From a virus, in the IMG/VR virus record IMGVR_UViG_3300044591_002420, positions 1-64,000 of that record: a stretch of DNA of 64,000 nucleotides. One strand, 5' to 3'. The notes beneath the pieces are model-generated. The model was not told the origin of the DNA and searched no databases. It saw nothing but the letters and a program-made list of their open reading frames with translations. This document shows positions 1 to 64,000 of the stretch, piece by piece (the first letter of the stretch is position 1; the number at the start of each line of letters is the position of its first letter). A program made the position numbers and the translations under genes.

Positions 1-2
1 AA

Positions 3-926
3 GATTTTAAGCAACTAAAGAAAGCATCTTCTCTCGGTACTCTAACTGAGAAACTGATTAAAGATGCACAATCAATGAATAGTTCACTGAAAGATGAACG
101 TATCTTCAGTGTAGAACGAGATAAATCTGGTCTAGGTTATGCCGTTGTGCGATTTATGCCAGCTCCTCTTAATGAAGAAGCGGCTTTCGTAAAACTGTAT
201 AATCACGGCTTCAAGGGTAACAGTCGCTGGTTTATTGAAAACTGTCCGACTACTCTTGGACAAGATTGCCATGTTTGTTTCGAAAATTCTTTACTCTATA
301 ACTCCGGTGTAGACGCCAATAAGAAAATCGCATCTAATCGTAAGCGTAAACTGAGCTATTATAGTAATGTTTACGTCGTTAAAAATCCTTCTAATCCTGC
401 ACTAGAAGGAACCATAATGCTCTATCGTTATGGTCAAAAAATTTATGATAAAGTGATGTCGGCACTAAAGCCAGAATTTGAAGACGAAACTCCCGTAGAT
501 CCTTTTGATCTTTGGAGTGGTGCAAACTTCAAAATCAAAGTGAAGACCGTAAAAGAATCTTCTGGTCAATCATATCCAAATTACGATGATAGTTCGTTTG
601 AATCTCCTGCACCACTTCTGGGCGGAGATGATGCAAAACTAGAAGCTGTTTGGAAACAATGTTATTCTCTATCAGATCTTATTTCTCCTGATAAATTCCG
701 TTCTTATGAAGATCTTAGAACTCGCTTTAATCGGGTAACTGGATCAACTTCGGAAGCTTCTGTTCAACGACAAGAGGCTGAACTGGAAGAGGTAGCTCAG
801 GCAGTGAATGATGATAACATTATGGAAGAACTTGAGGCTCATTATAAGCGCCAAACTTCTAGCTCTGAAGACTCACTTTTTGATGATCCACTCAAAGCCT
901 TTGAAGAACTGAACGATGACGATTGA
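3..926 (+). CDS. gp32: ssDNA-binding protein, T4 gp32 family (5' truncated by window edge)
   Basis: Motifs GYAVVRFMPA, WFIENCPTTLG, RKRKLSYYSNVYVV, PFDLWSGANFKIK, YPNYDDSSF and an acidic C-tail; frame is open back to base 3 (DFKQLKKASSLGTL). Confidence 0.95.
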   Translation, partial: DFKQLKKASSLGTLTEKLIKDAQSMNSSLKDERIFSVERDKSGLGYAVVRFMPAPLNEEAAFVKLYNHGFKGNSRWFIENCPTTLGQDCHVCFENSLLYNSGVDANKKIASNRKRKLSYYSNVYVVKNPSNPALEGTIMLYRYGQKIYDKVMSALKPEFEDETPVDPFDLWSGANFKIKVKTVKESSGQSYPNYDDSSFESPAPLLGGDDAKLEAVWKQCYSLSDLISPDKFRSYEDLRTRFNRVTGSTSEASVQRQEAELEEVAQAVNDDNIMEELEAHYKRQTSSSEDSLFDDPLKAFEELNDDD

Positions 927-1122
927 AACTGAAGTAGAAATTATTGAAGTTCAAAATGGACTGAATACTATTACTTTTCAGCCAACACTTGAAGTTGTAA
1001 CTAAATTCTCCATTCCATTGGGTCTTCGTGTTTCTAATAATGAAACTGAATTAACAACAAAAATTGGCGAACTCTTTATTGAAAAATTAAAAGCTAATCT
1101 TCCCATTAAAGATAAAGTCTAA
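916..1122 (+). CDS. hypothetical protein
   Basis: 68 aa ORF overlapping the gp32 stop. Confidence 0.5.
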   Translation: MTIETEVEIIEVQNGLNTITFQPTLEVVTKFSIPLGLRVSNNETELTTKIGELFIEKLKANLPIKDKV

Positions 1123-2104
1123 TATTATCTCCCTTCTTTAGGGTACGGCTCTCATATTGAGAGCTTTTTTTATACCTCATAATATTCTCAATGTCATCAA
1201 AAAGAATACTCAGATAAGCTGGCTTAATAATATAAATCTCTCTTTTCTTATCTTCCTTATTCATCTCGTATTCATAATTTGTCACTCCAGTAACGAAACT
1301 AGATTTCGGTGTGTGGACCGTATAACCTAAACCATCATCATAAAACTCGTAATAATAAGAATTAGCAGTAAAGGTGCTATTCTCGCTTAAGGTAAAATGA
1401 ACTTCCTCTACTCTAGGATCCGCTAAAATCGGTTCCGAATTTGACGGAACTTCATTCAGAATAAATTCAAATGACGTGACTAAATTATCGGTTTCTTCTA
1501 AAATATTACTAATAAAAAATTGACCATTATATTCTCTGTCTGATATATTGAATAGTGTTATTTGAGTTCCCACCTCTAATCCAACAATACCATTAACAAG
1601 TTCAATGGATCCGGTAGTTCCACTACTTGTTAAGGTATCAATCTTTGCATTAACAACTTCAATAAAATTACCATTGGTTTTCCATGTGGGTGATAATCTG
1701 ATACCACCTTTCAGCATTGTTATTCCTACAGAATTTTGAATCTCTTCGGTTTCATGGTGATGAATTCCAGAATAAAGATTATCATAAGAACCATATTTTT
1801 GCAGCATCACTTGATCAAAAACATTAGAAGGTAATGGCCATTCATCTTGAACATTCAGGATATTATTAGACAGAAAAACAACCCAATCTAATGTTGGATC
1901 ATCGTAGAATTTATGTGCTACTTGATCAGCACGTTCATCTCCTTCAATTGAATATTTCTCAAAATAAGCGAGATTATTGAAGATGTTAGATGTAATCTGT
2001 CCACGACGAAAGAAATTCTTGACTATGGTGTAATCAGAAATCTTTGAATCTGGAAGAAGACTGACGTAATTAAAGTCAGAAACGTAACTGAAGTAGTGTG
2101 CCAT
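1106..2104 (-). CDS. gp53: baseplate wedge subunit, gp53-like
   Basis: YF...VKNFFRRG, RADQVAHKFYDDPTLDWVVFLSNNI..WPL and VTNYEYE..KREIYI motifs. Confidence 0.88.
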   Translation of the reverse strand: MAHYFSYVSDFNYVSLLPDSKISDYTIVKNFFRRGQITSNIFNNLAYFEKYSIEGDERADQVAHKFYDDPTLDWVVFLSNNILNVQDEWPLPSNVFDQVMLQKYGSYDNLYSGIHHHETEEIQNSVGITMLKGGIRLSPTWKTNGNFIEVVNAKIDTLTSSGTTGSIELVNGIVGLEVGTQITLFNISDREYNGQFFISNILEETDNLVTSFEFILNEVPSNSEPILADPRVEEVHFTLSENSTFTANSYYYEFYDDGLGYTVHTPKSSFVTGVTNYEYEMNKEDKKREIYIIKPAYLSILFDDIENIMRYKKSSQYESRTLKKGDNIRLYL

Positions 2105-3099
2105 TAGTAACCAATCGGATGATCGTCTTCGTCATAATCACTCGCATAAACAGGAAGAATTTCTTGGAAAGTCATATTAACATTATAGGCAACCATCGTG
2201 CCGTCTTTATATGTCATGTAAGAATTATTGGGTGTATAATCAACCGTACAATTTTGCAATGCGCAGGTTTTTACCTTTCCGATGCCAATGTGTGTCTTAC
2301 TGCTACCCATCAAATACTTAATACCAAAGACGTAAGGTGATTTAATGAATAAGCTATTCTCTTGAACTCTTGGTGCCATTCCTTGCTTGAAGAATCTTAT
2401 GATTTTCTTGACTTCATCTGCTTCATCTTGATCTCTAGGTGATAATTTAAAGTTGAACGTAAATGGTCGCAATGTTGGAGTGTTAAAGAGTAATTCTAGA
2501 TTGGGATTAAGAATCTTACCTGTTGCTCTTGTGAATAATCCCTGCACACTAATAATCTGCTCAACTAATGCAAGTCTACCAAGATAACCAATAGATTTAT
2601 CTGTTAATAAACTCGTCATGGCACCTATTGACTTATCCATTTGGAGTCCTTCGCCACCCTTCATTGCATTATATGATAGATTGGCGATTCTTCTTTGTAT
2701 GTCGTTTAGCTGACCACCGTCTGACCATGTAACCGCATTGGTATCCTGGATTTTATCCTGAATCGGAAGAAATACTCTTTCTACGTTATTACCTCCCATT
2801 TTTAGAGCACTATTGACATAAAATTCCGATTCCTTCATTGCATTTTTTACTTGCGGAAAAGGAGTATCAATGTTCAAATTTTCTGCTGGGCCAACTCTAG
2901 GCGCTTCTAATTTATCGCTTTTTAGTTTATATTCTTTGATGCTAAATTCTATTCTATCTTGCCCTTCAACCACATCGTCATTCTTCATGTTAGTGGGATA
3001 CATCAGGTAGGACTTGTTTGACCCTTTACCTGATTTCTTTACATTTCTGTTTAACGAACCACCCAATGTCTCTAATCTGGCGGTTGAAATGATGGGCAT
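2104..3099 (-). CDS. gp48: baseplate tail tube cap, gp48-like
   Basis: ILNPNLELLFNTPTLRPFTFNFKLSPR, CALQNCTVDYTP, FQEILP motifs and synteny. Confidence 0.88.
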   Translation of the reverse strand: MPIISTARLETLGGSLNRNVKKSGKGSNKSYLMYPTNMKNDDVVEGQDRIEFSIKEYKLKSDKLEAPRVGPAENLNIDTPFPQVKNAMKESEFYVNSALKMGGNNVERVFLPIQDKIQDTNAVTWSDGGQLNDIQRRIANLSYNAMKGGEGLQMDKSIGAMTSLLTDKSIGYLGRLALVEQIISVQGLFTRATGKILNPNLELLFNTPTLRPFTFNFKLSPRDQDEADEVKKIIRFFKQGMAPRVQENSLFIKSPYVFGIKYLMGSSKTHIGIGKVKTCALQNCTVDYTPNNSYMTYKDGTMVAYNVNMTFQEILPVYASDYDEDDHPIGY

Positions 3100-3110
3100 T
3101 GTTTTTATTA

Positions 3111-3117
3111 TATTTAG
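3111..3117 (-). promoter_or_regulatory. T4-like late promoter CTAAATA
   Basis: TATTTAG on + strand, 12 nt upstream of the gp48 start. Confidence 0.6.
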
Positions 3118-3674
3118 AGCTTAATTGGATAGAATGTTTGTATTCTTAAAACATCTTCCAACTCCCACTCCTTTATTTCATAAAAACGAGATTGAAAACC
3201 ACTATAATTGTAATTTCTATACATGCTCTCAACGTACTGTGGTGCATACTTCCAATGTAGATTCACACCTAAAACCTTGAATGCGCTCTTATCTATAATA
3301 ATAGAAACGGGATAAAGATCAAAATATTTACCTCTTGTTTTTGCCCAATACTTAAAGGTGTAATATTTACCCAATTCCAGAGATTCTTCTTGTCTTCCTA
3401 GATTTTGTAATGTCTCCACTAGCTTATCCCAATAAAAATTAGGACTCTTTCCTGGTGGTAATGAATCCGCTAACTCTTTTATACTATAGAGCTGCTGCCT
3501 TTCACGAATTCTTCTTTCTTTATCGGTAGTTGATTGAACAATAGAAACTGGTTTCTTTTCTTCTTTCTCTAACGCTAATCTTTTCGCTCTACCAATAAGA
3601 CCACCAAATTGAATATTGGTTTCAATCCATTTAAGAATCCATTGAGTTGTGCGAGAGATTATATTCTTGAACAT
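3114..3674 (-). CDS. gp2: DNA end protector, gp2-like
   Basis: GKYYTFKYWAKT..FDLYP..GVNLHW; lies between gp4 and gp48. Confidence 0.6.
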   Translation of the reverse strand: MFKNIISRTTQWILKWIETNIQFGGLIGRAKRLALEKEEKKPVSIVQSTTDKERRIRERQQLYSIKELADSLPPGKSPNFYWDKLVETLQNLGRQEESLELGKYYTFKYWAKTRGKYFDLYPVSIIIDKSAFKVLGVNLHWKYAPQYVESMYRNYNYSGFQSRFYEIKEWELEDVLRIQTFYPIKL

Positions 3675-3679
3675 CAGCT

Positions 3680-4126
3680 TTACTTAATTCCTAAATCGCT
3701 TTCTGTTAGAATAATAAATTCCATTCCATTTCTATCACAAAACTCTTCAGCAAACTTCCATTTTGATGTATTTTTCTGATAGGTCTTACACTCATTGATA
3801 TAAGTTCTGGTTTTCTTTCTTCCTTCTTTTGGTGGTTGAGTTTGACGAAAGGGTTTTACTTCCGCAAGATATTTCTTAGTTTGACCATCTTTATTGACGA
3901 CTTCCATATAGACATCTGGAAAGTATCTGCGGGTTTTCATTGACGATTCATCCCAATACTTAATAGCAAATGGTTCACTAGACCATTTTAGTACACTACT
4001 TGTATTATCGCAGAATTGAAACAGATGTCTTTCCCAAGAAGAACGAAAGACAATTTCATTAAGATCTCCAATATACTTATCTGGATTTATTGGATGATAA
4101 AAGTTCTGTACCCAATTAGTAGCCAC
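3680..4126 (-). CDS. gp4: head completion nuclease, gp4-like (TnsA-type PD-(D/E)XK)
   Basis: NPDKYIGD..IVFRSSWE, WSSE, RRYFPD, EVKP, NTSKW..A, ILTE. Confidence 0.92.
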   Translation of the reverse strand: MATNWVQNFYHPINPDKYIGDLNEIVFRSSWERHLFQFCDNTSSVLKWSSEPFAIKYWDESSMKTRRYFPDVYMEVVNKDGQTKKYLAEVKPFRQTQPPKEGRKKTRTYINECKTYQKNTSKWKFAEEFCDRNGMEFIILTESDLGIK

Positions 4127-4157
4127 TAAATATACTTTAGACTCTTTTTATATTTAG
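4126..4157. promoter_or_regulatory. divergent pair of late promoters (CTAAATA at 4126 on +, at 4151-4157 on -)
   Basis: Late promoter boxes on both strands between the divergent gp4 and gp54 genes. Confidence 0.6.
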
Positions 4158-4164
4158 CGGAACG

Positions 4165-4875
4165 TTGTATAAACCCAAACCACCAACAATAACACAATTA
4201 AAAAGTAAGATTCTTCGTCCGGCAACGACATCTAATTTTCAATGTTGGTTTCCGCCACCAGCACAAGTTAGAAACTGGATCTCCGATAAGAATAAAGCGG
4301 GTATTGATATTAATTTCAACGATGAAACTTTTGAACTCATTAGTCTTAATTGTACTGAAGCTAGTCTTCCGGGTTCAACATTTGCAACTAATGAGATCAC
4401 AGATGATTATACTGGTGTAACAGAAAGACATGCCTATCGTAGACAATATGACGATAGAAGCGACTTTACTTTTCAGGTGGATAATTCCGTTGATAATGCA
4501 CAGAATAGCCCGAATTATAGAGTTTTATTGTTCTTTGAATTATGGATGGAATATATTGCAGATGAACAAAAATCTTTAGGTCTTGAGGATCCGAATTATT
4601 TTTATAGAGTAAATTTCCCCTCTTCTTATCAGGCACCATATATTATCTTAAACAAGTTTGAAAAAGATTATAGAGGAAATTACTTACAATATAAGTTTTT
4701 ACAAGCCTTTCCGATTGCGATAAACAGCATTCCAGTTTCTTACGATTCAACTCAATTATTGCAATGTACTGTGTCTTTTGCCTATACTCGCTATGTTATC
4801 AATACACTACCTCTTTCGGGATTACCGATTCCAAATAATCCGGCTCCACAAAATTCTTCCATTCCAACCTCATAA
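4165..4875 (+). CDS. gp54: baseplate tail tube initiator, gp54-like
   Basis: CTEASLPG, HAYRRQYD, FFELWMEYI, AFPIAI, CTVSFAY tail-tube fold motifs. Confidence 0.75.
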   Translation: MYKPKPPTITQLKSKILRPATTSNFQCWFPPPAQVRNWISDKNKAGIDINFNDETFELISLNCTEASLPGSTFATNEITDDYTGVTERHAYRRQYDDRSDFTFQVDNSVDNAQNSPNYRVLLFFELWMEYIADEQKSLGLEDPNYFYRVNFPSSYQAPYIILNKFEKDYRGNYLQYKFLQAFPIAINSIPVSYDSTQLLQCTVSFAYTRYVINTLPLSGLPIPNNPAPQNSSIPTS

Positions 4876-4904
4876 ATAAAAGCAAAACATATTATTTTTG
4901 ATTC

Positions 4905-5672
4905 ATGTCTGTTCTACCTCGTCCAGTTTATCCTACCTATGAGATTGTTATTCCATCTCTTAAAAAGAAAGTAAAGTTTCGTCCTTATAGAGCAGTAGAA
5001 GAAAAAGTTCTTGCAATCGCAATGGAGAGTGAAAACATCTCTGAGATTACTACTGCGATTAAGATGATTCTTGAAAATTGTATTCAAGCTAAAGATGTTG
5101 ATGTAGAAAGACTTGCAACTTTTGACATTGAATATCTTTTTCTTAATATTCGGGCAAAGGCATCCGGAGAGGTTATTGAACTTCAGGTTCTTTATCCTGG
5201 TGAAGAAGATCTTTATGTTCCTGTTAAGGTCAATATTGATGAGATTAAGATACAGGAAACAAAAGGACACACCAATATTATTAAACTTGATGATGATATG
5301 ACGATGATTATGAAGTATCCAACCTTTGACTTCTTCATCAAAGAGCAATTTGAGATGCCAGAAGATGCGGATACCGAAGATAAAATGAAGAAAGGTTATG
5401 ATCTTATTGCTTCTTGTGTTGATAAGATCTGTAAAGGCGAAGATGTATGGTTAGCGGAAGATGTAGGAAGAGAAGAAGTTATTTCTTTTCTAGATGATCT
5501 TCTCACGAAACAGTTTGAAAAAGTTGAGGAGTTTCTTAATACAATGCCGCAACTAAAACATACAATTAAGATTCAACATCCAACTCGTACTGTTATTGAT
5601 CCAAAAACCAAAAAAGAAGTTCCAGAAGAAGCAGAAATTACGCTGAATGGGTTAGTTGATTTTTTTATCTAG
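4905..5672 (+). CDS. gp26: baseplate hub subunit, gp26-like
   Basis: LP..PTYE..PS..KVKFRPY..EEKVL, LATFDIEYLFLNIRAKASGE, GLVDFF; ATAAATA at 4872. Confidence 0.92.
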   Translation: MSVLPRPVYPTYEIVIPSLKKKVKFRPYRAVEEKVLAIAMESENISEITTAIKMILENCIQAKDVDVERLATFDIEYLFLNIRAKASGEVIELQVLYPGEEDLYVPVKVNIDEIKIQETKGHTNIIKLDDDMTMIMKYPTFDFFIKEQFEMPEDADTEDKMKKGYDLIASCVDKICKGEDVWLAEDVGREEVISFLDDLLTKQFEKVEEFLNTMPQLKHTIKIQHPTRTVIDPKTKKEVPEEAEITLNGLVDFFI

Positions 5673-5674
5673 GA

Positions 5675-5863
5675 ATGTCGCACACCAATCTTGAGGTGTA
5701 TTATCGGCGAATGTTTGCATTAGTTCAATATCATAAATGGAATCCCGAATGGCTAGATAATATACTACCATGGGAATTTGATGCATATGTTGAAATGTTA
5801 AAAATGCATCTAGAAGAAGAAAAAGTCAAACAGCAACAACAACAAAGTCAAAATAGGGCCTAA
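5675..5863 (+). CDS. gp51: baseplate hub assembly catalyst, gp51-like
   Basis: YY..FALVQYHKW..LDNILPWEFDAYV; follows gp26. Confidence 0.85.
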   Translation: MSHTNLEVYYRRMFALVQYHKWNPEWLDNILPWEFDAYVEMLKMHLEEEKVKQQQQQSQNRA

Positions 5864-5889
5864 ATATTCTGTAGTATCCATAAGCCATA

Positions 5890-8583
5890 ATGCCGGCAAC
5901 AAGAGTACGCCGCCCTAAAATAGAGGATCTTAAATTAACACCAGTTCAGTTAGCGAAAGCGCAAGATTTCGTAGAAGATCTTGGAATTGGTGCTAAGGAT
6001 CCTCTATATTATTATGCGATCTTATGGTGTAAAAATCACGAAAAGTCAAACGGTGATTTTCTAACAGATAATCAAAGAAAAAAGTTTGATTCCGACGTAA
6101 GCAAAAAGAGACGAAGTGCTCTCACGCTTAAGATTTTAGGTGAGATTAGCTTATTACAAGAATCGGATAAAGATGATAAAGATCGGTTGCAAAATAATAC
6201 TCCTGCAGCTAATCAACAAATAAGAGCTAACACAACTCGTTTAAGACGACAGAAAACAAAACCGATAAATCTGGCACCTACATTAAAAATCACTATTGAT
6301 AAGAGTGAAGTAGAAAAAGGTGAAAGTTATACCGTAAGCTGGAAGTCTGAAAATGCAATAACCGTTTCTAGATCTGTTGGATTTTTTCCAAAGATTCCAG
6401 ACGTTGAACTGAGTGGATCTAGAAGTTTTGTTGCAGATAGAATTGGTAGTAAGACTTTTGCTATCACAGTAAGATCATCATCCGGTAGAGGAGTATTATC
6501 CACAGCAAAAATTCAAATTGTTGAGACAAAAACATTACCTGATCAACAAGCGGCTCCAGCATCATCGCAACCAAGAATAAAAACCGCAAGATTAACATCT
6601 TCTCAAGGGCCAACACAAGTTTTTGTTGATATTAATGATTCACTCACAAATATTATTAAGATTCTTGATGCTCAGAATAAGTTTCTTCTAAAAATACGTA
6701 AGAAAAAGACCCAAGAAGATGAGAATGAGAATCGCAAAAAAAGAGAATCTCTGTTAGAAAAATCTAAAGGATTCAGAAAACAGGTAATGGAAAAAGCCAT
6801 GGCTCCTGTTAAGAATCTTCTTGAGAGAATATGGAAATTCATATATCTTACTTTTCTAGGAAGAGTTTTTACTGAATTTATAAAATGGGCAAGTGATCCA
6901 AGTAATGCAGGAAAAATAAAATCTATTAGTAGATTCTTTAAAGACTTTTGGATTTGGATTGCTGGTGCCGCGACAATATTCTTTACTCCTTTGTTCGGAC
7001 TCATTAAAGGAACACTGGGCACACTCAATTTTTTCAGTAAAGTATTATTAAAAGTCCCCATAAGAAATTTATTATTTAATCCTACGGTTTTAGCTATAGC
7101 TGGAATAACGGGATTGGCAGTTGCGGCGAATGAAGTAACAGGACAACGAAAAGCAGCAAAGCTTCAGACAGAAAGAGCTGCCAAAGTTCAAGCCGGAAAG
7201 GCAATTGATGTTCCTGGTATTGATATTATTAACGAAAAGTATAAAACTCCTGGAATCGGCGGAAGAACTGAAAGAGGTTTCCTAAAAGGCGCATCTACTG
7301 GTGGAATCGTAACACCTAGCACCGGAATAACAGTAAAGGGAGCTGGTGTTGATACTCAATTAGTTCCAATTCAAGATGGTGGTTCTGTTGTCTTACAAAA
7401 AGGAGAAGCGATTCTTCAAAAAGGTGCAAGGGAACGAATGATCTCTTCAACCGGAATTGATCCTCTTATGTTCAATATTGGTGCTAATGCTAATAGACCA
7501 AGAACAATCGGATCTAAGTTGACCGCAATGAGCACAGGTGGAATTGTTGGAGGTAAATTAGATCTCATAAAACCACAAGCTAGATCTATTCTTGACAGAC
7601 TTATTAAAGGTGGTTTAACACCAACAGCCGCCGCTGGTGTTGTTTCTAATATTGGAGTTGAAAGTGCTTACACTTATGATCCAAATACTCATCAACATAG
7701 AGGTGGTCCTGGTAGAGGATTAGTTCAATGGGAAAAGGGCGGAAGATTTGATACTGATCCAATGAATCTTACATCTTTTGCTAAAAGTAGAGGAAAACCA
7801 TGGAACGATCTTAATACTCAAGTTGATTTCATTCTACATGAACTAAACAATCATCCAGAATATAGTTTGGTAAAAGATAAAATCAATAAGGCTAAAAATA
7901 TAGGAGAAGCAACTAGAATCTTTTTAAATGATTACGAGAAAGCTGGTACTCCTCATATTGAAAATAGATTAGCTGTTGGTAATCAATTGATGAAAAGTGG
8001 TTGGTTAAATCCACCAAAACAAAAAACAAAATCTCAGTTTCCCGATATACTGAGAATGCTCACAGGTCAGCCTAGAGCGGTTTCGGCTGCGGAATCATCC
8101 AAACCGAGCCGAACATCAACCAAGCCAAAACCGATGCCGAAACCTCAATCCCCGCAACGGTCTTGGTGGGATCCTAGACGCCTTATGGGGCTGAAAAAGG
8201 GTGGTCTGATAAGAGCGAGCCATCCGTCAGTTGGAAGTAATCCAGATGATAAACATTTAGCACTTTTGAAAGCAGGTGAGTATGTTATTCCTAGACTTAC
8301 TGTTCAACGAGTCGGATTAAATTTCTTTGATAATCTTGTTGCAAAAACCGACGAGAATTCAAATGCCGCTAGAATGTTACCAATTCCAAAAGATGATAGT
8401 ATTCTTCCGCCATCACCAAGAATGAGTAATATGGGAGGATTTATATCACTTCCACCAATTGCAAATAACATGATGGATGATAAAACAAATTCTCCTGTGA
8501 CAAGTGTTCCGAGTTTTGGTGTTATTGCGCCGATGGGAACTGGTGTTCGTCAGATGCTCGCTGAAATTTACGGTATCGGTTAA
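5890..8583 (+). CDS. large tail protein with phage tail lysozyme domain
   Basis: AAAGVVSNIGVES..GRGLVQW..QVDFILHEL..FLNDYEKAG; hydrophobic tape-measure-like segment; CTAAATA at 5860. Confidence 0.75.
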   Translation: MPATRVRRPKIEDLKLTPVQLAKAQDFVEDLGIGAKDPLYYYAILWCKNHEKSNGDFLTDNQRKKFDSDVSKKRRSALTLKILGEISLLQESDKDDKDRLQNNTPAANQQIRANTTRLRRQKTKPINLAPTLKITIDKSEVEKGESYTVSWKSENAITVSRSVGFFPKIPDVELSGSRSFVADRIGSKTFAITVRSSSGRGVLSTAKIQIVETKTLPDQQAAPASSQPRIKTARLTSSQGPTQVFVDINDSLTNIIKILDAQNKFLLKIRKKKTQEDENENRKKRESLLEKSKGFRKQVMEKAMAPVKNLLERIWKFIYLTFLGRVFTEFIKWASDPSNAGKIKSISRFFKDFWIWIAGAATIFFTPLFGLIKGTLGTLNFFSKVLLKVPIRNLLFNPTVLAIAGITGLAVAANEVTGQRKAAKLQTERAAKVQAGKAIDVPGIDIINEKYKTPGIGGRTERGFLKGASTGGIVTPSTGITVKGAGVDTQLVPIQDGGSVVLQKGEAILQKGARERMISSTGIDPLMFNIGANANRPRTIGSKLTAMSTGGIVGGKLDLIKPQARSILDRLIKGGLTPTAAAGVVSNIGVESAYTYDPNTHQHRGGPGRGLVQWEKGGRFDTDPMNLTSFAKSRGKPWNDLNTQVDFILHELNNHPEYSLVKDKINKAKNIGEATRIFLNDYEKAGTPHIENRLAVGNQLMKSGWLNPPKQKTKSQFPDILRMLTGQPRAVSAAESSKPSRTSTKPKPMPKPQSPQRSWWDPRRLMGLKKGGLIRASHPSVGSNPDDKHLALLKAGEYVIPRLTVQRVGLNFFDNLVAKTDENSNAARMLPIPKDDSILPPSPRMSNMGGFISLPPIANNMMDDKTNSPVTSVPSFGVIAPMGTGVRQMLAEIYGIG

Positions 8584-11500
8584 TGAATTCACAATCAAAA
8601 AATCGCCCATTAACTGATAAGGCACTTGTTCTTAAGATTCGTAAAAAAGTCTTAACGATGGAGAAGGTACTAAAAAATAGTATCGGGGCGCAACTTCTTA
8701 ATCAAAAGAATGATGATAAACAAAAGAAGAAAAATAAAAAAATATCAGACGATAAAGATAAGAAAAAAAGAAAGCAATCGCTATTAGAAAAGGTAAGAAA
8801 TAAAGCTGCGGTTAAGACCGGAATTTTTGATGGTTTAACAAACTTTTTTGTTAATAGTCTTTTAGGTTTTGTTTTTACTAAGATCATACCATTTCTTCCA
8901 AGATTAACTGGAATTCTTGGAGCATTGAAACCTGCTGGTGATTTTCTTGCACTTATTGCCAGACTTTTCATGGGTGCGATTGGAGGATTTATTGAGACTG
9001 GTTATAAGGTTCATGATCAATTAAAGGGTAAACACGATACAATCAAAAAGATTCCAATTAAACAAGAATTTAACTCTTTTCAGCAAGCATTAACTAATAC
9101 TCTTAGTGATGTTACTGATGTTGTTTATAAAATTGCGGGTCAAGATACACCTAAAACTACAACATCAAAAACACAACAGAAACCGATAAAAGGTGCTGCA
9201 ACTGGTGGAACAATAGGACCAACCAGAGGAAACATTCCAGTTTATAAATCTCCAACACGAGAGTTAAAATCAACAAGACAAACAAGAGTTCCAAGAAAGC
9301 AAAGTATTCCTGAAACAAATATTGGTAAAGATGTTGGTGGTGAAGCAAAAGTTCGGGAGTTTTATAGAAGTCCCAAAATCGGACTTGGTGGTATTCTTGG
9401 TATCTTTAGACCAAAAGGAACACCTTCAAGAAAAACACCAGTTGATAGCATCTCCAATATCTCCAAGTCCTTAAGAAGAAGAAATCAACTATTTGGTGAT
9501 ATTGCAAGTGTTGGTTCTGATCTCGCTTTAGGACAAAAACCAAGTAAGACTGTTTATAAAAACACTGCTAAAGATGTTATTGAATTAGCGAGATTTATCG
9601 CAGAACGACAGGAACAAAAACAAAAAGATTCAATTTTTGCAATGGCTTATGGTGGTGTTATTCCTTCTAGAGCATCAGAAGTTGCATCTAGAAATAATCT
9701 GGTTGAAATGGTTTCTGTTATTATTGAAAGATCTGTTGAAGAAAGAGTTAATAAGGCAATTGGAGATTTCAGACAACCCATTGGTCGTGATGAAATGCTT
9801 GAAAAGAATAGGCAAAAAGGTGGAGGCGCATCTGGACCGGGTGGTACTAGTTCTGGTGGATATAATGATTCTGGAATTTCTTATGGTGGGATGGGTAATG
9901 TTGAATCAATCAAGATTACAAATTTTAATTCTGATGATATTGATGCCTTAGGAAGAATGATTGCGGCTGAGGCTGGAAGTGAGAGTGATGTCGGTAAGGC
10001 AGGTGTTTTAGCTGTTATTTTAAATCGCTATAGGCTTATTAAATCTGGAAAAGCTAGGCCAGAGTCCTTCGGTATTAGAGGTAAAAATAAGGATAATATT
10101 ACTGTAAGAGATATTCTTTTTGCTGGTAGTCAATTTTCACCTATTAGAGATGGAAGATTTAGTCAGATGTCTTCTTCATCGGGTAGAGACGCCTTAGCTG
10201 CCGCCATTAGAGGTGGAGGTAATGATCCTGAAAAATTTAGAAGACTATTAATTGATAAAGGTCTATCAACTCAAGACGCGGATTATGTTGCAAGATCAAT
10301 TTCTTTTTCTAACCCAAAAGCAAGAAGTTCTAGACCGTTTAACACCAAAGAAGTTATTATTGGTAATCATGTATTTCAGCAATCATCAGATATAAAATTA
10401 ACAGGTAATATAGGAAAATTTGATGCAGAAATAAGAGAAATAGAACAAATGACGGCTCTTATGAATGCACACGAAAAAGCGAAATATCTAATTGTTATGT
10501 CTGGTAGAAAAGGTTATAGGCAAGTGAAACCCGGTGAGTCAGTTCCAACCGATTATTTGCATCATGGATCTGAAGATATAAGAAATGGATTAATTGTTAG
10601 GGATTATGGTATAACACCACAAATTAGTGGTGGATCGCAAATGTTAGAGGGTGAAGGTGCGCCATTAGTTGTTCCTCTGGGAATGAAAGCGAAAGCTATA
10701 AGAGAGGGTCCTAATGCTTTAAGATTTGAAGATCCTCAGACCGGAGGAGTTATAGCGAGATATCATCACGTAGAAAATATTCCGGGAAGTATCAACGGAA
10801 AAATTTTAACTGGTGGAACATTTATTGGTACTCAAGGCGGCCGCCCTGGAGCCGCTTCAGCATATGGAAGTAGCACAGCAGTTCATACTCATCTTGAAGG
10901 ATCTTTAGAATGGCATAAAGCTTTTATTAGAACATATGCTGGAGGATTAGATGTAACAAAGACAAATTTACAACAAAAATTAAATACCCAACTTGCTCCA
11001 GCAAAAGGTGATTATGATATTCTAATACCACTGGATCATGTTCCTCCTCATTTATTGTATAGTGTTCCAGATAAAAGAGGTGGTAATACATTTAAAAATG
11101 CGAGCCAACTGGGTGCTGATGGAAGAGAGAGACAATACACCGATGATATCGCAGCATACGTTAGCCAAAGATTGGGAAAAGAAGGGTATCGTGTTAAAAT
11201 CGTAAGACCTGAAGAATTCGGTAATTATGAAGATTATGATGCCTTTATTGAAAAGCATTCAAAATCAGGTGCAACCGTTTTACCTTTTCATTTAGACGCC
11301 GATCCCAAAAGAGGGGGAACTGGATTTCTAGCTAGAATAAGAAAGAACGATGCGTTAGACAGAAAATTAGCTGAATCATTAGCGCCTGTTTTAGAAAAAT
11401 ATACTGGAATCTTTAAGGGGGGTCACAGATACGGTGGTATTGACACTGTGTTAAATGCTACTATTAATCGTGCTTCTGCTGGTCCAGCGGCATTATTAGA

Positions 11501-11981
11501 ATTGGGATCATTAGAAACACTTGAGAAACTATTCGGGAGAAATTTTGTTTCTAAGCCACAATATAGACAATTTTTAGATGAATTAACAACATCAATAACA
11601 TCTTCAGTATCAAAAAAAACTAATAATAACAAGCCTGTTTTGCAACAAAAAAGACGGCCCAGTAAATCCCGTTCAAAAAATAATTCAAAAATACGACAAC
11701 CCAGAGCAACTAGAGCTAAAGCTAAACCAAATGCTCTTCAAAGCACCTGGAGTAATCTAAAAAGTGGATTCAAAAAATTAACAGGATTGAAGCGAGGAGG
11801 ATTCATCGGTAATTACTCAAGTGTTCCATCTGGTTATGCTTCTTATGAAAATTATGGAGGTTCGGTTATTGTTGCAATTCAACCTGTTATGATACAAAAA
11901 GAAGTGGCGATTGATAACACTATTCCGATACCATTTCCGATGCCTTCTAGTGTAAATAATGTATCCAACTTTAGAGGATAA
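8583..11981 (+). CDS. large tail protein with SleB-like hydrolase, M23-like peptidase and amidase_3-like domains
   Basis: MIAAEAG..GVLAVILNR..QFSP..IGNHVF; YHHV..GTQG..VHTHLE; PLDH..FHLDA..ALLELG. Confidence 0.7.
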   Translation: MNSQSKNRPLTDKALVLKIRKKVLTMEKVLKNSIGAQLLNQKNDDKQKKKNKKISDDKDKKKRKQSLLEKVRNKAAVKTGIFDGLTNFFVNSLLGFVFTKIIPFLPRLTGILGALKPAGDFLALIARLFMGAIGGFIETGYKVHDQLKGKHDTIKKIPIKQEFNSFQQALTNTLSDVTDVVYKIAGQDTPKTTTSKTQQKPIKGAATGGTIGPTRGNIPVYKSPTRELKSTRQTRVPRKQSIPETNIGKDVGGEAKVREFYRSPKIGLGGILGIFRPKGTPSRKTPVDSISNISKSLRRRNQLFGDIASVGSDLALGQKPSKTVYKNTAKDVIELARFIAERQEQKQKDSIFAMAYGGVIPSRASEVASRNNLVEMVSVIIERSVEERVNKAIGDFRQPIGRDEMLEKNRQKGGGASGPGGTSSGGYNDSGISYGGMGNVESIKITNFNSDDIDALGRMIAAEAGSESDVGKAGVLAVILNRYRLIKSGKARPESFGIRGKNKDNITVRDILFAGSQFSPIRDGRFSQMSSSSGRDALAAAIRGGGNDPEKFRRLLIDKGLSTQDADYVARSISFSNPKARSSRPFNTKEVIIGNHVFQQSSDIKLTGNIGKFDAEIREIEQMTALMNAHEKAKYLIVMSGRKGYRQVKPGESVPTDYLHHGSEDIRNGLIVRDYGITPQISGGSQMLEGEGAPLVVPLGMKAKAIREGPNALRFEDPQTGGVIARYHHVENIPGSINGKILTGGTFIGTQGGRPGAASAYGSSTAVHTHLEGSLEWHKAFIRTYAGGLDVTKTNLQQKLNTQLAPAKGDYDILIPLDHVPPHLLYSVPDKRGGNTFKNASQLGADGRERQYTDDIAAYVSQRLGKEGYRVKIVRPEEFGNYEDYDAFIEKHSKSGATVLPFHLDADPKRGGTGFLARIRKNDALDRKLAESLAPVLEKYTGIFKGGHRYGGIDTVLNATINRASAGPAALLELGSLETLEKLFGRNFVSKPQYRQFLDELTTSITSSVSKKTNNNKPVLQQKRRPSKSRSKNNSKIRQPRATRAKAKPNALQSTWSNLKSGFKKLTGLKRGGFIGNYSSVPSGYASYENYGGSVIVAIQPVMIQKEVAIDNTIPIPFPMPSSVNNVSNFRG

Positions 11982-13312
11982 TGACACTTAATCTTAATGC
12001 TGCGGCGAGTTCTTCGCAGTTAAAACAATTCACATTATACTCTAATAACAACAGAGATGTTGATATTACTGGTGGTTTTATTGAGATGTGTTTTTATCAG
12101 AGTTGTCTTGATTATAGTGTAAGAGTGACCGCCATTATTGGTGATACTGGTTATCGTCTAGAAGACAACTCTTCTGGTATGTTTGAAAGAGATGATCTTA
12201 ATCTAACAGCGGGAGAAAAGGCAACAATTCTTGCGGAAGATGGTTATGGTAATAAACTCTCATTTTTAGACGATTATCATCTAAGACTTCAACAAGTAAG
12301 AGATATAGATGAACATACAGGTAAAGCCGTATTCACTTTAGATTTTTATTCTAAAGAATGTATTGATAATGAATTGGTTGAATGTAGAGTCACCAAAAGA
12401 TATAATGGTAGAATTTCTGATTCAGTTTCTTCTATTTTAAGCGAAACTCTTAAGACATCAAAAAAGCTTTATATTGATGAGACGATTAATAAGTTTAACT
12501 TTCTTGGTAATATAGAAAAACCATTCTATAAAATTCCTTGGCTCGCATCTAAATCGGTTCCCAATCTTCCAGAATCCATTGGAAAATATGCTGGTTATTT
12601 TTTCTATGAGACACCAGATGACGGTCATGGCAATGGTGGTTATCATTTCAAATCTATTGATAAATTTTTCTCGCAGACTCCCAAAAAGAAACTGATTTTC
12701 AATAATACACCATTTCTTCCTTCTGGATATGATGAGAAGATTCTTGCCTATTCAATCAATAGTTCGGTCAATTTAGATAATACTCTTAGAATGGGTTCAC
12801 TCACAAAACCGATTCTTAAAAGTTTCAATCCATTCACTCAAGAGTACAAAGAGGAAACGACTTTTAGTGATGTTGAGAGAATGAATGAGAATTATATGGG
12901 TGGCACCAATATGCCTCAAATTGCACAGGACTTAGATCTTTGGAATAAATCAACAAAAATTTATAACAGATGGAAACCGATCGGTATTCTTCCAACTGGT
13001 AGTACACTTGAAAAACAATTAGAAGAGATTGAAGCCGCAGATTGGGATATTGAGTCTATTGAAAGGCAGGCAAAGGCAAGATACAATAATCTCTTCAACA
13101 CCCGCCTAAATATTACCATTCCGGGCGATTTCTCTATTCAAGCTGGTGACATCATAACATGTGACTTCCCAGAAATATCAGGCAAGGCATCAAAGATTGT
13201 CAGTAATAAGAAGAGTGGAAATTATCTGGTTATTGATGTGGCTCACAGAATAACAAAAATGAATTGTTTCACATCAATAAATCTAGTAAGAGAATCAATC
13301 TACAAGACATAA
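11981..13312 (+). CDS. baseplate hub/tail protein (gp27-like position)
   Basis: GYFFYET..GYHFKSID, ITIPGDFSIQAGD, SGNYLV; GTAAATA at 11952. Confidence 0.65.
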   Translation: MTLNLNAAASSSQLKQFTLYSNNNRDVDITGGFIEMCFYQSCLDYSVRVTAIIGDTGYRLEDNSSGMFERDDLNLTAGEKATILAEDGYGNKLSFLDDYHLRLQQVRDIDEHTGKAVFTLDFYSKECIDNELVECRVTKRYNGRISDSVSSILSETLKTSKKLYIDETINKFNFLGNIEKPFYKIPWLASKSVPNLPESIGKYAGYFFYETPDDGHGNGGYHFKSIDKFFSQTPKKKLIFNNTPFLPSGYDEKILAYSINSSVNLDNTLRMGSLTKPILKSFNPFTQEYKEETTFSDVERMNENYMGGTNMPQIAQDLDLWNKSTKIYNRWKPIGILPTGSTLEKQLEEIEAADWDIESIERQAKARYNNLFNTRLNITIPGDFSIQAGDIITCDFPEISGKASKIVSNKKSGNYLVIDVAHRITKMNCFTSINLVRESIYKT

Positions 13313-13316
13313 ATTT

Positions 13317-13526
13317 ATGAATAGTATTACCGAACACATTAGATCAAATCAAAAAGAACTTGATAATCCAGGTCTTAGTCCACAAAGACGCAGGCATGTT
13401 TCTCAAGAATTAGAGTCTCTTGAACGTTATCAAAGAAATCATCCTGATTCCGATAAAGATCCATCGTCTCTAGAGCTTTATTGTGATGAAAATCCCAATG
13501 CCTTAGAATGTAGAATTCATGGGTGA
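13317..13526 (+). CDS. cp12: CP12 Calvin-cycle inhibitor (auxiliary metabolic gene)
   Basis: C-terminal LELYCDENPNALECRI motif with cyanophage-type N-terminus (SPQRRRH..EL). Confidence 0.88.
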   Translation: MNSITEHIRSNQKELDNPGLSPQRRRHVSQELESLERYQRNHPDSDKDPSSLELYCDENPNALECRIHG

Positions 13527-15681
13527 AACTCCTGGAGTTAATGCTACTTATTGGTGGGTCGGGCAGGTTGTTGATGAGAAGAACTGGCAAAAATCTCAAA
13601 CCGGTCTACTCCATCGTCCGACCGATACTAAAGGTGAAACATTTTCTTATAAAGTCAGAATCGTAGGTCGGCACACTCCTGAAACTCCAAGTATTGATCT
13701 TCCAACGGCTTCTGTTGCCTTACCTGTAACCGCTGGCGGTGGATTGGCAGGATCTGTTCAAACACCAAACATAAGACAGGGTTCTTATGTTGTTGGATTT
13801 TATCGTGATTGTAAAGATGGCAACGAACCTTTCATCGCATTTGTTCTTCCGGTAAATCCAAAAACGAGTCTGTTTCCAGAAGAACCAGAAAAAGGATTTA
13901 TCGCAAGAAGTGCGTTCACGAATAAACCGATTCCAACGGGAAATATCGGCGCGGAAAGTAAACCCACCGAAAGCATTGATCCGAATCTATACACAACAGC
14001 CGATAGAGATCGTTATGTTGATGGAAGAAGATCCTTTTATCTTCCAAAAACAAAGGCATGTGAAGGTCCATCGGGTCCATTAAAGGGAATTCAAAAATCT
14101 ATTGGTGATGCAATATCAATAACAAATCTTATTAAATCTGGTGTATTAGGAAGTGCGTCTGATCTTTCTGGATTATTGGATAATCAATTATCCTCAATTC
14201 AAAATCGTATAACAGGATTAGTGAAGACTCTTATTGATTCAATGAGAACTTCTGTTATGAATAAAATCAATAAAGAATTCAGCGAAAAGTTAGATCAATT
14301 TAATCCTCAAGAGAGAATCAAATACAGTAAAGAATTTGAGAGTGCTAATGATATTATATTTTGTTTATTTCAAAAGATTCTAAATCGGCTGCCCAATATT
14401 ATTAAAGATCTTTTTGATAGTGTTATTGATAAGTACGTCAATGCACCTCTTTGCGCTGCTGAAAATTTTCTAGCTGAAATAATGTCAAAGGTCTTTGGTG
14501 AATTATCTGATGGCATTAGTGGAATTCTTGCATTTTCGGGAATAGGTGATGTCACCAATCAGATCTATTCTGGTTTATCAATTTTTGTTGGAGTTTTAGA
14601 GTTTCTCACCTGTGAAGATGATGTAAATTGTGAGATGAATGAGCAATGGAGTATTTTTAGTGGACCCAAAAAGGCTCTTGAAAATATAGGCTCAGATATT
14701 GATAAAAGAATTGCTGGTATCACTTCATCTATCACAAACAATGAAAATAATTCGTCTTGTAGTACATCTCAAGTACCTTGTGGTCCACCAACAGTTAGAT
14801 TCTTAAGTTCTTTGGGTTCAGGAGCATCCGCTAATCCCATTGTAAGTTTTACTGGATCTATTATCGGATTTGATATTATTTCCGGTGGAAGTGGGTACAC
14901 ATCACCACCAACAGTTGAGATTGTTGATAAATGTGGTAACGGTTCTGGTGCCATGGGAGTTGCAATTATGAGAAAAGATGATTCGTCTGTTATTGATAAT
15001 GTCGTAATGATTGATAGTGGCGCTGGTTATTTGCAATATCCAGACGGAAGTACCGGAGGAGACGGATTTATATTTTCAAATCCAAATGATACGATTATTT
15101 TTAATGAAACTTCAGGTTATTCTGTCTATGAGCCAGGAACTGTTATTGATGTACTGGAAAATGATTTAATTTATTTTAAGACTTTTGCTAATACCACAGT
15201 TTATGATTCCAGCGGAAATGTATTACAAGATATAATCGGAAAAGGTCCGACCGTTCCAGTAACAATAAACTATAATGGAACTCTCACAACTTCGGTATCA
15301 GATGATATAATCTCAAATCGCGGCGATTTTCCCTCTTCTGATAATTCTTATCCAGTTGTTCTCACTATTGATGATATAGCTGTCACTAATTCTGGATCTA
15401 ATTATGTGAATGGTGATAGTGTTATAGTAACTCCATCTAATGGCGCTGAAATTTCAATCTCCTTTGATGACAATGGATCTATTAAAAATGTGATTGTTAA
15501 TAATGGAGGAATAGGCTTTACAGAAGTTCCAAAAATATCAATTAAAACAAAAACCGGATTCAATGCAAATCTTATTCCTGTGTTTAAGGTTCTAAGAGTT
15601 GGTGATAGTAAAGAAGATATTATATCACCAAATACACCTATCGTGAATGTTATTGATTGTGTGGGGGTCGTAGAGAAATGA
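13519..15681 (+). CDS. gp5: baseplate hub/spike, gp5-like
   Basis: N-terminal OB-fold WWVGQV..YKVRIVGRH..VVGFY; C-terminal GGSGYTSPP repeats. Confidence 0.8.
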   Translation: MGETPGVNATYWWVGQVVDEKNWQKSQTGLLHRPTDTKGETFSYKVRIVGRHTPETPSIDLPTASVALPVTAGGGLAGSVQTPNIRQGSYVVGFYRDCKDGNEPFIAFVLPVNPKTSLFPEEPEKGFIARSAFTNKPIPTGNIGAESKPTESIDPNLYTTADRDRYVDGRRSFYLPKTKACEGPSGPLKGIQKSIGDAISITNLIKSGVLGSASDLSGLLDNQLSSIQNRITGLVKTLIDSMRTSVMNKINKEFSEKLDQFNPQERIKYSKEFESANDIIFCLFQKILNRLPNIIKDLFDSVIDKYVNAPLCAAENFLAEIMSKVFGELSDGISGILAFSGIGDVTNQIYSGLSIFVGVLEFLTCEDDVNCEMNEQWSIFSGPKKALENIGSDIDKRIAGITSSITNNENNSSCSTSQVPCGPPTVRFLSSLGSGASANPIVSFTGSIIGFDIISGGSGYTSPPTVEIVDKCGNGSGAMGVAIMRKDDSSVIDNVVMIDSGAGYLQYPDGSTGGDGFIFSNPNDTIIFNETSGYSVYEPGTVIDVLENDLIYFKTFANTTVYDSSGNVLQDIIGKGPTVPVTINYNGTLTTSVSDDIISNRGDFPSSDNSYPVVLTIDDIAVTNSGSNYVNGDSVIVTPSNGAEISISFDDNGSIKNVIVNNGGIGFTEVPKISIKTKTGFNANLIPVFKVLRVGDSKEDIISPNTPIVNVIDCVGVVEK

Positions 15682-16334
15682 TTGATCTATCACATTTAAA
15701 AATTAATGAGACTGGACCAAAGACGAATCCTGAAGCTATTGCTTATGGTAATAAAGATGGTAAGATTCATTTTGGTTATATGTACACCGCTAATCTTGAT
15801 GCAACAGCGGCAAGTGCATTAGCCGGAGTTCATATTCAAGGATTCCATTCACTTCATTATATGAGTTTGATGAAGAATGGTCCAATGAAAGGTTCTACAA
15901 TCAATCGTTGCCCTGGACCTTATCAGATTGTTTGTGCATCTGAACATGCTGGAGTCGTCGGTGAAACTGATGGAACCGGTTATTTTCTGTTTGTTGAAAA
16001 TGGAGATGTTGTTATACGAGCCCCAAACGGACGAGTAAGAATTTCCGGTCAAGATGTTGACATAAGAGCGGAAGGATCAGACACTTCAAGGGGCACAATC
16101 AATCTGGATTCCAATCAAGCCGTTAATATAAAAACCGGAAGCTTTGATGTAAAGGCCGATCTTGGTATGAAACTCTTCACACCAAAGAGCATAGATATAG
16201 TAGCGAACACTTCTTTGGGCCTAATTAGTAATTTCGTTAATGGTCTTACCGCAGCATCTTCAACAAGACCCGCTAAAGGAGTACCAATATCAGCTTCAAC
16301 TAAAAAGTTCAAAAATTCTCAAAGTTATAATTAA
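15678..16334 (+). CDS. conserved virion protein downstream of gp5
   Basis: Beta-helix-like ENGDVVIRAPNGRVRI; ATGA overlap with gp5. Confidence 0.55.
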   Translation: MIDLSHLKINETGPKTNPEAIAYGNKDGKIHFGYMYTANLDATAASALAGVHIQGFHSLHYMSLMKNGPMKGSTINRCPGPYQIVCASEHAGVVGETDGTGYFLFVENGDVVIRAPNGRVRISGQDVDIRAEGSDTSRGTINLDSNQAVNIKTGSFDVKADLGMKLFTPKSIDIVANTSLGLISNFVNGLTAASSTRPAKGVPISASTKKFKNSQSYN

Positions 16335-16336
16335 GT

Positions 16337-17131
16337 ATGGCATTTTCACAAGACGATGTATGTGTATCTCATCAATTAGTTGTTGGTGATGGTTTTCCTG
16401 ATTTTTTGGGTGTCGGTGAAGAAAAGATAAGAGGATCGGCTTATGTTGAAGGTCCAATGGTTATTGGAGATCCTGATATTTTTTCAAATGTTTCTGCAAC
16501 ACTTATCGTTGGTCCCAATATTAACGTAGACTCAGAACCATCTTTTGTTGGTGGTAATGGTATTTGTGGTAATAATTATAGTCCATATTCACTAGCGGTT
16601 TCCGGTGATGCTGTTATTTTTGATAATCTCAGTGTTAATGGTAGAGTGGATGTTGGTACTCATCTTGTCGCCCAAGGGGAAGTGATTTCTAGATGTGGTA
16701 AACATATTCTTTCGGCTAAGAAGAATTTTGATATTGAACATCCATCAAAACCCGGTTGGAGATTAAGATACACCTGCCCCGAAGCACCATCTAATGATGT
16801 TTATATTAGAGGAACACTTAAAAATTCAAATGAAATCTTATTACCAAAATACTGGAAAGATTTTGTTGATATTGAATCAATAACAGTCAACATCACACCA
16901 ATAAAAACTCTTCAAAATATTATCGTAAAAGATATAACGGAAGAAAGAATTCTTTTATTTTCTGATTTTTCAATGCCAATTCATTGTTTTTATCACGTTT
17001 TTGCTGAAAGAAAAGATGGTGAAAAACTAATTCCAGAATATAGAGGTGATAGCCCAGCCGATTATCCTGGTAATAATAACGAATATTCAATTTCGGGTTA
17101 TCACTACGACGTAAAGAATAATCATGGTTGA
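16337..17131 (+). CDS. virion/tail protein with KNFDIEHP-type C-terminal domain
   Basis: KKNFDIEHPSKPGWRLRY..E.P..VYIRG..LPKYW. Confidence 0.6.
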   Translation: MAFSQDDVCVSHQLVVGDGFPDFLGVGEEKIRGSAYVEGPMVIGDPDIFSNVSATLIVGPNINVDSEPSFVGGNGICGNNYSPYSLAVSGDAVIFDNLSVNGRVDVGTHLVAQGEVISRCGKHILSAKKNFDIEHPSKPGWRLRYTCPEAPSNDVYIRGTLKNSNEILLPKYWKDFVDIESITVNITPIKTLQNIIVKDITEERILLFSDFSMPIHCFYHVFAERKDGEKLIPEYRGDSPADYPGNNNEYSISGYHYDVKNNHG

Positions 17132-17888
17132 AACTACAAATAATATTCTAATCACCAGAGAATATGGCGAAAAGGATTGTTCGGATCCAGTTATAACAGG
17201 AATTCCATCAGAACGTTTTGATTTTGTGTTGAAGCCATATAATGCAGATTTAGAAGATGTATCTTCAGAATTAAATATTGATCCTCCTTGTGATCTTTGG
17301 TATTATTATAACATGAAGGTGGGTTCACTAAAGGCATTAGAAGATGTTAATGTTGATGGAGAAGTTATTGCCGTTGGTGATGTGTCATCCAATAATGGAA
17401 TTCATGTTCTTTCAAATAAGAAAAATTTACCCTTTGATATGCCTCATCCTAATAAAAAAGGATGGAGATTAAGACACGTCTGTATTGAAGGTCCAGAAAT
17501 CGCTGTTTATTGTAGAGGGAAAATAAATGAAACCGGAATTATTGATTTGCCTTCTTTCTGGGACGGTCTGGTAAATCTTGATGATATGACCATAAATATC
17601 ACACCTATTGGTCATTGGCAAGAATTATTCGTTGAACATATCAATAAAAATACAAACCAAGTCATCATTAAAAATAATAACGGTACCAAAATTCGGGCAG
17701 GTTATCATATCATCGCAAGAAGATTAGATGATGATCTTATTGTAGAATATCAAGGTGATAATTATACAGATTATCCAAAAGGAAATGAAGGATATTCTTT
17801 TAATTATGAACATTCTTATGTTGAAAATTTAATCAAAGAACAAATTAAGAGAGAAATAAAAAATGCAAGTAACAAGAGAAGTCAGTGA
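17124..17888 (+). CDS. virion/tail protein, paralog of the upstream gene
   Basis: FDMPHPNKKGWRLRHVCIEGPEIAVYCRG..LPSFW. Confidence 0.6.
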   Translation: MVETTNNILITREYGEKDCSDPVITGIPSERFDFVLKPYNADLEDVSSELNIDPPCDLWYYYNMKVGSLKALEDVNVDGEVIAVGDVSSNNGIHVLSNKKNLPFDMPHPNKKGWRLRHVCIEGPEIAVYCRGKINETGIIDLPSFWDGLVNLDDMTINITPIGHWQELFVEHINKNTNQVIIKNNNGTKIRAGYHIIARRLDDDLIVEYQGDNYTDYPKGNEGYSFNYEHSYVENLIKEQIKREIKNASNKRSQ

Positions 17889-18018
17889 CGATCTTATCGC
17901 ACTACAAGAAGATATCGCGGCTCATTTCTGTGAAGATAACTTTCCTATGAGTGGTGAATTGTATTGGACTTTAGTTGAATCTATTGCCACAGCAAAGCTA
18001 TCGGAAATTACATCTTGA
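17863..18018 (+). CDS. small hypothetical protein (below ORF-track cutoff)
   Basis: MQVTREVSDDLIALQEDIAAHFCEDNFPMSGELYWTLVESIATAKL; fills the intergenic gap. Confidence 0.55.
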   Translation: MQVTREVSDDLIALQEDIAAHFCEDNFPMSGELYWTLVESIATAKLSEITS

Positions 18019-18073
18019 CCACTTTAGAAACTGTCACTAGGTAACTCCAAAATTCATGAGGATGTGTTATGAT
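18016..18073 (+). promoter_or_regulatory. palindrome plus extended -10 promoter
   Basis: TGACCA-N10-TGTCAC, then 30 nt to TATGAT preceded by TGn. Confidence 0.6.
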
Positions 18074-18291
18074 TGATTCATCTTCGTATTTGAAGTAATG
18101 AAAATCTCAAAAACAAATATTCAAGCTCAATATAACATCCTGGTAAATCAAGGTCTAGAGGATTGGGAAGCTAGAACTACAATCATCAATGATATGATTT
18201 CAATGGAACCAACATCGGAACATTTTGTGGGTAATCCGGGAGATTCTGATTATTATTTCACAATTCAGACCATTTGGAATCTGTGTAATCC

Positions 18292-18504
18292 ATGAGACCC
18301 GAAACTCGTGAAGCTATGGAGAATCTCTTTGGTGCGAAATGGAATGTTCCAAAAGCGGCAGATTATTGTAATCTCACCAACAAAGAGTGTAAAATTATCT
18401 TTAATGAATATTGTCGTCTAAATCCTCCAACGTATGTTCAAGAAAGTTCTTCTGATCTACTTGTGTTATCTCATTCTGATGATGTGAATGATGAATCTCG
18501 ATAA
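18292..18504 (+). CDS. small conserved cyanophage-type hypothetical protein
   Basis: MRPETREAME.LF.AKWN.PKAA..CNLT.KE.K..F. Confidence 0.6.
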   Translation: MRPETREAMENLFGAKWNVPKAADYCNLTNKECKIIFNEYCRLNPPTYVQESSSDLLVLSHSDDVNDESR

Positions 18505-18715
18505 TAAAAGCGATATCATACATGAAAACATTAAAAGTCTTTCATGGGGCGACAAAATTAATCTAGCACAAAATCCAAACACTCCAGCAACAACATTAGA
18601 ACAACTAGCGACCGATGAGGATTGGATGGTTCGTTGGGATATTGCAGAAAATCCAAACACACCCCGCTACATCAAAAAGTATCTTAAAATTCAAAAGTAT
18701 CTAGCTATATTATGA
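18488..18715 (+). CDS. LRV/HEAT-like repeat protein, tail class A
   Basis: LEQLATDEDWMVRWDIAENPNTP plus YIKKYLKIQ tail. Confidence 0.8.
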   Translation: MMNLDNKSDIIHENIKSLSWGDKINLAQNPNTPATTLEQLATDEDWMVRWDIAENPNTPRYIKKYLKIQKYLAIL

Positions 18716-19200
18716 GAAAAGTTGAACAAGCTAAAGATCCATACACTTCAACCGAAATCCTAGAACAACTGGCTACCGATGAGGATCCTGATGTTCGTTA
18801 TGAAGTAGCAAGAAATCCAAACACTCCACCAAAAGTTCTAGAACAACTAGCGACCGATGAACATTATGGTGTTCGTTGTTGGGTAGCACGAAATCCAAAC
18901 GCTCCTCTACATATTCTAGAACAACTAGCTACCGATAAGGATTCTCTGGTTCGTTGTGGTGTAGCAATAAATCCAAACACTCCACCAGAAATCCTAGAAC
19001 AACTGGCAACCGATAAGAGTTCTGATGTTCGTTTGATGGTAACACGAAACTCAAACACACCATCAAAAGCACTAGAACAACTAGCAACAGTGCCGCTCGG
19101 TTCGGTTTGGGGGATTCACAGAAATGTAGCAAAAAATCCAAACACACCATGTTACATCAAGAAGTATCTTAAACTACAAGATCATCTAAAAACATTATGA
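18712..19200 (+). CDS. LRV/HEAT-like repeat protein, tail class A
   Basis: Five 26-aa repeats plus YIKKYLKLQ tail. Confidence 0.9.
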   Translation: MRKVEQAKDPYTSTEILEQLATDEDPDVRYEVARNPNTPPKVLEQLATDEHYGVRCWVARNPNAPLHILEQLATDKDSLVRCGVAINPNTPPEILEQLATDKSSDVRLMVTRNSNTPSKALEQLATVPLGSVWGIHRNVAKNPNTPCYIKKYLKLQDHLKTL

Positions 19201-19754
19201 ACAAACTTGAACAAGCTAGAGATCCAAACACATCACCCGAAATCCTAGAACAGCTAGCTACCGATGAAGATTCTTATGTTCGTTCTGGGGTAGCAAGACA
19301 TCCTAACACTCTACCAACAACATTAGAACTTTTAGCTACTGATAATGATTATTGTGTTCTTTGGGAAGTAGCAAGAAATCCAAACACTCCACCAAAAGTT
19401 CTAGAACAACTAGCGTCTGATGGACATTGGCGTGTTCGTGAAAGGGTATCAATACACCCAAACACTTCTCAAGAAACATTAAGAAAACTAGCGACTGATA
19501 AGGAATTTTGTGTTCGTCGTGGCACATCATATCATCCAAACACTCCATCAACAACATTAGAACTTCTAGCTACTGATAGGTATGGTTCTGTTCGTTGGTA
19601 CGTAGCACAAAATCCAAACACCCCACCAAAAGTTCTAGAACAACTAGCGACCGATGAGCATTATGGTGTTCGTTATAATGTAGCACAAAATCCAAATACA
19701 CCATGTTACATCAAGAAGTATCTTAAACTACAAGATCATCTAAAAACATTATGA
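19197..19754 (+). CDS. LRV/HEAT-like repeat protein, tail class A
   Basis: Six 26-aa repeats; last 57 nt identical to the upstream gene. Confidence 0.9.
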   Translation: MNKLEQARDPNTSPEILEQLATDEDSYVRSGVARHPNTLPTTLELLATDNDYCVLWEVARNPNTPPKVLEQLASDGHWRVRERVSIHPNTSQETLRKLATDKEFCVRRGTSYHPNTPSTTLELLATDRYGSVRWYVAQNPNTPPKVLEQLATDEHYGVRYNVAQNPNTPCYIKKYLKLQDHLKTL

Positions 19755-19914
19755 TTAAACTTAAACTAAAATTCAAGAAACTCAAATGACTAAAATTGTT
19801 TTAGATATCTTTCTCACACTCACTGTTTTCTGTATTGCGTCTTATCTTATCACAATAGACTGACCGAGTGATTGATGACTCTAAATAATAAAACAGGAAT
19901 TGTTTTAGAAGACA

Positions 19915-22900
19915 ATGAGTCTAAATCGGCTAGAGAATTTTTTAAGAACAGCAAAAGGAACAGTAATATACGTTAATGTTGACGGTCTAGATGCTACCGA
20001 TAGTATTGAGAATACTGGTACATCATTAGCTAGACCTTTTAAGACACCTCAACGAGCACTCATTGAAGCCGTTAGATATAGCTACATTTCAGGTACTAAT
20101 AACGACCTTTATGGTAATACAACAATTATTGTCTTTCCTGGACAATATGATATAGACAATAGACCTGGAGTTCTAGTAAAGAACGATGGGTCTTTGTTAT
20201 TGAGAAGCAGTCAATCAACAACTCTTACTGAATGGAAAACTAATACTAATTTCAATCTTTACGATTCTGCTAATCAATTATATAAATTAAATTCGGTTTA
20301 TGGTGGAGTTATTGTTCCAAGAAGAATAACAATTTGGTGTTACGATTCAAGAAAGACAGTATTTCTCCCACTCTACGTTCCTAGTCCGACCAATAACAAC
20401 ATAGAAAGAAGTTGCATATTTCGTAGAAGTGCTGGCTCTGTTTTAGAAAATCTAGCATTTAGAGATTCCGATCCTAACGGATTCTGCTATAAAGATTATA
20501 CTGTTACCAAATTTACTCCCAATTTTTCACATCATAAACTTGATTGTTATCAAGACGTTGATGGTGTTAATGATGTAATAATTCAAGATGATTTTCTCAA
20601 CGTAACAACGTCTAGAACCGATCTAGAAATGTATTATGAAAAAATTTCACTTGTTTATGGGTTATCATCTGGTAGAGAAATTCAAGATGCAATTTATTCT
20701 ACCACGATTTCTGTTGATATTCAACCTGTTATTGATGAGTTTCGGATTATTGGTTCAACTGGAAAAGAAGTTGGAATCACATCTATTCGGGCTGGTGATG
20801 GAGTTACTCCAAATAACACAATTACGGTTACTTTAGAAGAACCAACGGAAGATCTGAATATTGACACACCAATTCAAATAAGTGGTGTTGGTGTCGCTGG
20901 TTATGATGGTCAGAATATTGTTTCCTCTGTTATTAGTTCTTCACAGATCCAATATAGATCATCCATTACACCAAGTAATGCATTGCCGTCTTCTGTGGGT
21001 GCAACACTTAATATCGTCGTAGATAGCATCACTTCTGATTCACCACTGTTTAAAAATAATACTCTCAGAAGTGTCTATGGAATGTGTGGCTATTATGGAA
21101 ATGGTGATAACGTTTCAGGTTTTAAGAGCTTTATTGTTGACCAATTTGAAGGAATAAGTCTACAAAAAGACGACAATGCCTTCGTCAAATATGATTATAC
21201 TAGCGGAACTTATGAAGATTCAACTGCTATTAGCAATCTTCATAGCGATCCAGATGCTCGTTATAAACCCGATTATGAGCATTACTTTTTACGAATTGAT
21301 AATAACACTTCCGCTGATGTTAATTCATGTAGTGCAACAGGATTTGCTCAGCAATATGCAGTAAATTCTGGATCTGAGATTAATATGAATGCCTCAAGAT
21401 CCAAATATGGTGCAAAGGCATTAGTTGCGGAAGGATTCAAAAAACAAGCGTATTCATATGATGATAATGGTTATCTTGTAGGAGTAGTCCCACCAAAGTT
21501 CGTTAATCCAGAAACAAGTAACAGATATTTTGGTTCTTTTGATGTTGGTCTTACTACTTCCGTTGGTAATAGTGCAAGACTTTATATCGCAAATGAAAAG
21601 AATTTTTATGCTCCACCCGAACATAATCTTTTTGGGTATAATATTGGTGCTAAAAGGGGTGAAATTATTAAAGTTGAATTATCCAATAATACCACAGTTG
21701 GAATTTATACTGCAAATGTTCTAATTCCTTCAACCAATTTAACATCGGAAAAAGTTTACACTGTTCCAAGAATTAATAACAATACAGAAAATTCTATCTT
21801 TAACAATGCGATTGATTTAACAACTTCTCATAATCTTATTACGGGCGAAAAAATTCGGATTTTTTCTGATAATGGTCATCTTCCCGATAGATTGACCTCA
21901 AATAAAGTTGGTTACGCGATCACAACAGGATTACTTTCAACTAAAGTCAAAATCGCCGAGACTTATAATGATGCGCTTGCAAATGTTCCATTAAACATAA
22001 ACAGAAAAGGTGGAAATCTTACTGTTGTCAGTAGAGTGGCGGATAAAAAGCCGGGTGAAATCGGACATCCAATTCAATGGGATTCTGGTAATGCTAATTG
22101 GTATATCGGTGTAAATACAAACAATTCAATTTATAACCAATTAAATTCTCTTGGTACTTCGGTTTTAGGTAATTATACGCCTTCATTTTATGTTGAACGT
22201 GTTGTTGATACTAGATCTGATGATGAGAAGATCTTTAAATTTAGATATATTATTCCGTCAAATACTACGGAATCAAGCAGACTACCATTAAAATCTTTCA
22301 TTCTTCAAGAGTGTAATGATGTGGTTCTAGATTCCACCGAGATGAGTAAGTATTTTTCTTCTACCGTATCAACTCTTATTTCCCCGGAAGAACTAAGAAA
22401 TTCACATTATATTTCTGATGTGACTTGGAGTTCAAACGTTGCAACAATAAAAACCGAACTTCCATCAGAAGTTACTATTGGTTCTAAGATTGAACTTGTT
22501 AATTTTATTGGTGGAGTTCATACTGTTTCTTCTGTTATTAATAACAAAAAATTTACTATTCCGTTATCAACAAATCCTGGAGTATTCAATAAAGATACTA
22601 CGACTAGAAATCAGAATCTACCATATTTTAAAAAGTTAGAAACAAGTAATACTTATAAAATTCATGAGGTCAAAGAACTTCAAGAGTACATTTATAACAA
22701 GCAAGATGGTGTTTATGATTTAACTGTAATTAATACATCAAATTCCCCAACAGTATCACCTTTCACCGATCTTAAGTTCCCCCAACCAATAAAAAATCTT
22801 TATCCAAAAACAGATGTTGATAATCTAGAATCGGATCCAAAATCAACAGCTTCTTTTGCACTTCCTGATAAAATTGGAGAAGTTGTTGTGAATAATGAAT

Positions 22901-24276
22901 CATTCTCATTAACTAAAGAAACTCGCAATAAACTAGCAGAAGATTTCCAATATGGAATAAAGGTATCAAATATCGTTTCTAATCCAACTGGTATTGCTCA
23001 TACTTTCACCACTGAAGTATCTCATAATTTTAGAGGTATTACTAACTTTAGCATCCTGAATGCTGGTAGTAATTATGTTCCAGGAACTTATTATGGTGCG
23101 GATGTTATTGCTAGTAGTGGTAGTGGAAGAAATGCAAACGTCAGACTAACCGTTAGTGGTGCTGGTACGGTCAGTGATCTGGAGATAATGGATTCTGGGT
23201 GTACTATTCTTGTTACGAATGTTATTGATAATATAAACGATACTCTTTATCTTGTAGATAATCTTATTCCTTTTAGAATAACTGTTATTGAGGATCACAA
23301 TAAAATTCAAGTTGTTTCTCCTACATCTGCTGTAGGTCTCAATACATCTTATTGTTTATGTGTAGGAAAAGCGGTTCAAATAAGTAGTTTTTCTTATAAT
23401 GCTACTACGGGTATAGCAACAGCAACATGTGCGATTGCTCATGGTAACACTGTGGACGAAACAATTAGATTAGGTGGATTTGATAGTAATTATTTCAATA
23501 AAGAAGCTGTCGTTATTGACACTCCTACAGTGCAATCTTTGGTTGTTAATATTGGTAAAGATGGAGTGTCCTTGCCAACTACTGGTACTCGTTATATATA
23601 TCCAACTATAACTTCTAATAACAATAAGCCTTATTATTTTTATGCGGGAATAACAGCGTATATTAGTAGTTCACTAACTGCAGAATCAAATATAGATATT
23701 TTGACGATTGATAATGCAGTGAATGCTGGATTGAATATTGGCGATTTTATAACAGTTAATGATGAAATTTTTAGAATAAAATCTGACATCACAACAAATA
23801 ATGTCTCCGTTTTTCGAGCACAGATGGGAACTGTTAGACAAACTCATTCGGTTAATTCTGTAGTCAAAAAAATCAAAATAGTTCCAATTGAACTTAGAGA
23901 GAGTTCAACGATTAATACCACTTCTCATATTTTTGAATCTGTTGGATTTGGACCGGGTAACTATTCAACCTCAATTCCCGATAGAGTAAATAAAACACTA
24001 TCCGAAGAAGAAAAATCTATTGCACAATATTATATGATTAATGGTGGAACTGTTACTCGAGATATTCCTGAAGTTAATAAGTTAATTCCAGAATATTATA
24101 TTGATACTCCTTATATTACCCTTCAAGGAAGATCAATCGGAGTAGGAACAACAACACCCTCTAGTGGAAATTATGGTGATATTATTTACAGTGTAAATCC
24201 TAAGAGTGGAAATTATGTTGGATGGACTTATACTATTGATAATAAATGGAAAGGATTTGGTATAATTGGATCTTAA
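19915..24276 (+). CDS. large virion structural/tail protein
   Basis: MSLNRLENFL..DATDSIEN.G.SL.RPFKT.QRALIEA N-terminus typical of cyanomyovirus structural proteins; CTAAATA at 19881. Confidence 0.75.
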   Translation: MSLNRLENFLRTAKGTVIYVNVDGLDATDSIENTGTSLARPFKTPQRALIEAVRYSYISGTNNDLYGNTTIIVFPGQYDIDNRPGVLVKNDGSLLLRSSQSTTLTEWKTNTNFNLYDSANQLYKLNSVYGGVIVPRRITIWCYDSRKTVFLPLYVPSPTNNNIERSCIFRRSAGSVLENLAFRDSDPNGFCYKDYTVTKFTPNFSHHKLDCYQDVDGVNDVIIQDDFLNVTTSRTDLEMYYEKISLVYGLSSGREIQDAIYSTTISVDIQPVIDEFRIIGSTGKEVGITSIRAGDGVTPNNTITVTLEEPTEDLNIDTPIQISGVGVAGYDGQNIVSSVISSSQIQYRSSITPSNALPSSVGATLNIVVDSITSDSPLFKNNTLRSVYGMCGYYGNGDNVSGFKSFIVDQFEGISLQKDDNAFVKYDYTSGTYEDSTAISNLHSDPDARYKPDYEHYFLRIDNNTSADVNSCSATGFAQQYAVNSGSEINMNASRSKYGAKALVAEGFKKQAYSYDDNGYLVGVVPPKFVNPETSNRYFGSFDVGLTTSVGNSARLYIANEKNFYAPPEHNLFGYNIGAKRGEIIKVELSNNTTVGIYTANVLIPSTNLTSEKVYTVPRINNNTENSIFNNAIDLTTSHNLITGEKIRIFSDNGHLPDRLTSNKVGYAITTGLLSTKVKIAETYNDALANVPLNINRKGGNLTVVSRVADKKPGEIGHPIQWDSGNANWYIGVNTNNSIYNQLNSLGTSVLGNYTPSFYVERVVDTRSDDEKIFKFRYIIPSNTTESSRLPLKSFILQECNDVVLDSTEMSKYFSSTVSTLISPEELRNSHYISDVTWSSNVATIKTELPSEVTIGSKIELVNFIGGVHTVSSVINNKKFTIPLSTNPGVFNKDTTTRNQNLPYFKKLETSNTYKIHEVKELQEYIYNKQDGVYDLTVINTSNSPTVSPFTDLKFPQPIKNLYPKTDVDNLESDPKSTASFALPDKIGEVVVNNESFSLTKETRNKLAEDFQYGIKVSNIVSNPTGIAHTFTTEVSHNFRGITNFSILNAGSNYVPGTYYGADVIASSGSGRNANVRLTVSGAGTVSDLEIMDSGCTILVTNVIDNINDTLYLVDNLIPFRITVIEDHNKIQVVSPTSAVGLNTSYCLCVGKAVQISSFSYNATTGIATATCAIAHGNTVDETIRLGGFDSNYFNKEAVVIDTPTVQSLVVNIGKDGVSLPTTGTRYIYPTITSNNNKPYYFYAGITAYISSSLTAESNIDILTIDNAVNAGLNIGDFITVNDEIFRIKSDITTNNVSVFRAQMGTVRQTHSVNSVVKKIKIVPIELRESSTINTTSHIFESVGFGPGNYSTSIPDRVNKTLSEEEKSIAQYYMINGGTVTRDIPEVNKLIPEYYIDTPYITLQGRSIGVGTTTPSSGNYGDIIYSVNPKSGNYVGWTYTIDNKWKGFGIIGS

Positions 24277-24316
24277 AGCTAAATATTAAAAAGAGTGGAA
24301 AAACGGAAACTCTACA

Positions 24317-25510
24317 ATGCCAAATAAGAATTTTATAGTTAAGAATGGAATTGAGGTTGATGGTAATCTCATTTTCGCGGATCCTGATACTAATAAAGTA
24401 GGAATAAAAACATCCACGCCAACTGTAGAACTAGATGTAAGCGGTGATATTAGATCTAATAACTTAACGGTTAGCGATGTGTTATCTCTTTATGGTAATA
24501 TCGCAATTAATGGTGAACTGGGAGAAGTTGGATCATTTCTGTCTGTAACAGGATCAGGTGTCACATGGAGCCCGATTCCGGGATTAAGAACCGTTGCGTC
24601 TATTGTTGCGGCCTCAGGGCAAACATTAATTAATGCTGTTTATAATCCTTCAACTGGAGTTGATGTTTTCGTTGATGGAGTTAGACTAACAACAACAGAT
24701 TATACAGCAATTACTGGATCTGAAATTGTACTAGCGGTTCCTCTTTTTGGTGGTGAGCGAGTAGATATTATTGCATATTCTGTTTTTGGTACTGGTGGAC
24801 CTGGAATTACCATTGAAAATAATTCAACTCAAGTAGGTCTATCTAATTTAATAAGTACAATCAATTTTGTAGGATTCAGTAGTATTTCTTTATCTGAAGA
24901 TGGATTTGGTGTGACACTGGAGAATTCAGCAGATAGTTATTACAATTTGGGTATTAAAAAAGAAATAAGATTTTATGAAGATACATTAAGTTGTCCCGAT
25001 TACATTTCTCTCAAGGCGCCCGGCATATTAACGTCTACAACTTCTTATCAACTGCCGGCTAGTTATCCAGCGGGCAATGAATATTATTTGTCTTCAAGTT
25101 CTGTTGGCATTATGACTTGGAAACAAAAAACGGACACAACGATTATACCGTTGACATCTGAAACTAAAATTTTGCAAGTGAGCACACTAACAACTATACC
25201 ATATTGGCCAGAAAATACATTTTTGTCATCTCAACCAATATGGATGGTAAATATGGCAGCTACCGGCTCTAACATTATTTTTGATATAAAAATTAATAAT
25301 TCGTCTATTTTTTCAGTATTACCAACTATAGATCAGACTGAAATTAGTAGTGCTACTGCTGATATTCCATCTGCATTTTCAACCTCTTTTATTAATAATG
25401 ATAAAATGATCTCAATTGGATCAACAGTCACTTTCCATTGTGTTGGTATCGGAAGCACTTATGCTGGTAGTGGTGCAAAAGTAAACATTTATAGTTTTAG
25501 TAGTCAATAA
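24317..25510 (+). CDS. tail fibre-like protein
   Basis: KNFIVKNGIEV, NKVGIKT..P..LDV.G, VDVFVDGVRL..DYTA..G; CTAAATA at 24279. Confidence 0.7.
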   Translation: MPNKNFIVKNGIEVDGNLIFADPDTNKVGIKTSTPTVELDVSGDIRSNNLTVSDVLSLYGNIAINGELGEVGSFLSVTGSGVTWSPIPGLRTVASIVAASGQTLINAVYNPSTGVDVFVDGVRLTTTDYTAITGSEIVLAVPLFGGERVDIIAYSVFGTGGPGITIENNSTQVGLSNLISTINFVGFSSISLSEDGFGVTLENSADSYYNLGIKKEIRFYEDTLSCPDYISLKAPGILTSTTSYQLPASYPAGNEYYLSSSSVGIMTWKQKTDTTIIPLTSETKILQVSTLTTIPYWPENTFLSSQPIWMVNMAATGSNIIFDIKINNSSIFSVLPTIDQTEISSATADIPSAFSTSFINNDKMISIGSTVTFHCVGIGSTYAGSGAKVNIYSFSSQ

Positions 25511-25544
25511 ATAAAAATTAAAGTTTACAGTGGGGATAATTTAG

Positions 25545-26954
25545 ATGGGTATTCGTTATTGGGGATCTAATATATCAGAACCTTTTCTGACATTATGGGT
25601 AAGCCGCCTTACTACTGCAACAAGATTACCGATTGCGAATGGTGGTGGTAGAGGTGCTATTGCTGCAGGTAATGATGGCGCGTCATTTGAAGCATTTTGG
25701 TTTGAAGCGGCGGGCGGCAGCATGGTTCGGGTTGTGGTTGTAAAACGCGATTCAAAAGGATTTGTATTATGGTCATGTTGGACTTCTGCAGATTTTGGAG
25801 ATACGGCTACAAGTCGTGACAATTCTGAGCCACAAGTATTAGGTTTACCTGATGGTGGTTGTATTGTGGTATGTAAAGGTACCGGCGGCGGGACGGCCAT
25901 ATCAGCATGGAGGCTAGATACAAATGGTAATCAAACATGGCGGCAAGATTATACCGGTGATCTAGTCGGTGCTATTCGTGTTACATTAAGTAGTTCTGAA
26001 ATTGCAATTTTGACTGCTAGCAATGTTTTCATACCATCCAGTGGTGTTTCAAGAAGGCAACCGACAGTATTAAAAATTGCACTTGGTTCCGGTGCGGTTA
26101 CGGCTTGTAATGCATATCGGATTGATAACACACTTAGCAATATAACTCCTGGTATACGAGATAATATCTTTGTTTTATCATCTGGCGCTGTGGTATTAAA
26201 GATTGGACCTATTTTCGTTGAAACTAATAATTCCGGAACAACCATAACCCGTTGTGTTATTTTTTCTGGATCAGGTGAAGTGATGAATGGTCTTGCTACA
26301 GTATTACCCGTTGGTGGATATTTATGTAGAGATGATAGCCAAACACTTGTCCGGTTAGATTCTAGTTTTAATATCACAGATAGATATAAGCATTCTAACG
26401 CTATGCAATCTGGTGGTGTATTTTGGGGACTGCAAACACTTGCATTAGAGGTAAATACTTCTGGCGAAGGCTATGCACTTTCTTACGGGTTTGCTTCCGG
26501 TGAATTTCTTGGCGTTAGTTTTAAGGTAGTAAAATTCACGTCTTATGGTGCAAGTCCCGTGGGATACAATGAAATTGCTTATGGTTCTAATATCGGAGCA
26601 CCAGAGCAATCAATTAGTTATGATATTGATTTGAGCAATGAATACGGTTTGGCGCGGGTTGTTGGGTCAACTTCCGGCTGTAGTATCACCGCATTAGGAT
26701 TTACATTAAATCAACCGATAAGTACTGCAAGTAATACAACGCCAGCGGCTACATTAAATACTGGATCATGTAGTAATACAATGAGCGTAAGAGGATGGGA
26801 TTCGGTAAGTTATAGTACACTAACACCTGATGATATTACACGCACTGTTATTTCAGCAACTGTTACATCTATTTCTATTACTACTACCACTGGTGCTCTT
26901 AGTATGGTAGACGCTTCTAGTACACTCACATGGTCTCGTTCTGAATTAATATGA
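25545..26954 (+). CDS. putative beta-rich receptor-binding/virion protein
   Basis: G/S/T-rich, propeller-like segments; between tail fibre genes; ATAAATA at 25507. Confidence 0.5.
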   Translation: MGIRYWGSNISEPFLTLWVSRLTTATRLPIANGGGRGAIAAGNDGASFEAFWFEAAGGSMVRVVVVKRDSKGFVLWSCWTSADFGDTATSRDNSEPQVLGLPDGGCIVVCKGTGGGTAISAWRLDTNGNQTWRQDYTGDLVGAIRVTLSSSEIAILTASNVFIPSSGVSRRQPTVLKIALGSGAVTACNAYRIDNTLSNITPGIRDNIFVLSSGAVVLKIGPIFVETNNSGTTITRCVIFSGSGEVMNGLATVLPVGGYLCRDDSQTLVRLDSSFNITDRYKHSNAMQSGGVFWGLQTLALEVNTSGEGYALSYGFASGEFLGVSFKVVKFTSYGASPVGYNEIAYGSNIGAPEQSISYDIDLSNEYGLARVVGSTSGCSITALGFTLNQPISTASNTTPAATLNTGSCSNTMSVRGWDSVSYSTLTPDDITRTVISATVTSISITTTTGALSMVDASSTLTWSRSELI

Positions 26955-27005
26955 TATCTCTCATAAATAGACATATTAATATGTCTCATAACATTCTAAC
27001 AGCCG

Positions 27006-28898
27006 ATGTCATATTCTAATAGAGAACTTTCACAATTTGCCTCTTTTTTAAAGGTAAATGATACTAATCAAAAAATCGCAATAACTACAACGGCGACACC
27101 TTTTGTTGGAATTGGTTCAACTAATCCAACAGAAAAATTAGATGTTTTTGGTAATATTAAAGCGAGTGGTATTGTTAGTGCTATGGCTTTTTATGGTGAT
27201 GGTTCAACATTAAATAATGTTACTGCTGTGGTGAATGGTTATTTTGTTTCAGAGCCCGCTGGAATCTGGACCGGGAAAAGTGTAGGAATTGGTACTAGCA
27301 CATTTGATCACAGATTAAACGTAGAAGGAAATGTATTCGCTAGTAGATTCATATCATATGTTCCACAGGGAACTCCTCCTTTTCAAGTTTTTTCTAATAC
27401 ATTAGTTCCAAATTTAAATGCAGCTTTATTTCAAGGTAGAACTCCACCAGATGGTAATATTGTAGGAACGGGTGATACTCAAACTCTCTCAAATAAAACT
27501 TTAATATCTCCTATAATCTCATCTATTAGTAATGGATCTGCAACATTAACGCTTCCAACCACAGGTGGAACTTTGCTTCATAGTGGTGGTGTTGGAATTA
27601 TTACAAGTGGACTTTATCAAGAAGGAAGTATTAGTAATATTCATATTAATATTGGAGCGGCAGTTTCTTATAATAAGTTAAATTTAACAAATTCTATTAA
27701 TAATTCAGATATTAATGTTGGTGCGGCAATTAGTTATAATAAACTAAATCTTTTTAACAATATTAAATCATCTGATATTGATCCAAATAATAAAATTCAA
27801 AATAGTAAACTTCAGAATAGTACAATATCTGGTATTTCTTTAGGGAGTAATTTGCAACCTTTAACACCTGGAAATTATTTAACTGGTGATAATTATACAG
27901 GAGTTGGTATTGTTACTTTTAATGTGAATGCTAAAGTTGAAAGCATTAGTGGTTCTATTGTTGCAAGAGATCAAGATAAATCAATTTTTATTGATTCTAT
28001 TAATTTGGACACTACCGGAGTGGGTAAAGGGGATATTGGTAGCAGTGGTGGTAATGATGGAGTTTTTGCTATTTATAATACAACGAATAGTGGTAATATC
28101 GTATTATCCCTAAAAAATTCTTTGGGTATCAATAAAAATATATTTAAAACTTCTTATGATGGTGTTTTATTAGATAAAGCTTCATTCCAAATAACGACTG
28201 ATGGTAATGATTATAGCTATATTAATGCTGTTTCCGGTTTACCTTCTAATGATGTTTCAAATAAGCTCACATTTTTGATTGATAGTAAATCTCCGGGGTT
28301 TAATGGTGATATTTTTTGTAATGGTGGATCTGATGGTGTTTGGTGGATTCATAATACTTCTAGTGCGGCAGGAAGAGAAATAGGATTTCGTCTTGCTAAT
28401 GAAGCACTGACCGATTATGATATGATGTTCCAAATTTATCGCAATAGTAGCAATGGTTCAAGAAATGTTTCCTGTCCTAGAGCGGGAACGATTTTTAGTG
28501 TTAACGGAACAAAGAATTTTAAAATTGAACATCCTATTGATGAAAATAAGATATTATCACATGTTTCTATTGAGGGACCAAGAGCTGATCTTATCTATCG
28601 TGGAATCGCTAAATTGAATAAAGGACGTGTTGAAGTTAATTTGGATAATGAATATAATTTAATTCCTGGAACATGGAAAGCTTTATGTAGAAATCCTCAA
28701 GTTTGGATAACCAGTATAGATGGATGGACAGTATGTAAGGGTCATGTTATAGATGAAATGTTGGTTATACAATCTAAAAGTATTGAATGTAATGAGAATG
28801 TTAATTGGTTAATTATTGCAGAAAGACAAGATAAAGCAATGTATAACGAAGGAAATGATGAAAATGGTAGACCGATTTTGGAGGAAGATAAATCATAA
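27006..28898 (+). CDS. tail fibre protein
   Basis: VGIGSTNP..LDV.G repeats, TQTLSNKTL, IGAA.SYNKLNL repeats, C-terminal KNFKIEHP..IEGP..YRG domain; ATAAATA at 26963. Confidence 0.75.
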   Translation: MSYSNRELSQFASFLKVNDTNQKIAITTTATPFVGIGSTNPTEKLDVFGNIKASGIVSAMAFYGDGSTLNNVTAVVNGYFVSEPAGIWTGKSVGIGTSTFDHRLNVEGNVFASRFISYVPQGTPPFQVFSNTLVPNLNAALFQGRTPPDGNIVGTGDTQTLSNKTLISPIISSISNGSATLTLPTTGGTLLHSGGVGIITSGLYQEGSISNIHINIGAAVSYNKLNLTNSINNSDINVGAAISYNKLNLFNNIKSSDIDPNNKIQNSKLQNSTISGISLGSNLQPLTPGNYLTGDNYTGVGIVTFNVNAKVESISGSIVARDQDKSIFIDSINLDTTGVGKGDIGSSGGNDGVFAIYNTTNSGNIVLSLKNSLGINKNIFKTSYDGVLLDKASFQITTDGNDYSYINAVSGLPSNDVSNKLTFLIDSKSPGFNGDIFCNGGSDGVWWIHNTSSAAGREIGFRLANEALTDYDMMFQIYRNSSNGSRNVSCPRAGTIFSVNGTKNFKIEHPIDENKILSHVSIEGPRADLIYRGIAKLNKGRVEVNLDNEYNLIPGTWKALCRNPQVWITSIDGWTVCKGHVIDEMLVIQSKSIECNENVNWLIIAERQDKAMYNEGNDENGRPILEEDKS

Positions 28899-28931
28899 TA
28901 CCACATGTACTTCCATTTGTCAAGGTCTTGT

Positions 28932-28990
28932 ATGACGATCAACAAAGTGGCATAATACCCATTGACATTTTAAGGAATCTGCTGTAGGAT
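28932..28990 (+). promoter_or_regulatory. sigma70-like promoter with upstream palindrome
   Basis: TTGACA(28962)-17-TAGGAT(28985), preceded by ATGACG-N10-TGGCAT. Confidence 0.7.
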
Positions 28991-29440
28991 CAGCCTTGTC
29001 ACCGATGATGAACATCTTGTATTTACTAATTACTACTAATGAATAAGATACTAACAATCACTAATGGTACTGAATCAATTGATATTGAGTGTACTACTAA
29101 AATCAGAACAAGAGTCAGTGAAGAATGTTTTATTGCAATGAAGAATACAACATCTATTAATGTTAATAATATTATTCTACATGTACTTTTAGATGAAGCT
29201 CAAATTATTATGGAAGATCGTAACAAATGGACATTATGCAATTAATTCAAGATTGGTATAACACTCTTCAAGGTATTCAGAGTAATTATCAATTCTTTCT
29301 TGATATTAATTCTGGATGGTTAGAAATGGAATTCAAACATCTTTATGGTGATAATCCTACAGAAAAAGATTATTGGAATTGGATGGTGAGAAATGCTGAA
29401 ACAGTTTATGTGTCTAATGATTTTTATGAACTACTTCTAA

Positions 29441-29794
29441 ATGAGAACAATAATAGCCGGAAGTAGAACCGCTACAGATATTAAAGATCTTATTGACGCA
29501 GTAGCTAAATGTGGATGGAGAATAACAACAGTTATTTCCGGTAAAGCTAGAGGAGCCGATCATTTGGGTGAATTATGGGCGAAATATCATAATATTCCGA
29601 TAGATGAATATCCTGCTGATTGGAAAAAGTATGGTAGATCTGCTGGACCAAGACGCAATATTGAAATGGCTGAAAATGCGGATGCTCTTATTGCTCTTTG
29701 GAATGGAGAAAGCAGAGGAACCAAACATATGATAGAAACAGCAAGACAGAAGAATCTAAAAGTTTATGTTCATATTATAGAGTGTGTCGGTTAA
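29441..29794 (+). CDS. SLOG superfamily (YspA/DUF2493-like) protein
   Basis: IIAGSR, VISGKARGAD, ADW.KYGRSAGPRRN.EMA, W.GESRGTKHMI. Confidence 0.85.
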   Translation: MRTIIAGSRTATDIKDLIDAVAKCGWRITTVISGKARGADHLGELWAKYHNIPIDEYPADWKKYGRSAGPRRNIEMAENADALIALWNGESRGTKHMIETARQKNLKVYVHIIECVG

Positions 29795-29839
29795 GAGACT
29801 GTCACACTCTTTTTACGTCTAGCTGAGCTTCTGTTATTA

Positions 29840-30280
29840 TTGTTTCGTTGGTCATCCAATGACGTTGGATTTATGAGCAAAAACAAATTTAGGACATCAA
29901 AAAGCCGCCGCACTTCACCAAAAGTCCTAGAGCAACTAGCGACTGATGAGAATCCTGATGTTCGTTGTAGAGTAGCAAGAACTTCAAACACTCCACCAAA
30001 AACTCTAGAACAACTAGCAACCGATGAATATTATTTGGTTCGTTGGAACGTAGCAAATAATCCAAACACACCACCAAAAGCCCTAGAACTTCTAGCGACC
30101 GATAAGGAATGGTTGGTTCGTTGTCGTGTAGCAATAAATCCAAACACTCCACCAGAAATTCTTGAACAACTAGCTACCGATGAGAGTCCTTCCGTTCGCT
30201 GTAATGTAGCAGAAAACCCAAACACACCACACTACATCAAGAAGTTCATTACCATTCAAGAACAACTCCAAAAACTATGA
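29840..30280 (+). CDS. LRV/HEAT-like repeat protein, tail class A (true start probably downstream)
   Basis: Four 26-aa repeats plus YIKKFITIQ tail. Confidence 0.88.
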   Translation: MFRWSSNDVGFMSKNKFRTSKSRRTSPKVLEQLATDENPDVRCRVARTSNTPPKTLEQLATDEYYLVRWNVANNPNTPPKALELLATDKEWLVRCRVAINPNTPPEILEQLATDESPSVRCNVAENPNTPHYIKKFITIQEQLQKL

Positions 30281-31554
30281 AACTCTTGACTGACTTTCAA
30301 CCGAGGCAATCTCAGAAAGAGGTTGTTGATATTATGAGTGAGCATAACAAACTCAGAATTATCGCACCCACTTCTGCTGGCAAGAGCTTTATGATCTTCT
30401 TGGATATCTTCAATAAGATGCAAACACAAGAAGATTCCCTTTTTGTTATTGTTTCATCCAGAATTCTTTTACTACAACAACTTTCTTCTGAGTATTCTAA
30501 ACTTATCGGTAATACTCACATTGTTCATATGCATTCTGGGGATAGTAATAATCGTAAGATCACTGATTATCTGGAGTTCGCTTATTGGTGTGAGAAAGTG
30601 AAAGGACCAAAGGTTGTCTTTGTCACTTATCACTCACTAAAGAAGATTGTTAAATCCGAAGTAGAAATTGATGCGATTTATCTTGATGAGTGTCATAATG
30701 GTGCAAAGAAACACTTTTTTGAATATGTTAAAGGTGCTGAAGCTATCTCCAAATCTCTCTATAGTTTCACTGCAACTCCTCGTTATCATGAGGATCACAA
30801 AAAGAATGGTAATAACAATGTAGAAGTTTATGGTAGCAAAGTTTATAATATTAATGCGGTAGAACTCATTAAAAATGGTTCAATTCTTCCACCTAAGATT
30901 TCACCTATCCATATTCCAGACATACGAGATAGAAAAAAGGATGTCCACGAAAGAGATTATTATACGTTGATGGATTGTATTCTCAATGAAGATAATACAG
31001 ATAGAGTTCTCATTACATGTCCTTCAACAAGATCTTTGATGGATCTTCTATGTTTGACTGATTTTATGCAAGATCTTAACGATAATGGATATGACCTATT
31101 CCATATCACATCAAAGTATGGTGCATTTCACAATAAAACAAAACTTAAGAGAACTGAGTTTCTTAAAAGAATTGAGGATTATGGTAAAGAAGATAAGAAA
31201 TTTGTGATTCTTCACTATAGTATTCTAACAGAAGGGTGGAGCAATAATTCCATTCAATCTTCTATTTTTATGCGACCTCAGAGTATGGGTGCAACGGTAC
31301 AGAATGTTGGTCGTACTTTACGATTGGGTCATACAGATATTGAGAGAATCAATAATGGCGAATTGATTCCTGGAGATTATGACAATTATGAGAAACCATA
31401 TGGTAATGTTATTGTTCCTGTTTATGAGAACACTGGTTCAAATATTCAAGAACAAGTAGAGTATGTTATTGATGAAGTGTTTGAGAGAGGTAATTATGTG
31501 TTTGATGTTATTACATCACCAAAAGAAAAAGATAAAGATAAAGAGGTGGCATGA
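30277..31554 (+). CDS. SF2 helicase (DExH/ResIII-like)
   Basis: APTSAGKS, DECH, TAT, ILTEGW, QNVGRTLR. Confidence 0.9.
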   Translation: MKLLTDFQPRQSQKEVVDIMSEHNKLRIIAPTSAGKSFMIFLDIFNKMQTQEDSLFVIVSSRILLLQQLSSEYSKLIGNTHIVHMHSGDSNNRKITDYLEFAYWCEKVKGPKVVFVTYHSLKKIVKSEVEIDAIYLDECHNGAKKHFFEYVKGAEAISKSLYSFTATPRYHEDHKKNGNNNVEVYGSKVYNINAVELIKNGSILPPKISPIHIPDIRDRKKDVHERDYYTLMDCILNEDNTDRVLITCPSTRSLMDLLCLTDFMQDLNDNGYDLFHITSKYGAFHNKTKLKRTEFLKRIEDYGKEDKKFVILHYSILTEGWSNNSIQSSIFMRPQSMGATVQNVGRTLRLGHTDIERINNGELIPGDYDNYEKPYGNVIVPVYENTGSNIQEQVEYVIDEVFERGNYVFDVITSPKEKDKDKEVA

Positions 31555-32054
31555 TGGTAGAATCTAGAAATATTTTTGATCGTTATAATGTAGCAAATAA
31601 CCCAAACACTCCACCAGAAATCCTAGAGCAACTAGCGACCGATAATGCGTCTTGGGTTCGTATTGGTGTAGCGAGAAATCCAAACACACCACCAAAAGCC
31701 CTAGAAATTCTAGCAAATGATGTGGATTATTGGATTCGTTGTGGGGTAGCACAAAATCCAAACACACCACCAAAAGTCTTAGAACAACTAGCGACCGATG
31801 AGGATTCTGGTGTTCGTGAATGTGTAGCACTAAATCCAAACACAACACAAAAAGTTCTAGAACAACTAGCTACCGATGAGTATATTAGTGTTCGTTATTG
31901 TGTAGCAAGAAATCCAAACACACCACCAAAAGTCTTAGAACAACTAGCTACCGATAAGGATTCTCTGGTTCGTCGTGGTGTTGTACAAAATTCAAACACG
32001 CCACACTTCATCAAGAAGTATCTCAAAATTCAAGAACATCTAAAAACATTATGA
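31551..32054 (+). CDS. LRV/HEAT-like repeat protein, tail class A
   Basis: Five 26-aa repeats plus FIKKYLKIQ tail. Confidence 0.9.
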   Translation: MMVESRNIFDRYNVANNPNTPPEILEQLATDNASWVRIGVARNPNTPPKALEILANDVDYWIRCGVAQNPNTPPKVLEQLATDEDSGVRECVALNPNTTQKVLEQLATDEYISVRYCVARNPNTPPKVLEQLATDKDSLVRRGVVQNSNTPHFIKKYLKIQEHLKTL

Positions 32055-32455
32055 ACAAACTTGAACAAGCTAGAGATCCAAACACATCACCCGAAATCCT
32101 AGAACAACTAGCGACCGATGAAGATTCTATTGTTCGTTGTCGGGTAGCAAGACATCCTAACACTCTACCAACAACATTAGAACTTTTAGCTACTGATAAT
32201 GATTATTGGGTTCTTTGGGATGTAACAGAACATCCAAACACTCCACCAAAAGTTTTAGAACAACTAGCGACCGATTATCGATATTGGGTTCGTTGGAACG
32301 TAGCAGAACATCCAAACACTCCACCAAAAGCCCTAGAAATTCTAGCTACCGATGAGTATATTAGTGTTCGTCTTGAAGTGGCAAGAAATCCAAGCACACC
32401 ACACTACATCAAGAAGTTCATTACCATTCAAGAACAGCTTAGGTCACTTCCATAA
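32051..32455 (+). CDS. LRV/HEAT-like repeat protein, tail class A
   Basis: Four repeats; N-terminus nearly identical to 19197, tail nearly identical to 29840. Confidence 0.9.
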   Translation: MNKLEQARDPNTSPEILEQLATDEDSIVRCRVARHPNTLPTTLELLATDNDYWVLWDVTEHPNTPPKVLEQLATDYRYWVRWNVAEHPNTPPKALEILATDEYISVRLEVARNPSTPHYIKKFITIQEQLRSLP

Positions 32456-32499
32456 CTGTCACAATAACCACGGATAACACCATAGAAATCTGCTATAGT
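32441..32499 (+). promoter_or_regulatory. palindrome plus extended -10 promoter
   Basis: AACTGTCAC ending at 32462; TGC-TATAGT at 32491-32499. Confidence 0.6.
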
Positions 32500-32521
32500 T
32501 TGTGATAATTACAAATTTCTC

Positions 32522-33265
32522 ATGTCCAACTATGTTTTTATTGGAGACGTACATTCACAATACTCTAATTTTTCTGCTGCTATTCGGTGGGTCCAGGAGA
32601 ATGTAGAGGATTATCACATCATTCAAGGTGGTGATCTTTTTGATTCACGTACACAAGAATCCGATTCATTGGGTGTCTATAATCTAGTTCGCTCTCTTGG
32701 AGATAAAATCACGGTTCTTCATTCCAATCATCATCTTAAACTCTATAAGTATCTCACCCAAGATAATAACAAAATGCAAAATATTGAGTCGCTTATGAGA
32801 ACGGTGAATGATTTTGGATTTGATACTAACGAAGAACTTAGAGATGAAGTTATAGCATGGCTGTCATCTCTTTCGTATGGAGTTGCAATTAAGGATAATG
32901 ATGGTCTTGAGTATAGAGCGTGTCATGCTTATTGGTTCTCACGTCTTTATGTACCACATGATTATGAAGGAATCTATAAGATCTTTGATGTATCTTCTAA
33001 GGCAAAGGGTCAGATGCTTTATGGTATCTCTCGTCGTGGAGTAGATGGTAATTCTGAACGAATTTTATGGTGGAATTCAACTGAACATAGGCAACACGAA
33101 ACTTTCGTAAGAGTTGCTTTCCATTATCATACTGTTTCAATTGATCTTCAAAATCGTTATCTGATTCTGGATGGATCTTGTGGAGATGATAATGGAACTT
33201 TAATTGCTTATGATGTGAACAATAAGCAATGTGTAGGTTTTCAAAGTGGCACAAGACTTTTCTAA
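32522..33265 (+). CDS. calcineurin-like metallophosphoesterase
   Basis: GDVH, GDLFD, SNHH, CHA, FHYH, LDGSC. Confidence 0.85.
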   Translation: MSNYVFIGDVHSQYSNFSAAIRWVQENVEDYHIIQGGDLFDSRTQESDSLGVYNLVRSLGDKITVLHSNHHLKLYKYLTQDNNKMQNIESLMRTVNDFGFDTNEELRDEVIAWLSSLSYGVAIKDNDGLEYRACHAYWFSRLYVPHDYEGIYKIFDVSSKAKGQMLYGISRRGVDGNSERILWWNSTEHRQHETFVRVAFHYHTVSIDLQNRYLILDGSCGDDNGTLIAYDVNNKQCVGFQSGTRLF

Positions 33266-33451
33266 ACACTTTCTAAACATGTTATGGTACTTGAAAATTG
33301 GAGAACTCAATGGCTCTTGACGCATTTTTGACTCAACTTCTTCTTGATTTGGAAGATCTTGAGAATGACATCAAATATGATCTTCCGGGTGAAAGCGTTC
33401 CTGCATCTAAGCTCAGAGACATTATTGAAAACGTGGAAGATTATCAAGAAA

Positions 33452-33604
33452 ATGAGGTATAAAGTTATCTTTCTTAAACCCAAAAAGAAGAGAGGCTTCT
33501 TTTCTATACAAGAAGCCACATTCTTTGATATTGAATCTGCATTCTTCTATCAAACAAAGATGGAACAGCTAGGTTCAAAAGATTTCAAAATCATTCCAAT
33601 TTGA
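33452..33604 (+). CDS. small conserved cyanophage-type protein
   Basis: MRYKVIFLKPKKKRGFFSIQEATFFDIESA. Confidence 0.5.
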   Translation: MRYKVIFLKPKKKRGFFSIQEATFFDIESAFFYQTKMEQLGSKDFKIIPI

Positions 33605-34061
33605 TGAGGCTTTAACAATGACTCAAACTCTAATCCGAACCGAAATGCCCCGAATTGTTGATGTTGAGCCTTATTTTGATAATAATTTTTGGTGGGCTCA
33701 GATTAGATACAGTGATGGTGGCGAGGATGTTCATGGACCTTTTGATTCTAAAGAAAAGGCTGAAGGAGTTATCTTTTGATGACTTTGAAAGCTCATTATA
33801 TCAGATCTCCGACGAGCAAGGATTTCTTTCTCCCGATCAGATGTTGATCATGGGAGTTAAAGTTCATGTTCATTTATTCGTTTCTGATTTTTTAGATCTA
33901 TTCATTTACTCAAGACTCAAACTATGAAACTCAAACCGCTTTATCCCGAACCGAAAACCGAAGAGTCATCCTCAGAAGAACGAATTATGGATTTGCTTTT
34001 AGAAGACGATGACGAACAGGAATATCCTGAATATGATGACGTTCCACCCGCAATCTGAATC

Positions 34062-34331
34062 ATGTCTGACATTCTTGAAATCATTCGTGTTGAAATTGAT
34101 TATCAACCAAAGACCTCTACTCTATGGATGAGAGTTCAGGCGCTTGTTGATAACATGGTTCTGGTTCATCATCAGACTCTATATGATCCAGAAGAATATG
34201 AACCCGCTGTATGTGTAACGGAACTGACTCTTGATGATAGTCATCCAGATGTAACTCTTAATGATGATGAAATAACAGTGATTTTGGAGGAATCTGGATG
34301 TACCTGGACCCTTTACGAAGGTGACACTTGA
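34062..34331 (+). CDS. hypothetical protein
   Basis: 89 aa acidic ORF containing QTLYDPEEYEPAVC. Confidence 0.55.
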   Translation: MSDILEIIRVEIDYQPKTSTLWMRVQALVDNMVLVHHQTLYDPEEYEPAVCVTELTLDDSHPDVTLNDDEITVILEESGCTWTLYEGDT

Positions 34332-34378
34332 AGAACTGCCACATAACCACTTGAAATTTGGAGAAAACGTGCTATGGT
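34321..34378 (+). promoter_or_regulatory. palindrome plus sigma70-like promoter
   Basis: GTGACA-N10-TGCCAC, TTGAAA, TGC-TATGGT. Confidence 0.65.
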
Positions 34379-34781
34379 CAATTTGTCGGGCGATCTATTA
34401 GATGAGGATAGTTTTCCTGAATTTCATCAGGAATTGCTAGACTCCGACACACTTAAAATTTTGGAAAATTACGAAATGGAATCTGTTATGAATTCTGTAG
34501 AAACACAACCCACTATGGGTCAACTGAATGTTGGTCCTAACAATACTTTTGAAGCCACTTTCGCTGAAGCAGGAAGTAGTGCTATTTCTTTTATGTCATA
34601 TATGAATGAACAACTTACGGTGAGATTCCGCAACTCCACACGAGAATATCAATATCTGGTTTCAGACTCAGCTCTGACTGAAATTATGGCTGAAGTTCGG
34701 GCCACTCTTGTTGATGCTGAAGGATCCGTTGGTACTCTTATTCAACGTATGACTCGTCAAAATATCATTCAACTTGTTTGA
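34374..34781 (+). CDS. KTSC-like domain protein (start probably downstream)
   Basis: SSAISFMSY...LTVRFRNSTREYQY...SVG. Confidence 0.5.
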   Translation: MVNLSGDLLDEDSFPEFHQELLDSDTLKILENYEMESVMNSVETQPTMGQLNVGPNNTFEATFAEAGSSAISFMSYMNEQLTVRFRNSTREYQYLVSDSALTEIMAEVRATLVDAEGSVGTLIQRMTRQNIIQLV

Positions 34782-34928
34782 GGAACTTATGTATCATAAA
34801 AAAATTGAAACACAGAAAGAAGCACTAGATTTTATCAGAAAGGGTGAAGTGGTAGATCTTCTTGATCGTCTTGATCGTCTTGTTGAGATGATTGGTGAAA
34901 AAGGAAGTGAAGAGTCCGAAGGAGAGAC

Positions 34929-35477
34929 TTGATGACTAAGTTCAAAAAAGGTGATATTGTTATCTCAAAAAATGGTAAATATCCAGCTAGAGTAACCGAG
35001 AATAATTCTTGGGGTGGTTATACTAATATTGTTTATTTACACAACAATTCATATAGCACTCTAGTAACAGACAATCTTATTCTTTATAATGAATCCGAAA
35101 ACATGACCACTGAAACTCAAATGCTTTATCAATTCAAAACCGAAGATGGTTCTACTGCCTACGGCACACACATTGGAACCAATTCTAAAAATCTTTGGTT
35201 AATGGAAGAAAAGGGCTCAGGTAGAGTTCTTACCATTGATCCGAAAGATGCCGAAGAGGTACTTCCTTATACCTTTAGTGTCAAAATGCGAGGTAATACT
35301 ACTCACTATATCGGTGAAGAGGGTATGGTTACCACCGGAGATGTTCTTCTATACACCGGAGGTGACCATCCTGAAATCGCTACTGTTACTGCCATTAACA
35401 CAAAAAATAAATCCGCTCGTGCCAAATTCACTGGTCGTAGAGTGGTCACCGAACAACTTACCCAAACTGCTGTATAA
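34929..35477 (+). CDS. hypothetical protein
   Basis: 182 aa ORF with KOW/SH3-like FKKGDIV start. Confidence 0.55.
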   Translation: MMTKFKKGDIVISKNGKYPARVTENNSWGGYTNIVYLHNNSYSTLVTDNLILYNESENMTTETQMLYQFKTEDGSTAYGTHIGTNSKNLWLMEEKGSGRVLTIDPKDAEEVLPYTFSVKMRGNTTHYIGEEGMVTTGDVLLYTGGDHPEIATVTAINTKNKSARAKFTGRRVVTEQLTQTAV

Positions 35478-35707
35478 TTATGATTGAACAAATGACACAA
35501 ATGACAAGAGAAGAAGAAGTTTCTCTAATTTTAGATGACATTTTTGATGGTGATAATGATTCTCAAGATCGCTGTGTTCAGCAACTTGCAGAAATGCATG
35601 ATCTTGTTTACTCGGAAATGAGCAAAGAAGAAATTGAAGAACTGATTATTGAGAACGAAGATACTCTTTATTCTCTATCAATGGCTGCTTGATATAAGCA
35701 ACTTCCT

Positions 35708-35734
35708 GAGGAGTGTCTACGGATGCTCCTCTTT
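35708..35734 (+). terminator. hairpin with cUACGg tetraloop and short T run
   Basis: GAGGAGTGTC-TACG-GATGCTCCTC-TTT. Confidence 0.55.
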
Positions 35735-35948
35735 AGTCCTTTTTGGTAATTCCTATGAAAAAAACTTATTCGCATCACACATGGCTACTATATGCTCCCA
35801 AAAAGGCCACTGAGATCTCAAATTTTTTGAATGAAAAACGTGAAGAAGGATTGATGTATGCTCCCAAAATTGTAGGAAAAAATAAATACTCGCTGGTAGA
35901 AGTTTTTGATTCTGAAGGTTATTCTTTGGGCTATTTGGGCTGATTGAT

Positions 35949-36245
35949 ATGGTTTATGATGTGGCAACTCTAGAACAACTAGAGACCGATAAGAACTCTT
36001 ATATTCGTGTGGGTGTATCAAAAAATCCAAACACACCACCAACAACATTAGAACAACTAGCGACCGATGATTATTGGTATGTTCGTTGGAATGTAGCACT
36101 ACATCCAAACACACCACCAAAAGCGCTAGAAATTCTAGTGAGCGATGAGGATCCATATGTTCGTATATGGCTAGCACAAAATCCAAACACTCCACAATAC
36201 ATCAAGAAGTATCTTAAACTTCAAGAACAACTATCTAGATTATGA
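35949..36245 (+). CDS. LRV/HEAT-like repeat protein, tail class A
   Basis: Three repeats plus YIKKYLKLQ tail. Confidence 0.88.
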   Translation: MVYDVATLEQLETDKNSYIRVGVSKNPNTPPTTLEQLATDDYWYVRWNVALHPNTPPKALEILVSDEDPYVRIWLAQNPNTPQYIKKYLKLQEQLSRL

Positions 36246-36702
36246 AGCGTTATACCGTTAGAAGTCACACTGAATCATTTCAAACAGATTCTTTAGATGA
36301 AGCACATTCTGTAATGGAATCAATGGCATCTTATTATGGATGTGCATCTATTATTGATAATACAACAAATAAGATCATAGAGGAGTGGACGGTATGAAAA
36401 CTGTCCCTTTTCGTCCCTAACCACACCTTGTCTACCCTATAGTAATTCTAGTTAAATTGACTTCATGAACATCTTAAATGACAATCAGACCAAGCTTGTT
36501 GAAAATGCTCTCATGCGCCTCAAAGCGCATCACAATCAAGTTGTTTCACGACATTATCTTGATGTTGATGCGAACGAAACAGTGCAAGCGTCTGTTGAGA
36601 TCGTTAAAGAAATTGACATTCTTCTCTCTTGTTTTTCAAATCATTCACCTCTTTACATTCTAAACGAAGATACCGACGAAAAGATTTTGGCTGATATTTT
36701 TC

Positions 36703-37164
36703 ATGATCTATAAAAACGAGGAATTTATTGTTCCTTCGGTTTCTTTTTTGAAGAATAGAATCTTGGATCAAGTTATTGCTGTAGCTATGGCTAGCAACGG
36801 TCCCAAACGAATGGGTGCAATTTTACTTAAAAAAAACAAAGTCGTCGCTGCTGCTTGTAACAACTATGAAAAATCTGATGCCTTTCAATTCAGAATCTCT
36901 AACAGAGCATCCTTGGTCTACAACAAACCAGAATACTCTAAACGAGTTTTTGGACATGCTGAAACACTTGCCATCAAACAAATCAGAAATGGTGATGCCG
37001 ACACGATTGTTGTTTGTCGTCTTTCGGGGAAGTATTCTTCCAGAAAGTTGAGAATGGCAAGACCTTGTAGAATCTGCACTCATCTAATTTTGAATTTTTA
37101 TTCGTCCATTAGACACATTCATTATTCAACTGAAAACGGATTTCTTTACGAGTATTGGCAATGA
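36703..37164 (+). CDS. cytidine/dCMP deaminase-like zinc protein
   Basis: HAE...ARPCRIC motif, GAIL, YST. Confidence 0.8.
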   Translation: MIYKNEEFIVPSVSFLKNRILDQVIAVAMASNGPKRMGAILLKKNKVVAAACNNYEKSDAFQFRISNRASLVYNKPEYSKRVFGHAETLAIKQIRNGDADTIVVCRLSGKYSSRKLRMARPCRICTHLILNFYSSIRHIHYSTENGFLYEYWQ

Positions 37165-37423
37165 AAACGATTTCACTTCTTGAGGCATACCGATTACTGA
37201 AAAAGTATCGGCATGTTATTTTTGATGAAGACACATACCGAATGAATCTTGATCTTAATGATGAGGGCCTGATCATTAAATTGAAGAATAAAGGATCCGA
37301 AAATGTTATGTTGTTCCCTTATGAATTTAATGAGAGTGTTGAAGTGAATGAAAGTGTTATTACGTTTTATGATAGAATGAAATGGCGCCACGATTTTGAA
37401 CCTCTGATGAAGGTGGATTTATT

Positions 37424-37915
37424 GTGAATGTTATTGAAAAGCTCACTCTAGCACAAAATCCAAACACACCTCCAAAAGTTCTAGAACACCTAGCGACCGA
37501 TGAAGATTCTTATGTTCGTAGTAACGTAGCACTAAATCCAAACATACCACCAAAAGCACTAGGACAACTAGCGACTGATGGGAATTATGGTGTTCGTTAT
37601 AATGTAGCACAAAATCCAAACACACCACCAAAAGCCCTAGAAATTCTAGCAAATGATGTGGATTATTGGGTTCGTGAAGAAGTAGCAAATAATCCAAATA
37701 CTCCATCAAAAGTCTTAGAACTTCTAGCGACCGATGAGGATTATAATGTTCGTTGTGTAGTAGCAAATAATCTAAACACACCACCAAAAGCCCTAGAACA
37801 ACTAGCGACTGAGGAGAATTATTATGTTCGTTATTATGTAACAAAAAATCCAAACATCCCACATTATATCAAAAAGTATATTAAAATTCAAAAACATCTT
37901 AAGACACTTTCATAA
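37424..37915 (+). CDS. LRV/HEAT-like repeat protein, tail class A
   Basis: Five repeats plus YIKKYIKIQ tail. Confidence 0.9.
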   Translation: MNVIEKLTLAQNPNTPPKVLEHLATDEDSYVRSNVALNPNIPPKALGQLATDGNYGVRYNVAQNPNTPPKALEILANDVDYWVREEVANNPNTPSKVLELLATDEDYNVRCVVANNLNTPPKALEQLATEENYYVRYYVTKNPNIPHYIKKYIKIQKHLKTLS

Positions 37916-37980
37916 CTGACCACCACTCCACCATAAATACGGTTGAGTGTGCTATTGTTTAGAAGTTGTTAAAGACACAT

Positions 37981-38054
37981 GGCCCAGTAGCTCAGCGGAT
38001 TAGAGTAGTCGGCTTCTACCCGATATGTCGCAGGTTCGAATCCTGCCTGGGTCG
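37981..38054 (+). tRNA. tRNA-Arg(TCT)
   Basis: Acceptor GGCCCAG/CTGGGTC; anticodon arm GTCGG-CTTCTAC-CCGAT; T arm GCAGG-TTCGAAT-CCTGC. Confidence 0.93.
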
Positions 38055-38494
38055 TTTAATTCGTTACCTTTATCATTTATGGAAATCTCTGACCTTGAAG
38101 ATAAAATTTCAGATCTAGATAATAAAATTGACGAACTTCGTTTTGAGCTTAACCAGCAAGTAGGATTTATTATTGGTGCTATATCTGAATTATCAGAGGA
38201 TTACATAACAACCGCGATCGTCAATAACTTATTAGCACATTCAATCCAAGAATATATCATTGATAATTATAAGAAATTTAGCAAAAAAATTGTTTCTACA
38301 ATTCTAGAATCAGAATATTTTTATGCCAATAATCTTTTCCGATATAATTATCATTCAAACATAACACACGATTCTAAAATATTAGAAGAATATCAATATT
38401 TGGAATACGTTCTAGACAATCCCAACTTAAGTCCATATAATAAAAAAGAAATTAAAAAACGTATAGCGAAACATAAAAGAGATCTCAAAAAACA

Positions 38495-39262
38495 ATGACT
38501 GAAGATGAATTGGGTAATAAGCTAAAACAACTAGAACAACAAGAAGCCGGAAGAAAAGCCGATCCTTATCTTCCTCTTATGGCAAGACTTGATGGTAACT
38601 GTTTTAGTAACTTTACAAGATCACTTGAAAGACCTTTTGATAAAAGATTTTGTGATCTTATGCTAGAAACAACAAAATACCTTGTTGAAGAAAGCGAAGC
38701 ATTATTGGGTTATTGTCAATCCGATGAGATTACTCTTTATTGGTATTTGGATAAACAAAACTTTTCTAATAGAGAATTTTGGTTTGGTGGAAAGTTTTAT
38801 AAAATTGCATCTATTTTATCATCAAAAGCTAGTTCTTTCTTCTCTGGTAATCTAGCTAATTATCTACCTGAGAAAGTCGGGGTCTATCCTGCATTTGATG
38901 CAAGAGTCTGGAGTGTTCCTGATCTTCATTGGGTTTATGAGAATTACTTATGGAGATTTAAAGATGCGAGAAAGAATTCTGTTTCCATGTATGCAAGAAA
39001 TTTCTTTTCTCATTCTCAACTTCATAAAAAATCTGGAGAGAAGATGAAAGAGATGCTAAGAGAAAATGGCACACCTTGGGAAGAATTGCCTGAATTTTTT
39101 AAGAGTGGCTCTTATGTTAAAAGACAGAGAATTTTGTTATCACTGGATGATTCTAGATGGACTGATGTTCCACTGCAATATAGACCAACAAAACCAATAG
39201 TAAGAACAGTTGTATCTCATTGGATCCCAGAAGAAACAGTAAATCCTAGCTGGTTTATGTGA
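38495..39262 (+). CDS. tRNA(His) guanylyltransferase Thg1-like (3'-5' polymerase)
   Basis: RLDG..FS.FT..L.RPFD, GYCQSDEI, FGG..KI.S, FDARV, WR..DA.KNS. Confidence 0.92.
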   Translation: MTEDELGNKLKQLEQQEAGRKADPYLPLMARLDGNCFSNFTRSLERPFDKRFCDLMLETTKYLVEESEALLGYCQSDEITLYWYLDKQNFSNREFWFGGKFYKIASILSSKASSFFSGNLANYLPEKVGVYPAFDARVWSVPDLHWVYENYLWRFKDARKNSVSMYARNFFSHSQLHKKSGEKMKEMLRENGTPWEELPEFFKSGSYVKRQRILLSLDDSRWTDVPLQYRPTKPIVRTVVSHWIPEETVNPSWFM

Positions 39263-39316
39263 CGATTATCAAACTGTCACAGCTCAATCTTGTAGAGCCT
39301 TTGGTTGTGTTAGTAT
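39259..39316 (+). promoter_or_regulatory. palindrome plus extended -10 promoter
   Basis: GTGACG-N10-TGTCAC (39259-39280); TGT-TAGTAT. Confidence 0.65.
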
Positions 39317-39711
39317 TAGTGAGTAAAACCGAAAAGATTATGATTCACTTTAAAGATTATGAAAAAGCTTCTCTTCTTTTTGTAAAAGAAGAACTTCCAC
39401 ACTTACCGCAAGTTGGTGATTATATTATATTTGATGAATTTCTTTTTATTGTAAAAGAACGGAGTTTTAATCTTACTCCGGGTGAAAATAATGTTATTAG
39501 CATCTTTATTAGTAGGTGTGAATCATGAAACCTTTTAACCCCACTTTTCATTTTTTTAAAGAAGAAGACCTTTCACACTCAACACAAGTTGGTGATTTTA
39601 TTGAATGTGATGGTGTCGTTTATAACATAGTAGATATTTTTGATTTGACACTTCACACTATTGACGATCAATCTAATAAAACCGTATCGTTCACTTTTAC
39701 TATAAACAAAA

Positions 39712-40326
39712 ATGATCTACACTGAAGACCAAGTAACAGAAATCGTCAAGCGAGTTATTAAAGAACTCCAGCCTGATATCTCGGGTTTATCGTCGAATGA
39801 AAAATATAAATTGGCTAGCGATCCTCAAACTTCAACAAAAGTTCTAGAACTTTTGGCAACAAATAATTGTATTCATTCTCGCTGTGGGGTAGCAGAAAAT
39901 CCAAACACACCTACAAAAACTCTAGAATCTCTTGCGATAGATAATCATTCTTGGGTTCGTTGGCGTGTAGCAAAAAATCTAAACACACCACCAAAAGCCC
40001 TAGAAATTCTAGCGACCGATAAGTATTCTCATGTTCGTTTGGGGGTAGCATATAATCCAAACACTCCACCAAAATCTCTAGAACTTCTAGTGACCGATAA
40101 TGAGTGGGATGTCCTTAAAGCTGTAGTACAAAATCCAAACGCAACACAAAAAACACTATTGATTTTGTCGGCAACAAATGATTACATGATTCAGCACTAT
40201 GTAGAAAAACATCCAAACTATGATCCACCCGAAACAATAACAATCACTAAAAAACAAAAACAAGCACTAAAAGATCTAATCATTTCCACACAAAATCCTA
40301 TTCTAAAGGATATTAATCTAGGTTAA
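39712..40326 (+). CDS. LRV/HEAT-like repeat protein, tail class B
   Basis: About five repeats plus HPNY..ITITKKQKQALKDLI tail. Confidence 0.88.
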   Translation: MIYTEDQVTEIVKRVIKELQPDISGLSSNEKYKLASDPQTSTKVLELLATNNCIHSRCGVAENPNTPTKTLESLAIDNHSWVRWRVAKNLNTPPKALEILATDKYSHVRLGVAYNPNTPPKSLELLVTDNEWDVLKAVVQNPNATQKTLLILSATNDYMIQHYVEKHPNYDPPETITITKKQKQALKDLIISTQNPILKDINLG

Positions 40327-40352
40327 TATTTCCCCAAATAACGAGTTCAATC

Positions 40353-40676
40353 ATGAAAAATTTCATTAAAAAATTCTTTGAAAAATGGAGAGCGAAATAT
40401 CTTGAGGAAAAAAGATTAGAAAATATTGATATTAATGCATGGCATACGTTACTATACCTAGAAGATAAGAACTCGGCTTTGGAAGTCATTAAAACAAATC
40501 ATACACCTTTTTATATTCTTGAAGTATATGCTAATGATAGTCTAGTGGAATTCCGAAAAGCTGTTGTAAACCATAATAATACCATCAAAGAAACACTTGA
40601 ACTCATGGTAAACGACGAAACTAATGAGATCAGTGAAATTGCTCAACACCGCCTTATAAATAAAATTTACCACTGA
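40353..40676 (+). CDS. divergent LRV-like protein
   Basis: TPFYILEVYANDSLVEFRKAVVNHNNT. Confidence 0.5.
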   Translation: MKNFIKKFFEKWRAKYLEEKRLENIDINAWHTLLYLEDKNSALEVIKTNHTPFYILEVYANDSLVEFRKAVVNHNNTIKETLELMVNDETNEISEIAQHRLINKIYH

Positions 40677-40687
40677 ATTGTTATCCC

Positions 40688-40933
40688 ATGACACCAACAG
40701 AACCACAACAAACTGAAAATCTAAACACACCACCGAAAATCCTAGAACAACTAGCTTCCAAAAAGGATAATGGTATCCAGTGGAAGGTAGCACTGAATTC
40801 AAACACATCACCAAAAGCCCTAGAACTACTAGCAAATGATGAGGAATTTCTTCGTCAATTCATTGTATCAAAAATTGATCTCCCTATGATAAAAATTATT
40901 AAACTATCTCCTATTATTGAAAATCTCTATTAA
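40688..40933 (+). CDS. truncated/degenerate LRV repeat protein
   Basis: NTPPKILEQLAS..VALNSNTSPKALELLAND; no conserved tail. Confidence 0.6.
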   Translation: MTPTEPQQTENLNTPPKILEQLASKKDNGIQWKVALNSNTSPKALELLANDEEFLRQFIVSKIDLPMIKIIKLSPIIENLY

Positions 40934-41282
40934 TATGACTGTTTATACAATGATACCCAAAGGAAGTTTTTGTGGTCAGGATTTTAGTTACTTTATTTGG
41001 CCCCGAAAAACAGATAATCCAAATCAGATCTTTAAGGGAACAAAAAATAAAACACTCTTCACATTAGTTGCAGATGGTTATGGCGAAAAAGGAAATTATG
41101 GAAATGGACCAATTATTGTTCACGAGTGGAACAATCAATGAAAGCTGAACTTAAAAGAAACGGTCATCTTCATCTTATTGTAGAAAGTGAGATTGAATAT
41201 TATGCTTTACAACGTTGGAGAGAAAATCAATATATCATTATTGAAGAAGTAAAACCACAAGAACATCCTGAACATTTTATCC

Positions 41283-41885
41283 ATGACGATCACTACAGAA
41301 CAAGTTAAGACTCTCAGAGAGAAAACCGGAGCCGGAATGATGCTCTGTAAAGAAGCACTCAAATCTTCTTCAGGAGATCAAGAAGGTGCAATACTTTGGC
41401 TCAGACAAAAAGGAATTACACTAGCCGATGGTAAGATCGGTAGATCTACTACCGAAGGTGCAATCGGAACTTATATTCATACTGGCAGCCGAGTTGGTGT
41501 GATGGTTGAGATTCTTTGTGAGACAGATTTTGTTGCAAAGACACCGGAATTTCAAGAACTGATTCGTAACATTGGAATGCAGATTGCGGCATGTCCTAAT
41601 GTTCAAGGTATCAGTCTAGATGATATTCCTCAGAGTTTTATTGATTCTGAAACTGCTCTTGAAATGAGTAAAGCTGATCTGGCCAATAAACCAGAAGCAA
41701 TTCGTCAAAAGATTGTAGAAGGAAGAGTTGGTAAGAAACTCAAAGAAGTTACGCTTATGAGCCAACCTTATGCTAAAGATTCTACCATTACAGTTGAAAC
41801 ATTAATCAAGAACTTTTCTGCTCAATTTGGTGAGAATATTGTTGTTAGACGCTTTGTGCGTTTTGTACTTGGTGAGGATCTATGA
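41283..41885 (+). CDS. tsf: translation elongation factor Ts (short cyanobacterial type)
   Basis: VKTLREKTGAGMM.CK.AL, LRQKG, EG.IG.YIH.G, CETDFVA, MQIAA, RRFVRFVLGE; 200 aa. Confidence 0.96.
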   Translation: MTITTEQVKTLREKTGAGMMLCKEALKSSSGDQEGAILWLRQKGITLADGKIGRSTTEGAIGTYIHTGSRVGVMVEILCETDFVAKTPEFQELIRNIGMQIAACPNVQGISLDDIPQSFIDSETALEMSKADLANKPEAIRQKIVEGRVGKKLKEVTLMSQPYAKDSTITVETLIKNFSAQFGENIVVRRFVRFVLGEDL

Positions 41886-42074
41886 TCATTATGGAACATG
41901 AACTTTTTACTATGTGTGAGAAACTTACTAATAAATTATGGGAATATTGCAATTGTCATCCGACACACGATACTGATTTATTAGTTAAAGAATCAAAAGA
42001 ATTAATGGTTTCTTATTATGAGAAACGCATTTCTGAATTAAAAAATGAAATTATTCGTATTTAAGGTATAAACT

Positions 42075-42473
42075 ATGGGAACTAGAGCTGATTTTTACGT
42101 TGGAGTTGGACCTAACGCCGAATGGTTAGGAAGTGTTGCATGGGATGGTTATGAATGGCAAGTAAAACCAGATTGCTCTTTAATGAAAGCGAAAACTGAA
42201 GAAGAATTTCGTAGTGCTGTTAAGTTAATTTCAGAAAAACGAGATGATTGGACATCAGTAGAACAAGGTTGGCCGTGGCCATGGAACGATAGTTTTACTA
42301 CTGATAGAACCTATGCATTTGTTGATGGAAAAACTCAAGACTATAATTGGGGCTGTTTGCCAGTGGATGACGAAGATGAAGACACTGTAAAAACTGTAGA
42401 GTGGCCAAATATGGAATCAAGAAAAAATGTCAATTATGGTAATCGTTCGGGACTTCTTATTTTTTCTGTGTGA
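42075..42473 (+). CDS. hypothetical Trp-rich protein
   Basis: MGTRADFYVG..EWLGS.AWDGY..GWPWPW. Confidence 0.6.
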   Translation: MGTRADFYVGVGPNAEWLGSVAWDGYEWQVKPDCSLMKAKTEEEFRSAVKLISEKRDDWTSVEQGWPWPWNDSFTTDRTYAFVDGKTQDYNWGCLPVDDEDEDTVKTVEWPNMESRKNVNYGNRSGLLIFSV

Positions 42474-42518
42474 TACTCTATCTTGTTTCCAGCCAATCCT
42501 GAAACCGTCCACTGCCTC

Positions 42519-42547
42519 TTGACAAACTAGCTCCTCCATGCTAGATT
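42519..42547 (+). promoter_or_regulatory. sigma70-like promoter of the DUF2828/ncRNA/tRNA operon
   Basis: TTGACA-17-TAGATT with TGn extension; AAACCGTCCAC half-site upstream. Confidence 0.8.
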
Positions 42548-42558
42548 GAACAAGTTCA

Positions 42559-42622
42559 AAGATGAGACAGCAATTCCCTTCGCTCTTTCCTTTTAAGAAA
42601 ACCAAGCCAAAAAACTCATCTT
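42559..42622 (+). ncRNA. CAGCA-motif RNA, copy 1 (5' leader; Lys UUU-like loop)
   Basis: AAGATGAG/CTCATCTT stem, ACAGCAA, inner hairpin TTTC-CTTTTAA-GAAA. Confidence 0.7.
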
Positions 42623-42643
42623 GTTTAATCACCCAAACTAATT

Positions 42644-42853
42644 ATGAATCCAACCCAATCACTAGAGCCTCATCAACAACGAATGATTGATGAGCATTCC
42701 GAACTTTCTCAACGTCTTTCTGATCTTCGCCGCTTTTTTGATAATCCTTATTTTAAAGATCTACCTGAAGCCGAACGAGTGCGCATGAAAGCTCAAGAGC
42801 TTTTTATGACTGGTTACGAAAACATCTTGAGCCAAAGAATCGCCGCTATCTGA
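42644..42853 (+). CDS. small helical protein, crAss001_48-like
   Basis: HQQRMIDE..EL..R...L..F....F..L..Q...M..Y..IL..RI pattern. Confidence 0.65.
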   Translation: MNPTQSLEPHQQRMIDEHSELSQRLSDLRRFFDNPYFKDLPEAERVRMKAQELFMTGYENILSQRIAAI

Positions 42854-42900
42854 ATTAAGTTAATTCCGCACCGATAACACACATTAACTTGGAGAATACC

Positions 42901-44364
42901 ATGACTTTTATGAACGCTCTTTCTACCGAAATGAATAATACGATCACCGCAAATGGTGCAAAGGCATACGAATCAACTCAAAACGAATGTCTTGATCTCT
43001 ACGGTTCCATTGGTGCTTGTCGTAATAATCTCACTCTAGCAGAGCGTCTATTCTTTGCGGCATACGAACAACATCCAGAAACGGCAGTACGAATTCTGTT
43101 CTATTCTCGTGATATTCGCGGAGCAAGTCAAGGTGAACGCGCAGTCTTCCGAGCACTGATGCCTAAACTTGCTCATAAGAATCCAAGAATCGCAACACGT
43201 TTGGTGTCTTTGATTCCTTATTATGGTCGCTGGGATGATCTTCTGTGTCTAGAGAATACTCCAGTTTGGAATGAAGTCTTGAAAACCATTGAAACTCAAC
43301 TGAAGACGGATATGAGTAGCGATAAGACTTCGCTGCTTGCCAAATGGCTTCCTTCTATCAATGCATCATCTAAAGATAGTAAGCGACTGGGTAGGCTGAT
43401 CGCAGCTCATATGGGTTGGTCTGAACGTCAATATCGCAAAAATCTTTCTTCACTTCGGGCTAAGATCAAGATTGTTGAAACTCCGATGTGTGCGAAAGAA
43501 TGGAGTGTTATTGATTACGAGCATCTTCCTTCTCGTGCAGCATTCATGTATCGCAAGGCATTTAAGAAGCATGATGAGACTCGTTATTCAGATTATCTCT
43601 CACGAGTAGAGAAAGGTGAAGCTAAGATCAATGCGGGAACACTGTATCCTTATGATATTGTTAATAAGTATCTTTTTCAAGGTGCTCGTAATGATAAGAC
43701 TCTTGAACTTCAATGGAATGCCTTGCCCAATTACATGGAAGATCTAGAATTTAATGGTCTTGTTGTTGCCGATGTTTCTGGTTCTATGATGAATAATAGT
43801 GGTATGCCAATGGCAGTTTCCATCTCGCTTGCAATGTATATTGCTGAGCGTAATCCATCTAAGATCTGGAAGAATAAATTTCTGACTTTCTCTCAAGCTC
43901 CAAAACTTCAAACTATTCTAGGCAACAACATTGAAGAAAAAATTCGTTATCTACAAGGAGCTGAATGGGGTATGAATACTGATCTGATTGCAGTCTTTAA
44001 TACCATTCTGAAAGCTGCAACTGAGAATAATGTCGCTGCTAAAGACATGCCCCAAAAACTGATTATTGTTTCCGATATGCAATTTGATGTGGCATGTAGA
44101 TCCAATAAGCGTACTAACTTTGAGCAAATTCAAAAAATGTATCGGAAGTCTGGTTATGAGATGCCTCAGCTTATTTTCTGGAATGTAAACGCAAGTGCTA
44201 ATGTTCCGATTCAAGCTGATGACACTGGAACCGCATTAGTTTCTGGTTGTAGTCCTGCTATTCTGAAGTCTGTTCTGAGCGGTAAAATCGTATCTCCTGT
44301 GGATGTTATGATGGATAACCTTTATGTAGAACGTTATGCTCCGATTGGTGAAGTTTTTGCCTGA
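42901..44364 (+). CDS. DUF2828-family protein with C-terminal vWA domain (TROVE/Ro60-like architecture)
   Basis: RDIRG..QGER, YGRWDDL, AKWLP, MIDAS motif DVSGSM, WGMNTD, SDMQFD, IFWNV, LVSG.SP; GGAG SD before ATG 42901. Confidence 0.88.
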   Translation: MTFMNALSTEMNNTITANGAKAYESTQNECLDLYGSIGACRNNLTLAERLFFAAYEQHPETAVRILFYSRDIRGASQGERAVFRALMPKLAHKNPRIATRLVSLIPYYGRWDDLLCLENTPVWNEVLKTIETQLKTDMSSDKTSLLAKWLPSINASSKDSKRLGRLIAAHMGWSERQYRKNLSSLRAKIKIVETPMCAKEWSVIDYEHLPSRAAFMYRKAFKKHDETRYSDYLSRVEKGEAKINAGTLYPYDIVNKYLFQGARNDKTLELQWNALPNYMEDLEFNGLVVADVSGSMMNNSGMPMAVSISLAMYIAERNPSKIWKNKFLTFSQAPKLQTILGNNIEEKIRYLQGAEWGMNTDLIAVFNTILKAATENNVAAKDMPQKLIIVSDMQFDVACRSNKRTNFEQIQKMYRKSGYEMPQLIFWNVNASANVPIQADDTGTALVSGCSPAILKSVLSGKIVSPVDVMMDNLYVERYAPIGEVFA

Positions 44365-44377
44365 TTGATAAATTCTT

Positions 44378-44427
44378 AAGATGGTTCAGCAATTCTCCTA
44401 TGTTTTGGGTACATAAAAGACCATCTT
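44378..44427 (+). ncRNA. CAGCA-motif RNA, copy 2 (Pro UGG-like loop)
   Basis: AAGATGGTT/GACCATCTT stem, CAGCAA, TATGT-TTTGGGT-ACATA. Confidence 0.72.
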
Positions 44428-44434
44428 GTTTAAC

Positions 44435-44550
44435 GGGCGGGTAGCTCAGTTGGTAGAGCAGTAGAGCACTTAAAACAAATCTAGTTTAGATTTTAACAGC
44501 ATTATAAATACAAAATCTCCGGGTCCTAGGTTCAAGTCCTAGTCCGCCCA
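44435..44550 (+). tRNA. tRNA-like gene (Phe-like body) with ~43-nt permuted CAGCA insert in the anticodon loop; anticodon unresolved
   Basis: Acceptor GGGCGGG/TCCGCCC; D arm GCTC-AGTTGGTA-GAGC; T arm CTAGG-TTCAAGT-CCTAG; 50 nt between GTAGA and TCTCC. Confidence 0.8.
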
Positions 44551-44551
44551 T

Positions 44552-44598
44552 TAGATGATTCAGCAATTCTTTCTTTGCTAGGAACAAAAAATCATCTA
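44552..44598 (+). ncRNA. CAGCA-motif RNA, copy 3 (tRNA 3' trailer)
   Basis: TAGATGATT/AATCATCTA stem, CAGCAA, TTCT-TTGCTA-GGAA. Confidence 0.72.
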
Positions 44599-44627
44599 GT
44601 CTTTTCATATTTTTATACTCAAACACA

Positions 44628-44681
44628 AAGATAGTTCAGCAAATTTAACACGAATGCCATCATGTTCATCACAACTATCTT
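44628..44681 (+). ncRNA. CAGCA-motif RNA, copy 4
   Basis: AAGATAGTT/AACTATCTT stem, CAGCAA, AACACGA-ATGCCA-TCATGTT. Confidence 0.72.
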
Positions 44682-44688
44682 GTTTACT

Positions 44689-44803
44689 GTCGTGTTCGTC
44701 TAACTTGATAGGACGCCTATAAAACAAATCTCGTTGAGATTTTAACAGCATTACAAATTTCCTTGTCCCGGAGGTAATCTAGGTTCAAATCCTAGACACG
44801 GCG
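44689..44803 (+). tRNA. tRNA-Asp(GTC) interrupted by a 42-nt permuted CAGCA insert (44719-44760)
   Basis: Acceptor GTCGTGT/ACACGGC; removing the insert gives CCTCC-TTGTCCC-GGAGG and a 73-nt cloverleaf. Confidence 0.8.
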
Positions 44804-44804
44804 T

Positions 44805-44851
44805 TAGATGATTCAGCATTTATTTCTCTGCTAAGAAAACAAAATCATCTA
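44805..44851 (+). ncRNA. CAGCA-motif RNA, copy 5 (tRNA 3' trailer; Ser GCU-like loop)
   Basis: TAGATGATT/AATCATCTA stem, CAGCA, TTTCT-CTGCTA-AGAAA. Confidence 0.72.
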
Positions 44852-44878
44852 GTTAAACAACTCTTTCAACTCTCAAAA

Positions 44879-45124
44879 ATGTTCACTATCATCGTTGATT
44901 TACTCTCATCACTAATTGTATCAGTTATTCTTTTCTTTAGTGGCTTAAAATTGGGAGCTGATGCTATGAGGGACATGACTGTTATCTACTGTAATGAAAA
45001 TCCCACAATTTGTCAACAAGAATACAAGAATACGAAATCTCAGTATCCAAATCTTAATTTTACTGTAGAAGCTCCTTCTATTGGTCAAGAAAAACCCAAA
45101 GTGAACATTATTGATACAAAATAA
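44879..45124 (+). CDS. small membrane-anchored hypothetical protein
   Basis: N-terminal hydrophobic helix; C..NP..C motif. Confidence 0.55.
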   Translation: MFTIIVDLLSSLIVSVILFFSGLKLGADAMRDMTVIYCNENPTICQQEYKNTKSQYPNLNFTVEAPSIGQEKPKVNIIDTK

Positions 45125-45129
45125 CCAAC

Positions 45130-45203
45130 AGCGGGCGAGTGTAACGGTAGTCACGTCGGGCTCATAACCCGGAGGAATATGGGTTCAATTCCCAGGTCCG
45201 CCA
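45130..45203 (+). tRNA. initiator tRNA-fMet(CAT)
   Basis: TCGGG-CTCATAA-CCCGG with three G-C pairs; 1:72 mismatch in AGCGGGC/GTCCGCC; T loop TTCAATT. Confidence 0.85.
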
Positions 45204-45204
45204 T

Positions 45205-45261
45205 TAGATGATTCAGCAATTTCAAAACTTTCTTATTGGTTTAGAAAACAAAAATCATCTA
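45205..45261 (+). ncRNA. CAGCA-motif RNA, copy 6 (tRNA 3' trailer)
   Basis: TAGATGATT/AATCATCTA stem, CAGCAA, TTTCT..TTGGTT..AGAAA, ACAAAA. Confidence 0.72.
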
Positions 45262-45268
45262 GCTCATT

Positions 45269-45388
45269 AGAAGAGTAGCCCAATTGGTTGAGGCGAGCTT
45301 AGAAACAAAAAGCATCTTGTAAAAGATGATTCAGCATTAAAAATTCTAAGGAAAAGCTTTGATGTTGGTTCAAATCCAGCCTCTTCTA
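45269..45388 (+). tRNA. tRNA-like gene with permuted CAGCA insert replacing the anticodon loop; anticodon unresolved
   Basis: Acceptor AGAAGAG/CTCTTCT; D stem GCC/GGC; anticodon stem AGCTT/AAGCT enclosing 53 nt; T arm GTTGG-TTCAAAT-CCAGC. Confidence 0.78.
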
Positions 45389-45463
45389 TCTGGATAAATA
45401 ATATCCAACAGACTTTAACACAACAAAAACGATCACTTAGTCTGTGTGATCTCAAGGAAACAA

Positions 45464-46183
45464 ATGATGTACTCAAATCAATTTGCCGCAACAATCAAGG
45501 TAAACAATAAAATTCTCCGGGAGTTTGGAGACACTGTTTATCTTCCCTTCGGTTCCGAATATCAAATTCGTCTTAAAAATCTCAATACAACAAGAGCCAA
45601 AGTAACAGTTGAAATTGACGGACAAAATGTTACTGATGGTGGTCTTGTTATTGATTCATTCCAAACTGTTGATCTAGAACGATTCATTCGTAATGGTAAT
45701 CTTTCCGAAGGAAATCGCTTTAAATTTATTGAACGAACTTCTAAAATTGAAGATCATCGTGGAATTAAACTAGAAGATGGTTTGATTACAATTCGTTATG
45801 AGTATGAGATGTCTTATGCTCCTTTATACGATTTTAAATATCCAAAAGCACAAAAAAATAATTTTATTAATGAATGTTCATATCGCAGTATGAACATCAA
45901 TTCGGGACCAACAGCTAAGTTAACCTCTCAGACTGAAACTGGAATTACTGTAGAGGGTTCCAAGAGTAATCAAAAATTTAATACTACTTCTTGGAGAGGA
46001 TCAATTGGTGGCTCTCATGTGATGGTTATTAAACTTTTGGGTGAAACAAAAGAGAACAAAAAAGTAAGAGAACCTGTTACCATCAAGACTAAACTAGAGT
46101 GTAAAACTTGCGGAACAACTAATCCTGTAACCTCAAAGTTCTGTTCTGAGTGTGGAACTTCTTTAGAGATTGTAGGTGGATAA
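45464..46183 (+). CDS. conserved phage protein with C-terminal zinc ribbon
   Basis: YLPFGSEY.IRLKN..IDG..LERF; C-terminal CKTCG..FCSECG; AAGGA SD. Confidence 0.75.
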   Translation: MMYSNQFAATIKVNNKILREFGDTVYLPFGSEYQIRLKNLNTTRAKVTVEIDGQNVTDGGLVIDSFQTVDLERFIRNGNLSEGNRFKFIERTSKIEDHRGIKLEDGLITIRYEYEMSYAPLYDFKYPKAQKNNFINECSYRSMNINSGPTAKLTSQTETGITVEGSKSNQKFNTTSWRGSIGGSHVMVIKLLGETKENKKVREPVTIKTKLECKTCGTTNPVTSKFCSECGTSLEIVGG

Positions 46184-46248
46184 GAAACCGGCACCCAGAA
46201 ATCATTCCGGGTGCCCTATACTATTTTTAGACAACGAAGAATTTTATT

Positions 46249-46764
46249 ATGAATCAACAGCGCCAAGATTTTTACCACAAGCTCAACGAAAGTCTTGAAG
46301 AAGATAGAAAATATTTTCTTGACATTTTGACTAGAACCGATAATTCTGCTAAACTACTTCAATGGATTATTGATAATAATATCAATCCCTATGCAGTGCT
46401 TCCATTTTATCTCGCGGGATCTTATTATGGTTTTGAAGCTTTTATCAGTCTTTACACATCTCTCACTTATCATGAGAAACATGCAGAATTCACTTATCTT
46501 AATATCAAAAGAAAGAATCCAAATGGACACGAATTTGAACTTGGACCTAAAGTCGTTCTAAGACATCCATCCGATTCAGATTTTAAAGAAGGTGTTATAC
46601 GAGATCTAGATTTAAAAGAAGTAGATTCTTTTGATGGTGAAGTATTCGTTTATGAGTTTGAGATTCTTAAGAGTTTAGATGAATTTATTGAAACTTTTAT
46701 CCGAGTAGAAAAAGAATATCTAAATCTCTATGAAGAGATGGATCATATTATTGGACAATTTTAG
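46249..46764 (+). CDS. hypothetical protein
   Basis: 171 aa ORF downstream of a promoter-like motif. Confidence 0.55.
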   Translation: MNQQRQDFYHKLNESLEEDRKYFLDILTRTDNSAKLLQWIIDNNINPYAVLPFYLAGSYYGFEAFISLYTSLTYHEKHAEFTYLNIKRKNPNGHEFELGPKVVLRHPSDSDFKEGVIRDLDLKEVDSFDGEVFVYEFEILKSLDEFIETFIRVEKEYLNLYEEMDHIIGQF

Positions 46765-47383
46765 CATGAATCAAAAACCTTCATGGGCAGAATCTCCAGA
46801 CTGGGCTGTGTGTCTAGGATTCGCTTTTTCTGGTGATGATTACGACTTCTATAGTGAAATATACGGCGAAGAAAATGTAAAGGTAATGAAGCGGCGGTGG
46901 TGTTATTTTTCTTATCCGAATCCGATAGGCATTGTAAATCTTGAATATCGTCCAGAAGATAATATTATCAAAAAATATATGGTATGGTTATGGGCAATAG
47001 AAGGCATCGGAATTCTAATCCCCGTTGAATCTCCCCTTTCAAAGATAAAACTTCAAAATTATTATAATCTCTTAATTCCTTCATTAAAAAGAGTTGATGT
47101 TTACACAGAATCTCAATTCAAAGAACAAAAATTTTCTTGGTCAAAAAATACACCGGTAAAGGTAGAATACGCTGATTATAATTGTCTGACTGATAATCTT
47201 CAGAGACAATTTACCAAACTAACAAAAGAATATAATACTTTATCCAACAGACTTTCTAATCCTAATTTTGAAGAAAAAGCACCAAAAGATATCGTCTTAA
47301 AATGTCAAACTGATTATGAAAGAGTCAAAGCCGAACTAATCCTTATTGAAAGTAAATTAAAACTATCATGCAAATCTCACTAG
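46730..47383 (+). CDS. protein with C-terminal ValRS tRNA-binding-arm-like coiled coil
   Basis: RQFTKLTKEYNTLSNRLSNPNFEEKAPKDIV. Confidence 0.65.
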   Translation: MKRWIILLDNFSMNQKPSWAESPDWAVCLGFAFSGDDYDFYSEIYGEENVKVMKRRWCYFSYPNPIGIVNLEYRPEDNIIKKYMVWLWAIEGIGILIPVESPLSKIKLQNYYNLLIPSLKRVDVYTESQFKEQKFSWSKNTPVKVEYADYNCLTDNLQRQFTKLTKEYNTLSNRLSNPNFEEKAPKDIVLKCQTDYERVKAELILIESKLKLSCKSH

Positions 47384-47820
47384 AAGAACTTCAAGAAATC
47401 TTTGATAAAGTTCTTACCGAAGTAAAAGTAAAAAAATGTTGCTCCGAATCAGATAAAATTTTACTATCCAAAGATCCCAAAACACCAGAAGAAACACTAC
47501 TAATCTTAGCGACCGATGTGAATCCTGATGTTCGTTATTTTGTAGCACAAAATCCCAATACTCCACCAAAAGCCCTTGAACAACTAGCCATAGATGAATA
47601 TCATGGTGTTCGTTGTTGTGTAGCAAATAATCCAAATACTCCACCAAAAGTCTTAGAAATTCTAGCGACCGATGAGGAATATTGTGTTCGTTGGAGAGTA
47701 GAACTAAATCCAAACCATAACCCAAAAGAGACTCTTGAAGTAACTAAACAACAAAAAGAAGCTCTTAAGAAATTGATTGATGCTAGCCAAGATGTATCAC
47801 TTAAATCTATCAATCTTTAA
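47368..47820 (+). CDS. LRV/HEAT-like repeat protein, tail class B
   Basis: Three repeats plus NPNH..LEVTKQQKEALKKLIDAS tail. Confidence 0.88.
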   Translation: MQISLEELQEIFDKVLTEVKVKKCCSESDKILLSKDPKTPEETLLILATDVNPDVRYFVAQNPNTPPKALEQLAIDEYHGVRCCVANNPNTPPKVLEILATDEEYCVRWRVELNPNHNPKETLEVTKQQKEALKKLIDASQDVSLKSINL

Positions 47821-48327
47821 TTCAGACGGTTGTTAAACTGTCACAACTGCCACCCAAATTCATCTCTGGGTGGTTTATGCTAGATATTGTTCAGATAACG
47901 ATTGATCTTTATTTTCGTTCACAATTTTGGAGACTTATTAAATGAGTGACACTTTTCGTTCTCTTTGTGTTGACCTAGTTGATGTACTGAAGCTTCATTG
48001 CAGAGACTGTGAGTTTTCTTGGGAAGTAATTGAACGCACTGAGAAACTACTATCTCAATCTGAGCCAGAATTTACGGCAGAGGAATTAGCACTACAAACA
48101 GAGAAAATTTCGGTCAGTGACATTTTAACTGCAGATGGCGTGTTTCTTGGGCAAGATGGTTTGGAGGGTCTTGCTAATGCAAACTCCTTCTGGGAATTAC
48201 AACCATATGGAACTCGCCTTTACTATGGAGATGGTATTATGGATTACTTACACCGCGATGTTCTAAAATCAGCTATTAGATTGTTAGTGAGTTGTAATCC
48301 CACTTCTTCTGTCCATGAGGAAACCCG

Positions 48328-48627
48328 ATGACCACACCCCTACCCCTCTCCCCCGATGCTCAGGCGGTGCTGGATGCTGTCGCTGATGGCGCTGCCTGGC
48401 CGTTTCACGTGATCGCCAGCCCAATGGCCGCCGCTGCCATCCGTGCGGCTGTGGATCGGGTGGTGCCAGAATCCGAGCCTCCACAACGAAACGACTTTAC
48501 AGATATATCAGTGTTTCAATGGGCTGTTGATTGTCACCATCAGGATGAGGCAACACGCGCCAAATTTCTTGCCATCGCCACCGAACTGGAAGGCAACACC
48601 ACCACCACTACACAGGAGAAAACATGA
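48328..48627 (+). CDS. hypothetical protein, GC-rich
   Basis: LSPDAQAVLDA..AAAAIRAAVDRVVP..LAIATELEG. Confidence 0.6.
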   Translation: MTTPLPLSPDAQAVLDAVADGAAWPFHVIASPMAAAAIRAAVDRVVPESEPPQRNDFTDISVFQWAVDCHHQDEATRAKFLAIATELEGNTTTTTQEKT

Positions 48628-48938
48628 GCGAATCACATCCTTATACCCGTCACATTTCCTACCGCTTTGAGGTACTCGGACAAGTGATTGAGATCCACAG
48701 CATCAACGGTGATGAAGCCATCGTTAGCGAAACCCGCTTCAACGGACAAGAAGACACTCATATGGTCTTGCCCATTGAGCGTGTGAAAGGAGTTTGGAAG
48801 TGGTGGGATGAAGATGACTATAATCCTTTTATTATCTATTTCAGTAGACAATTAGCAGATGCAATTCTGGAATACATTAATAAGCATGGTGTTCCAGAGG
48901 CAGAGAAAACCAATATCACAGAAAAGAGAAATTGAACG

Positions 48939-49280
48939 ATGTTTGATAACTTTATTAACGGCTTTCTTTTTGGCTCAATGAGCGTACTACTATTGTGGTA
49001 TGTTTTTGATTATCGCAAAATTTTACGAATTTTAGAAGACTTTGATCATCTAAGAGGATATAAACGACTTAACTTATTAATATCACCACCTCTTCTTAGA
49101 GATATGAGATATCTCCAAAATAAAACAGGTCTTTCGGATGATGAGATTTTCTACCGAGCGATGGCACTTTACAGAGTATCATATGAAACTAAGGAAGAGG
49201 GTGGAAGTGTTATTCTAAAAAATTCAGATGGTACTATCAGAGAAAATGTTGGTTTTGCGACACTTCCAGTCAATCGGTAA
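48939..49280 (+). CDS. hypothetical protein with N-terminal TM segment and possible ribbon-helix-helix
   Basis: KRLNLLI..L..L..KTGLS..EIFYRAMALY. Confidence 0.45.
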   Translation: MFDNFINGFLFGSMSVLLLWYVFDYRKILRILEDFDHLRGYKRLNLLISPPLLRDMRYLQNKTGLSDDEIFYRAMALYRVSYETKEEGGSVILKNSDGTIRENVGFATLPVNR

Positions 49281-49351
49281 ACTGGCACACCAATCACCCA
49301 AACGATCAGTTTGGATGCTACACTAATTTTATTCAACGAGGAACTCTTATT

Positions 49352-49678
49352 ATGAATCAAGAAGTTAAAACAAAATGGATCCAGGCTCTTAGATCTGGAA
49401 AGTACAAACAAGGTTTTGGTGTTCTTCGCAGTGAAGACTGTTATTGTTGTCTTGGCGTTTTATGTGATCTGAATGAAGATACGGATTGGGAAGTCCTTGA
49501 TAATCCAGTAAAAAATATTTATAAGCCATCTCCAGATGATTCCTATATATGTCTACCCAATAAAATATCTGAATGGGCAGAACTAACATCTCATCAAGAA
49601 GATGTATTAGCGACATTTAATGATACATCTAGGTACACTTTTGAACAAATTGCCGATTACATTGAGGAGAATCTTTGA
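49352..49678 (+). CDS. hypothetical protein, tandem copy 1
   Basis: KW..ALRSGKYKQG..CCLGVLCD..ND..FEQIADYIE. Confidence 0.8.
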   Translation: MNQEVKTKWIQALRSGKYKQGFGVLRSEDCYCCLGVLCDLNEDTDWEVLDNPVKNIYKPSPDDSYICLPNKISEWAELTSHQEDVLATFNDTSRYTFEQIADYIEENL

Positions 49679-49680
49679 TT

Positions 49681-50007
49681 ATGAATCAAGAAGTTAAAAC
49701 AAAATGGATCCAGGCTCTTAGATCTGGAAAGTACAAACAAGGTCAAGCATATCTTCGTGAAGGTGAATATTATTGTTGTCTTGGTGTTTTATGTGATCTG
49801 AATGAATCAAGACAATGGACTCCTATTGATCGTCCATCTAAAAAGATTTATATTCCATTTCCCGATGAGGACTTTAAATATTTACCCGAAAATATCTCTC
49901 AGTGGGCGAATTTAACAGAATTTGAACAGGGCGAGCTAATAGAACTTAATGATACAGATAATTACACTTTTGAACAAATTGCCGATTACATTGAAGATAA
50001 TCTTTGA
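49681..50007 (+). CDS. hypothetical protein, tandem copy 2
   Basis: Same motifs; first 63 nt identical to copy 1. Confidence 0.8.
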   Translation: MNQEVKTKWIQALRSGKYKQGQAYLREGEYYCCLGVLCDLNESRQWTPIDRPSKKIYIPFPDEDFKYLPENISQWANLTEFEQGELIELNDTDNYTFEQIADYIEDNL

Positions 50008-50784
50008 TTATGCAAGAACATTTCCAATTTGTTAAACATTATCAACGTTCAACTTTTGATAATATCAAAAAATATCTAAAAGAAGGTAATTATGTTGCCG
50101 CCATTAATTGTTGGCAACATTCATATTATCCTATTTCGGTAGAAAAATTTCTTGCTTGTAATGAAACTGAAACTAATCGTGAACTTTTGGATAGTATTAA
50201 AGATATTCTTTCTTCAGTTGAACATTCTGTAAATAAAATTGAAGAGCATCTTAGAGAAGAAAGTTCACTATGGCAAGAAATGATGGAAGCGGGAGCACAT
50301 CATAGTCATCCTCGCCATCAAATGGCCGACAAAATTTTATGTGTTAGAAATTGGATTGACAATCATTTCTCTGCTAGAAAAATTGATTCTGGTGCGGTAT
50401 TTGCTGCACTTACTAATCAAGCAAATAAATGTCGCAACTTTAAGCGTGATTAATAAATGTTAAAAATCTTAGAATCCCAAGTTAAAATCGCCACAGAAGA
50501 AGCGATCAAAGAACTTACTAAACCTTTATGGGCCGAATTAAATCTATTATGACCAAGGAAGAACTTCTCCAATTTGTTAATCAGTATCAACGTTATTTTA
50601 ATGTTGATGATCTCCAAGATTTAGAACCATTGGAAATCTTGAAAAAATTTACTCATAGATGTTATGAGTATGGACATGAGAAAGGAGATAGAAGGGGCTA
50701 TAGAGAAGGTTTTGACGCAGGATACAAAGAATTAGAGTCTAGAGTATTAGATCTTTTTAATCATTAAACCATCTTTCTAACATC

Positions 50785-51132
50785 ATGACCCGACAAATTA
50801 AGGATTATTGGGTTAGTATTGAAGAAGCAAATAATCCAAACACACCACCAAAAGCCCTAGAACAACTAGCGACCGATGAGCATTATAGTGTTCGTTTGTG
50901 GGTAGCACGAAACCCAAACACGTCATTAGAAACTCTAGAAATTCTAGCGACCGATGAGAATTCTGGTGTTCGTTTGTGGGTAGCACATAATCCAAATACA
51001 CCACCAAAAATATTAGAACAACTAGCGACCGATGAGGCTTCTTATGTTCGTAGTGGTGTAGCAGATAATCCAAACACACCTCGCTACATCAAAAAGTATC
51101 TCAAAATTCAAGCACAACTGGCGACATTATGA
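50785..51132 (+). CDS. LRV/HEAT-like repeat protein, tail class A
   Basis: Three repeats plus YIKKYLKIQ tail. Confidence 0.9.
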   Translation: MTRQIKDYWVSIEEANNPNTPPKALEQLATDEHYSVRLWVARNPNTSLETLEILATDENSGVRLWVAHNPNTPPKILEQLATDEASYVRSGVADNPNTPRYIKKYLKIQAQLATL

Positions 51133-51388
51133 ACAAACTTGAACAAGCTAAAGATCCATCCACACCAACAATCTTAGAACTTCTAGCGACCGATGAGAAA
51201 TATTGTGTTCGTTGGAGATAGAACAAAGACAAAAAGCTAAATTGCTCAAACAACAACGAAAAGAATATCACAAACTAAAAAATATTTTAAGCGATTCAAC
51301 ATTTAACGATAAGACTCCGACTCATGTAATAGAAAAGTATCACAATCGTCTTAATGTTCTTAAAGATATTCTCGTTGACGCTTTATGA
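51129..51388 (+). pseudogene. frameshifted LRV repeat / ValRS-arm-like fusion
   Basis: MNKLEQAKDP..LATDEKYCVRWR* (TAG 51219); adding one G joins it to EQRQKAKLL..LSDSTFNDKTPTHVIEK. Confidence 0.55.
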
Positions 51389-51812
51389 ACTGTCACACAG
51401 AAGAGCATTAAAACAGTTCAGATATGCAAGAATGATCAAGTTGGATGAAACATCGCTTATGGGCTGGCTTATTAAAGAGCTTAGAGATGATTTATTTTAT
51501 TATCTCGCCAAAACAAAATATACTCCACCAAAAGTCTTAAAACTTTTAGCATCCGATGATGATTGCTATATTCGTTATCGGGTAGCACTAAACCGAAACA
51601 CTCCACCAAAAGCACTAGAACAACTAGCGACCGATGAAGAATGGGATGTTCGTTGTAGTGTAGCAAGAAATCCAAACACCCCACCAAAAGCACTAGAACA
51701 ACTAGCGACCGATGAGAGTTATTTTGTTCGTTATCGGGTAACAAGAAATCCAAACACACCACAATACATCAAGAAATATATTAAAATTCAAGAACAGCTT
51801 ATCAAATTATGA
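51354..51812 (+). CDS. LRV/HEAT-like repeat protein, tail class A (true start probably downstream of the promoter motif at 51375)
   Basis: Three repeats plus YIKKYIKIQ tail. Confidence 0.88.
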   Translation: MFLKIFSLTLYELSHRRALKQFRYARMIKLDETSLMGWLIKELRDDLFYYLAKTKYTPPKVLKLLASDDDCYIRYRVALNRNTPPKALEQLATDEEWDVRCSVARNPNTPPKALEQLATDESYFVRYRVTRNPNTPQYIKKYIKIQEQLIKL

Positions 51813-53646
51813 GTAACAATCAACAATATCTCAATTTAATAAATTAATTATGGACAAACGTACAACATCAATGATCGTAATGACCACAGGATCGTTACTC
51901 ACTATTATTGGATTATTGCCCAATGGACTCGTGTTTCTTTGGGTGGGGGGATTTATGTTTGGAACTGGTATTACTAAATGGAGTAATCATGAAGAAAATT
52001 AGTAGAATTACGATCCATGAAGAGCAAATAATTGATTTGGATGGTGATATTGATTCGGCTATATCCCAACTACAATCATACAAAGAAAAAGGTTGGGATA
52101 GAGTACGCTGCACCACAATATCTTATCAATATGATGCTGGTAAATACCCTGTAATATTAGTCTATAGAAATAGAATGGAAACAGATGAAGAATATGAGAA
52201 GAGAATAGCGAAAGAAAAACAATTAAAAATCAAACAACAAGAATTAGATCTTAAAGAATACAGCAGACTCAAAAAGTTATTTGAAAACCAATGAATGCAA
52301 AAGTCTATAAAATCATCCTACAAGTTATTGATTTTGGGGATTATCAATCAGATGAAGAAATTCGTTATAGAATAGAAGACATGAAAGATCTTTATCCCAC
52401 TGTAATCACCATGGAATCAAGAGATCTTGGTGAGTGGTATGATGATCACCCATTAAACAAAAAAGAAACTTATTTAGCGGAATTTGAGAGGATATTTAAT
52501 GAGCAAGCTTAATTTGACTGAATTATCTTATGAAGAACTATTGAATATACAAAAAGACATTGAAAAAGAGATGTCTAATAGATCAGAATTTATGAGAGTA
52601 TATAAGATTAGTTTTTATGTTGGCTTCAGCCCAACTAAACATCAACATGATGACTTGTTAACGGAAGATGATTTTGGTGATTATATTCATGATATGTTTG
52701 CTGGTGTGGTAGCTATGAGAATTATGGATGATTTTGGCCTTATTGATCCCGAAGATGTATCTGGTTATAATGTAATAGAACTGAAACCAGATCAGTTTCC
52801 AGATATGTTTAAAACAACTTAAGAAGAGAATAATTATGAAAGAATGGCGACAATCACAACTTCCAGATTAGATTCAGATGGAAAAGTGGTACAGTTGGGA
52901 AAGAAAGTATTTCGGAGATTAGGAAAATAAGTGGACACATCAAAAACTGTCACACTGGGATCTGATCACTCCTCACGATACACTATGATGTACCAGTAAA
53001 TGAGAATCTTATGGACTGTGAAACCTTTCTTCAAAAACTTGTTGAACGTGGAGATATTTTGAGATATAAGCGAAAAGAAATAACAGAGACTGATCGTTGG
53101 GGTAAAAGGAAAAAAGATGTTAGACATTTATTGCCAACACCCGATAGCGAAGAGTGTACACTGGTTTTCCCCTCGGGTTCATCTCTAATTATCAAATCTC
53201 ATTCTTTATATGATTCTCATCTTGTTTTTGAATTAACCGAATAATAACATGGACATTCTCAAAAAACTCGTTGATAATGGCGATATTGTTTCGTATAAAA
53301 ACTTATATGAAAATGTAGAAGACGATTATGACGAATGGAAAGAAGAATATTTTATATTAACTTTTAAATCAGGAATTTCTCTTCGTGTTAAGTCTGGAGC
53401 AGTAGACGAAGAAAATTGCATTAGAAACCTTGACATTTATGAGATGGATGAACTAGAAAAAACGATTCATGATTACGATTCTTCTTTTCCTTATGTGGAG
53501 TTAGCAATGTATCTTCACAATAATAAAGAAAAATGTCGCAGACATCATGATCTCACTCGTCTGATTTATGGTTTTATCTGCGATTACAGTACCAATCCTT
53601 TGAGTGATTCTTGGAATCTCGCTGATCGTATTCTTTATTTGGATCT

Positions 53647-54180
53647 ATGAAAGTTCAAGTTTTTCATTATCAGATTCTTCAAGAAGCTCCACTTTCAGAT
53701 TTAGTCAATTTCAAGGAACATCGTCGTCTAAGAGTCTTTTATCATAAAGGAGCAAAGTGTGTAACTTGTGATAAATTGGGAACTAGATTAATTCTCGGTA
53801 AAGATGGTGGTGGAACTACACATTGGGATCTTTATACTGAAGATTTATATCCCTTAACTGTAGATCACATTGTTCCGAAATCTCTTGGTGGATCTTCTGA
53901 AATTGATAATCTTCAGCCTATGTGTTCTGGATGTAATACAATCAAAGGAAATGGTTGCGAACAACAAAAACACATTAAACCTCCTCTAGTAAAAGTATCT
54001 AACTCAGGATTATCAGAAAGTGATCTGATTGGTAGAAGAGTGTGGAAGAAAAGAAGTAATAATCCTATCGGGACAGTATCATCAATCACGATTAATCCAC
54101 ATACTAAATTATCATCAGCTCTAGTGGATGGTAATCAGCATTCGTTTTATGATCTACACACATTATATCTTGAACAATGA
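53647..54180 (+). CDS. HNH endonuclease-domain protein
   Basis: CVTC..TVDHIVPKSLGGS..NLQPMCSGCNTIKG. Confidence 0.88.
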   Translation: MKVQVFHYQILQEAPLSDLVNFKEHRRLRVFYHKGAKCVTCDKLGTRLILGKDGGGTTHWDLYTEDLYPLTVDHIVPKSLGGSSEIDNLQPMCSGCNTIKGNGCEQQKHIKPPLVKVSNSGLSESDLIGRRVWKKRSNNPIGTVSSITINPHTKLSSALVDGNQHSFYDLHTLYLEQ

Positions 54181-54668
54181 AAACGTTCCTGGGATTTAAT
54201 GATCTTCCACTAGAAGATTTTATCAAAAAACAACCACCGGATCCGATGCAACAATACATTAAGATCTTAATGTTGGAGCATCTTTCTAAAAATTATAATG
54301 TAAAACTACCCATCTTTACATCATCAGAACTTTTAGAATTTTGGCCACAACACGAGGCACTACACTTTCTTACTGGTTTAGATAACTCACCTTATTCCGA
54401 AAGAAAGATTGTCTGGTATGAAAGCATCTATAATGTTGGATTCAAAGAGCGCAGTGGATATATAACCTATTTGGTGGAAGATAACCCAACAGTTAAAATT
54501 GATAGAGAAAATCTATTAGAAATAGCCGACGTTATTAGAGAATACCATCTGAATAATTTTCAAAACCATGATTCTGGTGAATATCGTATATCAATACCAG
54601 GTCAATTCGTTAAGGATCTTCTGAGCCAATCATAAAACTGTCCACTCTTCCACACAAATCCCCATAAG

Positions 54669-55130
54669 ATGTGCTATTCTACTAAAGTCTCCAATCAAAA
54701 ACCAATGAATTACACTTTCGCAAATGCAGCCGAGGTTATTGCCGTTTATGGTGAACCTGTTCTTGCAAAACGCAAGACACTTGTAAACATTCGTACACCA
54801 AAAGGAACCGAAGTGTTTGCACGAGATTATGGTGATCTCACTGCGGTAGAAGGAATTGATTATGTTATGGTACCTCTTGATGGTAGTGACTCTTATCCTT
54901 GTAAGATTGACATCTTTTATAAATCATGGAGTGAAACTGAAACCTCTGGTGTTTATGAACGAAAAGCTCTCTCACGACTTGTTCAAGTACCAGTTGGTGA
55001 TATTGTTACGTTGAAAACTCTTGAAGGTGATATCACTGTTGAACATCCTACTTATATTGTTCTTGGTGTGGATGACGAAGTTTACAGTAACACAGAAGAG
55101 TTTACCAACAAAAATCTTATTTTCATTTGA
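54669..55130 (+). CDS. tandem TLEG/YPCK (PGDYG-like) domain protein
   Basis: EGIDYVM..SYPCKIDIFYKSW and KTLEGD..YIVLGVDDEVY. Confidence 0.55.
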   Translation: MCYSTKVSNQKPMNYTFANAAEVIAVYGEPVLAKRKTLVNIRTPKGTEVFARDYGDLTAVEGIDYVMVPLDGSDSYPCKIDIFYKSWSETETSGVYERKALSRLVQVPVGDIVTLKTLEGDITVEHPTYIVLGVDDEVYSNTEEFTNKNLIFI

Positions 55131-55200
55131 AGAACTGTATTATCAACACTGCCTCAACAAAAAGAAAAATTATCCTCAAGAATCACGTTAAAGTTTAATT

Positions 55201-55532
55201 ATGGAATTTACACTAACAGAAAATCACCTAAAGCTTCTACAAAAAATGTGGGTGGGTTGGTCAACGTGTGAGTTTGGAGCACCCGAAATTGATCCAAAAC
55301 GACCTTATGGTAACAGTGATGTTATCGGAGATATTCATGAAATTTTAACAGACACTTATTCTTCTCGGGAATACATTTCAGAAGAAATGGAAAAAAATAT
55401 AATAAACTACATAAGGAAACTGAAACCGCACTTCAAATTGCTCTAAGCACACAATCCTTCGTGTCTGGACGATATAGAAAAATTGACCCTTACGGTAAAG
55501 ATTGGGAACTTATTGAAGATTGTGTAAACTAA
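55201..55532 (+). CDS. conserved phage protein with apparent -1 frameshift at an A7 run
   Basis: IDPKRPYGNSDV in frame 0; KLHKETETALQIAL continues in the -1 frame after 55391-55397. Confidence 0.55.
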
Positions 55533-55544
55533 ATAACATTTCAA

Positions 55545-55616
55545 CTGGATGTAAGTCAGTGGTAGACGGCACCGTTTGGGGCGGTGAAGACGTTGGTTCA
55601 AATCCAACCATCCAGA
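55545..55616 (+). tRNA. tRNA-Pro(TGG)
   Basis: Acceptor CTGGATG/CATCCAG; CACCG-TTTGGGG-CGGTG; GTTGG-TTCAAAT-CCAAC; late promoter CTAAATA at 55529. Confidence 0.93.
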
Positions 55617-55637
55617 CTAACAATGAACTTCTTAATT

Positions 55638-56687
55638 ATGAAAAAATACGATGCCGTCGTCTTTATCGGACGATTTCAACCTTTCCATAATGCTCATTTG
55701 GAGATTGTAAAAACCGCCTATGAGTACACCGATGATGTTATTCTCATTAGAGGATCACAATTCAAGCCAGTAACATACAAGAATCCTTTTCAATCGGACG
55801 ATTTTCAATACGAATCTTCCTATTTTAAAGATGCGATTGTAGATTCTGTTAAAGACATTATTGATCAAATCAGTCAGAATCAAGAAGAACAACGAAAGAG
55901 TTTTAGTATTATTCCAGTAAGAGATAATCCAGATGATAATGTTTGGGCACAGAATGTCTCACGAAAAGTAGACGAAGCAACGATTTATTCTAAAAATGTT
56001 GCTCTCATCGGATGTAAGAAAGATGATACTTCTTTTTATCTTGATATGTTTCCTCAATGGGAATTTATTGAGCTTCCACTTAAACATAATTTAAGCGCAA
56101 CACAGATTAGAGAACTCTACTTCGTAGAAAATCCCAATCTTGATTTTTTGAAAGCTGTTGTTCCGAAACCAGTTTTCAATTTTCTTGATAACATGAAGAA
56201 TAGTTCTTGGCATCAACATGTAGTTAATGAGCGTAGATGCGAAGAAAAATATAAACAAGTATATGTGAATTTACCATTTCCGCCCACGTTTATTACCGTT
56301 GATCCTGTTGTCTTTTGTTCGGGTCATGTTCTTATGATTCGGCGAGGTGCCTATCCCGGTAAAGGATTACTCGCTCTTCCGGGGGGATTTCTGGATGCAA
56401 ATACCGATCCGAGTCTAGAATATGCGATGTTCCGAGAGCTGAAAGAAGAAACAGGACTCTCTCCTGAAAATTTTGTTATCAAATCAACTCGCTACTTTGA
56501 TTCTCCTAAACGTAGCACCAGAGGTCGCACAGTAACACACGCATTCAATATTGTTCTATCTGATAAAATTCCACCTGAAGTTCAAGGTGCATCAGATGCA
56601 ACAGAAGCACTATGGATTCCTTTAGATCAGTTAAAAACACAAAAATGTTTTGAAGACCACTACTACATTATTCAATCTTTTCTTTGA
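55638..56687 (+). CDS. bifunctional NMN adenylyltransferase / Nudix ADP-ribose hydrolase (NadM-Nudix)
   Basis: FIGRFQPFHNAH, KNPF, SATQIR, Nudix box PGGF..AMFRELKEETG, FEDHY. Confidence 0.93.
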   Translation: MKKYDAVVFIGRFQPFHNAHLEIVKTAYEYTDDVILIRGSQFKPVTYKNPFQSDDFQYESSYFKDAIVDSVKDIIDQISQNQEEQRKSFSIIPVRDNPDDNVWAQNVSRKVDEATIYSKNVALIGCKKDDTSFYLDMFPQWEFIELPLKHNLSATQIRELYFVENPNLDFLKAVVPKPVFNFLDNMKNSSWHQHVVNERRCEEKYKQVYVNLPFPPTFITVDPVVFCSGHVLMIRRGAYPGKGLLALPGGFLDANTDPSLEYAMFRELKEETGLSPENFVIKSTRYFDSPKRSTRGRTVTHAFNIVLSDKIPPEVQGASDATEALWIPLDQLKTQKCFEDHYYIIQSFL

Positions 56688-56688
56688 T

Positions 56689-57204
56689 ATGAAAAATCTA
56701 GACTACAATCTAATTCAAAAATACAACAACTTCCATTTCTTCTATAATGGATATCTGTCTAATTGGGCTGATACGCCTTTTGTAGATCTTTCTGATGGTA
56801 ATTCTTATAATTGTTCCGAGCAATATATGATGTACCATAAGGCTCTTACCTTTGGTGATCATGAAACATCCATTAAAATTATGGAAGCTAGACATCCCGG
56901 AGATCAAAAAGCTCTCGGTAGAAAAGTTAAAAACTTCAATCCCGATCAATGGAATAAAGTAGCTAAAAATATTGTTTATCGTGGATGCTTCTACAAGTTT
57001 ACTCAAAATGTGGAAGTTTATCAACAACTACTGTCCACCGATGGTTCACTTTTAGTTGAGGCTTCACCAACTGATATTGTTTGGGGAATTGGATTGGGTG
57101 GATATGATGATTTACGACATGATCCACAAAATTGGAGAGGATCTAATTGGTTGGGAGAAGTTCTTACTAAGCTACGTGAAAATCTTATGTTGAATCCGTA
57201 CTAA
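56689..57204 (+). CDS. NADAR (YbiA-like) family protein
   Basis: LSNW, SEQYMM..KA..F.D, K.LGRKV.NF, KFTQN, LVEASP.D.VWGIG, WRGSNWLG. Confidence 0.92.
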   Translation: MKNLDYNLIQKYNNFHFFYNGYLSNWADTPFVDLSDGNSYNCSEQYMMYHKALTFGDHETSIKIMEARHPGDQKALGRKVKNFNPDQWNKVAKNIVYRGCFYKFTQNVEVYQQLLSTDGSLLVEASPTDIVWGIGLGGYDDLRHDPQNWRGSNWLGEVLTKLRENLMLNPY

Positions 57205-57723
57205 ATTTATTATGATTACTTTACGACCTATTACTATCAATTTCCATCATACCGAATCTTTTACTATTGAAGAGTATCTTGAATATTGTGAAGATCAGGA
57301 TATAACCCCAACACAAAAACACTATACCAGTTGGGCTATTGAAAATATGGAATCGGGTCTATGTGATGGTATTGATACCGATAAGTTTGTGATAACAACA
57401 GATCTTCCAAGAGAAGTTGATTTTGAAATAAATGAGACAGTGGAAACCGAAGAATTAAAACCATTATGTTGTGAAGAATGTGTTAGTGATTTAACGGAGG
57501 ATGAAATCAAGAACTTTCATAATCTATTACATCCAGATAGTCTTATTGTGGATAAGACAGAAAATAATATAATCATTTTGCAAAATTCGGATAATGACAT
57601 CTTAAAATATGGAGTTATTGTTGACGATCAAGGACACATTTTAATCATCAAAAAGAGTGTTGATAGTTTTTGTCTCCTGATGCTCCTAAAAGAATTATTG
57701 GTAAATTAAAATAGGTTCAATAA

Positions 57724-58605
57724 ATGCAAATTAAAAAACCAATGCTCGCTGGAAATTATGATCCAGCGAAAGCTTTATTTCCTTATATCGCTACTCCAAA
57801 GATTGATGGTATTCGTTTTGTGATGGTGAACGGTGTTGCACTTTCACGTTCATTTAAACCTCTTCGCAATAAGTACATTCAATCTCTTCTTTCTTTGGCT
57901 CTTCCCGATGGAATGGATGGAGAACTAACATCGGGAGATACCTTTCAATCGTCAACTTCAGCTATTATGAAGATTGAAGGACAGCCAGAGTTTACTGTCT
58001 GGCTTTTTGATTATGTTGATTCTTCTTTAGATAAAATTCTTTCTTATTCTGCGAGAATGAAGCAACTCTCTCAGTTTAATCTAGAACAAGAATATCCTTT
58101 CACTCTTCATAAGCTTCTCGGTAAACCAGTTCTTTCACAAGAAGAGCTTGAAATCTTAGACGATTACCATCTTGATTCTGGTTTTGAAGGTACGATGTTA
58201 CGATCACCGTCAGGAACTTATAAATTTGGTCGTTCTACGGTAAGAGATAACATTCTTTTAAAAGTCAAACGATTCACTGATGACGAAGGTTTGCTTATTG
58301 ATGTTCACGAAAAAATGAGCAATCAAAATGATGCTGAAATTGATGAATTAGGACACACTAAACGTTCATCGGCCTTAGATGGAATGATTCCGATGAATAC
58401 TGCCGGAAGTCTAGTCGTTTCTGGATCTTATGGTGAAGTCAAGGTTGGTAGTGGACTTGATGATAAAATGAGAGAATATATCTGGAAAAACAGAGATTCT
58501 CTTATCGGTAAGAGTTATGTGAAATACAAGTTCTTTCCGCAAGGTGTTAAAGATCTACCTAGACATCCAGTTTTTATTGGATTTCGGGATTCGGATGATA
58601 TGTGA
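57724..58605 (+). CDS. ATP-dependent DNA ligase
   Basis: PKIDGIR, DGEL, FD, EGTMLR, LLKVK, VGSG, PRHPVF. Confidence 0.93.
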   Translation: MQIKKPMLAGNYDPAKALFPYIATPKIDGIRFVMVNGVALSRSFKPLRNKYIQSLLSLALPDGMDGELTSGDTFQSSTSAIMKIEGQPEFTVWLFDYVDSSLDKILSYSARMKQLSQFNLEQEYPFTLHKLLGKPVLSQEELEILDDYHLDSGFEGTMLRSPSGTYKFGRSTVRDNILLKVKRFTDDEGLLIDVHEKMSNQNDAEIDELGHTKRSSALDGMIPMNTAGSLVVSGSYGEVKVGSGLDDKMREYIWKNRDSLIGKSYVKYKFFPQGVKDLPRHPVFIGFRDSDDM

Positions 58606-58660
58606 CGGTACTAAAACTGTCTACTGACTCAACTTTGATCCTTCTGTTCATGCTATCGTA
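58602..58660 (+). promoter_or_regulatory. palindrome plus extended -10 promoter
   Basis: GTGACG-N10-TGTCTA; TGC-TATCGT. Confidence 0.55.
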
Positions 58661-58682
58661 TTGAAAATTATGGAGAACTGCC

Positions 58683-59270
58683 ATGCTTATTGATGTTTAC
58701 AACCTGCCCGCAAATCTTAGAGCTGAAATCATTACACATATTATTGATCCTTGTGTTTTAGTAAATCTGGCGACCGATGAGGATCCTGAGGTTCGTTGGA
58801 GGGTAGCATGTAATCAAAACACACCACCAAAAGTTCTAGAACAACTAGCGACCGATAAGAATGATAATGTTCGTTATTGGGTAGCAGAAAATCCAAACAC
58901 ACCACCGGAAACACTAAAAATCCTATCGACCGATATGGATTGGGTTGTTCGTTGTAGAGTAGCAAAACAGCCAAATACTCCACCAGAAATCCTAGAAGTT
59001 CTAGCGAGCGATGTATGCTTTACTGTTCTTAAAGGAGTAGCGGAAAATCCAAAAACACCTTCAGCCGCTTTAGAAAAAATTATCAATAAAAATTTTAGTA
59101 CCTACATAGGGCTTATTGAATTTGATAAAAACGCACTGATCAAAACGGCTAAAGAACATCCAAACTATAAAAAATCGGTCAATCTTGATCTTTCACAATC
59201 ACAACTAACTGCTCTCAAAAATCTTATTGCTGCATCAAGCGATCCATATCTTCGGGAACTTTTTAACTGA
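58683..59270 (+). CDS. LRV/HEAT-like repeat protein, tail class B
   Basis: Four repeats plus HPNY..LDLSQSQLTALKNLIAASSDP tail. Confidence 0.88.
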   Translation: MLIDVYNLPANLRAEIITHIIDPCVLVNLATDEDPEVRWRVACNQNTPPKVLEQLATDKNDNVRYWVAENPNTPPETLKILSTDMDWVVRCRVAKQPNTPPEILEVLASDVCFTVLKGVAENPKTPSAALEKIINKNFSTYIGLIEFDKNALIKTAKEHPNYKKSVNLDLSQSQLTALKNLIAASSDPYLRELFN

Positions 59271-59278
59271 ACATCCCT

Positions 59279-59641
59279 ATGAAACCTTATCTGCACAGTA
59301 GAATTCACGTAAAAAAATATGGAGGACTTCCTTCTGACTATTCTGATATTGATGATTTTATTGATAGCAGTAAGGCAACCGTTCCCGATATGAGACATCG
59401 GGCGATATTACATTCTGCCTTTGGATGTTTTATTGTTGAACAAGTCTTCGGAAGAGAACGAAAAAATTCAGATGGAATCACATTTTCGCCACGAGATGTA
59501 GCCGAAGATCATATTATTCAAGATCTTGGGTTTATTCCTACAGTTGAAGCTTATCTAAAACACATGGAGCTTCAACCATGGATGAGTGGAACACATAAGT
59601 CCACACAAAAAACTACAAAATTTTTACCACTTGGAGATTAA
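59279..59641 (+). CDS. DUF6915-like His-rich protein
   Basis: P..HS....KYGG..DY..FIDSSK....D.RHRAILHS..G..AEDHI..DLGFIP. Confidence 0.7.
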   Translation: MKPYLHSRIHVKKYGGLPSDYSDIDDFIDSSKATVPDMRHRAILHSAFGCFIVEQVFGRERKNSDGITFSPRDVAEDHIIQDLGFIPTVEAYLKHMELQPWMSGTHKSTQKTTKFLPLGD

Positions 59642-59644
59642 ATC

Positions 59645-60109
59645 ATGTCTATTAAAGAACTATCACAACAATTTATTGGATCTTATGAGATTATTATTGA
59701 GGGAGTTAGACAACAAGGACGAGAAGCATTAAACAAAGTTTTTAGGATTTTTTGGGATAATAATCCCGAAGTCAATGTTATTGTCTGGAAACAATATGCT
59801 CCACATTTTAATGATGGTGATCCCTGTATTTTTTCTGTGCATGACCTAACTTTCTCTAATCTGACAGATCAAACAGAATATCCTCTTTTGGATTATGGGG
59901 AATATGAAGGAGAAGATGAAAATGTTTGGGCTGTAGGTTGTTTTTCTAAAAATAATAAGCACCTGAATATACAACAAGCAAGTGAATTAGAACATTTCTT
60001 ACATTCTAGTGCGATGACAAATGTAATGAAAACAATCTTTGGTGAAGAATCTCGGGTAGTTGCGACTCGTGAAGGATTCACCTCTGAATATTGCGAAGCA
60101 CCCTATTAA
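59645..60109 (+). CDS. hypothetical protein
   Basis: W.QYAPHFNDGDPC.F motif. Confidence 0.6.
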   Translation: MSIKELSQQFIGSYEIIIEGVRQQGREALNKVFRIFWDNNPEVNVIVWKQYAPHFNDGDPCIFSVHDLTFSNLTDQTEYPLLDYGEYEGEDENVWAVGCFSKNNKHLNIQQASELEHFLHSSAMTNVMKTIFGEESRVVATREGFTSEYCEAPY

Positions 60110-60294
60110 ATCACAACTAGCTACTCTTAAAACCTTATTCAAGAACTTTTTAATGGAATTTCCTAACAACTTTAGAATTAAAGAGAAAGAAGGCTTTTTT
60201 ATTCCACAAGAAAAGTTTCTCTTCTTTTGGAATAATATTTTTGTTGACAAATTCACTTCTAGGATAGAAGCCACCAAAAAACTTAATCATTATA

Positions 60295-61050
60295 TTGATC
60301 TCGTTTCACTTCGTAATCATGAATAAGGCAACACTTCTTTCACAGAATTCAGCTATTAAAACCGAATCCATTACATCTTTTTACTCACTACCAGGAGTAG
60401 ATCCTGATGTTATTAAACTGCAAGTAGAGAAAAGAACAACATCTGTTGGTAATAATGAGCCAACAATAACTTATAATCATTCTCTTTGGATTGATGAGTC
60501 TACAAGAAAATTTTATGGTCGGCCGACTTTTGTGAAACCAGGATTCTTTGAAGTTGATAAAAAATATAGCATTTTTCGTGAGTATTATGACGATGGTAGT
60601 CATGTTCGCCCATTTGATGAATTTATTGTAAATCTAAATTCCACTGACATTGATCCTTCTTGGGAACTTATCTTTATTGATGTTAGTTCTCACCGTCTTT
60701 GGACACATGACTTTAAACCACTTCCTACATTAATCCGTATTAATTTTGCCGATAAAGATATTGAACTCAACGATTCATTTTTAAACTATCTACAAACTCA
60801 TCCTTGGATGGTTGAAATGGGAGAAGTTGAGTACCATCAATATTATGATGCTGAACCATATGATGATATTTGGGTTGATTTCTTACCCGATCCCGAATCA
60901 TATCAAAAGATTTTTGAAGAAGCATATCCTGAAGGTTATAATAAAAAATATGAAGACATTAAACCTTTTATCTATAGTAAAATTCTTTACGATAAGAACG
61001 CATCTGATTGGTTAGGTGTTAGACAGTTTCTTAATAATCCACCAAAATAA
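60295..61050 (+). CDS. hypothetical protein
   Basis: 251 aa ORF. Confidence 0.55.
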   Translation: MISFHFVIMNKATLLSQNSAIKTESITSFYSLPGVDPDVIKLQVEKRTTSVGNNEPTITYNHSLWIDESTRKFYGRPTFVKPGFFEVDKKYSIFREYYDDGSHVRPFDEFIVNLNSTDIDPSWELIFIDVSSHRLWTHDFKPLPTLIRINFADKDIELNDSFLNYLQTHPWMVEMGEVEYHQYYDAEPYDDIWVDFLPDPESYQKIFEEAYPEGYNKKYEDIKPFIYSKILYDKNASDWLGVRQFLNNPPK

Positions 61051-61555
61051 CATTTCTTTAAATCTTATTATTGTGGACAAATTTGAACAAGCTAGAGATC
61101 CAAACGCTCCAACGAATGTACTAGAACAACTAGCGACCGATGTGGATCCTGATGTTCGTTGGTATGTAGCACAAAATCCAAACACACCACCAAAAGTTCT
61201 AGAACAACTAGCGACCGATGAGGATTCTGATGTTTGTTATCGGGTAGCAGAAAACCCAAACACTCCACCAAAAGTCCTAGAACAACTAGCGACTGATGGG
61301 AATTCTGATGTTCGTTCGTGTGCAGCACGAAATTCAAACACACCACCAAAAGTTCTAGAACAATTAGCGACCGATAAGTATTCTAGTGTTCGTTATGACG
61401 TAGCAAATAATCCAAACACACCACCAAAAGTACTAAAGCTTCTAGCGACCGATGAGTATTATGGTGTTCGTTATTGTGTAGCAAAAAATCCAAACACTCC
61501 ACATTACATCAAGAGGTATCTTAAAATTCAAGAACAACTTAGGACACTTCTTTAA
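61016..61555 (+). CDS. LRV/HEAT-like repeat protein, tail class A (likely GTG start near 61073)
   Basis: Five repeats plus YIKRYLKIQ tail. Confidence 0.9.
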   Translation: MLDSFLIIHQNNISLNLIIVDKFEQARDPNAPTNVLEQLATDVDPDVRWYVAQNPNTPPKVLEQLATDEDSDVCYRVAENPNTPPKVLEQLATDGNSDVRSCAARNSNTPPKVLEQLATDKYSSVRYDVANNPNTPPKVLKLLATDEYYGVRYCVAKNPNTPHYIKRYLKIQEQLRTLL

Positions 61556-61608
61556 CTGTCACAACAAAATACCCAGACCATCCAAAAACCCACTACCATA
61601 AAAAGACA

Positions 61609-61920
61609 ATGAGTTACGAACACTATGTGAAACAACTTAAACCATGTTCTGAATGTGGTGAACCCCATGATCTTCGTTGGTGTGGCATCAGTGTCAGACC
61701 TTATTGTGGAAATTGTAAAAATTGGGGAGCCGTTAATTATAAAGCCGCCGAGGATGCAATTGCTTCTTGGAATGCATCTTATGAGCGAGCAGAAAAACGG
61801 TGGCGAAATGAGGACCAAATTCGGAATCTTGAAAAGTATTCAAGGCAAATCGGTATTGATCTATCCATTCAAGATCTTATTGATTTCCATCGCGCCCATT
61901 CTTCACATCTATTTTCTTAG
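61609..61920 (+). CDS. Lar-like zinc-finger protein
   Basis: LKPCSECG..YCGNC..AIASWN. Confidence 0.5.
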   Translation: MSYEHYVKQLKPCSECGEPHDLRWCGISVRPYCGNCKNWGAVNYKAAEDAIASWNASYERAEKRWRNEDQIRNLEKYSRQIGIDLSIQDLIDFHRAHSSHLFS

Positions 61921-62158
61921 GAGGTTTTATTATGAAAAATGTTGACGTTGAATTGTCTATTTTTCTTATTGGAGTGTTTCTTTGTGTTATTGTTGCAATC
62001 ATTGGGGATTATTATAATGATTTGATGACCAAAAAACAATATACAAATAATCTCGAAATCGTTATTAACTGCCGTAAGTCTCATGCACCTAATATTCTGG
62101 TTGCAGATCGGATTTGTGGTCCTGTTCCTCAATGGGCAACTCATAACAGGGAGGCCGA

Positions 62159-62557
62159 ATGATGAAACCATTTGATTATTACTCAAACAACACTGAAGTT
62201 TATCCAGAAAGACGGGAATATACAGGAGTCTTTGTTTATGATAAAGGCAAATTAATCTGGCAAGGAAGTTTAAATGTTTATAGTCAGGTATTAGAATCTC
62301 TTAAACGAAATCACCCCAATTATGTAATTCAAAAATTTGTTCATGAGGATGCTTACAAAGAGCAGAGAACAAAATGGAATATTGAAAATACTCGGCTCTA
62401 TAATGAATTTAAAAGGGATCTCTTTGAAGAGTTTGGAGTTGAAAATCACCCTAAACGAGAAAAAGTTTTTGAGATGGCATGGGAACGTGCGCACTCTTCA
62501 GGATACTATGAAGTTTACTTAGCCTTTGAAGATCTTGTTGAACTTATTAAGGATTAA
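62159..62557 (+). CDS. conserved phage hypothetical protein
   Basis: FKRDLFEEFGV..HPK...F..AWE..HSSG..EV. Confidence 0.6.
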   Translation: MMKPFDYYSNNTEVYPERREYTGVFVYDKGKLIWQGSLNVYSQVLESLKRNHPNYVIQKFVHEDAYKEQRTKWNIENTRLYNEFKRDLFEEFGVENHPKREKVFEMAWERAHSSGYYEVYLAFEDLVELIKD

Positions 62558-62843
62558 TTATGACAAATCTCTTTGAATACCCGAATAGTTGGAATTCTCC
62601 AAGATTTTTCTTTCAGAAGAATATTGGGGATATCATCAATGAGCTATCTTTGGCTCACGGATTGGATCTAAAAACATTCACCGAAAATAGAGGTTTCTTT
62701 AATAGATCTGGAACCTTTACTGTTGTAGGTGAGTTTTCCGATGTTCGCGCCTTTGGTGAATTTCTGGAATCTACCTATAACAACTATCTCACCCACAATA
62801 ATACTGACTGGGATCTCTACCAAAATTACGATTACACAGAACA

Positions 62844-63485
62844 ATGATTTTTGAATCTCTTCTTTCTCTGGCTCTGATTCACAATCAACCAGTTGTTACA
62901 CCTCGTCTATATACTCCTCCGATTATTTTGGCGGCTCGGAGTAATAGGGGTTATCGTCCATCCACTTCAATTCGCCCAACTTCTTCATCACCGTCTATTA
63001 GTCGGCCTATTCGTTCTTCTGGTGGTAATATTGTTATTAATCAACAAAGGGGATTTAAGCCTTCTAATACTCCCTTGAACGTAACTCGGTCTTCCGCTGG
63101 TAATGTTGTTATTAATCGACAACGAACTTCTCCACCAGTTATTCGCACAGCTCCCGTTATTCGTTCTACGCCTTCGTCTAGCACAGCTCCCGTTATTCGT
63201 TCTCCACGAGTTTATACATCTCGTCCCATCGTGAGAGAGAGGATTATTGAACGGGAATCCGGTGGCGGTTTTCTCGGTAATCCATTCTTTTGGCTTTATA
63301 TGAGTCAACAAAACAATAATTCTCAACCACGACAGGTTATTGTTCAGACACCTTCACAACCACAAAATACAACAGTTCAACCGATTATCCAAAAAAATGA
63401 TTATAATCCTGGACGAGAATTTGCTACATTCGCTCTAGGTTCCGGTCTTACTGTTCTGGCTATGCGTTCTCTCGCTCGTTCTTGA
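62844..63485 (+). CDS. low-complexity R/S/P-rich membrane-associated protein
   Basis: RSS.GN.VIN.QR and TAPVIRS repeats; hydrophobic ends. Confidence 0.6.
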   Translation: MIFESLLSLALIHNQPVVTPRLYTPPIILAARSNRGYRPSTSIRPTSSSPSISRPIRSSGGNIVINQQRGFKPSNTPLNVTRSSAGNVVINRQRTSPPVIRTAPVIRSTPSSSTAPVIRSPRVYTSRPIVRERIIERESGGGFLGNPFFWLYMSQQNNNSQPRQVIVQTPSQPQNTTVQPIIQKNDYNPGREFATFALGSGLTVLAMRSLARS

Positions 63486-63736
63486 ATTATGGCATTCACT
63501 TTTGAAGGCACAATTGATATTCCCCTGAAGAGTTTTTATTCTTGGGCAGAGGCTAATTATGGTCTCGGTGGAGGTTATGAGCGCTGTTATGGTGTTCCCA
63601 CAGTCAACAAAGACAATCATACAATAGAAATTAGTGTTGCCGGCTCTGATGTATCTAATCCTACAGAATGGCGAGAAAAACCAAAAGCTGTTTTAGAATG
63701 GAAAGAAAAGGGTATCCCTAATTATTAAATTTGATT

Positions 63737-64000
63737 ATGTGTCATTATCTCCAATCATGGAATCCAAACACACCACCAAAAACACTGGAACAACTAGCAA
63801 CCGATGAATATTATTTGGTTCGTTGGAACGTAGCAAATAATCCAAACACACCACCAAAAACACTGGAACAACTAGCAACCGATGAATATTATTTGGTTCG
63901 TTGGAACGTAGCAAATAATCCAAACACACCACCAAAAGTTCTAGAAATTCTAGCGACCGATAAGGAGTATCGGGTTCGTTATGGGGTAGCAATAAATCCA
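63737..64000 (+). CDS. LRV/HEAT-like repeat protein (3' truncated by window edge)
   Basis: MCHYLQSWNPNTPPKTLEQLATDEYYLVRWNVANN with an exact 78-nt-period tandem repeat. Confidence 0.85.
   Translation, partial: MCHYLQSWNPNTPPKTLEQLATDEYYLVRWNVANNPNTPPKTLEQLATDEYYLVRWNVANNPNTPPKVLEILATDKEYRVRYGVAINP

What the first reader, a model, noticed from the sequence alone, without database searches (positions are those of the whole stretch)
42586..45246. The variable P2 hairpins of the motif look like tRNA anticodon stem-loops
Seen: TTTC-CTTTTAA-GAAA (canonical Lys UUU loop) and TATGT-TTTGGGT-ACATA (5 bp plus 7-nt Pro UGG loop with G37). Weaker cases: CTGCTAA and TTGCTAG (Ser GCU), ATGCCAT (Gly GCC), TTGGTTT (Thr GGU). 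All have T before the triplet, like U33. Established: anticodon nucleases such as PrrC (tRNA-Lys UUU) act in anti-phage defence. Inference: a panel of anticodon decoys on a common protein-binding scaffold, or donors of anticodon loops for the anticodon-less tRNA bodies nearby. Only the Lys and Pro cases have clean 7-nt geometry.
Basis: partly seen in the sequence, partly recalled or inferred. Interest (0 to 1): 0.82.

Follow-up and report, generated by a model that had tools for sequence, protein, structure and literature searches.

The report
Anticodon-arm hairpins on Ro60-partner RNAs
A lake-water phage surrounds the gene for a Ro60-shaped protein with small RNAs that share one constant "handle" and carry pieces of tRNA, and some of their variable hairpins are true copies of tRNA anticodon loops while others are not.

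Summary
Two have clean anticodon-arm geometry: 42586-42600 (loop CTTTTAA) and 44399-44415 (loop TTTGGGT). The other four have 6-, 8- or 9-nt loops or a wobble stem.

In 52 non-redundant relatives, a hairpin with a 7-nt loop occurs in 26, against 12 expected. Six of those 26 loops are identical to real anticodon loops of these phages, and 13 are within one mismatch. Permutation controls give 0.3 and 2.7.

Three results cut the other way:
- An anticodon-like 7-mer found anywhere in the cargo is no more than chance (20/52 versus 17.6).
- U33 is present in only 13/26 loops.
- In the class best supported by covariation, position 33 is the most variable loop position.

The motif is a "handle": a 7-bp helix, then NCAGCAAU, with an A-rich strand opposite. 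It flanks a Ro60-like DUF2828/DUF7788 gene in 46/47 related loci and sits in that gene's 5' UTR in 44/45. The same handle lies circularly permuted inside tRNA-like bodies, directly 5' of their anticodon arm, so P2 occupies the anticodon-arm position.

Best reading: Y-RNA-like partner RNAs displaying reduced tRNA parts. A decoy function is untested, and the "loop donor" idea has no support. This scan has met the same system before on other DNA.

The parts
42519..42547 (+). sigma-70-like promoter (TTGACA, 17 nt, TAGATT with TG) ahead of the first handle RNA
   Evidence: 10 of 12 matches; this is a consensus match only. Similar TTGACA promoters precede the arrays in L001 and L004.
42560..42621 (+). 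Handle RNA U1. P1 is AGATGAG/CTCATCT, followed by ACAGCAAU. P2 is TTTC-CTTTTAA-GAAA at 42586-42600 (the Lys-UUU-like loop).
   Evidence: In the alignment of 19 orthologs, P2 is 100% paired and 3 of 4 pairs show compensatory changes. The loop consensus is C-N-N-T-T-A-A.
42644..42853 (+). 69-aa ORF (Pfam crAss001_48-related) lying between U1 and U2. Relatives in which U1 and U2 are adjacent lack it.
42858..42889 (+). Handle copy U2 in the 5' UTR of the Ro60-like gene. P1 is AGTTAAT/ATTAACT, followed by TCCGCA (a degenerate CAGCA). It has no P2. P1b is followed by GGAG, and the ATG is 11 nt downstream.
   Evidence: 44 of 45 loci have such a copy 7-13 nt before the ATG
42901..44364 (+). Ro60-like protein gene (Pfam DUF2828 + DUF7788; TROVE-like helical ring plus vWA domain)
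   Evidence: Pfam E 1e-35 and 2e-52; AF2 pLDDT 88, pTM 0.88; all 12 matches listed at E <= 6e-4 are Ro60/TROVE chains, TM up to 0.61
44379..44426 (+). Handle RNA D-a. P2 is TATGT-TTTGGGT-ACATA at 44399-44415 (the Pro-UGG-like loop).
   Evidence: The loop is identical to that of 7 genuine tRNA-Pro genes in relatives. The window's own tRNA-Pro has TTTGGGG.
44435..44550 (+). tRNA-like body 1. The permuted handle (P1b 44477-44483, P1a 44487-44493, CAGCAUU 44497-44503) stands in place of the anticodon loop.
   Evidence: Rfam tRNA 44.1 bits with a 52-nt insert
44553..44597 (+). Handle RNA D-b. The candidate P2 is TTTC-TTTGCTA-GGAA at 44570-44584 (one G-U pair, pyrimidine at position 37).
44629..44680 (+). 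Handle RNA D-e. P2 is AACACGA-ATGCCA-TCATGTT at 44647-44666 (6-nt loop, one mismatch).
   Evidence: No ortholog was seen in relatives.
44688..44804 (+). tRNA-like body 2 (called by neither ARAGORN nor Rfam). The handle lies between the D arm and a hairpin TTTCC-TTGTCCC-GGAGG at 44758-44774.
44806..44850 (+). Handle RNA D-d. P2 is TTTC-TCTGCTAA-GAAA at 44823-44838 (8-nt loop containing the Ser-GCU loop string). The ortholog L011:3581 has a clean TCTTA-CTGCTAA-TAAGA.
45130..45203 (+). Ordinary tRNA-Met (CAT), followed 2 nt later by a handle RNA
45206..45260 (+). Handle RNA D-c. P2 is TTTCT-TATTGGTTT-AGAAA at 45229-45247 (9-nt loop).
45269..45388 (+). tRNA-like body 3. The permuted handle (P1b 45313-45318, P1a 45323-45328, CAGCAUU 45332-45338) lies inside the anticodon loop. 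The stem AGCTT/AAGCT is kept and no anticodon can be restored.
   Evidence: Rfam tRNA 36 bits with a 57-nt insert

Best explanation
The units are partner RNAs of the neighbouring Ro60-like protein, analogous to Y RNAs.

Each unit has a constant handle: a 7-bp helix closing the RNA, NCAGCAAU on the 5' side and an A/C-rich strand on the 3' side. This is the presumed docking site of the protein. Each also has a variable cargo taken from tRNA.

The cargo forms a graded series across relatives:
- a whole tRNA body (handle circularly permuted, sitting just 5' of the anticodon arm or replacing the loop);
- a T arm plus hairpins;
- a lone hairpin, P2;
- nothing (the 5'-UTR copy).

P2 is therefore, by position and probably by descent, an anticodon arm. 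Some copies still carry loops identical to real anticodon loops: Lys UUU and Pro UGG in this window, and Ser GCU in a relative. They are not held to the rules of a decoding tRNA, because U33 varies and loops of 6, 8 and 9 nt occur.

Inferred, not shown:
- RNase P and RNase Z cut the array at the tRNA(-like) bodies and release the 45-62-nt handle RNAs.
- The protein binds the handle, and represses its own mRNA through the 5'-UTR copy.
- The displayed tRNA parts engage tRNA-recognising proteins of the host, as bait or as tether.
For: - Fold: the AF2 model has pLDDT 88. All 12 Foldseek matches listed at E <= 6e-4 are Ro60/TROVE chains, E 1.6e-7 to 6e-4, over the whole length.
- Linkage: handles lie on the gene's strand in 46 of 47 close loci (152 copies, against 1 on the opposite strand) and in 7 of 26 distant loci (13 against 2). 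In the 125-kb contig the AG-anchored handle search found all six free-standing copies at this locus, plus 5 other pattern matches elsewhere that I did not examine.
- 5'-UTR copy next to the SD-like sequence in 44 of 45 loci.
- Circular permutation inside 56 distinct tRNA-like bodies. In the families that keep an anticodon arm, the arm follows the CAGCAAU strand exactly as P2 does. Pairing across the insert covaries (CG|CCT..AGGCG against CT|CCT..AGGAG).
- Cargo series: T-arm cargos with GGTTCGATTCC, and multi-hairpin cargos. Phage Sf14 has a handle-closed permuted tRNA.
- P2 is real: covariation in 3 of 4 pairs, and 7-nt loops in 26 of 52 against 12.1 expected.
- Loops match real anticodon loops: 6 of 26 exact and 13 of 26 within one mismatch, against 0.32 and 2.66 in permutations. 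The real loops come from full-length tRNAs elsewhere in the loci.
- Handle RNAs start 1-2 nt after the discriminator of the preceding tRNA(-like) gene.
Against: - No binding, processing or expression data exist beyond one metatranscriptome contig, which could be DNA carry-over.
- The protein profile finds no solved Ro60 by sequence. The relation rests on a predicted fold.
- Rfam's Y RNA/YrlA models do not match, even at E <= 10.
- Half of the cargos (26 of 52) lack a 7-nt-loop hairpin.
- U33 is present in 13 of 26 loops. T is about as common at positions 32 and 34-36 (10-13 of 26), so the U33 signal is not position-specific.
- Anticodon-like 7-mers are common by composition alone. T-rich 5' strands and A-rich 3' strands could produce part of the resemblance.
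- The strict search found handles in only 7 of 26 distant loci.
Confidence: 0.6

Rival explanations
1. The P2 and anticodon-arm modules are decoys or inhibitors for host anticodon nucleases (or other anticodon-loop enzymes), presented on the Ro60-like ring. Variants with position 33 changed would bind but not be cut.
For: - Loops are identical or nearly identical to real Lys, Asn, Pro, Ser, Phe and Glu anticodon loops.
- The upstream class keeps C32, U35, U36, A37 and A38 while position 33 varies (T6 G7 C4 A2 of 19). The same C/A-N-N-T-T-A-A loops occur in one family of tRNA-like bodies (CTTTTAA, CGTTTAA, ACGTTAA, AGGTTAA).
- Close relatives differ only in the three middle loop bases (CTGCAAA, CTGTAAA, CTCCAAA).
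- The embedded loops break decoding rules: A32 in all 6 loops of one family and C37 in the commonest loop ATTGTCA (hand tally). This fits mimicry better than translation.
- Passages read in PMC11482910: a Ro60-like protein of phage Bas63 counters the Ppl defence.
- Passages read in PMC10264068: phage tRNAs are proposed to resist anticodon nucleases through loop changes.
Against: - No nuclease is known for the host of this phage.
- No cleavage or competition data exist.
- Ppl is not described as a tRNA nuclease in the passage read.
- Many cargos carry no anticodon-like loop, and others carry T arms or nothing. A decoy panel cannot be the whole story.
Confidence: 0.2
2. P2 is a generic spacer hairpin. 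Its likeness to anticodon loops comes from base composition (pyrimidine-rich 5' strand, A-rich 3' strand, AT-rich loops) and from choosing frames by eye.
For: - The structure-independent test shows no enrichment: 20 of 52 against 17.6, and 4 of 6 against 2.75 in the window.
- T is about equally frequent at positions 32-36, and A at 37-38.
- Loop lengths of 6, 8 and 9 nt occur in the window.
- Minimum-energy folds often prefer other pairings.
Against: - Only 7-nt loops are enriched, with 9 nt as a by-product. Loops of 3-6, 8 and 10 nt are not.
- Exact loop identity occurs with stems that are not homopolymeric: TATGT/ACATA, TCTTA/TAAGA, TAGA/TCTA.
- The TTTGG loop core is conserved while the stems change.
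- P2 has positional equivalence with the anticodon arms of tRNA-like bodies.
Confidence: 0.2
3. The handle is a splicing element. In the tRNA-like bodies it would be a roughly 45-nt intron, removed to give working tRNAs. The free-standing units would be permuted intron-exon units that release (or donate, in trans) anticodon hairpins.
For: - In one family, deleting the insert between nucleotides 29 and 30 restores a perfect 5-bp stem ACGGC/GCCGT with 7-nt loops that have U33 and a purine at position 37 (ATTGTAA, ATTGGGG, ATTCTAA, ATTCGGA, ATGTTAA, ATTGGGA).
- The free-standing form has the order 3' half, hairpin, 5' half.
- P1 helices share an ATCT/AGAT core that would allow some pairing in trans.
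Against: - The same pairing is equally satisfied by a three-way junction without splicing.
- Two of the three window bodies cannot regain an anticodon loop by any deletion.
- The only RNA contig is contiguous across the insert, and no spliced joint was seen.
- No Rfam ribozyme or intron model matches.
- Ro60-type proteins are not nucleases or ligases (established knowledge).
- The P2 stems do not fit the bodies' anticodon stems.
Confidence: 0.06
4. The 'Pro' loops are not anticodon mimics. They would be UGGN elements that pair with the NCCA 3' end of tRNAs, as in T-box leaders.
For: TTGG is nearly invariant in ten downstream handle RNAs, while the following base varies. TGGT is the commonest form, and A the commonest discriminator.
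Against: - There is no informative covariation between N and the discriminator of the neighbouring tRNA: 9 matched A/T pairs and 6 others.
- The window loop equals real tRNA-Pro loops at all 7 positions.
- The T-box parallel is recalled, not tested.
Confidence: 0.04

Closest known systems
Ro60 (Rsr) with Y RNAs, especially bacterial and phage YrlA (Chen et al. 2014, PMC4201824; abstract and passages read)
   Same: - A ring-shaped TROVE+vWA-type protein encoded next to small RNAs.
- The RNA ends form a stem thought to bind the protein.
- A second module mimics tRNA.
- Several RNAs per locus.
   Different: - The protein belongs to Pfam DUF2828/DUF7788, not TROVE, and is not found by sequence against solved Ro60.
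- The handle (7 bp plus NCAGCAAU) is unlike the Y RNA helix, and no Rfam Y RNA/YrlA hit was found.
- Cargos include lone anticodon-arm hairpins and complete tRNA bodies with open acceptor ends.
- A copy sits in the gene's own 5' UTR.
Class I RNAs of dictyostelid amoebae (Kjellin et al. 2021, PMC7919456; passages read). The lead came from earlier scan notes.
   Same: - Length 42-65 nt.
- A short stem joins the 5' and 3' ends, with covarying sequence.
- A conserved motif lies directly after the 5' strand, with C, C, A, A at motif positions 6, 9, 10, 11. The window handle fits these four positions, and the Sf14 handle also fits T at position 3.
- The remainder is variable.
- The RNAs start with AAG and end with CUGU. 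Here they start with A/TAG and end with CU(A/U)GU.
   Different: - Class I RNAs are eukaryotic, nuclear-encoded genes with their own promoter element.
- The paper reports an RRM protein partner.
- No link to a DUF2828 protein or to tRNA parts is made in the passages I read.
- Homology was not tested here.
Phage-encoded tRNAs proposed to resist or replace tRNAs cut by host anticodon nucleases (PMC10264068 passages; PMC11555353, search listing and abstract only)
   Same: - They are tRNA-derived phage RNAs in tRNA clusters.
- Anticodon-loop changes are seen as an adaptation to tRNA-targeting defence.
   Different: Those are complete, decoding tRNAs. Here the modules are fragments, or tRNA shapes interrupted by a protein-binding handle, and several break decoding rules.
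Archaeal tRNA introns at non-canonical positions, and permuted or split tRNA genes
   Same: - Inserts lie in or next to the anticodon arm, including position 29/30.
- tRNA parts are circularly permuted.
   Different: - No bulge-helix-bulge motif was looked for or seen.
- The organism is a phage of bacteria.
- There is no evidence of splicing.

Membership tests
tRNA anticodon stem-loop (canonical) | 7-nt loop closed by a stem of about 5 bp | tested here: inconclusive
   Window: 2 of 6 are clean, 1 has a G-U pair, and 3 have 6-, 8- or 9-nt loops. Relatives: 26 of 52 non-redundant cargos have a stem of at least 4 bp with a 7-nt loop, against 12.1 expected.
tRNA anticodon stem-loop (canonical) | Invariant U33 | tested here: not met
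   13 of 26 loops and 6 of 19 in the covarying upstream class. Real tRNAs of the same loci: 68 of 69 distinct loops.
tRNA anticodon stem-loop (canonical) | Purine at position 37 and pyrimidine at position 32 | tested here: inconclusive
   R37 in 18 of 26 loops and Y32 in 21 of 26. Real tRNAs: 67 of 69 and 69 of 69. Generic hairpin loops of the genome: about 49% and 50%.
tRNA anticodon stem-loop (canonical) | Loop sequence equal to that of a genuine tRNA | tested here: met
   Met for a subset only. 6 of 26 are exact and 13 of 26 are within one mismatch, against 0.32 and 2.66 in 2000 permutations. The window loops CTTTTAA and TTTGGGT are exact.
Y RNA / YrlA (Ro60 partner RNAs) | Encoded beside a Ro60-type protein gene | tested here: met
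   Ro60-like predicted fold. 46 of 47 close loci carry handles on the gene's strand.
Y RNA / YrlA (Ro60 partner RNAs) | Match to the curated Rfam models of Y RNA / YrlA | tested here: not met
   cmscan of 42400-45500 at E <= 10 gave only tRNA hits and three chance-level matches.
Y RNA / YrlA (Ro60 partner RNAs) | Terminal stem plus a tRNA-like second module | tested here: met
   P1 closes the free-standing units. Cargos include T arms, anticodon-arm hairpins and whole tRNA bodies.
Y RNA / YrlA (Ro60 partner RNAs) | Physical binding to the Ro60-type protein | not testable with these tools
   Only indirect evidence: co-occurrence and the 5'-UTR copy.
Dictyostelid Class I RNA | Length 42-65 nt, a 6-bp terminal stem, and an 11-nt motif after the 5' strand with T3, C6, C9, A10, A11 | tested here: inconclusive
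   Window units are 45-62 nt with a 7-bp stem. C6, C9, A10 and A11 fit and T3 does not. Sf14 units fit all five. No covariance model of Class I RNA was run.
tRNA intron (self-splicing or enzyme-spliced) | A spliced product exists, or a known intron or ribozyme core is present | tested here: not met
   No Rfam intron or ribozyme hit. The single RNA contig is unspliced across 44449-44677. That is weak evidence: one run, contigs only.

The most novel reading that the evidence does not exclude
A modular phage ribonucleoprotein. One Ro60-like ring takes interchangeable RNAs that each present a different tRNA part. These include anticodon arms whose loops copy Lys, Asn, Pro or Ser tRNAs but are altered at the cleavage-adjacent position 33. 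They would act as uncleavable baits that trap or report host anticodon nucleases and other tRNA-directed defence enzymes. The same handle in amoebal Class I RNAs would then point to an ancient, cross-kingdom RNP.
Probability: 0.12. Interest if true: 0.9.

Novelty: new variant of a known kind. Interest (0 to 1): 0.66.

Why it matters
Ro60 and its Y RNAs are known from animals, bacteria and a few phages, but what the tRNA-like part of bacterial Y RNAs does is still open.

Here a second protein family, similar to Ro60 only in predicted fold, comes with a whole panel of RNAs. Their variable parts run from complete tRNA shapes down to single anticodon arms, and some are letter-for-letter copies of real anticodon loops.

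That makes the question testable: which tRNA-binding host proteins are caught by which cargo? The same handle RNAs lie beside the homologous gene in Shigella phage Sf14. A preprint reports that a protein of coliphage Bas63 with high structural similarity to Ro60, encoded directly upstream of its tRNA genes, counters a defence system (PMC11482910, passage read); whether it belongs to the same family was not tested here. Experiments in E. coli are therefore within reach.

I found no paper describing these RNAs: full-text searches for DUF2828, DUF7788 and Y RNA/Ro60/bacteriophage/tRNA-like. Supplements were closed and may hold relevant tables. Within this scan the system is not new; earlier notes report it on many other genomes.

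Tried and rejected
- Sequence search of the protein profile against solved structures: no hit at E <= 10. I moved to a fold comparison.
- Rfam at gathering and at E <= 10: only tRNA hits.
I did not use these calls.
- Minimum-energy folding of 118 unique units gave unstable P2 calls in AU-rich cargos. I replaced it with enumeration of hairpins.
- Grouping loops by identical stems to see which positions vary was too noisy, because the register slips in T/A-run stems. I dropped it except for named examples.
- The alignment of ten 'TTGG' units had indels that prevented a single structure string, so I made no pair count on it.
- UGGN against discriminator covariation: uninformative.
- My automatic 'split stem' caller produced several spurious calls. 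The family tallies for embedded anticodon arms were therefore made by hand, and are marked as such.
- The lax handle search in distant loci was not above its shuffle control overall (53 against 37.9 +/- 6.0, maximum 55). Only the stricter, strand-controlled count is used.
- RNA evidence: of 24 runs listed, one is RNA, with 0.06 of the words. Laid reads gave an unspliced contig and no start or end information. The parts without cover say nothing. A DNA contig in run X4 that skips 44461-44520, with 15 other letters between, is a relative's ordinary tRNA gene, not a spliced form.
- Complex prediction was not used: it scores protein-protein pairs, not protein-RNA pairs.
- No covariance model was built.

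Rows dropped before counts:
- L002-L008, which are the same contigs as later loci.
- Units longer than 70 nt or without a folded P1: 11 of 118.
- Four false hits among the 60 permuted units: L009:5026, L044:4303, L044:5320, L070:1083.
- One odd ARAGORN loop, CAATGCA, removed from the real-loop set.

Full report
**What is there**

The window is from a freshwater cyanophage-like genome. Its nearest named relatives are Synechococcus phages B3 and B23 (about 68% DNA identity over the central gene), and lake-water metagenomes hold it.

Between 42.5 and 45.4 kb, six units of 45-62 nt share one architecture on the + strand:
- a 7-nt strand, P1a (AGATGAT or a variant);
- one base, then CAGCAAU;
- a variable stretch;
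- an A/C-rich run;
- the complement of P1a, followed by (A/T)GT.

A seventh, degenerate copy (42858-42889) lies in the 5' UTR of the central gene. In the 125-kb contig the AG-anchored handle search found all six free-standing copies at this locus, plus 5 other pattern matches elsewhere that I did not examine.

Three tRNA-shaped genes lie among the units: 44435-44550, 44688-44804 and 45269-45388. They carry the same two conserved strands in the opposite order: A-rich strand, P1b, a short loop, P1a, CAGCAUU. This sits in or beside the anticodon arm. That is a circular permutation of one two-helix structure.

**The protein**

The gene at 42901-44364 matches Pfam DUF2828 and DUF7788.

- A profile of six homologs finds no solved structure by sequence.
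- An AlphaFold2 model built on 30 homologs has pLDDT 88 and pTM 0.88.
- All 12 Foldseek matches listed at E <= 6e-4 are Ro60/TROVE chains over their whole length, including the Ro60 of Thermus phage phiLo and Deinococcus Rsr (E 1.6e-7 to 6e-4, TM up to 0.61).

So the protein is Ro60-like by predicted fold. That is an inference, not a membership shown by sequence.

**Linkage of RNA and protein**

I fetched 73 loci around homologs of the protein from viral contigs.

| Set of loci | Loci with at least one handle on the gene's strand | Copies on gene strand | Copies on opposite strand |
|---|---|---|---|
| Close (protein identity 58% or more) | 46 of 47 | 152 | 1 |
| Distant (31-49% identity) | 7 of 26 | 13 | 2 |

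- Clear individual cases appear in more loci under a laxer search, but that search as a whole was not above its shuffle control.
- In 44 of 45 loci where the gene's start is held, a handle ends 7-13 nt before the ATG. An SD-like GGAG or GAGG follows P1b directly. This is the classic layout of a protein that represses its own mRNA (inference).
- Shigella phage Sf14 has a DUF2828 gene at the head of its tRNA array. The spacers there hold the same kind of units. One is a tRNA permuted so that the handle closes it, with an anticodon arm TTTCT-CTTATAA-AGAAA right after the CAGCAA strand.

**Is P2 a real hairpin?**

Yes, for the upstream class, to which 42560-42621 belongs. In an alignment of 19 orthologs:
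- the four P2 pairs are paired in every sequence;
- three of the four pairs show changes on both sides;
- the covariation score is 0.40, against 0.08 in shuffles (0 of 500 reach it).

P1 pairing was a search criterion, so its covariation is not independent evidence in my set.

Across 52 non-redundant cargos (107 unique units of 70 nt or less, clustered at 80%), a stem of at least 4 bp enclosing a 7-nt loop exists in 26. Dinucleotide shuffles give 12.1 +/- 2.7 (0 of 500 reach 26). Loops of 3, 4, 5, 6, 8 and 10 nt are not enriched, and 9 nt is a by-product of the 7-nt hairpins.

By class, a 7-nt-loop hairpin is present in:
- 10 of 11 upstream units;
- 15 of 30 downstream units;
- 1 of 11 5'-UTR units.

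**Are the loops anticodon-like?**

Evidence for:
- I took 452 ARAGORN tRNAs from the loci and the genome. They give 69 distinct anticodon loops, with U33 in 68 of 69 and a purine at 37 in 67 of 69. They are full-length tRNAs, independent of the handles.
- Of the 26 P2 loops, 6 are identical to one of these and 13 are within one mismatch.
- Permuting letters within each loop gives 0.32 and 2.66 (0 of 2000 reach the observed values).
- Generic 7-nt-loop hairpins of the same genome give 0.9% and 8.6% (n = 5719).
- The window's CTTTTAA equals real Lys-UUU loops. TTTGGGT equals real Pro-UGG loops of relatives, and the window's own tRNA-Pro has TTTGGGG.

Evidence against:
- An exact real-loop 7-mer occurs somewhere in 20 of 52 cargos, and shuffles give 17.6 (260 of 1000 reach it). 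In the window it is 4 of 6 against 2.75. Spotting such strings by eye means nothing without the hairpin.
- U33 is present in only 13 of 26 loops, and T is about as frequent at 32 and 34-36 (10-13 of 26).
- R37 is 18 of 26 and Y32 is 21 of 26. Generic hairpins show 36% T at position 33.
- In the covarying upstream class the loop is C-N-N-T-T-A-A. Position 33 is T in 6, G in 7, C in 4 and A in 2 of 19. This is the frame of a Lys/Asn-type loop with the U-turn base free to change.
- Part of the likeness may come from T-rich 5' strands and A-rich 3' strands.

**Positional homology**

The tRNA-like bodies are conserved in relatives: 56 distinct sequences after dropping 4 false hits. They fall into groups.

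- *Insert at 29/30.* The insert splits the anticodon stem between nucleotides 29 and 30. Across it the stem ACGGC/GCCGT and a 7-nt loop are intact. The six distinct loops are ATTGTAA, ATTGGGG, ATTGGGA, ATTCTAA, ATTCGGA and ATGTTAA.
- *Insert at 28/29.* The two halves covary (CG|CCT..AGGCG against CT|CCT..AGGAG). The loops are CTTTTAA, CGTTTAA, ACGTTAA and AGGTTAA, the same consensus as the free-standing upstream class.
- *Handle between the D arm and a complete hairpin.* Body 2 of the window belongs here. Three close relatives differ only in the middle three loop bases (CTGCAAA, CTGTAAA, CTCCAAA).
- *Handle replacing the loop.* Bodies 1 and 3 of the window belong here.

In every group that keeps an anticodon arm, the arm follows the CAGCAAU strand just as P2 does. 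Other free-standing cargos hold a T-arm hairpin (GGTTCGATTCC), or two to three hairpins including a T arm.

The simplest account is a reduction series from tRNA to a lone anticodon arm to nothing.

By my hand tally, the embedded loops have U33 in 18 of 23 and a purine at 37 in 19 of 23. One family has A32 throughout, and the commonest loop, ATTGTCA, has C37. That is looser than decoding tRNAs and argues for mimicry rather than translation.

**How it probably works**

Shown:
- the anatomy;
- the co-occurrence with the gene;
- the 5'-UTR copy;
- the loop statistics;
- the predicted fold.

Inferred:
- A promoter-like site at 42519-47 drives U1, a 69-aa ORF, the 5'-UTR copy, the gene and the array.
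- RNase P and RNase Z cut at the tRNA(-like) bodies. Handle RNAs begin 1-2 nt after the preceding discriminator and end 8 nt before the next body. This would release the units.
- The protein docks on the handle.
- The cargo engages tRNA-recognising proteins.

The splicing and 'donor' readings remain possible only in a weak sense. No spliced junction was seen in the one RNA run, whose contig covers 44449-44677 without a gap. Two of the three window bodies cannot regain an anticodon by deletion.

**Comparison and novelty**

The closest known system is Ro60 with YrlA-type Y RNAs, which also mimic tRNA (PMC4201824). The protein family, the handle and the cargo types all differ, and Rfam's models do not match.

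The handle resembles the conserved core of dictyostelid Class I RNAs as described in PMC7919456. This lead came from earlier scan notes, and I checked it only against the paper's text.

A preprint notes that a Ro60-like protein of phage Bas63 counters the Ppl defence, and guesses that nearby tRNA genes may be Y RNAs (PMC11482910). I found no description of the handle RNAs themselves. Supplements were closed.

Earlier notes of this scan report the same protein-handle pairing on many other genomes. For the scan this is a repeat. The added result here is the quantitative test of the anticodon-arm claim, with its limits.

Noticed in passing
window 41283-41885 (+): A phage-encoded homolog of elongation factor Ts (Pfam EF_TS, E 2.9e-30) lies about 700 nt upstream of the RNA-protein locus.
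   Followed up: no
window 42644-42853 (+): A 69-aa ORF of Pfam family crAss001_48 is inserted between the first handle RNA and the 5'-UTR copy. Relatives such as L019 have the two RNAs adjacent, without this ORF.
   Followed up: partly
window 44879-45124 (+): An 81-aa ORF with no Pfam match sits inside the RNA array, between handle D-d and tRNA-Met.
   Followed up: no
L082 (Shigella phage Sf14) about 5640-6560: The tRNA-array spacers next to the DUF2828 gene gp025 hold at least four unannotated handle RNAs. One is a circularly permuted tRNA closed by the handle.
   Followed up: partly
L006/L007/L008 2511-2804: ARAGORN calls a tmRNA-like gene (tag peptide ANKIVAFSRQTALV) directly upstream of the first handle RNA in three related phage contigs.
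   Followed up: no
window 44404-44410, 45234-45242 and ten relatives (alignment A4): The loop core TTGG is nearly invariant in one group of downstream handle RNAs, while the next base varies. This could be read as a Pro anticodon or as a UGGN element. No covariation with neighbouring discriminator bases was found.
   Followed up: partly
run X4 contig laid on window 44461-44520: A DNA contig from a lake metagenome has the same tRNA body as tRNA-like body 1, but with an ordinary 15-nt anticodon arm (Lys-UUU type) in place of the handle. Insert-free relatives of the body therefore exist.
   Followed up: no
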